Assembly (NCBI RefSeq): GCF_018350175.1
Contig: NC_058368.1
Span: 43,898,001-43,962,000, forward strand
Direction of reading: 5' to 3'
Length of the DNA stretch: 64,000 bases
From: Felis catus
Lineage: Eukaryota
In this document: positions 1 through 64,000 of the stretch, one piece after another
How the letters are laid out: each line of letters starts with the position of its first letter
Numbering within the stretch: position 1 is the stretch's first letter
Translations under genes and position numbers: made by a program
The notes under the pieces: generated by a model
The model's database searches: none
The model's input: only the letters and a program-made list of their open reading frames with translations
What the model was told of the DNA's origin: nothing

Positions 1-1050
1 GAGGCAAACTGGAGAATTGTCAATGTTAATTCTTGGAGTTGCATAAAGGAGATGCAATTTTTATGTACACGTGATGGTAAAGATTTTTTCAGAAATATAG
101 ATAATTTGGAGAAGTAAAGTATCAAGAGACAAGTCAGTGTGGTCTCATGGCCTCAGATGCAGATAGATAGATGTAATGAATGGGGCTTGCAAATGTTGCC
201 TCCTGAATGTTTCATTTCTGTGTAAAATAGGTGGCAAGGTCATCAGTGGAAAAAAACCCAGTAGAGATGTAAGGGAAGAAGATAATTCCCCAAAAATATC
301 TAAGTGGGATAATACAGAGAAGTAAGATAGTAAAGGGGCTAGGGAGATTCTAGTAAAACATTAGGACACAACTTGTTAGTTATTGTGAATTTACAATTTG
401 TTCATTACAATGGCTTTGCATTTTACTCCAGCCACATTAACATATAGGGTTAAGCATGGAATAGTCTAGGACTGGATTTTGGTTTACTCAAAATAGTAAA
501 ATGAAATTAAAGGGACTTGGGACTTAAATTCATATAAAAGTTTCAGATAGGGTTATATATTTTAGTGGTTGATATATCAGAATAAGTGAGTTTTAACCAT
601 AAGATGCAGTAGAGTTTGGAGTGGCTAGAATGAAAATTGTGAGAGATTGCTGACACCTAAGGTGTAAACACAGGAATGGATACCTGAGATTGTATAAAAG
701 ATAAGAACACTGGGGAAAAAAAGTTCAAGGAACTGAGATGTCAAGTATTGGTAGCATTTATATAGTAATAATATTATTACTACACAGAATTATAAGAGGA
801 ATAGGGACACCTGGATGACTCAATTGGTGAAGCATCCGACTCCTCATATCAGCTCAGGTCATGAACTTATGATTCATGGGCTCAAGCCCCGCATTGGGCT
901 CTGTGCTGACCATGTGGAGTCTGCTTGAGATTCCCTCTCTCCTTCTCTCTGCCCTTCACCTGCTGTGCGCTGTCTCTCTAAATAAATAAATAAATAAAAC
1001 CTAAAAATAAAGAATTATAATGGGAATAGTGTTGAAGAGAATGGGAGTAG
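1..1050 (-). mobile_element. Ancient L2 LINE remnant, interrupted by the SINE at 804-1010
   Basis: Purine-rich degenerate sequence resembling antisense L2 (tttctgtgtaaaataggtggcaaggtcatcagt ~214-247). Recalled similarity; ends approximate. Confidence 0.5.
804..1010 (+). mobile_element. CanSINE (older subfamily)
   Basis: tRNA-like head gggacacctggatgactcaattgg, CT tract, AATAAA tail. TSD agaattataagaggaata (786-803) / agaattataatgggaata (1011-1028). Confidence 0.93.
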
Positions 1051-1975
1051 ATTCAAGTTCAAATATTTTATTGTAATATTTATTTATATAAAGGGATAAA
1101 ATAATATTTTTCCATATTACTTTTTTGGCATTGGTATTAGTATACTCCATTCTTGAAATACTGTGGTAAGTGTAATGTACTATGACTATACTTCTGTGCA
1201 GTATTTACTATTGGACTGTAGTTCTCTTGTGGTAATGCAGTGAGATAAACGAAAGGAACAATGGTGAATTCTCCCTTCTTTTTGGACCAATAGCATCCCC
1301 TTCCTCTATCCTAAGACTTCTCTTGAGGTTTCTGGTGACTTCTCAGTCACTGACATCCCAGAAGTATAGATCCTTGACTGGAGCTGTCATATAAAGGCTA
1401 AACAAGTAAACACCAATTAATCCACTAAAAGAAACTCCTCCCTCATTCCTGCTGATAAGAGTCAAATTTTCCATTGCTCTAAAGAGAGATAGTTTCCCCT
1501 AGATATTTTGCTATACATGCTTCTGACCAATTCCAAGACTCGGGCCCAACATTGGGTCAAAGCTGGAGAAAACAGCAACAAAAACAAAAATCTTCACTGC
1601 TATATAGGACTCTCTTCAAGTTTTGACTTCATTTTCAATCTGCCTGAATTGATTTTTCACAGTCCTCATATAGATGATTTTTGGAGTCTGTCCAGTGCTT
1701 TCAATTGTATCTGTGGGGAAATGAGACACTGGGAGGTTCACTTCATCTTTATCAGCACTAGAATTCTGATATTTCATTATTTAATTAATAAAAATAAACT
1801 TGTATTATTCAAAGGAAAAAGAAATCACAACCAATATTGGAAGGCCAATCTAGGTTTCTAGGAAACAAGTTTGATGATAAATGAAAAGTTATCCTATCAA
1901 AGGTCAAAAAACTGGACTGTGTTTAGAGTATAATTTCACATTAGATTTTGAATATATATTATAATCTCAGTAAAT

Positions 1976-2040
1976 TATCAAAGAAACAATAGCATAATAA
2001 TCAATATCAAAGAAACAATAGTATATCAAAGAAACAATAG
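1976..2040. repeat. Three exact copies of TATCAAAGAAACAATAG
   Basis: Copies at 1976-1992, 2005-2021 and 2024-2040. Confidence 0.95.
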
Positions 2041-2517
2041 TAGAGTAACTACAATATTCTCTGAAATTTAAACAATGTTCAATTTGTACTTGTTTTTGTA
2101 TAACTAATTATAAATAAAACTGAATTGTTTTCCCCCCAAAATTTCATTATAATTAATCCGTATTTTATTTTGTTCATTGTAATATTAAAATATTAATAAC
2201 TATAATAAAATAAAATAGGAACATCCCATAATCATTCTTATAGAAGAAAATATATAATGCCCACAAGGAAAGATATTTTACAACGTTGTGAGTAAAATTC
2301 TACAACAGCCTCAGGATGAAAGGAAAAAATCATCTTTTGTGAAGTAAAATCTGTTGTTTAATGTGGTATACCAATATTTATTTGTTTCAGCACCTGATAA
2401 TGTGGTATTATATTTTTTCCTTGAAATATGGTATCTATCCAACATAAGTAAAAACAGCCAACACTGAATATTAATGTTTCTTTTTAAAGCCAAACCAGAC
2501 AAAATGTGCATGTTCAG

Positions 2518-2522
2518 TGTGT

Positions 2523-2560
<38 letters not shown>
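2518..2560. repeat. (GT)n microsatellite
   Basis: Directly visible; one interruption. Confidence 0.97.
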
Positions 2561-2561
<1 letters not shown>

Positions 2562-4338
2562 GTATGAAAAGGGAATAATTTGATGTTGCAACAAAAATGT
2601 CCAAGTGCCCCAGGCCAAAGATAAACAGTACAGTGATAAGAGTTCTGTATCATTCAATGTCATATTTGCCTTGGCTGCAGCATCTCATTAAAAGTCATAT
2701 AAATTATTGTCCAGTTTTACTTCAATGGTTGGAAATAAATTACTTGCACATCTCTTGTGGATTAAGTTATCTCTATGCATACACATAAATCATGGCAAAA
2801 GAAACCAAATTACTCCCTAAGTGCTCATAGACCCATATTCTTCATTCATAATAACACGCATTTCATCTATAGACATTTAATAGTGTAGTGCAGTTAATAT
2901 GTTTCAAAGATGACCCTCTAACACTCAGAATTATTAACTACAACAAATCTGAACAGCAATTCAAGGCTGCCAGTTTCTTGGCAGTATAGTAGATCATTTC
3001 AATACAAGATATACCTGATAAGTTTCAGCTGCTCTCTACTTTTAAAGGCTATTTCTGCTGCCCATTCTTCCAGAATGTTAGGATAACTTTAGTTATTCTG
3101 GCACTATATATATCTGGCTTTTTGTTTAAACCTGTCTTGGTTCATCTTTAGCTACTTAAAGCTTCTCTGCTAGTAAAGTTTCAACTATTTAAAGTTTCAA
3201 CTTTACAACCCACAGAGTTAGTTGAAAAGGTATTATAGAAAAGATTTTTATTTGAAAACTACCTCAAGCCATGATTTTACAATTGTGTTTCTGGCAGAAC
3301 TACCATAATTAAATTTAACATGGTAGGAGGAGAATTAAAAAAAAAAAACACTTTTGAATATGATGCATTCACTTTAAGTTACATAGAGGTAGGGAAATTA
3401 AATGTCTTTACACATATCTTTATTTTTCAAAATACCAAAAATCAAAAGATGGAAGAAAGCTATGGAAGCCATATTTAGTGTTTATAGAATTGCTTAAATA
3501 ACAATAAAATTAAGATAGTAAAATAGTAATAAAATTAAAATTTATTTAATAGGTTCTAACCTTCTATAACTAGCAGAGGGTTTGTTAAAGAGAAGTCTTA
3601 TATTGTAACCATAACACATCCTACCTTAAAGTAAATAGATGGTTTTGAAAATCATATGCAATTGGAAGAATTAATTATATGATGAGCAAAAGGATTGATA
3701 TGTTAGCTTAAATGATTCATGTACTCCATAGATCTCACATATTGGCAAAATTTACTAATTCCTATTAGTATATGTTGTTAAATGTTTTATGTTATTGTAA
3801 ATGCTCTAAAATTTTGGAATGTTACGGACAATATACTATTTATCCACTCTTTTAAAACATACTTTAACTATAAAAATTATATTATGCAAATTTACAGAAT
3901 ATGACAACTAACAGTTACGCTGATCATATATGAGGTCATTTAATATAGTTCGTATATATACACATATATGTTAACATTAATTTTGTCTCTATATTATACC
4001 TTCTAATACACATATTCTATTTCACAGGTTCAGAAAAGTGTATTTTCATGCTTTAGTAATTCTGAAAATTATCAAGATTTAAATTAATATTAAATGTGCT
4101 TGCCAGCCACTACCAAAAAAGAATAAGTTGTGAGGAAGATGTAATACTTTTGGGCTGGTAGGAGCAATCTGCCGTCAAATGTAAGTAATAATTGGATGTG
4201 TTGTATAAAGAGACTTTAAAATGATAATGATAAAAAATAATAATAATGGTAAAGACTAGAAGTGAGTCTTTTTATCACCCTGTACTAGCAATTCTAAACA
4301 ATGTCAGTGATTAAAAATTCCTCTATGACGAAACAGAC

Positions 4339-4515
4339 TACTCCTGCCAAAAAAAGTAAAAATATCTCCCTAAAGTTCTTGTGTGGTATTCACATAATTT
4401 TTTATTTATTTGAGTGTAGTTGACATACTCCTGCCAAAAAAAGTAAAAATATCTCCCTAAAGTTCTTGTGTGGTACTCACATAATTTTTTATTTATTTGA
4501 GTGTAGTTGACATAC
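4339..4515. repeat. 87-bp tandem duplication (2 copies)
   Basis: Units 4339-4425 and 4426-4512 differ at one position (ggtattcac vs ggtactcac); tac microhomology at the ends. Confidence 0.95.
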
Positions 4516-4742
4516 ATTATCATAATAGTTTCAGGTGTACAACATAGTGATTTGACAAATTTATACATTATGCTATGCACACCACAAATGTAGCTACCAC
4601 CTGTCACACTACAACACATTACAGTATCCATGACCTTATTCCCAATACTGTGCCTTTTGTTCCTGTGACTTACTCATTCCAAAACTGGAAGCCTGTGTGT
4701 CCCACTCTTCTTCATCCATTTTGCCCACCCCTCACCTCCTCA
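4485..4742 (-). mobile_element. L1 3' end fragment (carnivore L1 type)
   Basis: tttatttatttgagtgtagttgacatac...gtttcaggtgtacaacatagtgatttgaca...catccattttgcccacccc is typical antisense L1 3' UTR. Confidence 0.85.
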
Positions 4743-4877
4743 ATTGAACTTTAAAATAACATTTATCATAAATCAAATTAAATATGAGTGTGACATTGAC
4801 AAAACTGGAAGTGCATATGAAATGCCAGTATCCAAAAATGATACAAACAACCATCAAGGTTGTGAAGAGATCAATTT

Positions 4878-4969
4878 TCTAAGGCCCCATTTCCAAATAC
4901 CATCACACTGAGGAAGGATTAAGTTTTGAAAATAAATTTTGAAGGGACACAAACATTTAGACCATAGCA
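4878..4969 (-). mobile_element. MLT1 (MaLR) LTR terminal fragment
   Basis: aaggccccatttccaaataccatcacact...gggacacaaacatttagaccatagca is the MLT1 terminus motif. Confidence 0.7.
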
Positions 4970-5000
4970 TTCTTTGTGTGAAGAAACAGTATTATTAATT

Positions 5001-5215
5001 GGAGTGCCTGGGGGTGGCTCAGTTGGCTAAGCATCTGACTTTGGCTCAGGTCATGATCTCACAGTCTGCGAGTTTCAGCCCCGCATCGGGCTGTCTGCTG
5101 TCAGGGGAGAGCCTGCTTTGGATCCTCTGTCCCCACTGCCCCCCCCTTCTGCCCCTCCCCAGCTTGTACTCTTTCTCTCAAAAATAAATAAACATTTAAA
5201 AATATACCTTAAAAA
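5001..5215 (+). mobile_element. CanSINE
   Basis: Head ggagtgcctgggggtggctcagttgg; TSD aagaaacagtattattaat (4981-4999) / aagaaatggtattattaat (5216-5234). Confidence 0.95.
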
Positions 5216-5814
5216 AAGAAATGGTATTATTAATCCAAAAATAAAATCATTCAGATCTTTTAGACATCATATGTTTTGAATGTTTATAAATCTATTATTT
5301 TTATAATTTATAAACTTGTTTCTCTGTACTCAGTAATGTTAACAAAGTATAGACCAGCTCAAATATATTTTGGCCTCCCTTCATATTCATCTTATGGGGA
5401 AACTCTAACAGTATTTGAAAACTGAATACATCCTGCAAATATAAAATTCATATTTTTTAAAAATCTGAGATTAGCATACTTTGTATTTTTTATGTTAACT
5501 CATTTTATATTCTAAAGTTTTCCCCTCAGAAAATTGGAATTATTCACATAATTTCTTTTTAAATCAATGATATCCTTGCTAGGTTAGAAGGTTCCATGAA
5601 AAATAGCTGTCATTATGGGGTCTATAAAATATACATCTCACAGATGCTCACATATTCTTTCCAAAGATGAGAGAAAATGTACCTACTAATAGGCAGGCAT
5701 GCTGATTTTTCTTTGGTTCTTAAGAGTAATTAGGATGTCTTCTCAGAATACAAAAATGTAAGGAAATGGTGCCACTAACACAAATAACTAATATAACTCT
5801 TGCCAACGGGGGCA

Positions 5815-6150
5815 GTTAGAATTAGGCAAAGGTGGGGGAGGTGAGGCTTTATAGACAGACAAAGGGTTATGTCATTCATGACATTATAGAATGTGTTGGA
5901 ATTTGGGTTTTAATGAAAGAGCAAAGAGAACTAATTAACTCAGTTAAAACTAGAAAGTGACATGATCATAGCTCTGTAAAAGCACTATGCTCCATGTAAA
6001 ATTAAATGGACTGGTGAATTAAAAGACATGGGTACATCTGTTAGGATGTTAGCATTTTGAAATGCTCCAAGTGGAGGATGAAGATAGGATAAAGTGGGAT
6101 GGTATTGGTAAAGATTCTCAATTTCTGAAATGTACAAATCAAGGTAAAAT
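5815..6150 (-). mobile_element. L2 remnant
   Basis: Resembles antisense L2 (ttggaatttgggttttaatgaaagagcaaagagaac...agaaagtgacatgatca). Confidence 0.45.
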
Positions 6151-6335
6151 TTCTTTTTATTTTGTGTTTTAAATGCACAAATATTACCGACCAATAGCTT
6201 TCAATTTGGCAACAAGAGAATATTAGAATATATTCTTTAGATGTGCATTATAGATCATAACATGGAGGATTGCTCTCCATGATTATTTTGAGTTTTTGAA
6301 GAGGATCAAAAATATTTTTTAAGTTTCATGGTATT

Positions 6336-6560
6336 TTTTTTTAATTTTTTTTTCAACATTTATTTATTTTGGGGACAGAGAGACAGAGCATGAACGGGGG
6401 AGGGGCAGAGAGAGAGGGAGACACAGAATCGGAAACAGGCTCCAGGCTCCGAGCCATCAGCCCAGAGCCTGACACGGGGCTCGAACTCCCGGACCGCGAG
6501 ATCGTGACCTGGCTGAAGTCCGACGCTTAACCTTAACCGACTGCACCACCCTGGCGCCCC
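6336..6560 (-). mobile_element. Young felid CanSINE (SINEC_Fc type)
   Basis: Near-consensus and CpG-rich; perfect TSD aagtttcatggtatt (6321-6335 / 6561-6575); small internal duplication cttaaccttaacc. Confidence 0.97.
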
Positions 6561-6732
6561 AAGTTTCATGGTATTATAGTATTTTATTGTTCATTTTCTC
6601 ATATATAATATAGAAAAATAAATCTCAATGTTAGGAAAGCCCTCAAGCCTATAGCACAGTTGTATAGATTAAAGAAGCAGGTCAAATTTGTGATAATAAA
6701 CTTTTCCTCACAAGAAAAATACTCTTACCTTG

Positions 6733-6858
6733 TTTCCTAGCTTTATTAAAGTATAAATGAAAAATAAAATTGTACACATTTAAAGTGTACAACCTGATGA
6801 TTAAATATAAATACACATTGTGAAATGATCATTGCAATTAAGTTAATCAATATACCCA
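6733..6858 (-). mobile_element. L1MA/MB-like 3' end fragment
   Basis: agctttattaaagtataa...atttaaagtgtacaacctgatg...cattgtgaaatgatc. Confidence 0.7.
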
Positions 6859-7971
6859 ACAGAATAAAGAAGGTTGCAATGATATTTATATTCAGAATTT
6901 ATAATAGTACCCTCAAAAAATATAGCAAAGGAAATTAACAAATAATTTCTCACTGCAAAAATGTCTTACTGATGAAAGCAGTCATATCTGACAGTGATAA
7001 GTATAGAGTACATAATAATTCATACGTGTGTGTTGTCAGGGAATATGTCCATTATTTTGAACATTTGAATGATGTTAGTTTTATTTCAAATATGACATTA
7101 ATTACAAATTTCCAGTGTCTGGTACAGTATTTCAGTTGCTACTTTTTTTTGAAATGTCCAAAATGGCTTTTCACGCAAAAACCAATGCTAAAATTACTGT
7201 TAAAAAAATGTTCCTTCTCCTTCACCTTGTCATGCTGAGAGCATAGAGAAGGTAGAAACAGATCAAAGACCAAGTGACTGTGTTCACAGATTGATTTTTC
7301 AAATCTGTGAGGTATAGCACCTTGCTTCAACATACAAATTTCTTTTTTCTACATACCAAAAATTTGGTTTATTTTTCTTTATCACAAAACACAAAAGAAC
7401 ATATATTCTTAATATGTTCAACTCCTCCAGCCTGTTCTAAAAAGTTCTCCCCACACAGAATCAGCAGCAACATTCTCTACTTTTATTTCTATTATTCCAA
7501 TTTTTAGGATGATTGCTTAACTTTATTCTATTTTATTCACCTTCAGGGAAAATATCAGAATGAATTTGACAAAATGGAGGATTTTTGATGCTTAAAAGAG
7601 CATTTAGTAAAATTTTGGAAGTTGAACAATTTCATATCATTGTCTATCATCAGATTTAAGAAAATTAAAAAGCACCATCAGCATAGCCATAGGCCTACAG
7701 CACATTTAATAATATTATTAATAATAATAAGGCATATTCATAAAGCATAGTGTATCTAGAATAAATTTCAGAGTATATCTACAGGCTTTCTTTTGTTTGT
7801 ATAATATGATTTGCATTCCTTTGCTCTGTTGGGCATGTTCTTTTTCATAAAACAGAAGCCTGTACTGCAGAATCTCATGGCGGAAGACTCTTAGTTATAT
7901 AAGAGATCTCTGTTCAGAGGCCTGAATGGAAAATATTCTCTTTAATACTCAAGTATTATTTTTCCACAGTT

Positions 7972-8535
7972 ATTTAAATTTTTTTAAGTTTATTCATTTT
8001 TTAAAATATTTATTTATTTTTGAGAGACAGAGCATGAATGAGGGAGAGACAGAGATAGACAGGGAGACACAGAATCTGAAGCAGGCTGCAGGCTCCAAGC
8101 TGTCAGCACAGAGCCCGACATGGGGCAGGAACCCACCAACCGGGATATCATGACCTGAGGGGAAGTCGGATGTTTAACCGACTGAGCCACTCAGGCGCCC
8201 CAAGTTTATTCATTTTTGAAAAGAGAGAAAGTGAGAGACAGAGAGAAAGAGTGAGAGACAAAAAGAAAGAGACAGAGAGAGAGAGAGAAAGAGAAAGAGA
8301 AAGAGAAAGAGAAAGAGAAAGAGAAAGAGAAAGAGAGAGCGAGCATGAGAGGGGGAGGGGTGGAGAGAAAGGAAGACACAGAATCTGAAGCAGGCTCCAG
8401 GCTCCAAGCTGTCAGCACAGAGCTGGATGTGTGGCTCAAACCCACGAACAAACGGTGCAATGACCTGATCCGAAGTTGGACGCTCAACCTACTGAGACAC
8501 CCATGGTGAGGGTCCCCCATGGTGAGGTGCCCCCC
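7972..8535 (-). mobile_element. CanSINE with expanded (GAGAAA)n tract, interrupted in its tail by another SINE
   Basis: Body 8218-8535, tail remnant 7972-8001; hexamer run at ~8285-8335. Confidence 0.9.
8002..8201 (-). mobile_element. CanSINE nested in the tail of the preceding SINE
   Basis: TSD aagtttattcattttt at 7986-8001 and 8202-8217. Confidence 0.95.
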
Positions 8536-8549
8536 CCCCTTGGTTATTT

Positions 8550-8770
8550 AAAAAATTTCTTTTTCAACGTTTATTTATTTTTGGGACAGAGAGAGACAGA
8601 GCATGAACGGGGAAGGGGCAGAGAGAGAGAGGGAGACACAGAATCGGAAACAGGCTCCAGGCTCTGAGCCATCAGCCCAGAGCTTGACGCGGGGCTCGAA
8701 CTCCCAGACCGCGAGATCGTGACCTGGCTGAAGTCGGACGCTTAACCGACTGCGCCACCCAGGCGCCCCA
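8550..8770 (-). mobile_element. Young felid CanSINE (SINEC_Fc type)
   Basis: Near-consensus; TSD ccccttggttattt at 8536-8549 and 8771-8784. Confidence 0.97.
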
Positions 8771-9202
8771 CCCCTTGGTTATTTTTTAATCTGGCATTAT
8801 GAACCATCTCCATAGTACAGCAACTGGATTTAAAGACTGTCATTTTGCAGTAAAATGTGACTTCACAGGGTTGTGTTGTTTAATAATTATTATTGTGATA
8901 AATGGAAAACAATTACACTATTAAAAGCTAGCATATAGTAAATAGATTTAGGATAAACACTTCTTAAATTAACAGATATTACATATCAATCCATTTATTA
9001 ATGAATTGTTTATCTGATATTTAATCAAAGGTTTATGCGTCTGATGTCCAACAAGATAACAAAGTTTTATAAAGTAATTTAAAGTCTCCCAATTAAGTAT
9101 ATACTCTAATTTTTGTAATGCAAATTTGCAAAGATAGTCAAAGTGATACTCCTCCACTGATCTAGGTTGATATCAGAAGAGATTATAGAAGACATGAGTC
9201 GA

Positions 9203-9415
9203 GGGGTGCCTGGGGACTCAGTTGGTGAAACCTCTGACTTCGCCTCAGGTCATCATCTCTTGGTCTGTGGGTTCAAGCCCCACATTGGGCTCTGTGCTAA
9301 CAACTCGGAGCCTGGAGCCTGGTTGGTATTCTGTGTCTCCCTCTGTCTCTGCCCCTCCCCTGCTTGTGCTCTGTCTCTGTCTCTCTCTAAAAAATAAACA
9401 TTAAAAAAAGAAAAA
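9203..9415 (+). mobile_element. CanSINE
   Basis: TSD aagacatgagtc at 9189-9200 and 9416-9427. Confidence 0.95.
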
Positions 9416-10264
9416 AAGACATGAGTCCATTTTTAGGAGAAATCAGTGAACAAATGGAGTTTTGTATCATTTGTATCATTTTCAGTTTGGCTATATTGCA
9501 GTACAAAAACTGGGAAGAAAATATTGGAATTAAAAAAAACACTAAAGAAAACTTTGCTGCCTGTAACAAATGCTCTAAGGAATTATATGAAAACAAGAAA
9601 AATATGTTTTACAAATATCAAATATCAGAATTGGCTTTTACTCCTAATATTAAGTGTATTAGCAATAAAATCCCTTTTATATAAAGTATGTTCATTGTTG
9701 AGAACAAAAATAAGAGACAATCTCATATCTAGACTAGTTTTTATTGTATTCTCTATAAATTTTGACTATCGACAGGATGCAATTTATTTGAGCATTTTTT
9801 TGATGATTAAAATATTTCTGATTATCTATAATGATTTAGTGTGATAGCAAAGTATGTATACATATTTCCTTTTTTTAAACAGAAAATCAATTGGAGTCAT
9901 TTGTATCAGTTAAAATGCATAAATACTTTACATGTATGTTTATATATCTGTCCTTATTCATACATTTACGTATCTTCATTTCAGTCCATTAGCTTAATAA
10001 GCAAATGAAGATAACTGTATGAACAAGCAAAAACAAGGCATTTGCTGTTTATAACACACACAGCACACTCTTTCTATATATAAAGTTGCATATGTATGTA
10101 TCTATCTCTATAAACATGTATATATAGATATATACATATAGTTGTTTATATATGTGTGTATATATATATATAATTATTATTATTATTACTATAGGGGAAA
10201 TGTAGAATAAATGATAGGAAAGTAAAGTAATGTTTCATTGCTATTTCTGTTATTTTCTATACCT

Positions 10265-10440
10265 TCTTCGGCAAGATATTTCATCAATCTGTGCCTCAGT
10301 TTCCTCACCTAAAAAGATGTTGATAGTAATAATGACATACTTCATTATTTGTCCTGTTATGTAATTAAGTAAATCTCCATAAGTACTTAATGAATTGTTT
10401 GTCAATGGAAATCTTACAGTACATATTTATTATTAGTAGT
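10265..10440 (+). mobile_element. MIR fragment
   Basis: MIR core ctgtgcctcagtttcctcacct. Confidence 0.7.
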
Positions 10441-10537
10441 AGTATTGTCTTTTTTGTTATATATCAACCACAATCACTAATATTAACATTTGATTTACAT
10501 ACATACATTATATATTCTTTAATTAAGTTGTATTTAT

Positions 10538-11356
10538 TGAGACATACAGATGGCCAACAAATACATGAAAAGATGTTAACATCACTTGTTATCAGGGAAA
10601 TACAAACCAAAACCACAATGAGATATCATCTCATACCAGTCAGAATGGATAAAACTAACAAAACAAGTAACAACAGGTGTTGGCAGGGATGCAGAGAAAG
10701 GGCAACCTTCTTACACTGTTGGTGGGAATGCAAACTGATGCAGCCACTTTGAAGAACGGTATGGAGGTTCCTCAAAAGTTAAAAATAGAAATACCTACAA
10801 TCCAAAAACTGCACTACTAGGTATTTACCCAAAGGATACAACAATACTAATTGGGAGGGATACGTGCACTCTAATGTTTATAACAGCATTATGTACCGTA
10901 GTCAAATTATGGAAGAGCTCAAATATCTATGGACTGATGAATAGATAAAGAAGGTAAAGAATGTATATGTATATGTATACACCACATATATATATATGAT
11001 GTGGATGGAGCTAGAGAGTATTATGCTAAGAAAAATAATCCAGAGAAAGATAAATACCATATGATTTCACTCATAGGTGGAATTTAAGAAAAAAATGACT
11101 ATAGGGGAAAAAAGAAAGGCAAACCAGGAACCAGACTCTTAATTATAGAGGACAAACTGATGGTTAACAGAGGGGCGGATGGCGGAGAGATGGAAGAAAT
11201 AGGTGATATGGATTAAGGAGTGCACTCGTGATGAGCACCAGGTGTTCATCAACACCAGGTGTTGTATGTATGTGTTGAATCACTAAATTGTACATTTGAA
11301 ACTAATATTACACTGTATCTTAACTAACTGCAATTTAAATAAAAACTTAAAAAAAG
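10538..11356 (+). mobile_element. 5'-truncated carnivore L1 (ORF2 C-terminus plus 3' UTR)
   Basis: Encodes [22 protein letters not shown]...NNRCWQGC...[13 protein letters not shown] (ORF2 C-terminal Cys-rich region); ends aataaaaacttaaaaaaa. Confidence 0.95.
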
Positions 11357-12664
11357 AATATTTTTTGCCTGTCACTATATGAAACAATAAAACTATGTAT
11401 TTCTACTCAGTTTTTATTTTAAAAAAATGAATAATTTAATATGTAGGTAGTGTTAGGAACTTTAAATATGCTAGTATCAAATAATTACCAAAGTCAGATA
11501 TCTTTTAGCAATGTCTTTGAAACCCATACATTTTTCAAAAATATATAGGAATGTCTCCAATTGCATTTAATAGCATCTTTACAAAATGTCCTTTCTGAAA
11601 TAGCATGTTTACAAAATGTCCTAATAATCAACTGTTCATATTAGAGTTCTATTAATGCAGCTTTTATTGTTTAATATTTTATTACATGTATGAAATATTT
11701 TGCTTACATTTTTGGAACTTCATTTATCTTTGTTTTATTTCTGTCTTTGTGTCTGTTTTATTTCTAGTCCTTTGTTTTAAAACCAATATGACTAGCATAA
11801 ATACCTGAATGCTTTATAACGTATTTGACTGCTGTTCAGATTAGTATTTTAAATAAATGATATTTACTTGTCATTTACTATGATAATAGATGACATATCC
11901 AGGGGAAAAAATAAAACTAAGAACTAGACTTACCACACATTTAGTTGAAGTGTTGAGATCCTTACGCTTTCCTCCATTACTTCAGTATATAAACTACAGC
12001 AACTCCTCACATAGTGTAATGTGGCAGTAGAATTATAGAACTTTTCAAGTCGTAGACTCAATTTGAAATATCAGAACCAGTGTCCCTGTGGGCCTAATTT
12101 TCTTTTCTACATCCCCTTTTCCTGCCTGCACGCCTCCCCTAGACTATGACATTTACAAGACACTTGTGAAAAGTAGCCCAAGAATACCACAAACATAACA
12201 TACATAAGGAGCCGCATATAAATAGTCTGTGTTTGTTTGTGTCATGAAGTTCCACAAGTGTGGTCACATCAATGTGAATCTACCTAAGCCACTAGTTTAT
12301 CTTCCTGCATTGCAAAAGGACTAGCATTTTAAAGGCTATTGTTTTCTTTAATTTTCAGATGAGCACTAATTGTTGGAGATAAAGTCAAAAGATCGGCACT
12401 TGAAAATTATGAGTGAGTAAAGTTCACATTCTTCTGTATTTCCACTTTGATCTCTTTTCACATGTTCATTTTGTGAGCAAATTGGTGAAACTATTAATAT
12501 GAATGCTATTGCAGAGCTTATAATTTGGCATGACTATTGATTACATTCATGAATGCTGGCTACAGGACTAACATATATGCTGTTGTTCACCATGGGGAAC
12601 TTTAATAGGGAGCAAAGCAGTGGCTGTGACTCTGAAAAGAACAATATTCTCCTTCTCTAATGAA

Positions 12665-13030
12665 TTAGTGAGCTATATCTGTCATAACAAAGTGCCAAAT
12701 ACTGGGTGACTTAAAAACAGAAATTTATTTTCTCACAACTCTAGAGGCTAGAAGTCCAAGTACAAGGGTTTGGCAAATTTGGTTTCTTCTGTGGCCTCTC
12801 TGGTTGGCTCATTTTCTCCCTGTTTTCACATGATCTTCCCTCTGTATGTGCCTATGATGTTTATAGGACACAGTCATATTGGATTAGGATTTACCCTAAT
12901 GACCTCATTTTAAACAAATTACCTGTTTAAAGATCCCGTCTCCAAATATTGTCACATTCTGAGATAATGGGGCTTAAAATGTCAATTTATGAATTTTGGT
13001 GATAGGGAGGCACAATTTAGCCCATAAGAC
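12665..13030 (-). mobile_element. MLT1 (MaLR) solo LTR
   Basis: cataacaaagtgcc...cagaaatttattttctcacaactctagaggctagaagtccaag...cacaatttagcccataa. Confidence 0.85.
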
Positions 13031-13614
13031 CCAACAGTGGCTTATCATCCTGTATATGTGGCCGTTATTAAAGTATCCACTGAACTAAGATGTTTCCGCT
13101 TGGAGTAAAAAAATAAATGAATAAAAGATTGCTTCACAGTGAGCAATTTGTGAGAATAGGGAAAATGAGAATGAGTTCAGAAAGTCAGGAAGGGAGACTT
13201 TTTGTTGAATTCCAGGAAAGAAGGCAGACAGTAAAAGTCCATTGGTACTCCTTCTATTTACAAAGAATATATAAAAATTTGCACTACTGCTAAAAGATTC
13301 AGAGAAAATATAGATTAGATTGTCTAGGAAATTAGATCTGATGTTCAGTTATTATGATGGAGTAAATATAATAATTTATCAGGCTAAAAATCATATCTCA
13401 TAAGTTATAGTTCAAGCTCTTTGAAAGGTTGAACAAGGATATCTCTCAGGGTAGGTGTGGAATTCAGGATTCAGAGGCTCTTTACAGAGGTCAAAAATAC
13501 CACAGGGAACAGTGGCCCTCACAGTCATGTCAAATGAAAAACACAAGGCTAACCAGTTTATATAATTGTTAAGTTTCTAAACTTTCTCCTGTTAAATCAA
13601 GAATAAGCCATCCT

Positions 13615-13830
13615 GGGGCGCCTAGCTAACTCAGCAGGTTAGCGCCCGATTCTTGATTTCGGTTCAGGTCATGATTCTCGCAGTTTGTGGGATAGAGCCC
13701 CGTGTCCAGCTCCGTGCTGACAGCACAGAGCCTGCTTGGGATCCTCTCTCTCATGCTCTGTCCCCCCCCCCCCCCCGCTTGTGCTCTCTCTCTCTCTCTC
13801 TCAGAATAAATAAATAAACTTGGAAAAAAA
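13615..13830 (+). mobile_element. CanSINE
   Basis: Head ggggcgcctagct; TSD aagaataagc at 13599-13608 and 13831-13840. Confidence 0.95.
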
Positions 13831-14209
13831 AAGAATAAGCTATTATGGCATACTTTTCTTTAAATCTCCTGTTGGAGAAGTAAAAGAAATATGAACATCT
13901 ATAAGGAAATCTAAATATAGATAAAGCAATTTTTTTGAACAGCAATACACACAGGATAATTCACAGAAACAATGAATACTTTTTGATCCACTTATCTATA
14001 ATCATTTGGAAATAACCAAAGGATAAAAGTAATTTGGTAGAATGTGAATGTTTGTAATAAGAATGGTAATAACTATTAATGTCAGTGTAATCATAATTAT
14101 ATATATATATGTACATATATACACATACACATATTATATTTCAGTGAGTGTCTACCTATGTTATACTGTTACACACTATCAATATTCTCTTCTAGTGTTT
14201 TGCTAGGTG

Positions 14210-14385
14210 GTAGGAAAAAAGTAGGACTTCAGAATTAGATTGTCCTGGTTGAGCCTCCAGACTTTACACTATCCCTTAGGAACTGTGAGACTTTGGACAT
14301 GTTTCTCAACCTCTCTCTGTGTTATGTGTAAATGGAAAATATAAAAATGTATACTACCTATTTCTCAATGTTTTAGGAAGAAGGG
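14210..14385 (+). mobile_element. MIR fragment
   Basis: ggacttcagaattagattgtcctggttgagcctccag...ctgtgagactttggacatgtttctcaacctctct. Confidence 0.55.
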
Positions 14386-14399
14386 CTCAGTGTTCTCAA

Positions 14400-14712
14400 C
14401 ACATACTGCCCAGCAATGCAGGCTCCTTTATTTCTAAGTTTAGCAATTTCCTCTAGAAATGTTTTTCTGGCCAGAAATTCCCACTTCCTGCCCCATCTGT
14501 GCTGATAACCGTTGCATTTATTTTATAAGGCACTTAACAGATTGAATTGAATTCGGTATTAACATGTTCATTGTTCCTGTTCCCACAAACTGAAAGGTTG
14601 AGGACGGTGGTAAGCATTGTGCCTGTATGGATTGGCTTTGTATATCCAGTGATTTGCACTCTGCCTACCACATGGCAGGTGTTCCATAAACATATGTTGA
14701 ATAAAGTCATGA
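14400..14712 (+). mobile_element. L2 3' end
   Basis: Ends ctgcctaccacatggcaggtgttccataaacatatgttgaataaa, the L2 terminus motif. Confidence 0.65.
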
Positions 14713-16344
14713 GTGTTTAAGGTGTCTTATCATGTAATAACCTGGTAGCCTAAAGGAAACAATGTATTTTGCAGTGTCTTATGGTATACGTGCATAATGT
14801 ATCTAAGGAGCAGGTTTCATTACTGTCTTTCCCTCAAGCTGGAGATATTCTTAATAAGCTATTTTATTACTCCACTGAATAGAAAACTTCATGATCAAAG
14901 AGAGCAAATATCATTACAGAATCTGGTTCACTGACTATGACTCAAAGATAATTAAATATTTGAAAGATCTTACTGATTTAATATACTGCACAGAAATACA
15001 ACAGTAATTGTTTCCTAGAATTGTAACTGTCATTTATATTTCTACATCAATGGTCTGGTTTATTTTTCAAAAACTAGAGGAAACAAAAACCTAATGAATG
15101 GGGATTATTTAAAATAGAATTATCAAATGTTGCTAATCTTAGTAATTATTTCAAATAACAACAAAATGACATTTTTTCATTTAACTAGAGTTTAAGGAAC
15201 CAAGAACCATGAATCAAGAGCTTGGGGTCTGGTCCCTTGTGTGTCTGGCTGATAGATGTTTGCCATGAAACAACCACTCTGGCCAACTGTTCTAAGCTAT
15301 GAGTCATAGCATTAGATCAGTGGTTATTCAGGATTTTAACAGTGGAAAACATTAAGATAATTTTAGAGAAATTTGATTTATAAAAAAAATACAAGCTGGA
15401 TTGTTCATGTTAAATGGTGGTAGGGCCTAGAGTTTATCAAGTACCCATGTCTTCCAAAATGACACCAATGGCACCCCCAGGAAGCTTAAAATGTCTTCAA
15501 GGCGTGCAGTTTGCAAACTAGTGTGATAGTTTATATTTGATATGCTTTTTATCATAGAATTGTATTATTTTACCTGCTCTTTATATTTTAGATATGTTTA
15601 ATACCTTATAATAATTTAGACTAGATTATGCCAAAAAAGCCCTAAATGTTTACATTTTCTAAAAAAGACACTATGTTGTAAAACTTGCATCATTATGAAA
15701 ATATCTCATGGATAACTTTGTGCTTAACATATCAATGCTTATACATTTATATAGTTTTTTGAGTAAATAATATGAGCCTCAATATAATTTAAATAGAATA
15801 TTTTATAATTTAACATAAAATTTGATAGACATTTTGATCCTTATATAACAGGATGTTTTAAAATATATACATTTTTTTTTCTTTTTAAGTGGTTAATATA
15901 GTGCATTACATTGATTTTCCAATATTAAGGCAACCTTTCATTACTGGGATAAAATCTAATTGTCATGAAAAATCACCCTGTTTTATTTATTGCTGGATTC
16001 TATTTGCTGTTTTTGCTTGTTTGGTTTTTTTTTTTTTTTTTTTTTTTTTGGTAAATGTTACATCAACATCAAGAGATTCTCTGGTTTTCTATTTTTATAA
16101 ATAGTTTCTTTGCTTTTGTTATAAGTGTAATCTGAATTCATAGAAAAATCTGCAAAATAGTCACTTTTTCCCCAATACTTTGATGGAGTTTTGGCAGAAT
16201 TGTCTGTTTGAAAGAAAAATTGTATTTTTAATAATTAGAAAGCTGCTTCATTTATCTGTTTAATATTGACCATGGTTTTGTAGTTTGTATCTTTTTTCTT
16301 TTATTTAAATTATAAAAAGTATTACCATAAATGTGATGTGTCTT

Positions 16345-16562
16345 GGGGCACCTGGGTGGCTCAGTTGGTTAAGCGTCTGATTTCGGCTCAGGTCATGATC
16401 TCACAGTTCGTGGGTTTGAGCCCCACATCGGGTTCTGTGCTCACAGCTCAGAGCCTAGAGCCTGCTTCGGATTCTGTGTCTCCCTCTCTTTCTGTTCCTC
16501 CCCCACTCATGCTCTGTCTCTCTGTCTCCTTCCACAATATATAACATTTAAAAATTTTTTTT
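16345..16562 (+). mobile_element. CanSINE
   Basis: TSD aaatgtgatgtgtctt (16329-16344) / aaatatgatgtgtctt (16563-16578). Confidence 0.96.
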
Positions 16563-17162
16563 AAATATGATGTGTCTTCTCAAGGAACATTTTTTGGTTA
16601 CATCAATTTTTCTCTATTGTTTTGCATTTTCTATTTCACTGATTTCTGTTAAGATCTATATTGTCTTTCTACTATTTCTACTTTCTATTTTCTACTTTTC
16701 TACTATTAGAATTCCTCATTAAAATGAGAATACTTTAATCTCCCTTCTGTTCATTAGCCTTCTTTATTTATTTATTTTTAATTTTGTTGTTGTTTTTGTT
16801 GTTGTTTATTTGGAAGTTGATGTTCTTGACTTGTGACCTTCAATTCTCATATAGGAATCTAGAGATGTAAATTTTCCTTTAAATATTGCTTTAGCTATAT
16901 TCCCATGTAGCTTTTAATGTTGTGTTTTCATTTTTATTCAGTTAAAATACTTTAATTTTTTTATTTCTTTTTTGATTAATGGGTTATTTGTGTGTATTAT
17001 TTATTTTCCATATACTTAGGAATTTTCCAGGGTTTTTTTCGTTATTCTCATCTCTTTTAATTCTGTTGTGAGTATTTTGAAATCTGTTAAGACATATTGT
17101 ATAGCCCACATATGGTCTGTGATAGTAAATATTACACATGAGCTTGAAAGTATTCTGCTATT

Positions 17163-17984
17163 GCTGTAACTTGAGTATTAAAGTCACCTGCAATTACCGA
17201 TTGCTTATGTTTATTAATTGATTTATATATTTGGGTGTTTCCAAATTGGGTGCAGGAACATTTATAATTGTTAGCTCTTCTTGATGGATAGACCCATAGT
17301 TATGATAAAAAGCCCTTCATCATCTCTTGTTACAGTATTTAGTTTAAATCTAGTTTGTCTAAATATGGCTCCAGCTTTGTTTTGACTTCCAGTAGCATGA
17401 CAGATTGTTCTCCATCCCCTCACTTTCAATCTGAAGGTGTCCTCAGGTCTAAAATGAGTCTCTTGTAGATAGCAAATAGATGGGTCTTGTTTTTTTATCC
17501 ATTCTGATACCCTTTGTCTTTTGATTGGAGCCTTTAGTCCATTTACATTCGGCATTATTTTTGAAAGATGTGGATTTAGTGTCATTGTGTTATCTGTAGG
17601 TTTCATGCTTATGGTGATGTCTCTGGTCCTTTGTAGTCTTTACAATATTCCAGTCACAGAGTCCCTCTTAGGATCTCTTGTAGAGCTGATTTAGTGGTAA
17701 TGAACTCCTTCAGTTTTTGTTTGTCTGGGAAAACCTTTATCTCTCCTCTATTCTAAATGACATCCTTGCTGGATAAAGGATTCTTGGCTGCATATTTTTC
17801 CTATCTAGCACATTGAATATTTTCTGCCAGTCCTTTTTGGCCTGCCAAGTTTCAGTGGATACGTCTGCTACTACCCTTGTGTGTCTACCTTTGTAGGTTA
17901 AGGTCCATTTGTCCCTAACTGCTCTGTTTATCTTTGTATTTTGACAATTTCACTATCACATGTCATGGAGAAGATTGATTCCTG
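17163..17984 (-). mobile_element. Inverted 5' segment of a felid L1 (ORF1 C-terminus plus ORF2 endonuclease N-terminus)
   Basis: Minus ORF 17271-17606 reads NVNGLKAPIKRQRVSEWIKKQDPSICYLQETHF (APE endonuclease); ORF1 C-terminal motifs lie upstream on the minus strand. Confidence 0.93.
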
Positions 17985-18979
17985 TATCCAAAGTCTGTAA
18001 AGAACTTACCAAACTCATCACCCCAAAAACAAATAATCCAGTGAAGAAATGGGCAGAAGACATGAATAGACACTTTTCCAAAGAAGACATCCAGATTGCC
18101 AACAGACACATGAAAAGATACTCAGCATCACTCATCATTAGGGAAATACAAATCAAAACCACACTGAGATACCACCTCACACTAGTCAGAGTGGCTAAAA
18201 TTAACAACTCAAGAAACAACAGATGCTGGTGAGGATGTGGAGAAACGGAAACCCTCTTGCACTGTTGGTGGGAATGCAAACTGGTGCAGCCACTCTGGGA
18301 AACAGTATGAAGGTTCCTCAAAAAATTAAAAATAGAACTACCCTATGACCCAGCAATAACAGTACTAGGAATTTATCCAAAGGATACAGGAGTGCTGATT
18401 CATAAGGCCACATGTACTCCAATGTTTATAGCAGTGTTTTCAACAATAGCCAAATTATGGAAAGAGCCTAAATGCCCATCAACTGATAAGTGGATAAAAA
18501 AGATGTGGGTTACATATACAATAGAATACTACTTGGCAATGAGAATGAAGTCCTGCCATTTGCAGCAATGTGGATGGAACTGGAGGGTATTATGCTAAGT
18601 GAAATAAGTCAGAGAAAGACAGATATCATGTTTTCACTCATATGTGGAAGTTGAGAAACTTAACTGAAGACCAGGGGTGAAGAGAAAGGGAAAAAAAAAC
18701 AGTTATAAACAGAGAGGGAGGGAGGCAAACCATGAGACTCTTAAATATAACAAACTGAGAGTTGATAGGGGAACAGAGGAGAGGGGAAAATGGGTGATGG
18801 GCATTGAGGAGGGCACTTGTTGGGATGAGCCCTGAGTGTTGTACGTAAGAGATGAATCATGAAAATCTACCCCCAAAGCCAAGAGCACACTGTATATGCT
18901 GTATGTTAGCCAACTTGACAATAAGTTATATTTTAAAAAATAAAAAATAAATATCTAAATATACAATGAGTGAAAAAAC
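17985..18979 (+). mobile_element. Sense 3' segment of the same L1 (ORF2 C-terminus, 3' UTR, A-rich tail)
   Basis: [23 protein letters not shown]...[15 protein letters not shown]...KLWKEPKCPS; felid-type 3' UTR. TSD aaagtattctgctatt (17147-17162) / aaagcattctgctatt (18980-18995) flanks the whole insertion. Confidence 0.95.
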
Positions 18980-19609
18980 AAAGCATTCTGCTATTATTGT
19001 ATGAACATGGAATCTTATATAAATATCAATGAGGTCAATTTGTTTGATAGTATTCTTCAAATCTTTTATATCTTTACTAATTTTCTGATGACTTATCCTA
19101 ACAATTAGAGTGAAACAGTGGTGCTGAAACCCAGAAAAGTATTCATGGATGTCTTACATCCTTTCAATACTATCTTTTTTTTCTTACAAATAATCCTTGT
19201 TTTACACACTCTCTAAAGGCACAAACTTAGGCTAAAAGTTTAATACATACATGTGACCCTCGCTACTTAACAGTTTTATCGCAAAATTCTGTCATCTGGA
19301 AATTACCATTTTTCCTAGTGACCACAACTTAATTTTCTATATTTCTCAAATCTCCTTTTTTCTTTTATCTTGTTTTTAAGAAAACAAATTTGGAAGATTT
19401 CTTTATATTTTATGAGGCAAGAAAAGCTTCAAGAATTGTGTTATATCCAAAATCCAGATTTCTTCTTCTGGTCAAGGTGATCCTTAAGAGTGTTTGTCTT
19501 TCATAATGATAGAAAAGAACACACTGATTGATTTAACCTCATTCAGTCATTCTTTCTGGTGGTTTAATTTTAATTATCTTCCAGGAATAACAAGAAAATT
19601 ATGTTTTCA

Positions 19610-19810
19610 GGGGTGCCTGGATGGCTGTCAGTTGAAGGCCAACTCTTGATTTCTGCTCAGGTCATGATCTCACGATTGTGAGGTCAAGCCCACTTTGGGC
19701 TCCACACTGGACCTGGAGCCTGCTTAAGATTCTCTCTCTTTCCCTCTGCTCCTCCCCGACCTGTGTGTGTGTTATCACACACACACTCTCTCAAAAAATA
19801 CAAATAAGAA
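19610..19810 (+). mobile_element. CanSINE (older)
   Basis: TSD aagaaaattatgtttt (19591-19606) / aagaaacttatgtttt (19811-19826). Confidence 0.93.
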
Positions 19811-19920
19811 AAGAAACTTATGTTTTTATATAAAAGCATTTTTCTATAATACAAAAGTAGTGCTGTATTTTTAATTTATATTATTTTATTCTACAATGGT
19901 TATTTTAAGAATTGCTTCTT

Positions 19921-20134
19921 GGGGCGCCTGGGTGGCTCAGTCGGTTAAGCGTCCTACTTCAGCTCAGGTCATGATCTCACGGTCTGTGAGTTCAAGCCCC
20001 GCGTCGGGCTCTGTGCTGACAGCTCCGAGCCTGGAGCCTGCTTCAGATTCTGTGACTCCCTCTCTCTGACCCTCCCCCATTCATGCTCTGTCTCTCTCTG
20101 TCTCAAAAATAAATAAACATTAAAAAAAAATTAA
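19921..20134 (+). mobile_element. CanSINE, first of a tandem pair
   Basis: Full head and tail; TSD aagaattgcttct (19907-19919 / 20360-20372) flanks both SINEs together. Confidence 0.97.
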
Positions 20135-20359
20135 GGGGCGCCTGGGTGGCGCAGTCGGTTAAGCGTCCGACTTCAGCCAGGTCACGATCTCGCGGTCCGT
20201 GAGTTCGAGCCCCGCGTCAGGCTCTGGGCTGATGGCTCAGAGCCTGGAGCCTGTTTCCTATTCTGTGTCTCCCTCTCTCTCTGCCCCTCCCCCGTTCATG
20301 CTCTGTCTCTCTCTGTCCCAAAAATAAATAAAAAACGTTGAAAAAAAAATTAAAAAAAA
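20135..20359 (+). mobile_element. Young felid CanSINE (SINEC_Fc type) in the tail of the previous SINE
   Basis: Near-consensus ggggcgcctgggtggcgcagtcggttaagcgtccgacttcagccagg. Confidence 0.97.
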
Positions 20360-21078
20360 AAGAATTGCTTCTAACATAGTTTGATTCAATTTCAGTTAGG
20401 AAGGAAGTCATATTTAGAAACCCCAAGCATGTTATGTGAGAAAACTCCACATAGTGCAGAGGACTTTGATCAGTTAAATCATTTTAATTGGCACATTGTA
20501 GTAGTAGGAGCTATACAAAAGCACCTGTTCTCTCAGTTTTAAATATCCACAAAGTGAAATTGATTCAAAAATCAATTATAAATGTACTTTCTATTCAATA
20601 CCATCTTTCTTTATTAAAATTAAAATAGCTTTTCTTTTTTTCTTCAGATTTATCATTTTCTCTAATTATGCTGGACAAAGAATCTCTGTGCTGGGCTAGA
20701 ATACAACTTAAATTGCATATTTGAAAAATACCTTTGTTAGAGAACAGATATATTGTGTCCATTTTCTGTGGAAACAGAATTATGTTTTTTGACACCACAT
20801 AACTTTGAAATTTTAATTAATTTAAATGTAAGTTCATCATAACTAGAAAATGGGGGAAAGTTTTATTTCACAGTTCTTTTTTTCCCTGTGATCTAAAGAA
20901 CCAACAATAGAAAGTTGTTTTAATTCATTATACTTAGTATTTTATAGAGTCCTACTAGAGGACTTTATATTAGCTCAGAGTGCCAAGCTTTGTATCTTCT
21001 TGAGGTACATATGATATTAATGTTGGAGTCAGGGATATTTTTTATTATCATTGATTTTGAGATAGAATGAACCTGGTT

Positions 21079-21229
21079 CATTTCAGTGTTTCTAAACATT
21101 TCAGTGTTTCTAAGTCGGGTGTTCTTGAACATTACTGTACAGGTGGTTCAACAATTGTGTTTGGCACAGATACAGATTATCTGAAATATTACAGATTATC
21201 TAACATATTACAGATTTCTAAAATATTAC
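21079..21229. repeat. Two short tandem repeats (18-bp x2; ~19-bp x3)
   Basis: catttcagtgtttctaa at 21079 and 21097; tacagatt(a)tct..atat at 21171, 21190 and 21209. Confidence 0.85.
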
Positions 21230-21707
21230 CATCAAAAACTCATATTCAGTAAGATTGGGTGGATCTATGGAATATATATAATATATTTTAAATAAAATTG
21301 CAGAAGAGTTTTAAAAAGGTGATCTTTAGATAATTTGTTACCATTTCTAGTTAATCCTTATCCCTTTATAATCATAATGTGCAAGCTTCTGCCTTGCAGC
21401 AAAATATTCTACATTAGATATTGTGTTAAATTTTCTTGACATGGTATAGAACATGCAGTGTAGATGTTTTTCCCTAGTGGAATGTTGGACAGAAAGAAAT
21501 TTCTGGACAGTAAAACAAGTAATAACCAACATCATTACAAAAGGAGGGATCTGAGGAGCTCCCCTGATAACCTGATCGCAATTATATATTTAATGTCACA
21601 ATCTACTATTCAGCTTTTTCTGGGAAACTGAAAATACCTCAGAATTAATTTTGTGACCATATTTGCTCAATAAGTAAATCATAATATATTTAAATATAAG
21701 TTCATTG

Positions 21708-21932
21708 GGGAGCCTGGGTGGCGCAGTCGGTTAAGCGTCCGACTTCAGCCAGGTCACGATCTCGCGGGCCGGGAGTTCGAGCCCCGCGTCAGGCTCTGGG
21801 CTGATGGCTCAGAACCTGGAGCCTGTTTCCGATTCTGTGTCTCCCTCTCTCTGCCCCTCCCCCGTTCATGCTCTGTCTCTCTCTGTCCCAAAAATAAATA
21901 AACGTTGAAAAAAAATTAAAAAAAAAATAAAA
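21708..21932 (+). mobile_element. Young felid CanSINE (SINEC_Fc type)
   Basis: Perfect 17-bp TSD taaatataagttcattg at 21691-21707 and 21933-21949. Confidence 0.97.
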
Positions 21933-22565
21933 TAAATATAAGTTCATTGAATCATCTTAAATATGAGGTGATTTTTTTCTCTAAAATCCAAACTTGCCCT
22001 AACAAATGAGTTTTAAAGTCACAAGATAAAATATCATGGCATGGCTATTCCATGCCCCATACTTGAACCTTTAAGGAGAAAATTTTCTGACATAGTTTTG
22101 CTTGTTTCAGGATCTCTCAGAATCAGGTATATGTTTTTGTCATGTGAAATTTAAGATTCTTTCTTCCCTGTTTCTTGGATATCGCTGTTCAAATTGGACA
22201 GAATGAACTTACCTGACATGAAGTACAGCTAGGCCTACCAAATCTTTGTGAAACAGGTATTACCCTTTTGAGAAGAAGTAATAATAAATCTCTCTGAGTA
22301 AAAAAGGGCTTCATCAATTGTTAAATATAGAAGATGGCTATCCTCTTCAGCAAGTGTAGGTATGTTCCAACCATTTTCAAAGGACATCTTAGTATAAAAA
22401 CTACCATACATTAGAAGCTCAATAAATCAGGTCTGTTACAAGGATCAAGGACAATGCTGAGAAAATAAAGAAATGGGATGGGAAGCATAGCCAGTGAAAA
22501 CACCCTACTACTACTGGACAAATTATTTTTATCTCCAAGTTTCTATAAATTAAAAAATTGTATAA

Positions 22566-22704
22566 CTTTTTAAAAAAAATAATGTTTATTCATTTTTGAG
22601 AAAGAGAGACACAGCACAAGAAGGGGAGGGGCAGAGAGAGAGAGAGAGAGAGAGACAGAATAAGAAGCAGGCTCTAGGCTGTGAGCTATCAACACAGCTT
22701 GATG
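22566..22704 (-). mobile_element. Partial CanSINE (3' half only)
   Basis: Tail and GA tract present; stops mid-body and abuts L1 sequence; no TSD seen. Confidence 0.85.
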
Positions 22705-22714
22705 CTTGTCCTAT

Positions 22715-25710
22715 TTGAAGAACAGAAAAATAGAACACTGAATGAGAAGAGATTAGAAAACTGAGAAAAAATATCAGGTACATCAATATAAGAATAGCAG
22801 CATGCTCAGAATGCTGTAAATAAAATAGAAAATAGAGAAAATATAAAAGACAAGAAAAATAAAAATATTTGAATAAATAATGGCTAAATTCTTTTCAAAT
22901 TTGATGAAAAACATTAATTTACAGATCTAAGAAGCTTAAAAAATTTGAGTATAATAAATAGAAAGTAATTCACATCTAGATAGAGCATAGCAAAACTTGA
23001 AAACTGAAACCAAAAATAAATCTTTAGTAAGTCAAGAGAAATGATGTATCAATTACAGGGGCACAACACATGATTAATAGATTTTTTTCATTAAAAAAAT
23101 GAAGAGGCATAGCATGACATATTCAAACTGTGAATGGATTAAATACCCTACCCACAAGGGAGAGGGGGAATCATACTAAATAAAAACAAAAACAGAGGCA
23201 AGAGCCAGCCTTTTGAGGTCTACAAGAGACACAATATAGACTCAAAGACATGAACAGATTGAAAGTTTTAAAATGGAAAAAGGTACAGTATGCAACAAGC
23301 AGTAAGAGAGATGAAATGGCTATAGTATAAGACAAAATAGGTTTCAAGAAAAAAGCTATCAGAGATAAAGAATGACACTTTATAATAAAATGACAAATTC
23401 ATCGGAAAGTTATAGCAATTACAAACTCCTTCTCAACTAACAACAGAATTACACAATACATGAAACAAACCCTGGCAAAATTGAAGGGAGATATGGGCAC
23501 TCTAGCAGTAATAGTTGGACACTTCAATATTACATTCTCAATAATGGATGGAACAATTGGAAAATCAGCAATAGTATTGGAGTTTCCAACAGCACAATTA
23601 GCCAAATTGGTCTAACTGATATCAGAAGAACACTGCTACATCAGCAGCTGAGTGAAGATTTTTCTGAAGGACATAGGGAATATTCTCGATAAATCATAAT
23701 AAAAGGTCGTAAAACAAGTCTCAGTAAGTTTTAAAAAATTGAATTAACTCCATATGTTGTCTGATCTTTATGGCATTAGAAATCAATGACTGAAGGAAGG
23801 GCTATATTTGTAAGTGTATTTACAAATATTTGTAAATTAAAAGAAAATTAACCAAGGGACGCCTGGGTGGCTTACGTGGTTGGGTGACCAACTTGGGCTA
23901 AGGTCATGATCTCAAAGTTTGTGAGTTCCAGCCCCACGTCGGGCTCTGTGCTGACAGCTCAGAGCCTGGAGCCTGCTTCGGATTCTGTGTCTCCCTCTCT
24001 TTCTGCCCCTCCCCTGTTCATGCTCTGTCTCTGTCTGTCTCAAAAATAAATGAAACATTACAAAAATTGTTTTAAAGAAAATTAACCAAGAAGTCAAAAA
24101 TGAAATCACAAGGGGAATTAGAAAGTAGTTTGAGATGAACAAAATAGAAAGTATAACACATCGAAAATCATGAGATGTAGCTAAAGCAGTGTTTAGAGGG
24201 ACATTTATAACTGCAAAGGTCTATACTAGAAAACAAATAAGAACCACTAACTCAAGTATCTAATTTTAGGAACTACCAGAAAGAACAATCTAACCACAAA
24301 ATAAGCACAATCAAGAAAATAATAAAAATTTGAGCAGAAATCAATGAAACAGACAACAGAAAATAGAGAAAACACAAAATACAAATCTGATCATTGGAAA
24401 GACTTTTTAAAAAATACTAACAAATCAGCTAGACTGACTATGTAGAAAAAGAAAGAATATAGAAATGATCAAAATGAGGAATATAGGTGGAGATTTAACT
24501 AAATATCTTACAAAAAATAAAAAGAACTATAAAGGAACACTTTAATTTTTGTACAAAAATTATACAACTTGTATGAAATTTACAAATTCCTACAGGAGAA
24601 AAAAATACGAAAACTGGCAAAATATAGAAAATGCGAATAGACCTATGATAATAGTTTGCATTATTAATACAAAAAAACAAAAACTTGGTACAAAGAAGAA
24701 AGCAGTTTTCACCGGAGAATTCTATCAAACTTTTTTGTAAAAAAGGAAGAATACAAATCCTTCATATACTATTTCAATAAATAGAGGAGGAGAGAATGCA
24801 TTTCAACTTGTTCTACGAAGCCAATATTACCCTGATACCGGATAAAGAAATTTAGAAAATAAAGCCGAAGATCACTTTTCCTCATTAATATAGATGAAAA
24901 ATACAAGAAAATATTATCAAGCCTTATCTAGCAAAATATAAAAAAGCATTATACACATTTTTAATAGATGTGACCATGTGTATAAATGACCGAGTGATGT
25001 TATTCCAGGAATGAAGATACCTTTAATGTTCAAAGAAATCAATTGATGTAATATATTATATTTATAATACAAATGTCAAAAGGCATGATCATCTCAACAG
25101 GTGCACAAAAATCATTTTGCAAAATCCATTCATAATAAAAATTTGCAACAAACTAGTAATAGAAGGAAACTTTCTGTTCCTGATAAAAAGGAGTATTGAA
25201 AAACCTACAGTTATTATTACCATTGATGGTGAAAGAATGATTTTCTTCTCTGAAACTGGGAATGAGGCAGATTTGATTCCTGTCACTTCTGATCAACTGG
25301 GGCTCTACCCAGTGCAACAAGGCAAAAAGAAAAAAACAGTCAAGAAACAAATTAAAAATCATTCAGAAAGAAATAGAGTTGTTTTATTCACAAATAACAT
25401 GACCCTGAATATCTCAAATTGTAAAGTTGCCATAAAATACTACAAGAACTAACAAGTCCCTTGTTTCGGCAAGGTCTCAGCATACAAGATTGACATACAA
25501 AAATTAGGCATATTTTTATATACCAGTAACAATTAAATGAAAATTTCAAAAGTAAAGCCATTACGACAATATCAAATATAATAAAGTACTTAGCAATAAG
25601 TTTAATCAGAGAAGTGCAAGACCTGCACAATGAAAATTACAAAGATATTTGAAGAGATGTTAATAAATACAGAATGCTCCCTGTCAATGGTTTGCAAAAC
25701 CTGATGTTGC
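22715..25710 (+). mobile_element. Old degenerate L1M (ORF1 part, ORF2 endonuclease and RT, with internal deletions)
   Basis: agtaatagttggacacttcaata (VGDFN-like motif); ORF 25117 QNPFIIKICNKLVIEGNFLFLIK...KPTVIITIDGE resembles L1 RT. Confidence 0.9.
23857..24073 (+). mobile_element. CanSINE inside L1
   Basis: TSD aaagaaaattaaccaag at 23840-23856 and 24074-24090. Confidence 0.97.
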
Positions 25711-27415
25711 ACACACTTATACAACAATGAATTTGGTAAATGTTATCAATATGTATGTATAGTGTTCCAGAGCTTGATTTTTCTGTTAATTTGATGTAGT
25801 CATTTAAATGTTAAAAATTAAGATCCATGTAATACACATAAATAATGCATATATGAAAATATGTCATCTTTTTACTTGTTTATTGGGCTTTTGTATTTTT
25901 TATTAATTGTGTGCACTACTGGTTTTGTCTATTTTTTCTATGGGGCACATATATGTGGTGTATGTAGATACATATTTCTATTGAAGTATATTTATATATG
26001 AACAAATATATAAATGTTTTTCTGTGACTTAAATATATGTTAATGATGTAAACTCTTGTTGGTAATTCGTTGCAACATTTTCTCCCAGAATGATTATTGC
26101 CTTTTTAAATACATTTTTTTACCTGCATACATTTTCAGTGTTCATTTGCATTTCACTTTATCAGTGTTTGACTTTAAAAACTCTGTTTTGTATGTCAGGT
26201 ACTTCCCTTCCTAGCCCAAGATTGAAAGTGTATGCATCATACTTCTTCTCCTCTGGTATTAATATCCTTGTATTAATCACATTTAATATTTACTGTTTTT
26301 AGAATCTAAAGATATATTAAGATGTTCCAGATTTATTGCTTTGCTATTAGTTTTCTTGCCTTGTTTGTTTTTTTCCCATTTTTCATTTCTAGTGTAATTT
26401 ACTGATTGGCTTTTAGCCAATTCTCCTCTCTGTGTCTTCTAATAAGATAATTTAAAATAGTCAAATTATTACATTTATTCAGGTGGACAAATATAATACA
26501 TCTTATATTGTAGATTTATAATATTTAGACACTTGAATTCAAATATGTAAACTTATGTTTCCTTAGATGCTTCTTTCATTTATTTCTTTTTCAAAATGAT
26601 GTTCTGCATGTAAAAGTTTACTTAATCTCCAAGGTTTTTATTAGAAAATTAACATGGATATGTAGATATTCAGTTTGATATATTTTCATATAACAAATCA
26701 TCTTCTTTATTTTTATCACCAACTCATACATAATTACAATCTACCATTGGAAAAATTATCATAAATTTACTAATCCAAACATAATTAAAGTCATTATGAA
26801 TGTTAGCAGTACCCTGTACATGTAATAAGGAACAATTCTGGTTTTCTTTTGGTGACTAATGCTAATAATTCATTTATTTTTAATTTGTACAGCATTTCCC
26901 ATTTGGCTTTGACATTTTTAGTTACTAATTAAGAATTAATGTAAGGTGTGTGGGGAATTAATAAGTGCTTTCATGATGCTGATGAATACATATTTGTGAG
27001 GGAATTAGTTAATATTATTCTAACCACAGCATGGATACATCCAACCTGCACAATCCACAATTGCCCTCATGTAGGCACAATTCTGGTATTTGTTTCCATT
27101 GTTTCTTTAAAACACAGTGAATTTTTTATCAAATTACGTTGGTTTCAAATTAAACACAATAGGTAGCATACTTTAGATATTGAATGAATACGTGATTGAC
27201 CATCAGAGTTCATGTATTTCTTCTGATGGCAATATTTTTATTATTTGATTCAAGATATATTAGACTCCAGTATATTTTTCAAAATTGCATTTTATGACTA
27301 ACATAGTAAGCACAAACATTAACCTACCATGTATTTAAATGTGTGGCTTAAATTAACTGTATTTCTTCAACATGAAGGTAATTTTCTTCTATTTTTTTTA
27401 TAAATTGGTTCTTCT

Positions 27416-27435
27416 TAAAAAGTTTGTTTATTTTT

Positions 27436-27469
<34 letters not shown>

Positions 27470-27617
27470 GCACGGGGTAGGGAAGGAGACAGAATCCCAA
27501 ACAGGTTCCACACTATCAAAATCCTTTGTGGGGTTTGAGCTCATGAACTGTGAGATCATGACCGACTCAAAATCAAGAGTTGGACTCCTTACCTACTGAG
27601 CCACCCAGGGGCCCCTT
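27416..27617 (-). mobile_element. CanSINE
   Basis: TSD aattggttcttct at 27403-27415 and 27618-27630. Confidence 0.94.
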
Positions 27618-28011
27618 AATTGGTTCTTCTCAAACAGAATATCATGCTACTTTGTTTTATAATTGAGATATAAAAAATGTTTATGTTTAATAAAATCTCT
27701 AAACACTTAGAAGTAGCTCTATTGATAAATATTAATCTAATAAAAATTTGGAAAAAAGTCAAATTTACTATTTGTACTATATATATTTATGAATTCTCAA
27801 TATTAAAATATAATATTGTTACATTAATCTTAAAAAGTTTTAAATCATGAAAGACCATCTATATGGATTTAAGGATAAATTTATTGCATTTTATTTCATT
27901 ACACTATTTCTTTTCCAGTTAAAAAATAAAGCACAAAAATAAAATCTGTGTATAAGATTTGAACTTGTCATGAAAGTGATTAGTATGTTTGACAAACAGA
28001 AACTAATGCCT

Positions 28012-28138
28012 AGGGTCACCTGAGTGACTCAGATGGTCAAGCATCCATCTCTTTGATTTCAGTTCAGGTCACAATCTAATGGTTTGTGAGATCAAGTCTC
28101 TTGGGCTCCAAACTGACTTCAGAGAGTCTGCTTGGGAT

Positions 28139-28221
<83 letters not shown>

Positions 28222-28335
28222 GTACCTTCCCCTCCCCTCGCACACACACAAAAGTGCGTGCGCTCTCTCTCTCTCTCTCTTTCTCTCTCCCTCTGTCTCT
28301 CAAAATAAATAAATAAACTTAAAAAAAAAGAAAAG
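28012..28335 (+). mobile_element. CanSINE with long (CT)n
   Basis: Head gggtcacctgagtgactcag, expanded CT tract, AATAAA tail. Confidence 0.92.
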
Positions 28336-28517
28336 AAAACTAACTAGCCCCTAATTGTTAGGTAACAGGGCAAGCATACTTAATTTAATTATTTTTTGTA
28401 AAATTATTTTAGCAAAATCTGTACAAATAAAAATTGAATCATGCCATGTAAATTCAGAGATGTAAATACACCAATCTGTTTTATATAAGTTTACACTTAC
28501 ATAAATAGATATATAAG

Positions 28518-28640
28518 GGGTAACTGGGTGGCTCAGTCAGTTAAACCTCAAACTCGGTTTTGGCTCAGGTCATGATCTCATGGTTCGTGAGTTGGAGCCC
28601 CATGTCAGGCTTTGCGCCGATGGTGCGGAGTCTGCTTGGG

Positions 28641-28700
<60 letters not shown>

Positions 28701-28828
28701 TTCTCTCTCTCTCTTTCTCTCTTTCTCTTTCCCTCTCTCTCTCTGACCCTCCTGCATCCTCTCTCCTTCTCTCTCTCTCAAAATAAATAAATAAAAACTT
28801 TAAAAAATAATATTTAAATAGACAAATG
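28518..28828 (+). mobile_element. CanSINE with long (CT)n
   Basis: TSD aatagatatataag at 28504-28517 and 28829-28842. Confidence 0.95.
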
Positions 28829-29164
28829 AATAGATATATAAGAAAATCTCTCCTTATATGCTTATATTTGTGTGTGTGTGTGTTGCTTGCAAATGTGTAG
28901 CTAGCTATAACTGTATCTCTGAAAATAATCAGAATACTTATGAAAATAATACATAAATATTGAAAACCTTTTTTTTTTCTGATCTGAAACCTTGAAAACA
29001 CTTGAAGAAAGAAAAAGTTCATTGGCAAGCACACCCAAAATATAATAATAATTAAAACAAAATCATTGGAATGGTACTCTTTTCTCACTTCCATTTAGAG
29101 TATTGCAGACTTTTATACGTAGCCATCACATGCCATCTTATATTATCTCATCTATGAGGTATGT

Positions 29165-29500
29165 TGTATTAACAGAGGCACATTGAAATTCTCAAGAGTT
29201 CCTTTGAGCAAACATAGATTTCAAATGAGGTGGCACCAAACCACAATTGGTTAGGACCACTCCAGTGCCAGGAGCAGAAGCAAAGCAAGGCAATCATCTG
29301 ATTGACTATAGTTTAAGATACAGCCCTATTTGCGAAAGCTGAATTGGCTGTTTGTGACTGGTTATTCTTAGGGTGAGGTTTCATAATTTTAAGGTATTTT
29401 GTGGCATTTATTCTGGTTAAGGTTTCACTTTCCTTTCTTAGGCTTTGAAGACATTAGAGACACTTCAGTCCAATGGTCTCCTCCTTTATTTATTTTAATA
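29165..29500 (-). mobile_element. ERV1-class solo LTR (carnivore type)
   Basis: gaggcacattgaaattctcaagagttcctttgagcaaac...caccaaaccacaattggttagg resembles carnivore ERV1 LTRs; family not determined. Confidence 0.55.
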
Positions 29501-29504
29501 ACTT

Positions 29505-30134
29505 TTATACACAGTGACTCCCATCTGCCTTTATGCACAGCAAAAGCTATCACTGAGACATTAAGTATGCCTCTAGAAAAGGGTTTATTCGAGAGGCAGC
29601 CAAACCAGGAGGAGAGGAGAGAGCAAGCCTCAAATCCACCTCCCCAAAGGGGGAGAGAACAAGTTTATAATCATCAGGATGGAGATTATATACATATTGA
29701 TGAAAAGGGTGGGGAAATATAACTATTCATAAGGAAAAATGTAGCAAGCACATTGAGCAAATATATACCTAATGTATCCCATGCTCACTTTGGAGTAGAG
29801 ACTTAGCATCAGAATAAGGCAAAATTCAGCCCCTGAGGTGAGGAAGTTCTCTTAGGACAAGGTGAAGGGGCTGGCAGCATGCCTCCAGAGCTGGTATAAA
29901 CTAGATGGGTTCTTGGGCCCCTTCTCTTGGGTAAGGAATGAAGGGCCTTACTTGTTCACAAGCTGGAACTGTATCAGTTGACCTTGTGTCCAGGCTTCTG
30001 CAGAGACAGCTAATGGATTTGTTAGTGGGGTCTGAAAAGACACAATAGCTGATTAGGAAGAAGTAGTTCCCTGAAAAACAAGCTCTAAAGTTTCTATTAG
30101 TCTCAACCTCATTAACCCTGTGGGGCACAGTTTC
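29505..30134 (-). mobile_element. ERV1-class LTR (LTR8/MER4-group-like)
   Basis: gcacagcaaaagctatcactgagac...gggtttattcg...caagcctcaaatccacctcccc...ggcacagtttc. Confidence 0.6.
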
Positions 30135-30619
30135 TCCATGATATACTCCAAACAAGATTGTTGAAGTTGTATAGTAAACACCATGATATATATGCCTTTG
30201 TTTTTTTTTTTTTGAATTTGTTTTTACATATGGATGCAAAATATTTTAGAAGCTAAATTTTAAAAAGAATGTAAGAAAAAACAATTGTTATAAGTACAGT
30301 GAGTTCACACTGGGAATCCCAATACAAATCTCAGTGACCAAGAAAAATGTATGAGAGAACATCTAGGCCTAGAGAGAAATTAATATAATGCCCAGAATTA
30401 TAGGAAAACCCTACTTGCTGATGTTAATTTGTTGCTTTGATATTATTATTAAAAGAGTATTTGTCACTCTCAAAAGTGTGCTGTTTTGAAAGATAAGTTC
30501 AAATTGTTATCATCAGTTTCTTAATAAGAAAAAAAATAGAAATTAGCCTCGGAAACTATGCTATATACTATTGTAGTTGCTTTCAGAGATCGGATTCCAT
30601 CTTGTATTAATGTATTGAT

Positions 30620-31480
30620 ATTGATCTTTGTCAATATAAGATTATAAAAACTTTATCCTTACTTGAGGGGTTTATACTGAAGGAGGATACAAAAGCGAAT
30701 ATGAAGGAAAGTCAAGAGTTAAATAAAAATAATCAATATAAATCACCTCTAGTTAAGGATGAATTCAGGAGAAAAAAAAGTATTTATTTTATGTAAGCTT
30801 TAAACTAACCTGGATAACTAGCCAGACTGAGGAGCGGTACATAAATGGTTGCAGAGATTTTCCAATAATGCTTCAGGCATGACCAGAAATTAGTCTCTAT
30901 TAACAAGGAGTATATTTAATATTGCTAGGGAAAACACAAAAATCTGGGGCATGCACTTTTCTTCAGGGACTTAGAAGCAAACACTATGAGAAATATGCTT
31001 GATAAAGCAAAGGATATAGGTTGCTACTGACACGGGATTAAAATTGAGAATGGGTAATAGAAGAGATTTGCACTGATCTATGACCTCTGGTCGGGGAGGG
31101 GTTGCGGGGCGAGTTGAGAATATAGGTGCAAAGATTGCCTTGAAGCAGAAGAAGGAATTTCCAGTGTCATGGAGAAAAGGAGACATAAAATGAGCATGGA
31201 TATATAAATTGTATAATTGCAATATAGAAAACATTAGGAAACGACATAAGTAATATTCTCCATTTTGTTTAGAAAGTGAGAAACTAGGTCATTTTATGAA
31301 AGGGATATACATTTAACAGGATAGTGGCAAAAACAAGGAATAACTATTCAAGGGTATAAAAGAAAATTGGCAGTTAAGAATGAGTAAAACACTTAACAGA
31401 AGGATTGAAAGAACATCTTATGTTGGTTTTAGGTAATCACAGTAAATGTTGACATGCATTGGGACTGCCTACAGAAAGTT
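30620..31480 (-). mobile_element. Probable L2 remnant
   Basis: Purine-rich degenerate L2-like sequence; weak match. Confidence 0.35.
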
Positions 31481-32014
31481 GATTATTTTCTTAAAGACAG
31501 ACTTTTTTCTTTGATTAATCAATAGAAACTTATGTCTGTGATGTGACATGTGAAAATTTTCATCTCCGTGTTAAACTGACAACAGCAATAAAGTCATAAG
31601 AACATAAGTAATACATTTTAAGTTTTTTTCTTTTTTGCTGTTCTGGAATAGTCCTATATAGTACTTTATAGATCATTAATATATGTATTAAATATTACAT
31701 AAAAATCTGAGGAAAAAATTTAAAACAGTTTTAATAATTATTTGCTTTTAGAATTTAATATATCAGGCCCACCTTAAACTATATCTTCCTTTTTGATATG
31801 AGAAGAATTTTCCTTTCCTGCTGTAATTTTGTATCAGGAGGGAAATTGTATTAATTTAAGAGCAAACCCTTTTTGTTCTGTCCATTTCAAGCTTCACATC
31901 CAAAATCTCAACCTCTGCATTACAACAACTTTTCCCTCCCTGAGAATGTGTTTTCTTATAATACAGAAAATGAAATGAAAAAGAAAATTCAAAGTCTCCA
32001 TCCTTTTAAAACTG

Positions 32015-32018
<4 letters not shown>

Positions 32019-32061
<43 letters not shown>
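32019..32061. repeat. (CA)n microsatellite
   Basis: Directly visible. Confidence 0.97.
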
Positions 32062-32063
<2 letters not shown>

Positions 32064-32911
32064 CTACAATTTGTTTCAGCTCAAAATGTCTGTGTTGCCC
32101 TTGAGTGAAGATTAGGGCAATTAATTTTGGTTGTTTCCTTTACCTGAAAATCAATCAGGCAGTGATGATATCATCAGGTACATCAAAGGTTTTAGAGAAA
32201 ACAGTAAACAAGATTTAATTATTGCACTCACCACATAGTGGGTGCACTCTAGGAACCTAAACTGTAAGGCAGATTAATTTTCTTTTATTTTTCTTTTCCT
32301 GTAGTGATTGCTATAGCAACAAAACTGAATTGCATGTGAGACCAACATCTACAAACTTTTAAGGCAAAGAGCTGCTACAGGGTACTCCCAGTCTTCAGCA
32401 TGAAAGAATATCCATCCAAACAAAGTGTTGAATGATTATTTGTACAAAAGGTCCCTCATTTAATGTGTATTGAACAGATCTCTCATTGTTTGGAGGGAAT
32501 CTTAGAAACATCATCTTTGTTTATAGGGATAATGCAAATCATTTCTAGGGATAGTCTTCTACATAAAAGAGTACAATAAAACCTTCTCTCAGAGTTAATT
32601 AGATTTAGAAGATAAGATTATTTGTGTAAGCAATGATCCTTTATAAAAAAGCTTACTCTAGCAAAATTAGAACAATTGAAATTACGCTTTTTATTAAATG
32701 GGTGTCTTTTGCTTTTTTCCATTTTCTGTGTATACATCGAGGCAAGAATGTCTGTAATACAATTCATTTTATGTGAAGTAGATTGGCACATAATAGGTCA
32801 TAATAATGATACAAGGGAAATATGTTTGTGGAGATGGAGAAATTAATATTATTGTCATTTTTACCTAATACAATATGTTTAATTTCAATTATGATTTTTG
32901 TATAGATACAA

Positions 32912-33124
32912 TTTTTTTTAAGTTTATTTATTTATTTGGAGAGAGAGAGCAAGAGCACCACCTGGGGAAGGGCAGAGAGAGGGGGGGAGAAAGAGAATAC
33001 CAAGCAGGCTACATGCTGTCAGCACAGAGCCTGAGGTGGGGCTTGAACCCACGAACCATAAGATAATGATCCAAGCTGAAACCAAGAGTCTGGCACTTAA
33101 CCGACTAAGCCACCTAGAAGCCCC
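32912..33124 (-). mobile_element. CanSINE
   Basis: Antisense tail ttttaagtttatttatt through head ctaagccacctagaagcccc. Confidence 0.93.
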
Positions 33125-33349
33125 TATAACTGCAACTTTTACAAGTAATAAACAATCATCTTGTGGGTCAAAACTCATGGACTTTTGAAATCAAATGCAT
33201 TTGAATAAATAGTTACTATCTAATGAAAACTCTATTAAAAAAATAGATGGCCTGCATCTTTATTAAATATAATTAAGGATCTTTCAGGTAGTATTTCATT
33301 AGCTAATTAATCAAATATTTAAATAATTGCCTGTGATTTGTTACAGGCA

Positions 33350-34031
33350 GCCTCATTTACCCAGACCGGCATTTTAACATTTATATATTTATTTCTTCCC
33401 TACTGCATCTCTCAGATTTTCTTTCTTTAAAGTAACACCCATTTTGTATCACAGTCATATAGTTTGAATGAAATTTTCCCAATGAAATTTTCAAAGTGAG
33501 GCCCCATTAGCCTATGGGTATTAAATATTAATCCATAACCCTTGTCACCCAGTCAGCCAAAGGTTCTTCTTTTAACATATGATTGGATTAGGTAAGGATG
33601 CCTGTCTTAATTTGGTCCCATCTCAGTGAATCACAGGTATAGCAGTAGCAGTAGTATATTGACTAGAGAGAATCATTTTCTCTCCCTGTACCTCTCTCTT
33701 CCTCCTTCCCTCCTCTCCTCTTTTCCTATCTTGCCCTCTCTCTTCTTGGGTGAGCAAAGAGGTAATACCACAGTATTGGTTAATACCTTGTGGAAAATAA
33801 GGGCCAGTTATTTGCTAAAGCTAAAATTGGCAAAGTGCAGAAAGAAACAGCTGGGAGGTGAAAGCATTGAACCATGCAGCACAATCCAGAAGCCTGGAAA
33901 GTTTTTAAGCTTTCCAGTTGAAACTCTTAATTCTCAATGTTTTAGAAACATGTGCATTAAATGCTCTACTTGTTTAATGTACTTTGAGTTAGGTTTTATG
34001 TTACTTAAAACATAAAATCCTCACTAATATA
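33350..34031 (+). mobile_element. Old MLT1 (J/K-like) MaLR LTR
   Basis: Ends tttgagttaggttttatgttacttaaaacataaaatcctcactaatata; internal gattggattagg...ggtcccatctcagtgaatc. Confidence 0.6.
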
Positions 34032-34539
34032 CTGCCCTTCTTGACTGAGGCATGATGAAGCTAATTCTCCAGTTGGAATTTTAAAAAATGTAGACCATTT
34101 TTATGCCATGTCATTATGACATGCTATATACGTAATAAAAAGAACATGGATATATAGAATTAAAGACAAGAGGTATCTATCCCTAAATTGCTCACTTTTA
34201 TGAGTATTTTTAAATCATAAAAAGTAGATTATTTTATTTAAAGAAAACTGTTAAGCACAGAAGCATTTACTCATTGAAAACTGGCATGGACACTCAGCAG
34301 TTCCACTACTGGCAAGGGCTTTAGCAGATTTCAACCTATGTATTAATTTATTTATACTATCAACTCATATGTAATAAAATTACATCAGATAAATGACAAA
34401 ATATACTACACTATTGTCTTTTCCAAAGAAACACAATAATTTGTAACAAAAGTAATCAAATGTTTAAAATCCATCTATTAATTAACTATAATATTAAAGA
34501 CCTACTAAAAGCAGATGATTTGGGACACTGTGGCTAGAG

Positions 34540-35620
34540 CTATGCTAAAACAGGACTTTGTGATTCTTGTCTTATTGGAAATTACTGGCAACTAATACTT
34601 CAGTTATTTTAAAAATCCACAACATTGTATATAACCATATAATGACGATGCTCTAAAGGAAGCAACTGGTAAGCATGAAAGAACATAATTAGTTGCTTCT
34701 CTAAAGGCAGGAGTCAAGGGTTTCCAGAAATACTATTTAGGCAGACATATTTGTGATGAATAACAGTTAGTTGAGGTGTAGAAGGTGATACATGTCCTGT
34801 AGGCAAAGTGACCGACATGATGAGGGCTTTGATATAAACACAGAGAGAGGGGGAATAAAAGAGAGAGAGCAAGAACTCCTTTCATAAGGAAAATGAAAAA
34901 AAAGGAAATTAGAGAGCCTAGTAAGTAGTAATCAAGAGAGTTGTACCAAAGGATACCTGAAAAACTGGCATGAGCCAGATCATATAAGAGCTCACAGATC
35001 CTTTTATTTGTGTGTGTGTATTTTATTATAAATCCAAGTACAAATTTATGGAAAGACTTTAAACTCTAGCATGCTAATGTCTGAGAAACTATCAATATAT
35101 TCCTTAGCCTGTTGTTTAAAAAATAGATTTAAAGAGAATGAGAGATGAAGCAAACAGATACAAAAGTCTCTTAGAAGGCTCTAGGCAAGAACTATAGGCC
35201 ATTAGGACTAAAATAAATATTAGTGATGGAAGATAATTAAGTGTTTGTGTGTGTGACTTTGTGTCTGTGTGTGCCTCTAATGAAGGTGACATCAGGGAGA
35301 TCTGATGTTTGATTCAGTGTGAGATGAGAGAGCTAGATGCCGAGATGAATTTACTATCTCTGTAATATAATTTGGGGTAGTGATATTGCTCTTTTCAGAA
35401 TTGCAGAAGAATGGAGAAAATTTATAAATGGGGAGTATAGTTTGTTAATTCAGAGTTTAAATGTTTTGTTTAAATAAATGTGGAATGCCTCAGTCCCATG
35501 ACCCCTAGAGATGTCAGACAGATAATTGGCTATTCAAGAGTGAAACTTAGAAGTGATCCTAGCTAAAATATTAATTGGAAATTGACAGTCTTTAGATTAC
35601 TCATATAATAAAATGATAAC
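34540..35620 (-). mobile_element. L2 remnant
   Basis: gagatgtcagacagataattggctattcaagagtgaaacttag is an antisense L2 motif. Confidence 0.6.
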
Positions 35621-36124
35621 ATCACTTCACATAGAATTAATATCACATTACTTTTTAAATTAACATGCAGCAAAATTGAGTTTATTATTGAGAAGAGTTT
35701 TATGAATTTTTGGACATGTGTGTATATTCACATAAACACCACCATAATCAAGATACAGAGCAGTCCCATCACCTCCAAAGGCTCCCTCTTGTTATCCCTC
35801 TGTAGTCAATCACTTGCCCCATTGTTAATCCTTGGCAGGCATTGATCTGTTATCTGTCATTAGGATTTCTCCCTTTGTGAGAAAGTCATGTAGCTAGAAT
35901 CACAAAGTAAGTGACTTTTCAGATGGCTTCTTTCAATTACTCTTTAAAATTCATACAAGTTGTGTGCATCAATAAAACCTTCTGTCAGGAGCCAAGTGAT
36001 TTGGTGTATCTAAATGTAAATATCCCCTTTGATTACCCAGTATTATTCCATTGCATGGAGGTACTGCATTTTGTTTATCCATTCCATTCATAATTTGAAG
36101 TACATTTAGGTCGTTTCCAGGTTT

Positions 36125-36349
36125 GTTTGTTTTTTTTAATTTTTTTTATGTTTATTCACTTTTGAAAGACAGAGAGAGACAGAGCACAAGCAGGGGTGGG
36201 GTGGAGAGAGAGGGAGACACAGAATCTGAAGCAGGCTCCAGGCCCTGAGCTGTCAGCACAGAGCCTGACGCGGGCTCGAACTCAGGAACTGTGAGATCAT
36301 GACCTGAGCCGAAGTTGGACACTCAACTGACTGAGCCACCCAGGCGCCC
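36125..36349 (-). mobile_element. CanSINE
   Basis: TSD tccaggttt at 36116-36124 and 36350-36358. Confidence 0.96.
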
Positions 36350-36654
36350 TCCAGGTTTTTATTTTGTAAATAGAATTTCTATCAACATTTGTGTTCTTGT
36401 TTTAGGCTAGTATAACTTTCACTACTCTAGTCTAAATTCTGATAAGTAGGATTGCTGAGTCATATGGTGTGTGTATGGGCAATTTTATTTAAAAAAAACA
36501 TTGCTAAACTGTTTCCAGATTGGCTGAATATTTTTTTTTGTTTCAGTGGATGATGTGTATGAGTTCTGTATGCTCTGCATCCCCCTAGGACTTGATATTG
36601 TCATAATTCTTATTTCTTAAGCCAGTCTAATAATTATGTACTAGAATCTAATAC

Positions 36655-36697
36655 TGAATGAATAAATGAATGAATGAATGAATGAATGAATGAATGA
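36655..36697. repeat. (GAAT)n microsatellite
   Basis: Directly visible. Confidence 0.95.
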
Positions 36698-37442
36698 AAT
36701 TTGTTTACTTCTCTATTTAGAAAATACACTTACTTGCCCTCTATATATTCGCACACTCTCTTTGTGTTTATTTGTCTTCCACATATATACATGTCTTATT
36801 TGCTTAAGAGTCTAAGTCATTTTTGTCTACTCTCCCCTTTTCCCATTGGATTGCTTATTTTTCACTATTGATTTTGAGTGTTCTTTATTAAGTCTGGATG
36901 CAAATAATTTCTCCCAGTCTATATTTAGCTTGTCTTTTCATTTTCTGGATGAGTCTTTCAGAAGAAAAAACAGATTTTAATATTTGATGAACTTCCATTT
37001 GTAATTTTTTAATGGTTTGTACCCTCAGTATGAGGTTTATAAACTCTTTGCCTAACTCTAGATCATGAAAATTTCTTTTGATTTCTTTTAAAATTTTTAT
37101 AATTTGAAGTCTACATTCACATCTATTATTGGTTGATTTTTGTAAAAATACAAGAATTTTGTTAAGATTCATATTTATATGTACTGATGTCCACTTGTTC
37201 CAATATCAATAGTTTTTTGCCTTTACACCTTGGTCAAAAATCAACTGATCATTTTCATGTGGAAAAATTTCAGGAATGTCTGTTATTCTGTTGTATTGAT
37301 CTATGTGTCTCTCACTTCACTAATACTACACTGTCTTTTTTATTGTAAGTTTATATTGTTATCAATTCAAGCAGTGTGGGACTTCCAACTCTATTCTTTT
37401 TTAAAACTGTTTTAATATTCTGTATTCTGCTTTTCATTTACG

Positions 37443-37672
37443 ATTTACTTATTTATTTATTTATTTATTTATTCATTTATTTATGTTTATTTTTGAGAGA
37501 GACAGAGCACGAGTGGGGTAGGGGCAGAGAGAGAACGAGTACAGAATCTGAAGCAGACTCCAGGCTCTGAGCTGTCAGCACAGAGCCCAAGGAGAGGTTC
37601 AAACACAGGAACCATGAGATCATGACCTGAGCCGAAGTTGGCTGCTTAACTGACTGAGCCCCCCAGGCACCC
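37443..37672 (-). mobile_element. CanSINE
   Basis: (TTTA)n tail and full body to the head ccccaggcaccc. Confidence 0.94.
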
Positions 37673-40544
37673 TGCCCTCCTTTTGCATTTTAGAACCAGC
37701 TTGGCTATACCTACAAAATAATTATGCTGGGATTTTGATGGACATTGTATAAAATCTGTAGATCAATTTGGGAGAATTGAGCTGTTTATTATGTTGAATC
37801 TTTGAACCAATAGACTCATAATGCCTCTGTGTTAATTTAGTCCTTCTTTTATTTTATCATTTTCATTACTTAATCATTTTTAACTTTAGAATTTTAAGAC
37901 TTTTTGATCTAGTTCAAATGCTATTTTTGAGTTGGATTCCAGCCATCCATTGCTTGTATATTGAAATATGATTGACGTTCGAGTGTTTAATTTGTTTCAA
38001 GTACACCTAATAAACTCACTTATTAGTTCTGAAAGTTTCTTTGTGTATTTCCAAGATTTTATCTGTAGATAACATTGTTGGATACAAATAGGGAAAATTT
38101 TATTTATTGCTCTCCAACTGGTATGTTTTTGTTTCTTTTTCTTGCCTTCTTGCACTAGTTTTGATTTCAGTGTGATATTGAATTGAAGCAATGAGAGGAA
38201 TTGGTTGATTTTATCTAAGTTTTAAAATACATATGCATAAAAATGTTCATAGTTTTCCTTACACTGCTTTCAGTTGTGGTAGTGATATTGTCACCATCAT
38301 TCTTGATATTGGTTATTTATGTCTTTATTTTTTCATTCTGTCTTGTGAGAAGTTCAAAAGTTTGTAAGTGTATTAAAGAATCAAATTCGGTTTCACTGAA
38401 TTTTTGCTACTACTTACTGTTTTCAATTTCATTTATTCATAATTCCTACATCTATCATCTTTATTGATGTCTTCCTTTCCTATCTTCTTTTTCTTCTTTT
38501 TTTTTTTTGTATTCTTAAGATTGAACCTTTTTTTTTTTTTTTTTTAAGCTGGCAATCAACATGGCTGAATTTGGCTGACACTTTCTTTTTAGTATCCTAT
38601 GGGTTTTGGTTTTAATGTTACTTCAATTTTCAAAGATTTTGCAGTGATATTCTGACTGGCCCCGTATGTGCACCAGTCAGTAGCCACTTTGAGGAAAAAA
38701 GTAGTGATTTATCTCTGTTTAGTATTTAGATTCACTCATGCTTCATTAAGGATGAGCCAAGAGTTTAGTTTCTCTAGGTCCTCTCTTGCTGTCATCTTCC
38801 TGGTATCAGCTTTTGGGTCCTTTGGCTAGACAACGGGGACTCCATTTACCCCCTAACACCACCAGTGTTCAATTTCTTGACTGCACCTTCATTCTGGAAA
38901 AAGTGGCATAAAGACAGGGGGAGAAAAACATCAATGGGACTTTTCCTAAAATCTGGTAAGATTGTTTTTTGAATTGAAGAGGAATTTTCCCCTCATACAG
39001 AGTCTTAGGTCTTATGAGTCTTGGCTATCACTACTGTCCTTGCCAGAAGAATCTCTTCCTACACATTAAGGCTGAACAGAGAGGCTTCTTCTGGAATTCT
39101 TTCTGATTGTGTTTATGTCCAAGTCTAGTTTCTGAATTGCCTTGAGACCAGATTGAGGAAAAAAAAAAAACAGAGAAAAATGATAATTCAATGATATTTG
39201 AAATTCTGATCTTCTGAATATGTCTGCTGCTATTTACTTTTTGGAGTTCTCACCTAGTTCCCCTATGTGCTCTGTTTAGGTTTTATAGCCAAAATCATTA
39301 GGAGAGAAAGAGTGTACTGTGCTTGTTTGACTTTCAAGGTTCCTAAAGTAGGAACCTGCCTAATTTTATTTTTACAACCTCACTAAGCATACTCGTCTGA
39401 TATGGGACTTTCTGTGGCAGGGATTAAGACAAATCAGCCTTAATTATAAATATGCAAACCCGTAGACTTATCCTACCTAATACAAAGCCCTAAAGACAAT
39501 TGAGTACTTGCTTGTGAGAGAATATGGACTTAATGGAGGTCTGAACAACGCAGCATCCTCATTCACTCAGGTATGTCCTAGCATCATCAATTTGGAATTA
39601 TTTGGAAAATGAGTTTTTAATAGCAGCTATTTCTAATCCTGAAGATATGTACCATTTAAGGATCCAGCTTGAACATAACTCCCCAAACAAATTTGAACCT
39701 TATCAGCATGCAGTTCGTGGAAAACATAGCAGCCAGGACTGACTGAGAATTTAGACTAACAGAATGCCTCTGTACTGCTCGGTCTATGAAATGCATAGCA
39801 GTTATCGCAAGACTAAAGAGTTTAGGAAGCATTCAAAACTGTTTTAATAGCTAGAATTCTCCATTGTGGGAATTTAAAACTTAAAATTTAATAGTATTAA
39901 AATACTATACTAATAATATATTTAAAAAGGAAATGATGAGGGCTGTTTGTCATAATATAACCACATGCCTAAGGCGGTAAGAGATACTAAACTTAACCAA
40001 GTATCTGTAATTCCCAAGAGTAGTTATTATCTTATGACAACTATGCACTAGATTCACTTTGCTTCTATAATAAATGTCTGTATTGTGATAGAAAGTGTAG
40101 CATAATTTTCTAGGCGATAAAATCAGTTTGACAGCAGTCTCAGTTTGTTTCACATGAAATAATCTAACATGTAAAATATTTTCTAACCAAGTAAGGTGCC
40201 GCTTTTAGCTTTTCTCATTTAAAGTCAACATCACTTTGAAGACATAGAGACCTGCCAGTGAGCTTAATCCATGGGGTTCTCTGAACTATCAATCCATAGT
40301 TGACATAAAAGTCACATTAATGCCTTATGATATGTATTATTTCAGAAAATTTTATAGTACAATGTGAAGCTAGAATAAGCAGAACATCAATTAGCATTTG
40401 TCTTTGGAAAATAAAATAGGTCTTTCCTTCTAAAGGTCATACAGTTTTGCTTTTAAAGTAATATTCTATAAGGTTTTTCATTATTTTTGGATTATCTGAG
40501 GATTTCTATTTCTAAATTTTATTTTTTTTTATTAAGTTTGAGGG

Positions 40545-40990
40545 AATGTGCATATGGTTAGGAAAACAGACTGCTTCAGGTATTTCAAACTGCCAGGGAT
40601 GTAATATAGGGAATTACAGTCTTAAAATAATATGAGAAATGTTGAGGTGAGAAGGTCAAAGAATCCATAAATCCTGTTTAAGAAATCAGGACAAGCAGAT
40701 ATCGCTAGGAGTCTCTGCAGATAAGACGAGCTGTCCGCAGCATTCAACCGTGGGATTTGAAGAGTATGCCCACAACCTACCAGCAAAACCTCACATCTAT
40801 CGCCTGCCAAAGCCAATGTGCTCAGTTACCACTGCTGCAGGAAAAACCCGGCTTCTATTTCACTTTCCAGGTCTTTGCACAAGTGTCTTTTAATAACAAA
40901 ATTTTAAGTGGAAACTTCCAGGCAAGAGAGATCTCCATCAGCTCTAGTATGGACAAAAAGTTATCAAGGCAGGAATTGTGATTACTGTCA
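40545..40990 (-). mobile_element. Old ERVL-type LTR (LTR33/LTR41-like)
   Basis: ggaaaacagactgcttcaggtatttcaaac...gggatgtaatatagggaatt. Confidence 0.45.
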
Positions 40991-41085
40991 ACAGGCAGTA
41001 ACCTATTAGTCATCATTCCTAAATACACTTCTATTTGTAATGAAACCTAAAAGAAAAATTATACAACATCATGCTTTTGCTTATT

Positions 41086-41255
41086 GTACTATTTTTCTAG
41101 GACTCCTGTAACAAAGCACCACAAACTGTATGGCTTATACAACAGAAATCTATTGTCTCATGTTCTGGACTCCAGAAGTCCAAGATCAAGGTTCATCAGG
41201 GCTGTTCATTTCTTCTGGGCGCAGTGAGGGAGAATCTGTTCCATGCCTCTCTCTT
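41086..41255 (-). mobile_element. MLT1C-like LTR fragment
   Basis: ctgtaacaaagcaccacaaactg...agaagtccaagatcaagg...gagggagaatctgttccatgcctctctc. Confidence 0.85.
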
Positions 41256-41259
41256 ATGG

Positions 41260-41832
41260 TCACTATATAAATAAAGCTTTCACTAAATCAACAGATGGCA
41301 TGGCTATCAGAGCATTTTGGCAAAATATACATTTAAATCCAATCAAAGTATCTCTTTCAGTGAGAATGAAAGCCATCTACTGCTTCCCTGGGTAATGGTA
41401 TCATTTTGGACTCTCAATTGATCTCTGCTTTTGGATATTGGGGTCAGTTTAGCCTTGGAGAGAAAAAAAAGTCATCTAGTTGAACCTAGGCAAATACCTC
41501 GATACTTCCCACCATAGTTACTTTACTCATGAGCTTATTGAGCATAAGTAGGATAGCTGAGAAAAAGGCTGATTGACTTTCATAAAATAAGTCCTCTTTC
41601 CCACCTGAGTATTAAGGACCTCATCAGTATTGAGTAAGCATTCAAATGGAACACATATATTTTTATGTACTGAACCCTTTCTGACAGATCCAGTCACATA
41701 TATTTTTCAAGTCTTATAGTTGTACAATCCTCTGATCTTGTTCCCTCCTCATTTAGCCAAGTTATTACCACTTCAGATCAAGCAGGATATATACACATAT
41801 TTGACCATTTCCCCTTTAAGCAAAATGCACAC

Positions 41833-41890
<58 letters not shown>

Positions 41891-42090
41891 TATATATATC
41901 TCAAGTCTTATACTGTGGGAGGATTTTATTCCTGTCCTCCCACAGTATAAGACTTGAGATATATATATGTATGTCTTTTACATATACTTTACACTGAGGG
42001 CATTTGAAACTAGTATAGCAGTTCACCTGTAGATGATGCTAACATTTCAACAGATTCCAAATATTTTCCTCAACACCTGAAAATAGGCAT
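41260..42090 (-). mobile_element. Degenerate ERVL internal (pol RNase H/integrase region)
   Basis: gaccattttcccctttaagcaaaatgcac...tgggaggatt...gcagttcacctgtagatgatgc resembles antisense ERVL pol; no open frame. Confidence 0.55.
41884..41974. repeat. Inverted repeat/hairpin, 40-bp stem and 11-nt loop
   Basis: 41900-41923 ctcaagtcttatactgtgggagga is the exact reverse complement of 41935-41958; pairing extends to 41884/41974 with one G-T. Confidence 0.97.
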
Positions 42091-42594
42091 GTGTTTCCAG
42101 ATTTCAGATAAATGTGTGAATGTATTCTATCCCAGGTATATGCTTATATATTTCTCTTTTCTTTTCCTGAGTTATCCAATTTATAGAAATTTTTACTATA
42201 TTACAGATGCAGAGATATATTAATAACTGTTGTAACTTTACAGGTAATCAGTCTTTTGCATCGTAAATTATTCTTTGTCCCATGTAATAATTTTTAGTCC
42301 AAAATCTACCTTATCTGATATTAAAATTATATTCCAAACTTTCAATTTGCATTTTCCTTTATATATTTCCATATGTGTATTTCAGTCTTTATGAAAAACT
42401 CCATTTTATGTGGTTCCTTTCTAGAAACCATCAAAATACATTTTGCTTTATTATTGATGTATTTCTTAAATAGATATATTTATTTTCATTCATTTTTATC
42501 TGTATGAGCTTAGTTGTAAATATTTTTTTTGTTTTTCTTTCAGATTTATAGTTTTATTCAATTGATTTTTTTGTGTTAACGACATAACATGTTC

Positions 42595-42900
42595 TATTGG
42601 GGTTTATCACGGGAATGCAAGTTTATTTAACATTTGAACATATTATCAGACTAAAAAAGAAACACAAAATAAAGAAAAACGTATGATATTTTTAATATAT
42701 GCCATAATAGTTTTTGGTACAATTTAACATTCATTCATGATAATAACTTATACCAAACCTGGCACATGAAGAGCATCTCTGAAAAAAATCTAGAGATAAC
42801 TTCATATTTAATGGTGAAAACTAAATGCTTCCATCCTAAACTGTTAACTAGGCTAAGACGTCCTCTCTAATCATTTCAATATTGTAATGTAGCACAGGGT
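42595..42900 (+). mobile_element. L1 ORF2 (RT) fragment
   Basis: ggggtttatcacgggaatgcaag...cattcattcatgata...ttaatggtgaaaactaaatgcttcc. Confidence 0.75.
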
Positions 42901-42929
42901 CTAACAAGAAGGTAATAAAATGCAAGGAT

Positions 42930-44952
42930 AAAGTTATAGTTTCCAGCTCAGCATATAAAGAACTTGGAAGTTGCCAGTTTATTCTAACAACAGGAAAAAG
43001 TCCAAACTGAAAAAATCAACAATTCTTCTAGTATCCATAAGAAAGATGAGGTCACAGGGTAAACTGAAGATTGGAGACACAGTCCAATATAGGGAGTCAT
43101 GCCTTACTTGAGCAGAGAGTCTTGAATGATACACCCTAGAATCACCCATAGGAAAACCTGAACTGTAATTGAGGAAATGTTGGAGCCTCAGTGTGAACAG
43201 CTCTGAGCTTTCAAAATTCCAGGAGGTCCCAGTCATAGGAATTTATAAACAATTTTGTGAAATTTACTTCCAGGAGTTCCAGTAGATGCTCACGGTAAAT
43301 ATCAGAGAAAAATTTCCTCTTGCTTTCACCAAGGAGAGGGTTAAAAGAACCATTTTTGAATATGCTGGAGTATTCAATTCTTCTTAACAAGGCTTGCCCT
43401 TGAGAGAAACTAGATGACTAGATCCTAACCTGCTGCCGTATTATCAGAGCATAACTTACCTGGAGGAAGGGAAATGCCCGACTCCAACCTACTCTAGCCA
43501 TTCTCTCCCATCTAAAGGGAGAGAAAAAACCCTGAAAAACACTTGTGAAGTTAATAGTCCAGAAACATAGGCTCACCCAAAGACTGAGAGCTAGTTACAA
43601 GACTGCAGATTGCTTCCCCTCCCTGCACACCTTACAACCGCATTACTGAGGGTCTGTTTGCAGTGATTCCTTTTGCCCAGCACATCACATCTGGCTGTCA
43701 AGAAAAAACTTTTAAGGTATACAATATATAAATAAATAATAAATAAATAAATTCAAAGAGAGCACACATCAGAACCAACATGTAAGGGATGTTGAAATAT
43801 CACAATTAGAAATGAAAACAGCTATGATTAATATTATCTCACGGATAAAATATACAGCATGCAAGAACAGATAAGCAATGTAAGCAGAAAGATAAAATTC
43901 CTAAGAAAGAGAAAATGTTAGAGATTAAAAACACAGAAATAGATATGGTGAATTTCTTTGATAAGTTTATTAGTAGACTGAATGGTTGAGCAGAGTCTCT
44001 GAACTTAATATCGCAATAGAAATTTCTAAAACTGAAGAGCAGGGAACAAATATTCAAAACAAAAACTGAATAAAATATCCAATAACAGTGGGACAAATAC
44101 GAGAGGTATAATATACATGTAATGGGGATATCAAAAGAAGAAATAAATGGAAGCAATATTTGAAATAATAATGACTGAGAATTTTCCCTAATATGTCCAA
44201 TACCAAGCCACAGATCTAGGAAGTTCAGAGAATACCAAAGAGAATAACTACGAAAAACTAAAGATAGGTACATCATTTTCAAACTACAGACGACTGAAGG
44301 TAAGGAAAGAATCCTAAAAGAAGTCAGAAAAAACAAACAAATTTCTCTTATAAAGGAACAAAGACAAGAAATACCTCTGACTTCTCAGAAACCATACAAA
44401 CAAAAAGAGAGTGAAATAAAATATTTAAAGTGTTGAGACAATAAACAACCTAGAATTCTGTATCCTGTGAAACCATCCTTCAAAAATGAAGGGGGAGTGA
44501 AAACTTTCTCAGGCAAACAAAAATTAAGGGAACTTATTGATAATAAACCTGCCATATAGAAATATTTTAAAAAGATACACTTAGGAAAACAATATAGTCA
44601 GAAACTCAAATCTACAAAAGGAAAAGAGAATAGAAGAAAGAATACATTATGGTAAAATAAAAACTCTAATTGATCATACTCTTAATTGATCTACAGATAA
44701 CAGTTGAAGATAATAATAGGAACAATATATTTAATTATATATACTTAAGTAATATATTTGCTTAATGTATGTATATATTATATGTAGTGTACGTAGAATA
44801 TATATATATATATATACACACACATATATATATATAGGCACCATGTATATGCACACATACATACATAAGCATTATATATAGTGTGTGTAGAATATATCTT
44901 ATACATATTATATATATACATATATACACATATATATGTATACACATGTGTG

Positions 44953-44990
<38 letters not shown>

Positions 44991-45731
44991 TACATAAGCA
45001 AATACACAATGGATGTCATTGATACAAAGGAGAAGAGGGAGTAAATAGGGTTTTTGTTGTTGTTGTTGTTGTTGTTGTTACCATAAAGTACTTACACAAT
45101 CCATGAGGTGGTAGAGTATCATTTGAAAGTGGGCTTGAATGAGCTGTAAATGTTTAATTGCAAACTCTAGGGCAAACACCAAAGAAGTTTGGGCAGGGGG
45201 GAAGATATAACTGATATGCTAAGAAAGAAGAGAAAAGGGAATCATATAAAATGCTTGATTAAAATCACAAAAGGCATAATAAGAGTATAAGACAAAAATA
45301 TGAACAAAAAGTGACAACAGAAAAGAGTAACAACAATGTTAGACATAATGCAACTATATCTTATAATCACTTTGAATTTCAGTGGTCTAAATGCACCAAT
45401 TAAAGAGATTGTCAGAGTGGATCAAAAAGAAGACCTAACTATATTTTGTCTACAAGAAACCCACTTTAAATATGGGGACACATTGATTAAAAGTAAATAG
45501 ATGGAGAAAAATATAACATGCTAACACTAATTAAAGAAAGCAGGCATAGCTGTATTGTTTTCAGACAGAACAGCCTTCTAAGCAAGGAACATTAATTACC
45601 AGGAATAAAGATGACATTATATAATGATAAAGGTGCAAATTCTCTAAGAAAGCATAACAGTCCTTAATGGGCATGGACCTAACTACACAGTGTCGGACTA
45701 TGTGAGGCAAACCCAATAAAACTACAAAGAT
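42930..45731 (+). mobile_element. Old L1 (L1MC/MD-like) 5' UTR, ORF1, inter-ORF and ORF2 start
   Basis: aacctagaattctgtatcctgtgaaaccatccttcaaaaatgaagg (ORF1 PRILYP motif); ggtctaaatgcaccaatt...tgtctacaagaaacccac (ORF2 endonuclease). Confidence 0.9.
44765..45000. repeat. Complex (TA)/(CA) low-complexity array
   Basis: Recurrent subunits gtagaatatat and acacatacataagca; a (GTT)n follows at ~45054-45079. Confidence 0.9.
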
Positions 45732-45903
45732 GGGTATGCCTGGGTGACTCAGTTGATTAGCATCCTATTCTTGGGTTTGACTCAGGTTATGATCCCTTGG
45801 TCATGAGATGGAGCCCTGCAATGGCACTGAGCTGGGCGTAGAGCCTGCTTAATATTCTCTGTCCCTGTCTCTCTGCCCCTCTGCTGCACACACTCTCTCA
45901 AAA

Positions 45904-45938
<35 letters not shown>

Positions 45939-45940
45939 AT
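45732..45940 (+). mobile_element. CanSINE with (AAAT)n tail, no TSD
   Basis: Head gggtatgcctgggtgactcag; the flanks do not match. Confidence 0.92.
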
Positions 45941-47255
45941 ACTGTATTAATATCATATTTTAATTTTCCTTTTTTTCTTATGTTGGTTGATGTTTATTGT
46001 TTGATAAAATCAAATATATTATGAAAGTGAGTTTTAAAAAATCTCTAAGTCCGTTACTAAATAAAGTATTAATTAATTCTTTGTTCCCTAAAGTCATGAA
46101 AGTGTTAATTCGATTTGACCAAGTGCTTGATATCTTTAGGGAGTATTTTATTGACTGAAAAGACTTTCCTAAATGTATCACAACTGTTTTACTTGGACAT
46201 TTTCTCTAAATTCAATTCTAAATCAATTTCCTTTCTACAGCTTGGAAAAAAAAGGTGATCTCAAGTGAATGCAAGCAGATGTTTCCATTCAAAAAACAAC
46301 TTTCAAAAAGTTGGCATCCCTTTAATTCTAAAACTTATTTGCACTACTTATAAAACATTTTAATTAATAGTAAAAATGTAAAGTCACGTAAGTTCTTCTA
46401 TCGAATTCCTAGTAATGGCTTTATCAGTTTTAAACTTCTCAAGTTTATAAAAAATGCCTTTTTTATCTATATGAGAAGCTATGTGGACTGATGTGTATAC
46501 ATAAATATGTGGCTTAACTCAGACACTTATATTTAATTATTCATCACTCATTTATATTTTGGTACTGTGCCTTTATCATGGATAACTTTTCCTTTTGTGA
46601 CTGTTTGGTCTAGAATCAAACATTCTCCTTGTATAATTATTTGTCTTTTGTTGCAGTAGAATATAACGTGTGCACTCAACTGTGAGCTTAGTTACACTTT
46701 GTCCATCTGTAACTTAATATTGCCAGCAAAACTTATTAGAAATCATAGTTTATTTTAATGTAAAACAAAATAGATAAAAATGTCCTGGTATTAAAAGTCA
46801 AGATATTTGAAACATGGCCCAGAAAACCAGCAATTCTCTAGTATTAGTTAAGTATTTGAACCTAGATAAATCACTTAATATATTGAGGTCATATTATATT
46901 ATCTTCGAAATGAGAGGATTGAACCTTATTTCCCATACAACAGCAAATTCATATTATTCCATGACAAGTGTGAAATTATGAAAATTTCTTTTCATTGTAC
47001 TCTTTTCTTTCTTTTTAAAAGTAAACATTATATTTTTATTGATTGTTAATAATGTCTTCCTTTGTACCTTTATGCAAGTTGGTTATCTTGTGAGATAAGT
47101 GAAGCTGTCTCTTTCAAATATTGCTGTTGATCTCTTAAAATCGAAGCAACTTATTGAGTCATTTTCTACTATAAAATACTACTATGAGACTTTTGATAGA
47201 TTTCTAATTTATACTCCTTAATTATCTTCTTCCTATATCTTCTATCTATGTTTTC

Positions 47256-47292
47256 TTTTTAAAAAAAAATTTAATGTTTATTTATTTTCAAA

Positions 47293-47325
<33 letters not shown>

Positions 47326-47495
47326 CATAGCACAAGTGGGGGAGGGGCAGAGAGAGGGAGACACAGAATCCTAAGCAGGATCCAGGTTCTAAGATGCCAG
47401 CACAGAGCCCCACGCAGGGCTCAAATCCACGAACCGCGAGATCATGACTGGAGCTGAAGTCAGACACTTAACTGACTGAACCACCCAAGCACCCC
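47256..47495 (-). mobile_element. CanSINE
   Basis: Full antisense body ending ccacccaagcacccc. Confidence 0.95.
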
Positions 47496-50400
47496 TGTTT
47501 GTTGAATAACAAGCACAATTATTTATTATAAAATGTACATATTTTTCCAGTCCCTTTTGTGATTTTATATATATAATTTATATATGTATATGTATATATG
47601 TACATATATATACATATATATGTATATATATGAAAATTAAATATTCCTAAATAATTGAAGATAAAAATTGTTTATTCATGTTATGTTTCTATTAAATAAA
47701 TTCCCAAAACCAAGTTGAGAAATAAGTTGACATACATTTTATACAGATATTTAGATAATGATATAGATAGGTTAGCCTAAGACAGAGATATACACTCACA
47801 TACACTTTGTAGATACAGGTATATATGACGTGTACTTGTAAGCAGTAGGTATGAAATAATGGAGAATTCCACTGGTAGGGAAAAAAGGCACTTCCTTTTC
47901 CTATTACTGTAGAACCATTTGAATTAAGAAAAAAGCAATGGGAAGCAGTGCAGCTTACTAGCAAGAAAACATCTCCTCTTGAGAGAGGTCTTTGTCTGGA
48001 TGGTCTAAGGCAGACACCTTGGAATTAAATCATCATCCACATACCTGGCTGTTTGTTGTTGATATCTGTAGTCTTTGTCACCCTAGTATGCTAGATGAGG
48101 AAATTGACATTTACCACAGAACATCAAAAAGGAATGCTATGTGCATCCATGAATAACCCCCTAGAGATCCTCAAACATAATCCAGAAATAATTTGAAGAG
48201 GCTGAAGTGTAAGCTTGGCCCCTAGAGGTGAATTTAATAAATATTTTAGTGCTATTTTGACATCATTATTACATAAAGATGGGTATGGTCTAGGGAAAAG
48301 CAATGTAATATAATACAAGTTAATGGATTTTTTCAAATGGCTAATAGCTGCATAATAATGTGATTTCAAATTATATTTCCAATTATGATCTAACTAATTT
48401 AACTAGTAAATTATGGTGATTTGTAAATATTTGTATTTTCATAAGTATTAATTATGAGTAATAGATTAAGGTGGCAGAAACAGATTTTATTTTATACCAG
48501 CTGCTCAGAATACTAAGGGAAGGGAACTACAGGAACAAATCAGATTTCCCAAAAGTATACAAATAATGAATCTTTTTGTTAAGAATGTCAAGTTTAATTT
48601 AGCATTGCTGTTTCAGTGTACTATTCTTCAACATGTATTTATTTGGGGCCTTGTGCCAGCTACCTGGATCAACTCCAATGCCTACTGAGCTAAAATCTGG
48701 CTTGTCTAAGGAGTTATTCCAATGTATTCATATTTGACACACAACATAAACATCCTTCTGAATAGTTAAACTGTTGAGAGCTATTTGAATGATGAACTTT
48801 GGTTCAATTTCTAAGAAATAATCTTGCGCTATTTGGGGCCTATTATGCTATTTCAAGTTGCTCCTTCCTCTTCACTGAACCTCCTTCCTCTTTATTGAAT
48901 ATATTTTTATTCACTGTATAGAAAGGACAAACAGCATTTGAAACATCTGGACTTTACTACCTGATAAAGTACCTAGTGTCATCACAAATTGATTTATTCC
49001 TTTTGTATATATTTGGCACTGTTTTCCCCATACAATTAAAGGAGAAAAGTTTTTCACATTTAATAGAATAAAATATCATGAACATAAACCAATTAATAAA
49101 TTGAAGCAATTCCTCAGAATAGCTGGGGGAAATTATAGATCTTGCCTGCTATTGCAATATAAATACAAATAAGTAATGAGTGATCAATAATCCAAAGTTA
49201 CAGACACTGAAATTCTTTTAACATTAAGCCATTCATAACATTAAAACCAGTTCTAAAACTTGTGTATCTTAAAATTCCTGGGGACTGTTTTGGAAAAAGA
49301 AAATGGGACTTGTTACAGGATGTAATATTTAAAATTGTGCATTCATCTGTACATGATGTGATAATAGCCCTCTCATAAAACAAACAAGCCTTCTGTCAAA
49401 CCCCAAAATCTAGATTCATTCTGTCCCAGTCCATCTAGACAATATGAATTGGAAGAAATATTTAGCATTTTTAAAATGTACTTTCCCCACTATTTTGATA
49501 ACATCTTATTGTTTTCATGACTCTCGATTCTGGCTCAGTACAGTCATAGAGATCTTGTGATTCACAAACAAAGTTGACTCCAGGTTACTCCAAAAACTTC
49601 ACACAATATTGAAAAATGCCAGTACACTGTTTCTGGGAAAGACATTGAAATCCAGTGTAATATTTGAGCAGCAAGATGTTATTCACCCACCTTCCTTTCA
49701 GAATGTCACAGAGGCAGAGATTTACAGAGATGATTCTTTGTCTTACGATACATGCCATAACCATTATACCTACTATTCGAAATATTAGAATTCTTAATCC
49801 TTAACAATCATACATGGAGCTTTACAAGTTAGGACACACATTATAAATAATGATCTTTGTAGCGTGATATTGTGGATAAAGGGAAACCACTCAACGTCAA
49901 ATATCCCCTTGATTTGATTGAAATTGTACCAAAATTGTGGTCATTTTATTTAAAATTCATACAAATTATTTCTTAGCTCAGTTTTACTAAATGCCAAATA
50001 CACTAGAGACTACAGTATCAATGGATGCTAAGGGACAGAAAAGACGTGCATAAAAAATAGAATAAACAATGAAACCATTAAAGGTAAACTATTGAAAACA
50101 TATTTTTACTTCTTTTACGATTTGCACTAGACTGACCTACATTCAAATAATAGATATTATCGACAAGTATATATAAAAAGGGATATATACTTTACAGCAT
50201 ATTCTTACAAAAATATCAAATCAACTATTTTAAGCCACAGTATTATAAGAAAATAATAGTTCAGTATTTTGCCTGGCAAAAATATGTTATGATAAACACT
50301 TATGCATTTGATGCCCTGGATTCTGAAATGACTTTATTTCCTGCTGTGAAACTGAGAAAATGTGGTTGATAATATCAGGTTTAAGGCTCACATTTTATAT

Positions 50401-52095
50401 TGATTTGTCAGAATGAGAAGCAGTAACTACAGGCATGGGAAACCATGCTGCTCTGCCCTTCTGGCTTCAAATAAGCCTCAGGATGAGGAGTAAATAGTAA
50501 TAAGAAAAAGCAAAAAGACCCAAGGATTATTATATGAGGCATTTACTAGATCTTCTTTAGTCTAGACACATGACTGTCTTTGGAATATTTAAGAATAAAG
50601 AGTATGTAAATGAATTTGAATTTACTGAATATATTTTACAGCATTAGATATTCTGATACTAGTAATGAAAGTCTACAACAAATAAAACCTTTCTCCCTGC
50701 TATGCCTCATGCCTTGAGAAATGTAATTTCCTGAATAAGTAATCTTAATCCAATGAAGATTTAATTTGGTCTTTTTACTTTACAAATATAATTCACATAC
50801 TCAATAAAATGTTGCTTGGTTTAAATAGCAAGGGATATATCAAAGACGTATTATAATGTCTTAAATAAGTCTATTTTCTTGGTGCAGCATTATGAAGCAT
50901 TTTTCAAGTCATAAAGCTAATCTGTGTACCCCCATAACTGCAGACATACAAAGATAATGGATTCTTCAATGGTTATTTCATTACTCTAATGACCTCAATA
51001 AATCAATAGCATGCCTCCAAATCTCCTCCCTCCAAGAAATACTACAGTTTACATCATAAAAGTCATTTCTCCTAATTTTTATAAAACTATTATGTTTCAC
51101 ATATTCTTACAAACAAAGTTTGTCTGGAATTCATGACAGTGATTACCAGGGGGGATATTTAAATAGCAACAGCAAATCATGGATGGAAAAGACAAAATTA
51201 TTGAATAAGGATGTCTGATGTGATCAGTTGGTACTACCAAACCAATGTTCCCTGATCTTTAGTGAAAGAACAGGGATGGGGGACTACAAAATGGAAATTT
51301 TATAATTCACTATACCCAGACAGAACCAGCTGCTAAGTGTAATGTGGTCAGGCAGAGAGACTATACCTGATACATATTTGAAGTGAAACATTTTCAGAGG
51401 TTAGGACAGAACTGTACCCTTTGATGAAGATCTTGAGTTGAAAATGTTATATTCTAAGGCTTCCATAAGTGAATAGGGGGGATATTGTAAATATCTTTTT
51501 ATAATATCCTTTATTCTTATACCATCTTTCAACAGAGAGTTAATAAGTCTTTTAATTTGGACTTTTTGAAGAATATTCTATTTTTAAAACAAAACAGTAC
51601 TAGTTATTTTTTGCCAATATATAGGGAAATAAACTGTTAATCTTTCACCTACTTAGTGAATATATTACCACAAATACAAAATGAAAGCAGTTAGCCACAC
51701 TTGCTCTAAATGACTTCAATAGCACCATAAATTGCGATAAATTTGCCTCTGAATCAGTAAGGTACTTGAATATCAGCATTTAACTCAGTTCTACTTCAGG
51801 ATGTTGAGTACTGCTTACATGAGGGGGAAAAAAGCAAAACACAGCAAAGCAAGCAAACAAAAAAAGAAAACAAAACAAAACAAAAACTCTTCTCCCTAGT
51901 GATGAGGTTATTTGTTACAGAAGTCAACTAGAAAAAAGAACAGTAAATCTTAGCTAAATCTCCGAAGTTGCTGTGCTAAAGAATTCTCATTTTGAGTGAG
52001 TGGTTTACATACCCCATTCCCAACTTTGCTTCGTTCACACACAAAGGCCAAATCACAGTTCAAAATTTAGATATCATCTGCTCAGCAAGACTATT

Positions 52096-52310
52096 TTTTT
52101 TAATTTTTTAAATGTCCTTATTTTTATTTTTGAGAGAGAGAGAGAGAGACAGTGTGAGCTCGGGAGGGGAAGAAAGAAAGGGAGACACAGAATCTGAAGC
52201 AGGCTCCAGATTCTCAGCACAGAGCCCAATGGAGGGCTCAAACTCAGGGACTGCAAGATCACGACCCGAGCCAAAGTTGGATGCTTAACCAACTGAGCCA
52301 TCAGGCGCCC
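52096..52310 (-). mobile_element. CanSINE
   Basis: TSD caagactatt (52086-52095) / caagattatt (52311-52320). Confidence 0.95.
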
Positions 52311-52574
52311 CAAGATTATTATTAATCAGAGCCTCTTAACCAGTCTTAGTGTCTGACTCTGTGAGCAGAAAAATGTATGTGCCACAAATGCCATGTAGAA
52401 GTTAGGACGATCACTGGGGTTATGCCTGATAGCATACTATGAACTCCTTTAGGTGGTAGACTATCTTTGCTCTCTAGAATCTGATAGCTTAGCCCATTGG
52501 TTTTCACTAAATGTTTATTAAATACAGGAGTTGTTAGTCTCTCCCGGTACTATTTCAGTACAGTTCATTGTTTT

Positions 52575-52605
52575 CCTTTTGTTTTTGTTTTTAATGTTTA
52601 TTTAT

Positions 52606-52659
<54 letters not shown>

Positions 52660-52826
52660 TATGAATGGAGGCGGAGGGGGGGAGGAAGAGAGAGGAAGAG
52701 AGACAATCCCAACCAGGCTCCATGCTGTCAGCCCAGAGCGCGACGGGTGGCTCAAACTCATCAGCCGTGAGATCATGACCCCAGCCGAAGTCAGACGCCC
52801 AACCCATAGAGCTACTCAGGCGCCCC
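52575..52826 (-). mobile_element. CanSINE with (GA)n
   Basis: Full antisense body ending ctcaggcgcccc; no clear TSD. Confidence 0.94.
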
Positions 52827-53714
52827 TACTTAAAGCTAACTTTAAATTGACGTTTTATATTGAAAGCTTTCTGAAGACATATAAGAAAGTAAAAGTGATT
52901 TCTTTAGATTCACGTTTTACTATTAACAACTAGTTTTGTGAATAATCCTCTAAAATAAGCATTTGTCATAGATATATGTTCTATAGCATGTTTTCTTTCT
53001 GAAAATCTTCCCCAAAAATACATGGTATCCTAAATAGTCTGATAATACCTACAGTTAAGATATTTGATTACTTTGTTCAGTCATGCATTTCCCAAGCTAA
53101 TATGGACTCTGAATCATTTGCTTCTTATAATTCCCATTAACAAACTTGGAGTCCTCACATTTTGTAAAATATACTTTGAAAAATGTTGCATTACTTTATT
53201 ATGATCATATCAAAAGTTTTGTTAATATCTATCTGTTAAAGTTAGCTATAAAGTTATAGAAACAGTTCAGGAATAACAAGATCTTGAAAAAAATTGTCCC
53301 ATTGTGAGAGAATAGAGCAAACAGGGAAAATAAGTCATCTAACAGACAATTAACTAAAGTTCAATAAAATATGTACATTTTCCAAATTGAAAGAAAGCAT
53401 CACTGAGTAATAGCACAATTATTTAAAATAGGTTTATAAGAAAATACATCACTGCGTGTCAAAAGAATGAAATAAAAGAAATTTCTGCAATCCTCTGATA
53501 AGAAAAATATAATCATAACAAATATTTTCCCATGAAGAATAAAAACTCAGGAAGTCATTGATCTTGCCAGTGACAGTGGCAGCTATGAGACACTGAACCA
53601 CAAAATGCTGAAGTGAAGATTTTCCCACATAAAATTTTACACCCAGCCTTACTATCAGTTCAATGTGAGAGGAAGATAAATACACTTTCATAAAGTCTTG
53701 AACTTTACTGTCTT

Positions 53715-54080
53715 GCCTTGGTTTGCTCAGTTTGCCATAACAAAATACCATAAGACTGACTGGCTAAAAACAATGGAAATTTATTTCTTGAAGTTCTGGA
53801 AGATCTCACAGGTCTTAGAATTTCAAGATCAGTGTGAATAGGGTCAGTGTCTGGTGAGAGTTCCCTGCATTGTAGATGGCCGCCTCCTTGCTGCATTCTC
53901 ACATGGCCTGTCATCTGGTCTCTTTTTGTAAGGCCACTAATTTCATTATGAGAGTCTCACCTTCATAACCTAATGGATGTTAATTATCTCCTAAAGGTCC
54001 CATCTGTGAATATCTTCATATTGGGGGCTGGGCATCAACATATGAATTGGAGGGCGATATAAGCATTGAGTCCATAGCAC
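53715..54080 (-). mobile_element. MLT1A-like solo LTR
   Basis: gccataacaaaataccata...aaatttatttct...catcaacatatgaatt...agtccatagca. Confidence 0.88.
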
Positions 54081-54526
54081 ACCCCTCCTTTATTTTCATT
54101 GAGTTATTAGAAAATGCACTGGAACAAAATGAAGACCTTCAAGCATTAACCCTATCTATCCCACATATCTGTCAACTTCAGTTGCTACTAGATAATTGAT
54201 TCTGTTTGATATCTTACTGTGTTCTAGACTTTATTTATTTATTCCTAAAAAGCACTTCAAAATGCCTGCTATTTCAGAATAATTGGCTTTATGTTGTTTA
54301 AGAACTGTCAGCCTCCCTGTTAAACATTTGTTCATTAATTTATTTTTTACTGTGTAAACATTCAATTTTCTTGGCTGCTATATGTTGTGAGTGGTATACA
54401 CCTACATGTCTTCACAGTTTAAAAATTCATCACTAAAAATAAAGGAGGTATGATTTTTATTTCTTTTGCTATTATCCAGTATGCTCCCATTAAGGAAAAC
54501 GCATAACTGTTTTAATAAATGGAGCA

Positions 54527-54650
54527 GGGGTGCCTGAGTAGCTCAGTCAGTTAAGCATCCAACCGCTGATTTCGGCTCAGGTCATGATCTCATGTTTGTG
54601 GATGTAGCCCCGCATCAGGCTTTGCCATGACAGCATGGAGCCTCCTCGTG

Positions 54651-54697
<47 letters not shown>

Positions 54698-54815
54698 CCT
54701 CTGTGCCTCTGCCCCCTGCTCATGCATGCTCTCTCTCTCTCTCTCCATTTCTCTCTCTCTCTCTCTCCCTTTCTATCTCTCAAAATAAATAGACACTTAA
54801 AAACTAAGAAAAATA
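54527..54815 (+). mobile_element. CanSINE, first of a tandem pair
   Basis: Outer TSD aataaatgga (54514-54523 / 55049-55058) encloses both SINEs. Confidence 0.94.
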
Positions 54816-54979
54816 GGGGCACCTGGGTTGCTCAGTTGGTTATGCATCTGACTTTGGCTCAGGTCATGATCTCACAGTTTGTAAGTTTGAGCCCCGAGTC
54901 AGGCTCTGTGCTGACAGCTCAGAGCCTGGAGCCTGCTTCAGATTCTGGTTCTCCCTCTCTCTCTGCCCCTCCCCTGCGT

Positions 54980-55022
<43 letters not shown>

Positions 55023-55048
55023 AATAAACATTAAAAAGATAAAAAATA
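54816..55048 (+). mobile_element. CanSINE in the tail of the previous SINE
   Basis: Head ggggcacctgggttgctcag directly follows the A-rich tail. Confidence 0.95.
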
Positions 55049-55589
55049 AATAAATGGAATAATGAAATTACATTTTCTTATTAGATGAATGTCAGACTAT
55101 GGAAGATAATATTTCTCTTAAAGTGAGTATATGAAAATAGAACTCTGATTCCTTCCAACTCCCTCATTTAAATATTTCCCTTTTCTTTTGTCTTTATCCT
55201 GCACTTTCAACTATGTTTATGTTGATAACATGTTATGTGGATACGTGTATGCACATGTGATAGGCAGAGAGTAATCTGTATAAGGAAACAATAAGAAAGT
55301 GGAGTGGAAAGGGTGTTAGAAGAAGACCAAGGAATATCTTTTGCTGTAAAGGTGCAAGACTAAAAAACTTTTGATCATAGAATTCCAGTAAGACAATTCA
55401 TTATAATTAATTTATTCACTCCTTAGACAAGTCCTAAATACGGCATGAAGTGTGGACATGTCTATGGAGCACATGGTATAGCCCTTTTTGTCTGCTCTCT
55501 GCTTAAAGAATACTGTAAAAACAAGTTAAATAGATGTTTACATTTAAAGCAATACAGTTGCTTACTCTGAATAAGGAAATTTGTTAAGC

Positions 55590-55775
55590 ATACAAGACCA
55601 TTACATGGGTTTAAAACCCAGTTATGCCATAACTCACTAGCTATGTTGTAGTGGTCAAATTATTTAAACTCCATAACCCATAGTTTCCTTATCTGTATAA
55701 AGTGATAATCGTGGTACTTACTTAGTAGGGACAGATGCAGAACGATTTTTATCAGTGCCTAAAACACAGTAATTC
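55590..55775 (+). mobile_element. MIR fragment
   Basis: tgggtttaaaacccag...actcactagctatg...tagtttccttatctgtataaag. Confidence 0.65.
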
Positions 55776-56209
55776 AAAAGTGATTTATTTCAAAAATAAT
55801 GTGTGTAATGACCATAATATTGTTTATATAAATAAGGGGTAGTACAATAAATAATTAATACTTATAGAATAGTTTAGAATGTATAAATCATTGTATAGTT
55901 CATCATTCATTTCCAACAACGAATTTACATGAAAATAGCAATCATATTTAGGTTTCTGGGCTTTTTGTAAGCAAACAAGAAAATAACTTTATTTTCCTTT
56001 CTTCTTAATGGAATGATATACCATACATTTTCTTATGTTGTTTTGTATAATCATGTTATTCTTATTACCAATATAAAATACAAAGACTTTCATTGTGTTC
56101 TGAAAAGATAATATCCGGTTTAAGCTGAAAATGTTCTAAAGCCTGTTGGGTTACATTGTAACTGACATTTAAAACATATTTTTATAAGTAAAACAAGATG
56201 GACAACCAA

Positions 56210-56412
56210 TTTTTTTAAGATTATTTATTTATGTATTTATTTTGAGAAAGAGAGAGAGAATGAGTGGAGGAGGGATGGAGAGGGAGAGAGAATCTCAAGC
56301 AGACTCTGTGCTGTCAGTGCAGAGTCCAACTTGGGGCTCGATCTAATAAATGGTGAGATCATGACCTGAGCCTAAATCAAGACTCAGATGTTTAACCGAC
56401 TGAGCTATCCAG
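56210..56412 (-). mobile_element. CanSINE
   Basis: Antisense body gagagaatctcaagcagactc...tttaaccgactgagc. Confidence 0.93.
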
Positions 56413-57414
56413 CAGACAACTGAATCTTCTGCATGTTTTCAAATGTTAAATGGAGTTTGGGGATGTAAAAACTGTTTCCTGGCTCTACAATACTACTAGA
56501 GATAACTGTGCAAACATAGATGCAAATGGAGATAGGCTCTTGAACATGCCATGCTGCTAAAATACTGGAATACATGCAGAACTCCCTAATCAAACTTATT
56601 TTATCTTTAACCATAATAGAGATTAGTATCTTGAGTTACCTTGATCTTGTTTCATGTCACTGAAAACTTGAGAAGATTTGTGGATAGGGATATTATTGAA
56701 ATTGAGCCTTAATTGGAACTTAATCTCCATAATTATGCATAATTGCCTGTGTTTATTACTCCTACGATGAGGACACATTTTTCTTTAGTTCCAAGGAAGC
56801 ATGTGTTAAAGCATCACAAACAGCATTAGATAATATGATTGTATACACTTCACTGACTTTATTTGGTTATACAGTATTATTATTCAAAGACAGACAAAGA
56901 ACTTACAGAATAATGGCCTCTGACTTTGCTAAGTAACTTCAGTGAAATCAAAGATATAACCTCAAAAACATTATCCTTTAAGAATATTTGTATAATGGAC
57001 ATAATTAAATTAGATTTAACCCATAGATTATATTGACTTCTTCTATAAGTCTCAGTTTTGAAATGTTTAGTAATATAGGTGTTTTAAGAATAAGATATCA
57101 AGTATTCATTACAGTTTTAGTAATCAAATAAATTTAGTTAAGATATCAATCTCCCTGAAATATCTGGAGTACAAACAGAATGAATCATTAATTTTGAAAA
57201 TGCTGGCAATTTATGATGACGATGATGTCTCGTACCAAATTAAAACAATCAATAGGTACTTACTACCTTTTTTTCTGTTTGTGATGGACCAGTAATTCTT
57301 TTAATTAATGATTCCAGATTTTGTTATCAGTAGCTGTGAATTTGTTAGAACTAAGGGTAAATCTAAGCAAATTGGGTAAAAAAATTAAGTGAAAGAATGT
57401 GAAGAACAATTCTT

Positions 57415-57591
57415 TTTTAATTTTTTGTTAAATATTTTTTGATGTTTTTATTTATTTATTTTGAGAAAGAGAGAGTGTAAGTGGAGGAGGGTCAGAGACA
57501 GAGGGAGATTCCCAAGCAGACTCCATGCTCAGCCCACAAAAGTGAGATGATGACCTGAGTTGAAATCAACTGACTGCCACCCAGATGTCCC
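57415..57591 (-). mobile_element. CanSINE with internal deletions
   Basis: TSD tgaagaacaattctt at 57400-57414 and 57592-57606. Confidence 0.92.
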
Positions 57592-58269
57592 TGAAGAACA
57601 ATTCTTAAATGGTCCATGGATAGGCAACTCAAAGATCGCTAAAGCCTCAATTAGTGAAGAAATCATTGTATGTCTTTTTTGACATTTTATCAAATAGCTA
57701 GGACAGGGCAGATTTACTTTCTATCCCAATTCTCAAAATGTATATAGCATGTCTAAATCTGAAATAGAATGTTCTAAAGTATCATTCCTCATAATCACAA
57801 GTGAATTTGGGAACACTTTTTAAATGCTAAGTGTTAGTTAATTGATTTCTTTCTTTTACTAGGTACATTTTATTAAGAGAAATCCTAGTTTAGTAAATAT
57901 TTACTTGGCTTGTCCTGATATATTGAATAATGATTTTTTTTTTTTTAGTGTAAATGCACCAGACCCTCCTTTTTTTTAAACTATGGTCTCTGAAATCATC
58001 CATCTTAGCCCCAGCCTCAATAAATAAAATATTCTCAGGATCTTTTTAACAATACAAAATATGCCGGTGCTATACATTTTCTTATAGGATTCTGATTGGA
58101 TCATTTCTGATGTGGGAATTACTTTTCAGGTTATTGTAATATGTACCGATGGTCATGAATCACTCCAATAGACTGTGAGCTTCTTATGAGCAGGAACATT
58201 TTTTTTATCCAGATGGGCACCAAAACATAGACCAGAGACTGTAGCAAAAAATTTATTTTATTGTACATG

Positions 58270-58930
58270 TGGACTTTTTAAGTTCTGGGAAAAAAGTCTG
58301 TTCGAAGAAGCCAACCAATCTGTGACAAGTGTCACATTTAGTAGCGCACTAGTTTGACTTTCAGTTGTGAGAAACTGAAGACATGCTTATTTTCACCAGA
58401 TACATGTAGAGAAATCACTTTTGTTTCTGGTGATGTGAGAAACAGCCAGAATTTGAATAACAACGGGTGACAGAATTAAAATTCAAAACAGGATTAGGAA
58501 CAGTAATAGTTGCCTAGTGTACTTGCTGATACCTTTATAAAACCTTCTCCAATAAAAGTTAATCATGTTCTCCTGCAAGTCTCTTTAAACTGTGCTATCC
58601 TTAGAAACAGAAGAAATTTTGTCCAGAGTGAAAGGTGTTGCCAGTTTACAACCTGGACCGCCTTTCTCTGGGACCAGGGAACCACGCCCTTTGAAATGTA
58701 ATCATCAAGGAACATGATGCCCCTATCTCCCAGTTTTTGTAGGAGGGCATAAGGCTAAACTTAGCAGGTGCCTTCCTCCAATTTTAAAACTACCTCCTGT
58801 CATAGAGATATGAGAAACCTTACTTTTTCTTTGTGCAAAACCAATTGCCAAATGGAAATGTCCTACAATCCCCTACATCAACTCTTAATAAGTTTTCAGC
58901 GCTTTGTTTCAAAAACAAAAACCTTGAATA
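58270..58930 (+). mobile_element. MER34-like ERV1 LTR
   Basis: ctttgaaatgtaatcatcaagg...gcccctatctcccagt...aaaactacctcctgtcatagagatatgagaa. Confidence 0.7.
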
Positions 58931-59016
58931 AATTTTTTTGCCAATTTAAACTTTTCCAGTGCAATTTTTCTTTTAACATTGTTTTCATATTTTCAATTTC
59001 ATTTCAGTTAACTTAA

Positions 59017-59057
59017 ATATATATGCATACATATATATACACATATATATACTGTAT

Positions 59058-59118
<61 letters not shown>
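59017..59118. repeat. (TA)n/(CA)n compound microsatellite
   Basis: Directly visible. Confidence 0.96.
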
Positions 59119-59122
<4 letters not shown>

Positions 59123-59724
59123 CTGTTAGTTTTGCATTAAAAAAGTAGAAGAGAACAAAACCTTTTTCAGTAGTGCATGTATTACTTCTTGTGGTCTTTC
59201 ATTACTTTGATTTGTGTTCCAGTAAAATCATTTACACATTACCTGAATTATGATTAATAATAACAATAACCATAATAAAATAGTGTTTTAAGAACTGAGT
59301 TTTAATCTATAATCCAATTGTATTTTCATCATGCTAGAGTAAGAATTACCAACCTAAGATTGTCTTAGCCTTGACAATACTTTTTAAGTGTCAATACATC
59401 TAATTACTTTAATAAATTTCAGAAATTTGGGGAAATTTTACATTTATTTTAGAGATAGAGTCTAGAAGTGATTTCACTTATCAAATGTGTGGGATTATAT
59501 GGCTTAAAGAAAAAAATAGGTGCAAGAAAACACAGGTTAAAAAACAATCTACTAAGGTATTTGGATACCAAATTCAGTCGTTTCTGCTTTTTTTTCATAC
59601 TATCTTCCTCCTTAATATAATTAGGGCTGGGACTTTGCTTTTATTAGCAATAGCATCATGTTTCTTCTCTCCTTTAGATTCCTAAAGAATAGATATCTCA
59701 AAATGCATATGAAAAACCAGAGAA

Positions 59725-60145
59725 GGCCCCTGTGTGGCTCAGTTAGTTGTGAGTCTGATTCTTGTTTTTTTTTAAGTTTATTTTTTTATTGAGAGAGAGA
59801 GAGTGCTGAAGGGGCAGAAAAAGATGGATAAAGAGACAGAATCACAAGCCGACTCCACACCATCAGTGTAGAGCCCAATGTGGGGCTTGAACTCACTAAC
59901 CCTGAGATCATGACCTGGATGGAAAGTGAGAGTTGGACACTTAACCAACTGAGCCATTTAGGCACAAGAGCATCTGACTCTTGATTTCTGCTCAGTTCAT
60001 GATCCCAGGGATGTGCAGCATGGAGTCTGCTTAAGATTCCCACTCTCTCTCTCTCCCTGGGCCCCTCTCCCCCACTAGTGCGTGCTTTCTCTCTTTTTCT
60101 CTCAAATAAAAAAGTAGATAAAAATACACACATACATAAATACAT
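59725..60145 (+). mobile_element. CanSINE interrupted in its head by an antisense SINE
   Basis: Head 59725-59764, remainder ~59968-60145; TSD accagagaa at 59716-59724 and 60146-60154. Confidence 0.9.
59765..59966 (-). mobile_element. CanSINE nested in opposite orientation
   Basis: TSD tctgattcttg (59754-59764) / tctgactcttg (59973-59983). Confidence 0.92.
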
Positions 60146-60909
60146 ACCAGAGAATATTGTTGTTTATTTTGGTCATGCTTGCACCAGTGTCCTCCTATGT
60201 TTATACACTTTGGTTAAACTGTTGTAAACAAATAGGATTTTCTTTTCTTCTCATAAGCCTAAAATTTTAAAAGTACAACATACAGCTTTTGTCTGTATCC
60301 ATTTCTCAGGCCTTTCTTCTCTATGCCATGTGTTACCAAATCTCAAGTGATCGGTAGGAAGAGGACAGCTAACAGCTCTTACCTGCTGCTGCTTAGATTG
60401 AATTACAGTAGAGAAAGGACAAATGCTTCTCTCTGTGATCTCAGTGTTGGTCTCATTGCACATCACTGGTTCCAATAGGTGCAGATAACCGGATTTAAAA
60501 CACATTAAGTTTGATTTGAAGAAAGTTGCCAAGAGAAATTTTAGGCATATTTACCCCGAACATGATCAATTTTCTTAATAATTAGTTAAATAAGGAGCAG
60601 CTCATCCACATTAGACAAACACTAATAAATGTGTCAGACAGTTCAGTGAAAAAGTAAGTCGTAGACAATAGTTGCTTTATAGTACCCACATACATTTGAA
60701 AAACACTAAGTGTAGAGTATGTGTGTACTGCAATGAAAATAGTGTTCAGTCTATGAAAGTGGCATGAATTTTGTCAATTGTAATTGACAATGGAGACATT
60801 AAGTTTGCTTTATTTTCGGGATCAGTTTATTGGAATTCATTTAGTATCTTCATATATCCCATTAAAATAGCAATCAGAAGTATAAATTTATTTTTATTTA
60901 TTTTTTAAA

Positions 60910-61975
60910 TGAACCAAATTATACATTAAGAAAGCAATGACATTTTTACGAGAACATACAAAAAATATGAATCAATAAATACATGACATATTTGTGTTCT
61001 GAGTGAGTCAATACAGTAGAGTTGACATTTCTTTTTAAATTTGCCTATGAACCCCATCATTTTCCATTGAAATTTCAGGTTTTTTTGATGTTATCTTTAT
61101 TTTCTCGAGAACATAACTGTTAATAAACTAATCTAATTTTAGTAATGGAAAGAGGGGGGGAAGGGAAAGAAGATATTTGGGAATGATGAATGACTTGAAC
61201 ATCTAGGCAACAAGATTCTTAGTGTAAAGTAATTAAAAGGGTGCATAAATGACATATCAACAAACAGATCAATGAAATAAAATAAATAATGCAGAAATAG
61301 GCCAATTTATAGATGAGATTTCAGTTTTGATAAAAAAGAACTTTTAAGTCTTTGGTAGAAGGATGGATAATTCAAACAAATAGGTTAAGGGAATTGGAAA
61401 CCTTTTAAAGTGTAAACATAACTTTAGAGCTCTTAAACAATACAAAAATATTCAAATAGTAAAAATATAAATGTGAAAAGAAAAGGACATTGAGGAATAG
61501 ATGATCACCTGACTAGTAAGTAGTAAGTAGGGGGAATCTGACATGAGTGGCCTCACACTCTACATAAACAATAATACTTGAAAATGCATTAAAATAGTTA
61601 ATTTTAAATTTTTTTTCAACGTTTATTTATTTTTGGGACAGAGAGAGACAGAGCATGAACGGGAGAGGGGCAGAGAGAGAGGGAGACACAGAATCGGAAA
61701 CAGGCTCCAGGCTCCAAGCCATCAGCCCAGAGCCTGATAAAATAGTTAATTTTATAAGTTGACTGTAGGGAAATGCAAATCCATAAGATAAGATACTAAA
61801 ATGTCTCAATGTGTTAAAATTTAGCAAATTTATTTGTAAAAGTAAATACCATAAAAAACAATAACATAGTATTAGGAAGGAAAAAAGTATTTGCAACATA
61901 AATGAGAGAAAATGGTTAATATTCACCCTATATTTTTAAAAATATTTCAAAATAGAATAAAATGCATATGAAAAA
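60910..61975 (+). mobile_element. Very old L1ME-like ORF2 remnant
   Basis: caaacagatcaatgaaataaaataaataatgcagaaatagg; ggaaaaaagtatttgcaacata. Confidence 0.6.
61607..61737 (-). mobile_element. 5'-truncated young felid CanSINE
   Basis: Perfect 17-bp TSD taaaatagttaatttta at 61590-61606 and 61738-61754; tRNA head absent. Confidence 0.96.
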
Positions 61976-62265
61976 CTGAAACATTTCCCCAAAGGATTCC
62001 ATACTGGAGCATTCATTTGTTCAAAAAAAACCTTTTGAAGGACTCCTATGTGGATGCAATGATGGGCAAGTAAATGCACAAGTGTTATTATCAGAGATTT
62101 TATAGTCTGCTGATCTGTTACAAAAAAAGCACAGCAGCGAACACATTTGACTTAAGTTCAAATGGATAGTTCTTAGGGATTTATTCTTGTACATTTTCTA
62201 AGTGACTTTTTAAAAGTGGTGTACTCCGTAAGGAAATTTTTTAAACAAGAATATAGAATATAATT

Positions 62266-62841
62266 TTATTTAAAAAAACAAAATTCAATTGTGTAAATTA
62301 AAAAAAAAATTAAGTTTATTTATTTTGAGAGAGAGAGAGAGCACACACAGGAGGGACAAAGGGAGAGAGAGAGAGAATCTCAAGCAGGCTCCACACTGCA
62401 GAGCCCGATGCAGGGCTCTAACTCATGAACCTGAGCTGAAATCAAGAGTCAGACGCTTAACCAACTGAGTCACCCAGGAGCCCCTCAAGTGTGTATATTT
62501 TAGGATCTTATTGGTTTTATTCAAAAATTTATGAAATGGGAAGCATCTATTTTAGCAGATAAGAAGGAGCTCTGAGGAGCTGCACAAAAGGAAACATTTT
62601 TATAGGCAGAAGGAAGTTTAGTAGGCAAAAAAGTAGTTTGGTTATTGCAAGGTTATTTTTCTTTAGGGGATGGCAGGGTATATCAGGTAGATTACCTAAA
62701 CGATGTTAACTGGGTGATTCCTGATTGACTAGTGTAAGATTCTATTTTTGGGAGAGTCAAAACTGTAATTAAGTCTCACTTTGGTGACATGGAGTTTAGC
62801 ACAAGCGACTCCATTTTGGGTCTGTTGTCTTGTTTTTAACA
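62266..62841 (-). mobile_element. Carnivore ERV1-class solo LTR interrupted by a SINE
   Basis: aaaattcaattg[SINE]gatcttattggttttattc...gaaggagctctgaggagctg...ccattttgggtctgttgtcttgtttttaaca. Confidence 0.7.
62300..62484 (-). mobile_element. CanSINE with internal deletions
   Basis: TSD tcaattgtgtaaatt (62285-62299) / tcaagtgtgtatatt (62485-62499). Confidence 0.92.
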
Positions 62842-63139
62842 GATTTCCTATTCTAAATTATTACATTTTTTAATTTAATTAATGCATCATTTATACCCAG
62901 AATCATTATACTTCCTTACTGCTTCATTAGGATCAAGAACAAGGATAGCATAGAAAATATAGTAGAATCTTCTTCTTCCACCAGACTTTTCTCTTATACT
63001 TCATATTATTCTAGGCACAGACATTCTCCAAACCAAGAGGAATGAGAACAATTAGGAAACAAAAACAAAATCTTTTGAAGAAAATCTAATAACCCCTACC
63101 AAGCTAAAGAATTGTTCAGTTATTTTTAAATTTGATGGG

Positions 63140-63370
63140 GTGCTGAATTGTAGTGGAAAGAAAATGGATCTCAGTGTTATTAGACATGCTTCAGAATGTT
63201 TGTCCTTGACATTATTACATAGAATAACAATGCAGAAATCTAAAGTACATTTATGATCAGCAAATAAAAATTGTTGCCAGAGATTGAAATGCCCTGAGGA
63301 GGACTGTTTGACCTTCTCTTATAACTGAAGCATATCGGTAAACAGCAATGATAAATTAAGATAAACAGTA
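63140..63370 (+). mobile_element. MIR fragment
   Basis: tgtagtggaaagaaaatggatctcagtgttattagac resembles a MIR head; degenerate. Confidence 0.4.
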
Positions 63371-64000
63371 TTGTGAGTCAAAGTAAGGTATGTGAATTTA
63401 AATGTACCTATTTCCAATGAAGTCCATGCAATTAAATATTAAGATATAAAACAATTAAATGTTATTATTGCAGAAAAATAGCTATTATTTCAGTAGGCTT
63501 GCAAAATTGTTTGGTCATTTATGTCTTAGTGACATAGTTTGGCAGCAGCCTTTTTCCCATTTTATAGTAACATGTCTCCTGGCATTTTGTACTAATCTAG
63601 CATAGATACCATGATCTGGATATTATTTCTACTGGGGAGCATTATTTTCATGTTTTTGGAATCAGTATCATAAAATGTTTGTAGTTATTGCAACTATCTA
63701 GGCAATATAAAAAAAAGGACTCTATGAAACTGAATCACTAAACATTTTGTTTTAACAGTGCAGGATTGTCCTCTGTGTTATTTACTTTGCTGAAACATTT
63801 GCATGAACTAAAAGAATGTTCTTTATACCTGATTTACATTTGGCATTAAGTTACTTAATATTGTCATGTTATTACACTTTTATAAAGTTTACTCTATAAG
63901 ATCCTAAGAAGGGAAATGAGGAAAAATAGTTTATTTGAAAAAGTTGGCTACTGGATTGTGTTACTGGGATTGGATCCTGAAATAGAAAACAGGGTTGGGA

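What the first reader, a model, noticed from the sequence alone, without database searches (positions are those of the whole stretch)
41884..41974. De novo near-perfect hairpin (pre-miRNA-like) made by fold-back inside a decayed ERVL
Seen: a 24-bp non-repetitive perfect stem (ctcaagtcttatactgtgggagga / tcctcccacagtataagacttgag) with an 11-nt loop, extending to 40 bp with one G-T, beside a long (TA)n tract. The arms are identical although the surrounding ERVL is heavily decayed, so the inversion is recent or maintained. The left arm and loop resemble the underlying ERVL pol sequence (recalled similarity). The right arm looks like a new reverse-complement copy primed at agga/tcct that also copied part of the TA tract. 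Known: replication template switching creates such hairpins in one step and is a described route to new miRNA genes; stem and loop sizes fit Drosha/Dicer substrates. Inference: a candidate lineage-specific miRNA or hairpin RNA, or a cruciform-prone site. Nothing here shows expression.
Basis: partly seen in the sequence, partly recalled or inferred. Interest (0 to 1): 0.7.

Follow-up and report, generated by a model that had tools for sequence, protein, structure and literature searches.

The report
Copy-back hairpin in cat junk DNA
A 91-base stretch of non-coding DNA in a cat-family genome folds into a nearly perfect hairpin, most likely because a short piece was once copied backwards in one replication or repair slip; this is a common, known kind of mutation scar, and nothing found shows that it makes a microRNA.

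Summary
The hairpin is real. Arms 41884-41923 and 41935-41974 pair over 40 bp (34 perfect, 24 non-repetitive) around an 11-nt loop, far beyond chance. Two DNA runs from separate studies hold the arm-loop-arm contig without differences, and the collapsed stem lies at about twice the loop depth (2.04, 1.89): both chromosomes carry it, and there is no dispersed identical family. That rejects an artefact and argues against a MITE. Best reading: one short-range template switch or Pol-theta snap-back beside a (TA)31 tract added the right arm (about 39 nt). No outgroup sequence was obtained, so which arm is new is inferred, and four tools failed to confirm the ERVL identity. Arm identity only bounds the age below about 20-28 My; it needs no selection. 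For a miRNA there is only the shape: neither arm is in 5 of 5 informative cat miRNA catalogues, no UG, UGU or CNNC motif, one flank is paired by the TA tract, and one poly(A) run has no reads on it. In primates 0.9% of such hairpins are annotated miRNAs. Verdict: ordinary template-switch hairpin, low interest.

The parts
41884..41923 (.). Left arm: 16 nt that are the end of the TA tract plus 24 non-repetitive nt; likely the template (inferred)
41924..41934 (.). 11-nt loop (9 nt in + strand RNA if a closing U-G forms); no UGU/GUG on either strand
41935..41974 (.). Right arm: reverse-complement copy of the left arm with one difference (41969); likely the added piece, about 39 nt (inferred)
41890..41968 (.). 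Perfect 34-bp stem with loop; the stem collapses to one 34-nt contig at twice the depth of the 71-nt arm-loop-arm contig
   Evidence: table 8 (X1 19.6 vs 9.6; X12 17.8 vs 9.4)
41838..41899 (.). (AT)31 microsatellite with one CA interruption; folds on itself and pairs off the flank at the foot of the hairpin
41933..41936 (+). First copy of a 4-nt direct repeat that brackets the right arm at a distance of 39; its last 2 nt could prime the fold-back
   Evidence: weak: 27.5% by chance if both junctions may move 2 nt
41972..41975 (+). Second copy of the 4-nt direct repeat; 3 nt of it end the copied arm and could be the re-joining homology
41698..41718 (+). Third, partial, same-strand likeness to the outer left arm (21 nt, 90%; 12-nt exact core); chance or an earlier templated event
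   Evidence: family D4; (23 of 1334 control 24-mers reach 12 nt)
41343..42100 (-). Probable decayed ERVL pol remnant (RNase H to integrase region), full of stops and frame changes; limits approximate
   Evidence: recalled likeness in the translations; not confirmed

Best explanation
A neutral mutation scar. In a felid ancestor, DNA synthesis stalled or a break was repaired just past a long (TA)n tract. The 3' end folded back over an 11-nt loop on about 2 base pairs, copied some 39 nt of the strand just made (24 unique nt plus the end of the TA tract), let go, and re-joined the forward template on about 3 nt of homology. In the four-point model this is a 3-2-1-4 event, which leaves one inverted repeat; Pol-theta snap-back repair leaves the same scar. 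The allele drifted up and is on both chromosomes of the two animals examined. Shown: the hairpin, its presence in DNA runs, two copies of the stem only, the AT-rich setting. Inferred: one event, its direction, the primer and re-joining bases, the role of the TA tract, neutrality.
For: Perfect 34-bp stem, unique in the window and beyond chance. Reverse template 11 nt away; 3-2-1-4 and 1-4-3-2 are the majority patterns and event sites are AT-rich in great apes (PMC7954356, passages). The right arm ends in a short copy of the TA tract's end, with no TA tract beyond it. A 4-nt direct repeat brackets the right arm at offset 39; nothing over 2 nt brackets the left arm. Pol theta starts stem-loop synthesis from two 3' base pairs and gives inverted insertions (PMC11292364, passages). 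Stem/loop depth 2.04 and 1.89. Zero mismatches in 24 bp has P = 0.34 at 10 My under the cat pedigree rate. Such hairpins are common: 31,007 new stems, 6,054 of miRNA size, in genic regions of the human lineage (PMC10710096).
Against: No outgroup: searches gave none, and the one organism-B contig stops at 41972, inside the bases shared by both possible alleles. The bracketing repeat is weak (3.5% at fixed junctions, 1572 of 5710 = 27.5% with 2 nt of freedom). At about 39 nt the copy is long for a template switch (median 12, maximum 128). The third partial copy at 41698-41718 is not explained and may mean more than one step.
Confidence: 0.76

Rival explanations
1. Same family of mechanism, other history: a weak older inverted repeat was perfected by arm-to-arm copying (quasi-palindrome correction), or several switches built it, or the left arm is the copy.
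For: The loop already holds a 4-bp agga/tcct self-pairing next to the stem. A third partial copy lies 194 nt upstream (D4; 1.7% in the empirical null). Events needing several switches are reported (PMC10710096). Direction untested.
Against: Pairing stops sharply after pair 40 with no decayed extension. Only the right arm has a bracketing repeat. By recall only, the left arm and loop continue the ERVL likeness and the right arm does not.
Confidence: 0.16
2. A young felid miRNA gene or hairpin RNA: the stem is transcribed, cut by Drosha and Dicer, and gives a 22-nt product (the same two arms from either strand).
For: Stem 34-40 bp and loop 11 nt are near the preferred 35 bp and 10 nt or more (PMC10710096). 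Template switching made 18 MirGeneDB miRNAs in primates. One contig of an RNA library of organism B covers 41972-42216 and ends 3 nt inside the foot of the stem, though it looks like a single fragment and may be DNA.
Against: Neither arm motif in 5 of 5 informative cat catalogues. No Rfam match. No basal UG, apical UGU/GUG or CNNC on either strand for two cut registers; the TA-side flank is paired (P unpaired 0.11 and 0.03). 0 true reads on hairpin or unique flank in 1,934 million letters of oligo-dT RNA (2% of one run). No host-gene domain in 147 of 177 long frames scanned, whereas 99 of 111 template-switch miRNAs are intragenic; base rate 57 of 6,054.
Confidence: 0.03
3. A tiny MITE (about 60 nt, terminal inverted repeats, TA target) inserted in the TA tract.
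For: The unique arms are flanked by TA on both sides, and the layout is repeat-spacer-repeat.
Against: Stem depth is twice single-copy depth in 2 of 2 DNA runs, so no further identical copy; no other contig at 85% likeness or more was laid on the stem (a filter drops human-like records). No other copy in the window at up to 3 mismatches. TA flanks are trivial in a TA tract, and pairing runs 16 nt into the tract, beyond any target duplication. DNA transposons are thought long silent in cats (recalled).
Confidence: 0.03
4. Assembly or library fold-back artefact.
For: It lies beside a long TA tract; one of the runs laid may be the source of the assembly.
Against: The same 71-nt arm-loop-arm contig at full single-copy depth (9.6, 9.4) and without differences in runs of two studies, 2024 and 2014.
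Confidence: 0.01

Closest known systems
Short-range template-switch mutation, four-point model, type 3-2-1-4 (Walker et al. 2021, PMC7954356, passages; Loytynoja and Goldman 2017, recalled)
   Same: Single inverted repeat, reverse template within 100 nt, net gain of length, AT-rich setting, possible by an intra-strand switch.
   Different: Copy of about 39 nt is above the median of 12; no ancestral sequence here, so type and direction are inferred.
Template-switch hairpins and template-switch-born miRNAs (Monttinen, Frilander, Loytynoja 2023, PMC10710096, parts 1-3 of 6 read)
   Same: Perfect stem of pri-miRNA size that can arise in one step.
   Different: The accepted genes are expressed, mostly intronic and mostly carry later mutations; this one has no sign of expression, host gene or catalogue entry, so it resembles the 99% that are not annotated.
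Pol-theta stem-loop (snap-back) templated insertion, SD-MMEJ (PMC11292364, passages; PMC5728401, search listing only)
   Same: 2-bp fold-back primer, inverted copy of adjacent DNA, short re-joining homology.
   Different: Sequence alone cannot tell break repair from a replication slip, and the junction homology is within chance.
Cruciform-forming AT/TA repeats at fragile sites, e.g. Flex1 (AT)34 (PMC12972899, PMC11797062, search listings with abstract starts)
   Same: A tract of like length that can form hairpins and stall forks.
   Different: This tract has an interruption; no fragility data exist here.
Short palindromic MITEs such as MADE1 (recalled)
   Same: Short inverted repeats, small spacer, TA flanks.
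   Different: No dispersed family in the two runs; arms reach into the microsatellite.

Membership tests
Canonical miRNA gene | Stem near 35 bp with loop of 10 nt or more | tested here: met
   34 perfect / 40 total bp, loop 11 nt
Canonical miRNA gene | Single-stranded flanks at the basal junction | tested here: not met
   Predicted P(unpaired) of the 15 nt on the TA side 0.11 (+) and 0.03 (-); other side 0.95 and 0.40. Prediction only.
Canonical miRNA gene | At least one Microprocessor motif (basal UG, apical UGU/GUG, CNNC, mGHG); helpful, not obligatory | tested here: not met
   No UG, UGU/GUG or CNNC for two cut registers on both strands; the only non-Watson-Crick pair is not in a GHG triplet (read). 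Motif positions from PMC7174388 and PMC10954719, passages.
Canonical miRNA gene | Transcription of the locus | tested here: inconclusive
   0 true reads in X24 (2% of one oligo-dT run); one X20 contig on the flank that may be DNA.
Canonical miRNA gene | Mature and star reads of 20-26 nt with uniform 5' ends and 2-nt overhangs | not testable with these tools
   No small-RNA run was listed. Proxy: neither arm in 5 of 5 informative catalogues; 2 more had no sequences to search.
Template-switch mutation (four-point model) | High-identity reverse template within 100 nt | tested here: met
   39 of 40 nt, 11 nt away
Template-switch mutation (four-point model) | Ancestral or outgroup sequence lacks the copied segment, and one switch explains the difference | not testable with these tools
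   No outgroup across the junction
Pol-theta snap-back templated insertion | Short fold-back primer and short re-joining homology at the two junctions | tested here: inconclusive
   2 nt and 3 nt present, but chance gives 4 shared nt in 3.5-27.5% of controls
MITE | Many dispersed similar copies | tested here: not met
   Stem at twice single-copy depth in 2 of 2 runs, no other contig laid on it at 85%; none in the window. No whole-genome search was possible.
MITE | Target-site duplication outside the inverted repeats | tested here: inconclusive
   TA on both sides, uninformative inside a TA tract
ERVL pol remnant (host sequence) | Significant likeness to ERVL Pol protein or DNA consensus | tested here: inconclusive
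   No retroviral hit in Pfam, PDB (17), 1.84 billion representatives (31) or the word search (49). These are weak tests for a frame-shifted fossil; no repeat library is on hand. The likeness is recalled.

The most novel reading that the evidence does not exclude
The hairpin is a cat-lineage proto-miRNA or endo-siRNA source, made in one step from a dead endogenous retrovirus beside a fragile TA tract and expressed at low level in a tissue or stage (oocyte, embryo, placenta) that the catalogues searched did not sample.
Probability: 0.03. Interest if true: 0.45.

Novelty: new member of a known kind. Interest (0 to 1): 0.14.

Why it matters
As it stands it matters little: one more clean example of a mutation class with tens of thousands of inferred cases in primate genic regions (PMC10710096). 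It is a tidy teaching case, and one data point for the idea that long TA tracts seed fold-back insertions in the germ line, a setting that the published polymorphism scan left out because it excluded repeats. If small RNAs were found, it would extend template-switch birth of miRNAs from primates and mice to carnivores, with a retroviral fossil as raw material; that would be worth a short report and would not change the known mechanism.

Tried and rejected
Whole-genome copy search: no genome is held. ERVL confirmation: six frames against Pfam gave only three sub-threshold unrelated hits; PDB 0 (17); representatives 0 at E 0.001 (31); word search 0 of 93 candidates (49); the protein atlas was not searched. 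Outgroup search: JGI metagenomes 0 of 595 pattern matches confirmed (42); look-alike windows in other genomes of this scan 0 (46); chance reading frames of relatives 0 (62); the organism-B contig ends at 41972 and cannot tell the allele (23). The 41 X24 reads laid are all partial, low-identity matches on A/T-rich stretches at 42500-42695 and were not counted as expression. Two catalogues (PMC7023829, PMC13185173) lacked even the let-7 control and were dropped from the count (5 of 7 informative). Host-gene search: 147 of 177 stop-free frames of 62 aa or more were scanned (30 over microsatellites and SINEs left out): two L1 hits and one sub-threshold hit, no cellular gene (44); short exons and lncRNAs would be missed. 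'Identical arms mean selection' was rejected by the rate calculation (53). The 4-nt junction repeat was first taken as good support and then marked down after the looser null (68). The fold of the locus before the event was not computed.

Full report
Observation. The window holds an inverted repeat with arms 41884-41923 and 41935-41974, 40 nt, 98% complementary, 11 nt apart. From the loop outward 34 bp are perfect, pair 35 is G-T, five more pairs follow, and then pairing ends. The outer 16 nt are the end of an (AT)31 tract at 41838-41899; the inner 24 nt are not repetitive. It is the only perfect stem of 12 bp or more outside dinucleotide repeats in 64 kb; 12 of 12 block-shuffled windows gave at most 10-14 bp, and the expected number of 24-bp stems is 1.3e-7 per window. 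RNA folds have z of -12.6 and -13.5 with 0 of 200 shuffles as stable, the DNA fold z -13.5.

Setting. The window is 28-39% G+C, with tRNA-derived SINEs that I recognise as felid (consensus, tRNA hit; family name recalled) and L1 remains. The best holders are 14 runs of one organism from 10 studies, with 0.96-0.97 of the sampled words; a run labelled feline metagenome holds 0.39, and earlier notes on this genome call it cat (unchecked). I take it to be a felid, probably the domestic cat (inference). No cellular protein domain was found in 147 of 177 long stop-free frames; short exons and lncRNAs would escape this.

Is it real, and is it single-copy? I laid 4 of the 24 runs on 41884-42700. X1 and X12, DNA runs of two studies (2024, 2014), each give a 71-nt contig 41894-41964 (arm, loop, arm) with no differences at depth 9.6 and 9.4, and a 34-nt contig 41890-41923 at depth 19.6 and 17.8. 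The 34-mer is the perfect stem, collapsed because both arms give the same words. The ratio is 2.04 and 1.89; 2 is expected if both chromosomes carry the hairpin and 3 if one lacks the right arm. So the hairpin is genomic in 2 of 2 animals, on both chromosomes, and the stem has no further identical copy. No other contig at 85% likeness was laid on the stem, and the window has no other copy.

How it arose. A near-perfect reverse copy 11 nt from its template is the mark of a short-range template switch. In great apes the commonest patterns (1-4-3-2, 3-2-1-4) leave one inverted repeat, 65% of events add length, the copied piece has median 12 and maximum 128 nt, and sites are AT-rich (PMC7954356, passages). 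Here a 4-nt direct repeat brackets the right arm at offset 39 (41933-41936, 41972-41975), while nothing longer than 2 nt brackets the left arm. Read as a plain addition, the strand folded back on 2 bp, copied about 39 nt including the end of the TA tract, and re-joined on 3 nt. Pol theta starts stem-loop synthesis from two 3' base pairs and such events give inverted insertions (PMC11292364, passages), so break repair and a replication slip cannot be told apart. Long AT/TA tracts form hairpins and cruciforms that hinder forks (PMC12972899, PMC11797062; search listings with abstract starts), which offers a trigger. Against over-reading: 4 shared nt occur at 3.5% of fixed junction pairs and 1572 of 5710 when each junction may move 2 nt; a third partial copy at 41698-41718 (23 of 1334 controls as good) is unexplained; and no outgroup was obtained. 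The only organism-B contig, 41972-42216 with 2 differences, stops inside the bases shared by both possible alleles. Direction and step number are therefore inferred.

Age. With the cat pedigree rate of 0.86e-8 per bp per generation at 3.8 years (PMC9290555, abstract start), 24 bp with no mismatch give a 95% upper age of 27.6 My, 34 bp 19.5 My, 40 bp with one mismatch 26.2 My; at 10 My a clean 24-bp stem has P = 0.34. This assumes a constant rate and no conversion between arms. The arms are much younger than their decayed surroundings, but need be neither species-specific nor selected.

Is it a miRNA? For: stem and loop are near the preferred 35 bp and 10 nt (PMC10710096), and template switching explains 18 MirGeneDB genes in primates. 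Against: in that study only 57 of 6,054 suitable genic hairpins (0.9%) are annotated in miRBase, and 99 of 111 such miRNAs are intragenic (parts 1-3 of 6 read). A central 14-nt motif of each arm, in both spellings, was sought in the supplements of 7 cat small-RNA papers. In 5 the let-7 control was found and neither arm was: PMC5569061 (12 tissues, 271 precursors), PMC9548565 (ovary and testis), PMC6785219 (file with an 823-row cat sheet; the control rows shown were from its human sheet, and only 9 mirrored files were held), PMC12313912 (blood), PMC9299306 (urine). In 2 the control was absent, so they do not count. These are lists of accepted calls, not raw reads, and they apply only if the organism is the domestic cat or very close; supplements not held as text could hide an entry; miRBase and MirGeneDB could not be searched. 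Rfam has no match at the locus. No basal UG, apical UGU/GUG or CNNC is present on either strand for cuts set from the loop or from the base, and the TA tract pairs off one flank (P unpaired 0.11 and 0.03) (motif positions from PMC7174388 and PMC10954719, passages). X24, raw oligo-dT reads, 1,934 million letters or 2% of the run, has no true read on the hairpin or its unique flank; this is a weak test for an intronic or non-polyadenylated transcript. The X20 contig comes from an RNA library and ends 3 nt inside the foot of the stem; its length and depth fit one fragment read twice if reads were 2x150 (2.23 computed vs 2.2; read length assumed). That could be a copying stop at the stem or chance. 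It is not where a cut 11-13 nt inside the stem would fall, and it may be DNA.

What it works like and what it is. It folds like a pre-miRNA and was most likely made like a template-switch or snap-back insertion. It is not filed as a miRNA (flank and motif tests not met, expression unshown), nor as a MITE (dispersed copies not met). Membership of the template-switch class rests on the reverse template; the ancestral-state test could not be run. Earlier notes of this scan describe another inverted templated insertion in the same genome as an ordinary scar and a cluster of such hairpins in an arthropod-type genome; both are unchecked and are not counted as support. I ran no search aimed at this locus in main texts, so I make no claim that it is absent from print beyond the supplements named.

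Verdict. Real, homozygous in two animals, single-locus, most likely a one-step copy-back scar beside a TA microsatellite (0.76), with 0.16 for a more complex history of the same kind, 0.03 miRNA, 0.03 MITE, 0.01 artefact. New member of a known kind; interest 0.14.

Noticed in passing
window 41698-41718 vs 41892-41912: A third, partial same-strand likeness to the outer left arm (21 nt, 90%; 12-nt exact core), 194 nt upstream; 23 of 1334 control 24-mers reach this, so chance or an earlier templated event.
   Followed up: partly
window 41972-42216 (run X20, organism B): One 245-nt contig with 2 differences from an RNA library ends 3 nt inside the foot of the stem; fits one fragment read twice; does not tell allele or expression.
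   Followed up: partly
window 19921-20332: Two carnivore-type SINE copies head to tail (period 213, 89% matches).
   Followed up: no
window 4339-4515: Young 87-nt tandem duplication, 98% identical.
   Followed up: no
window 17274-17949 (-): L1 remains with endonuclease (just under the cut-off) and ORF1 dsRBD-like Pfam hits.
   Followed up: no
window 44798-44974 and 59019-59119: Two more compound TA/CA tracts with internal inverted symmetry, but no unique-sequence stem beside them.
   Followed up: partly
window 16350-16434: Weak Rfam tRNA hit (33.3 bits), most likely a tRNA-derived SINE head.
   Followed up: no
   Followed up: no
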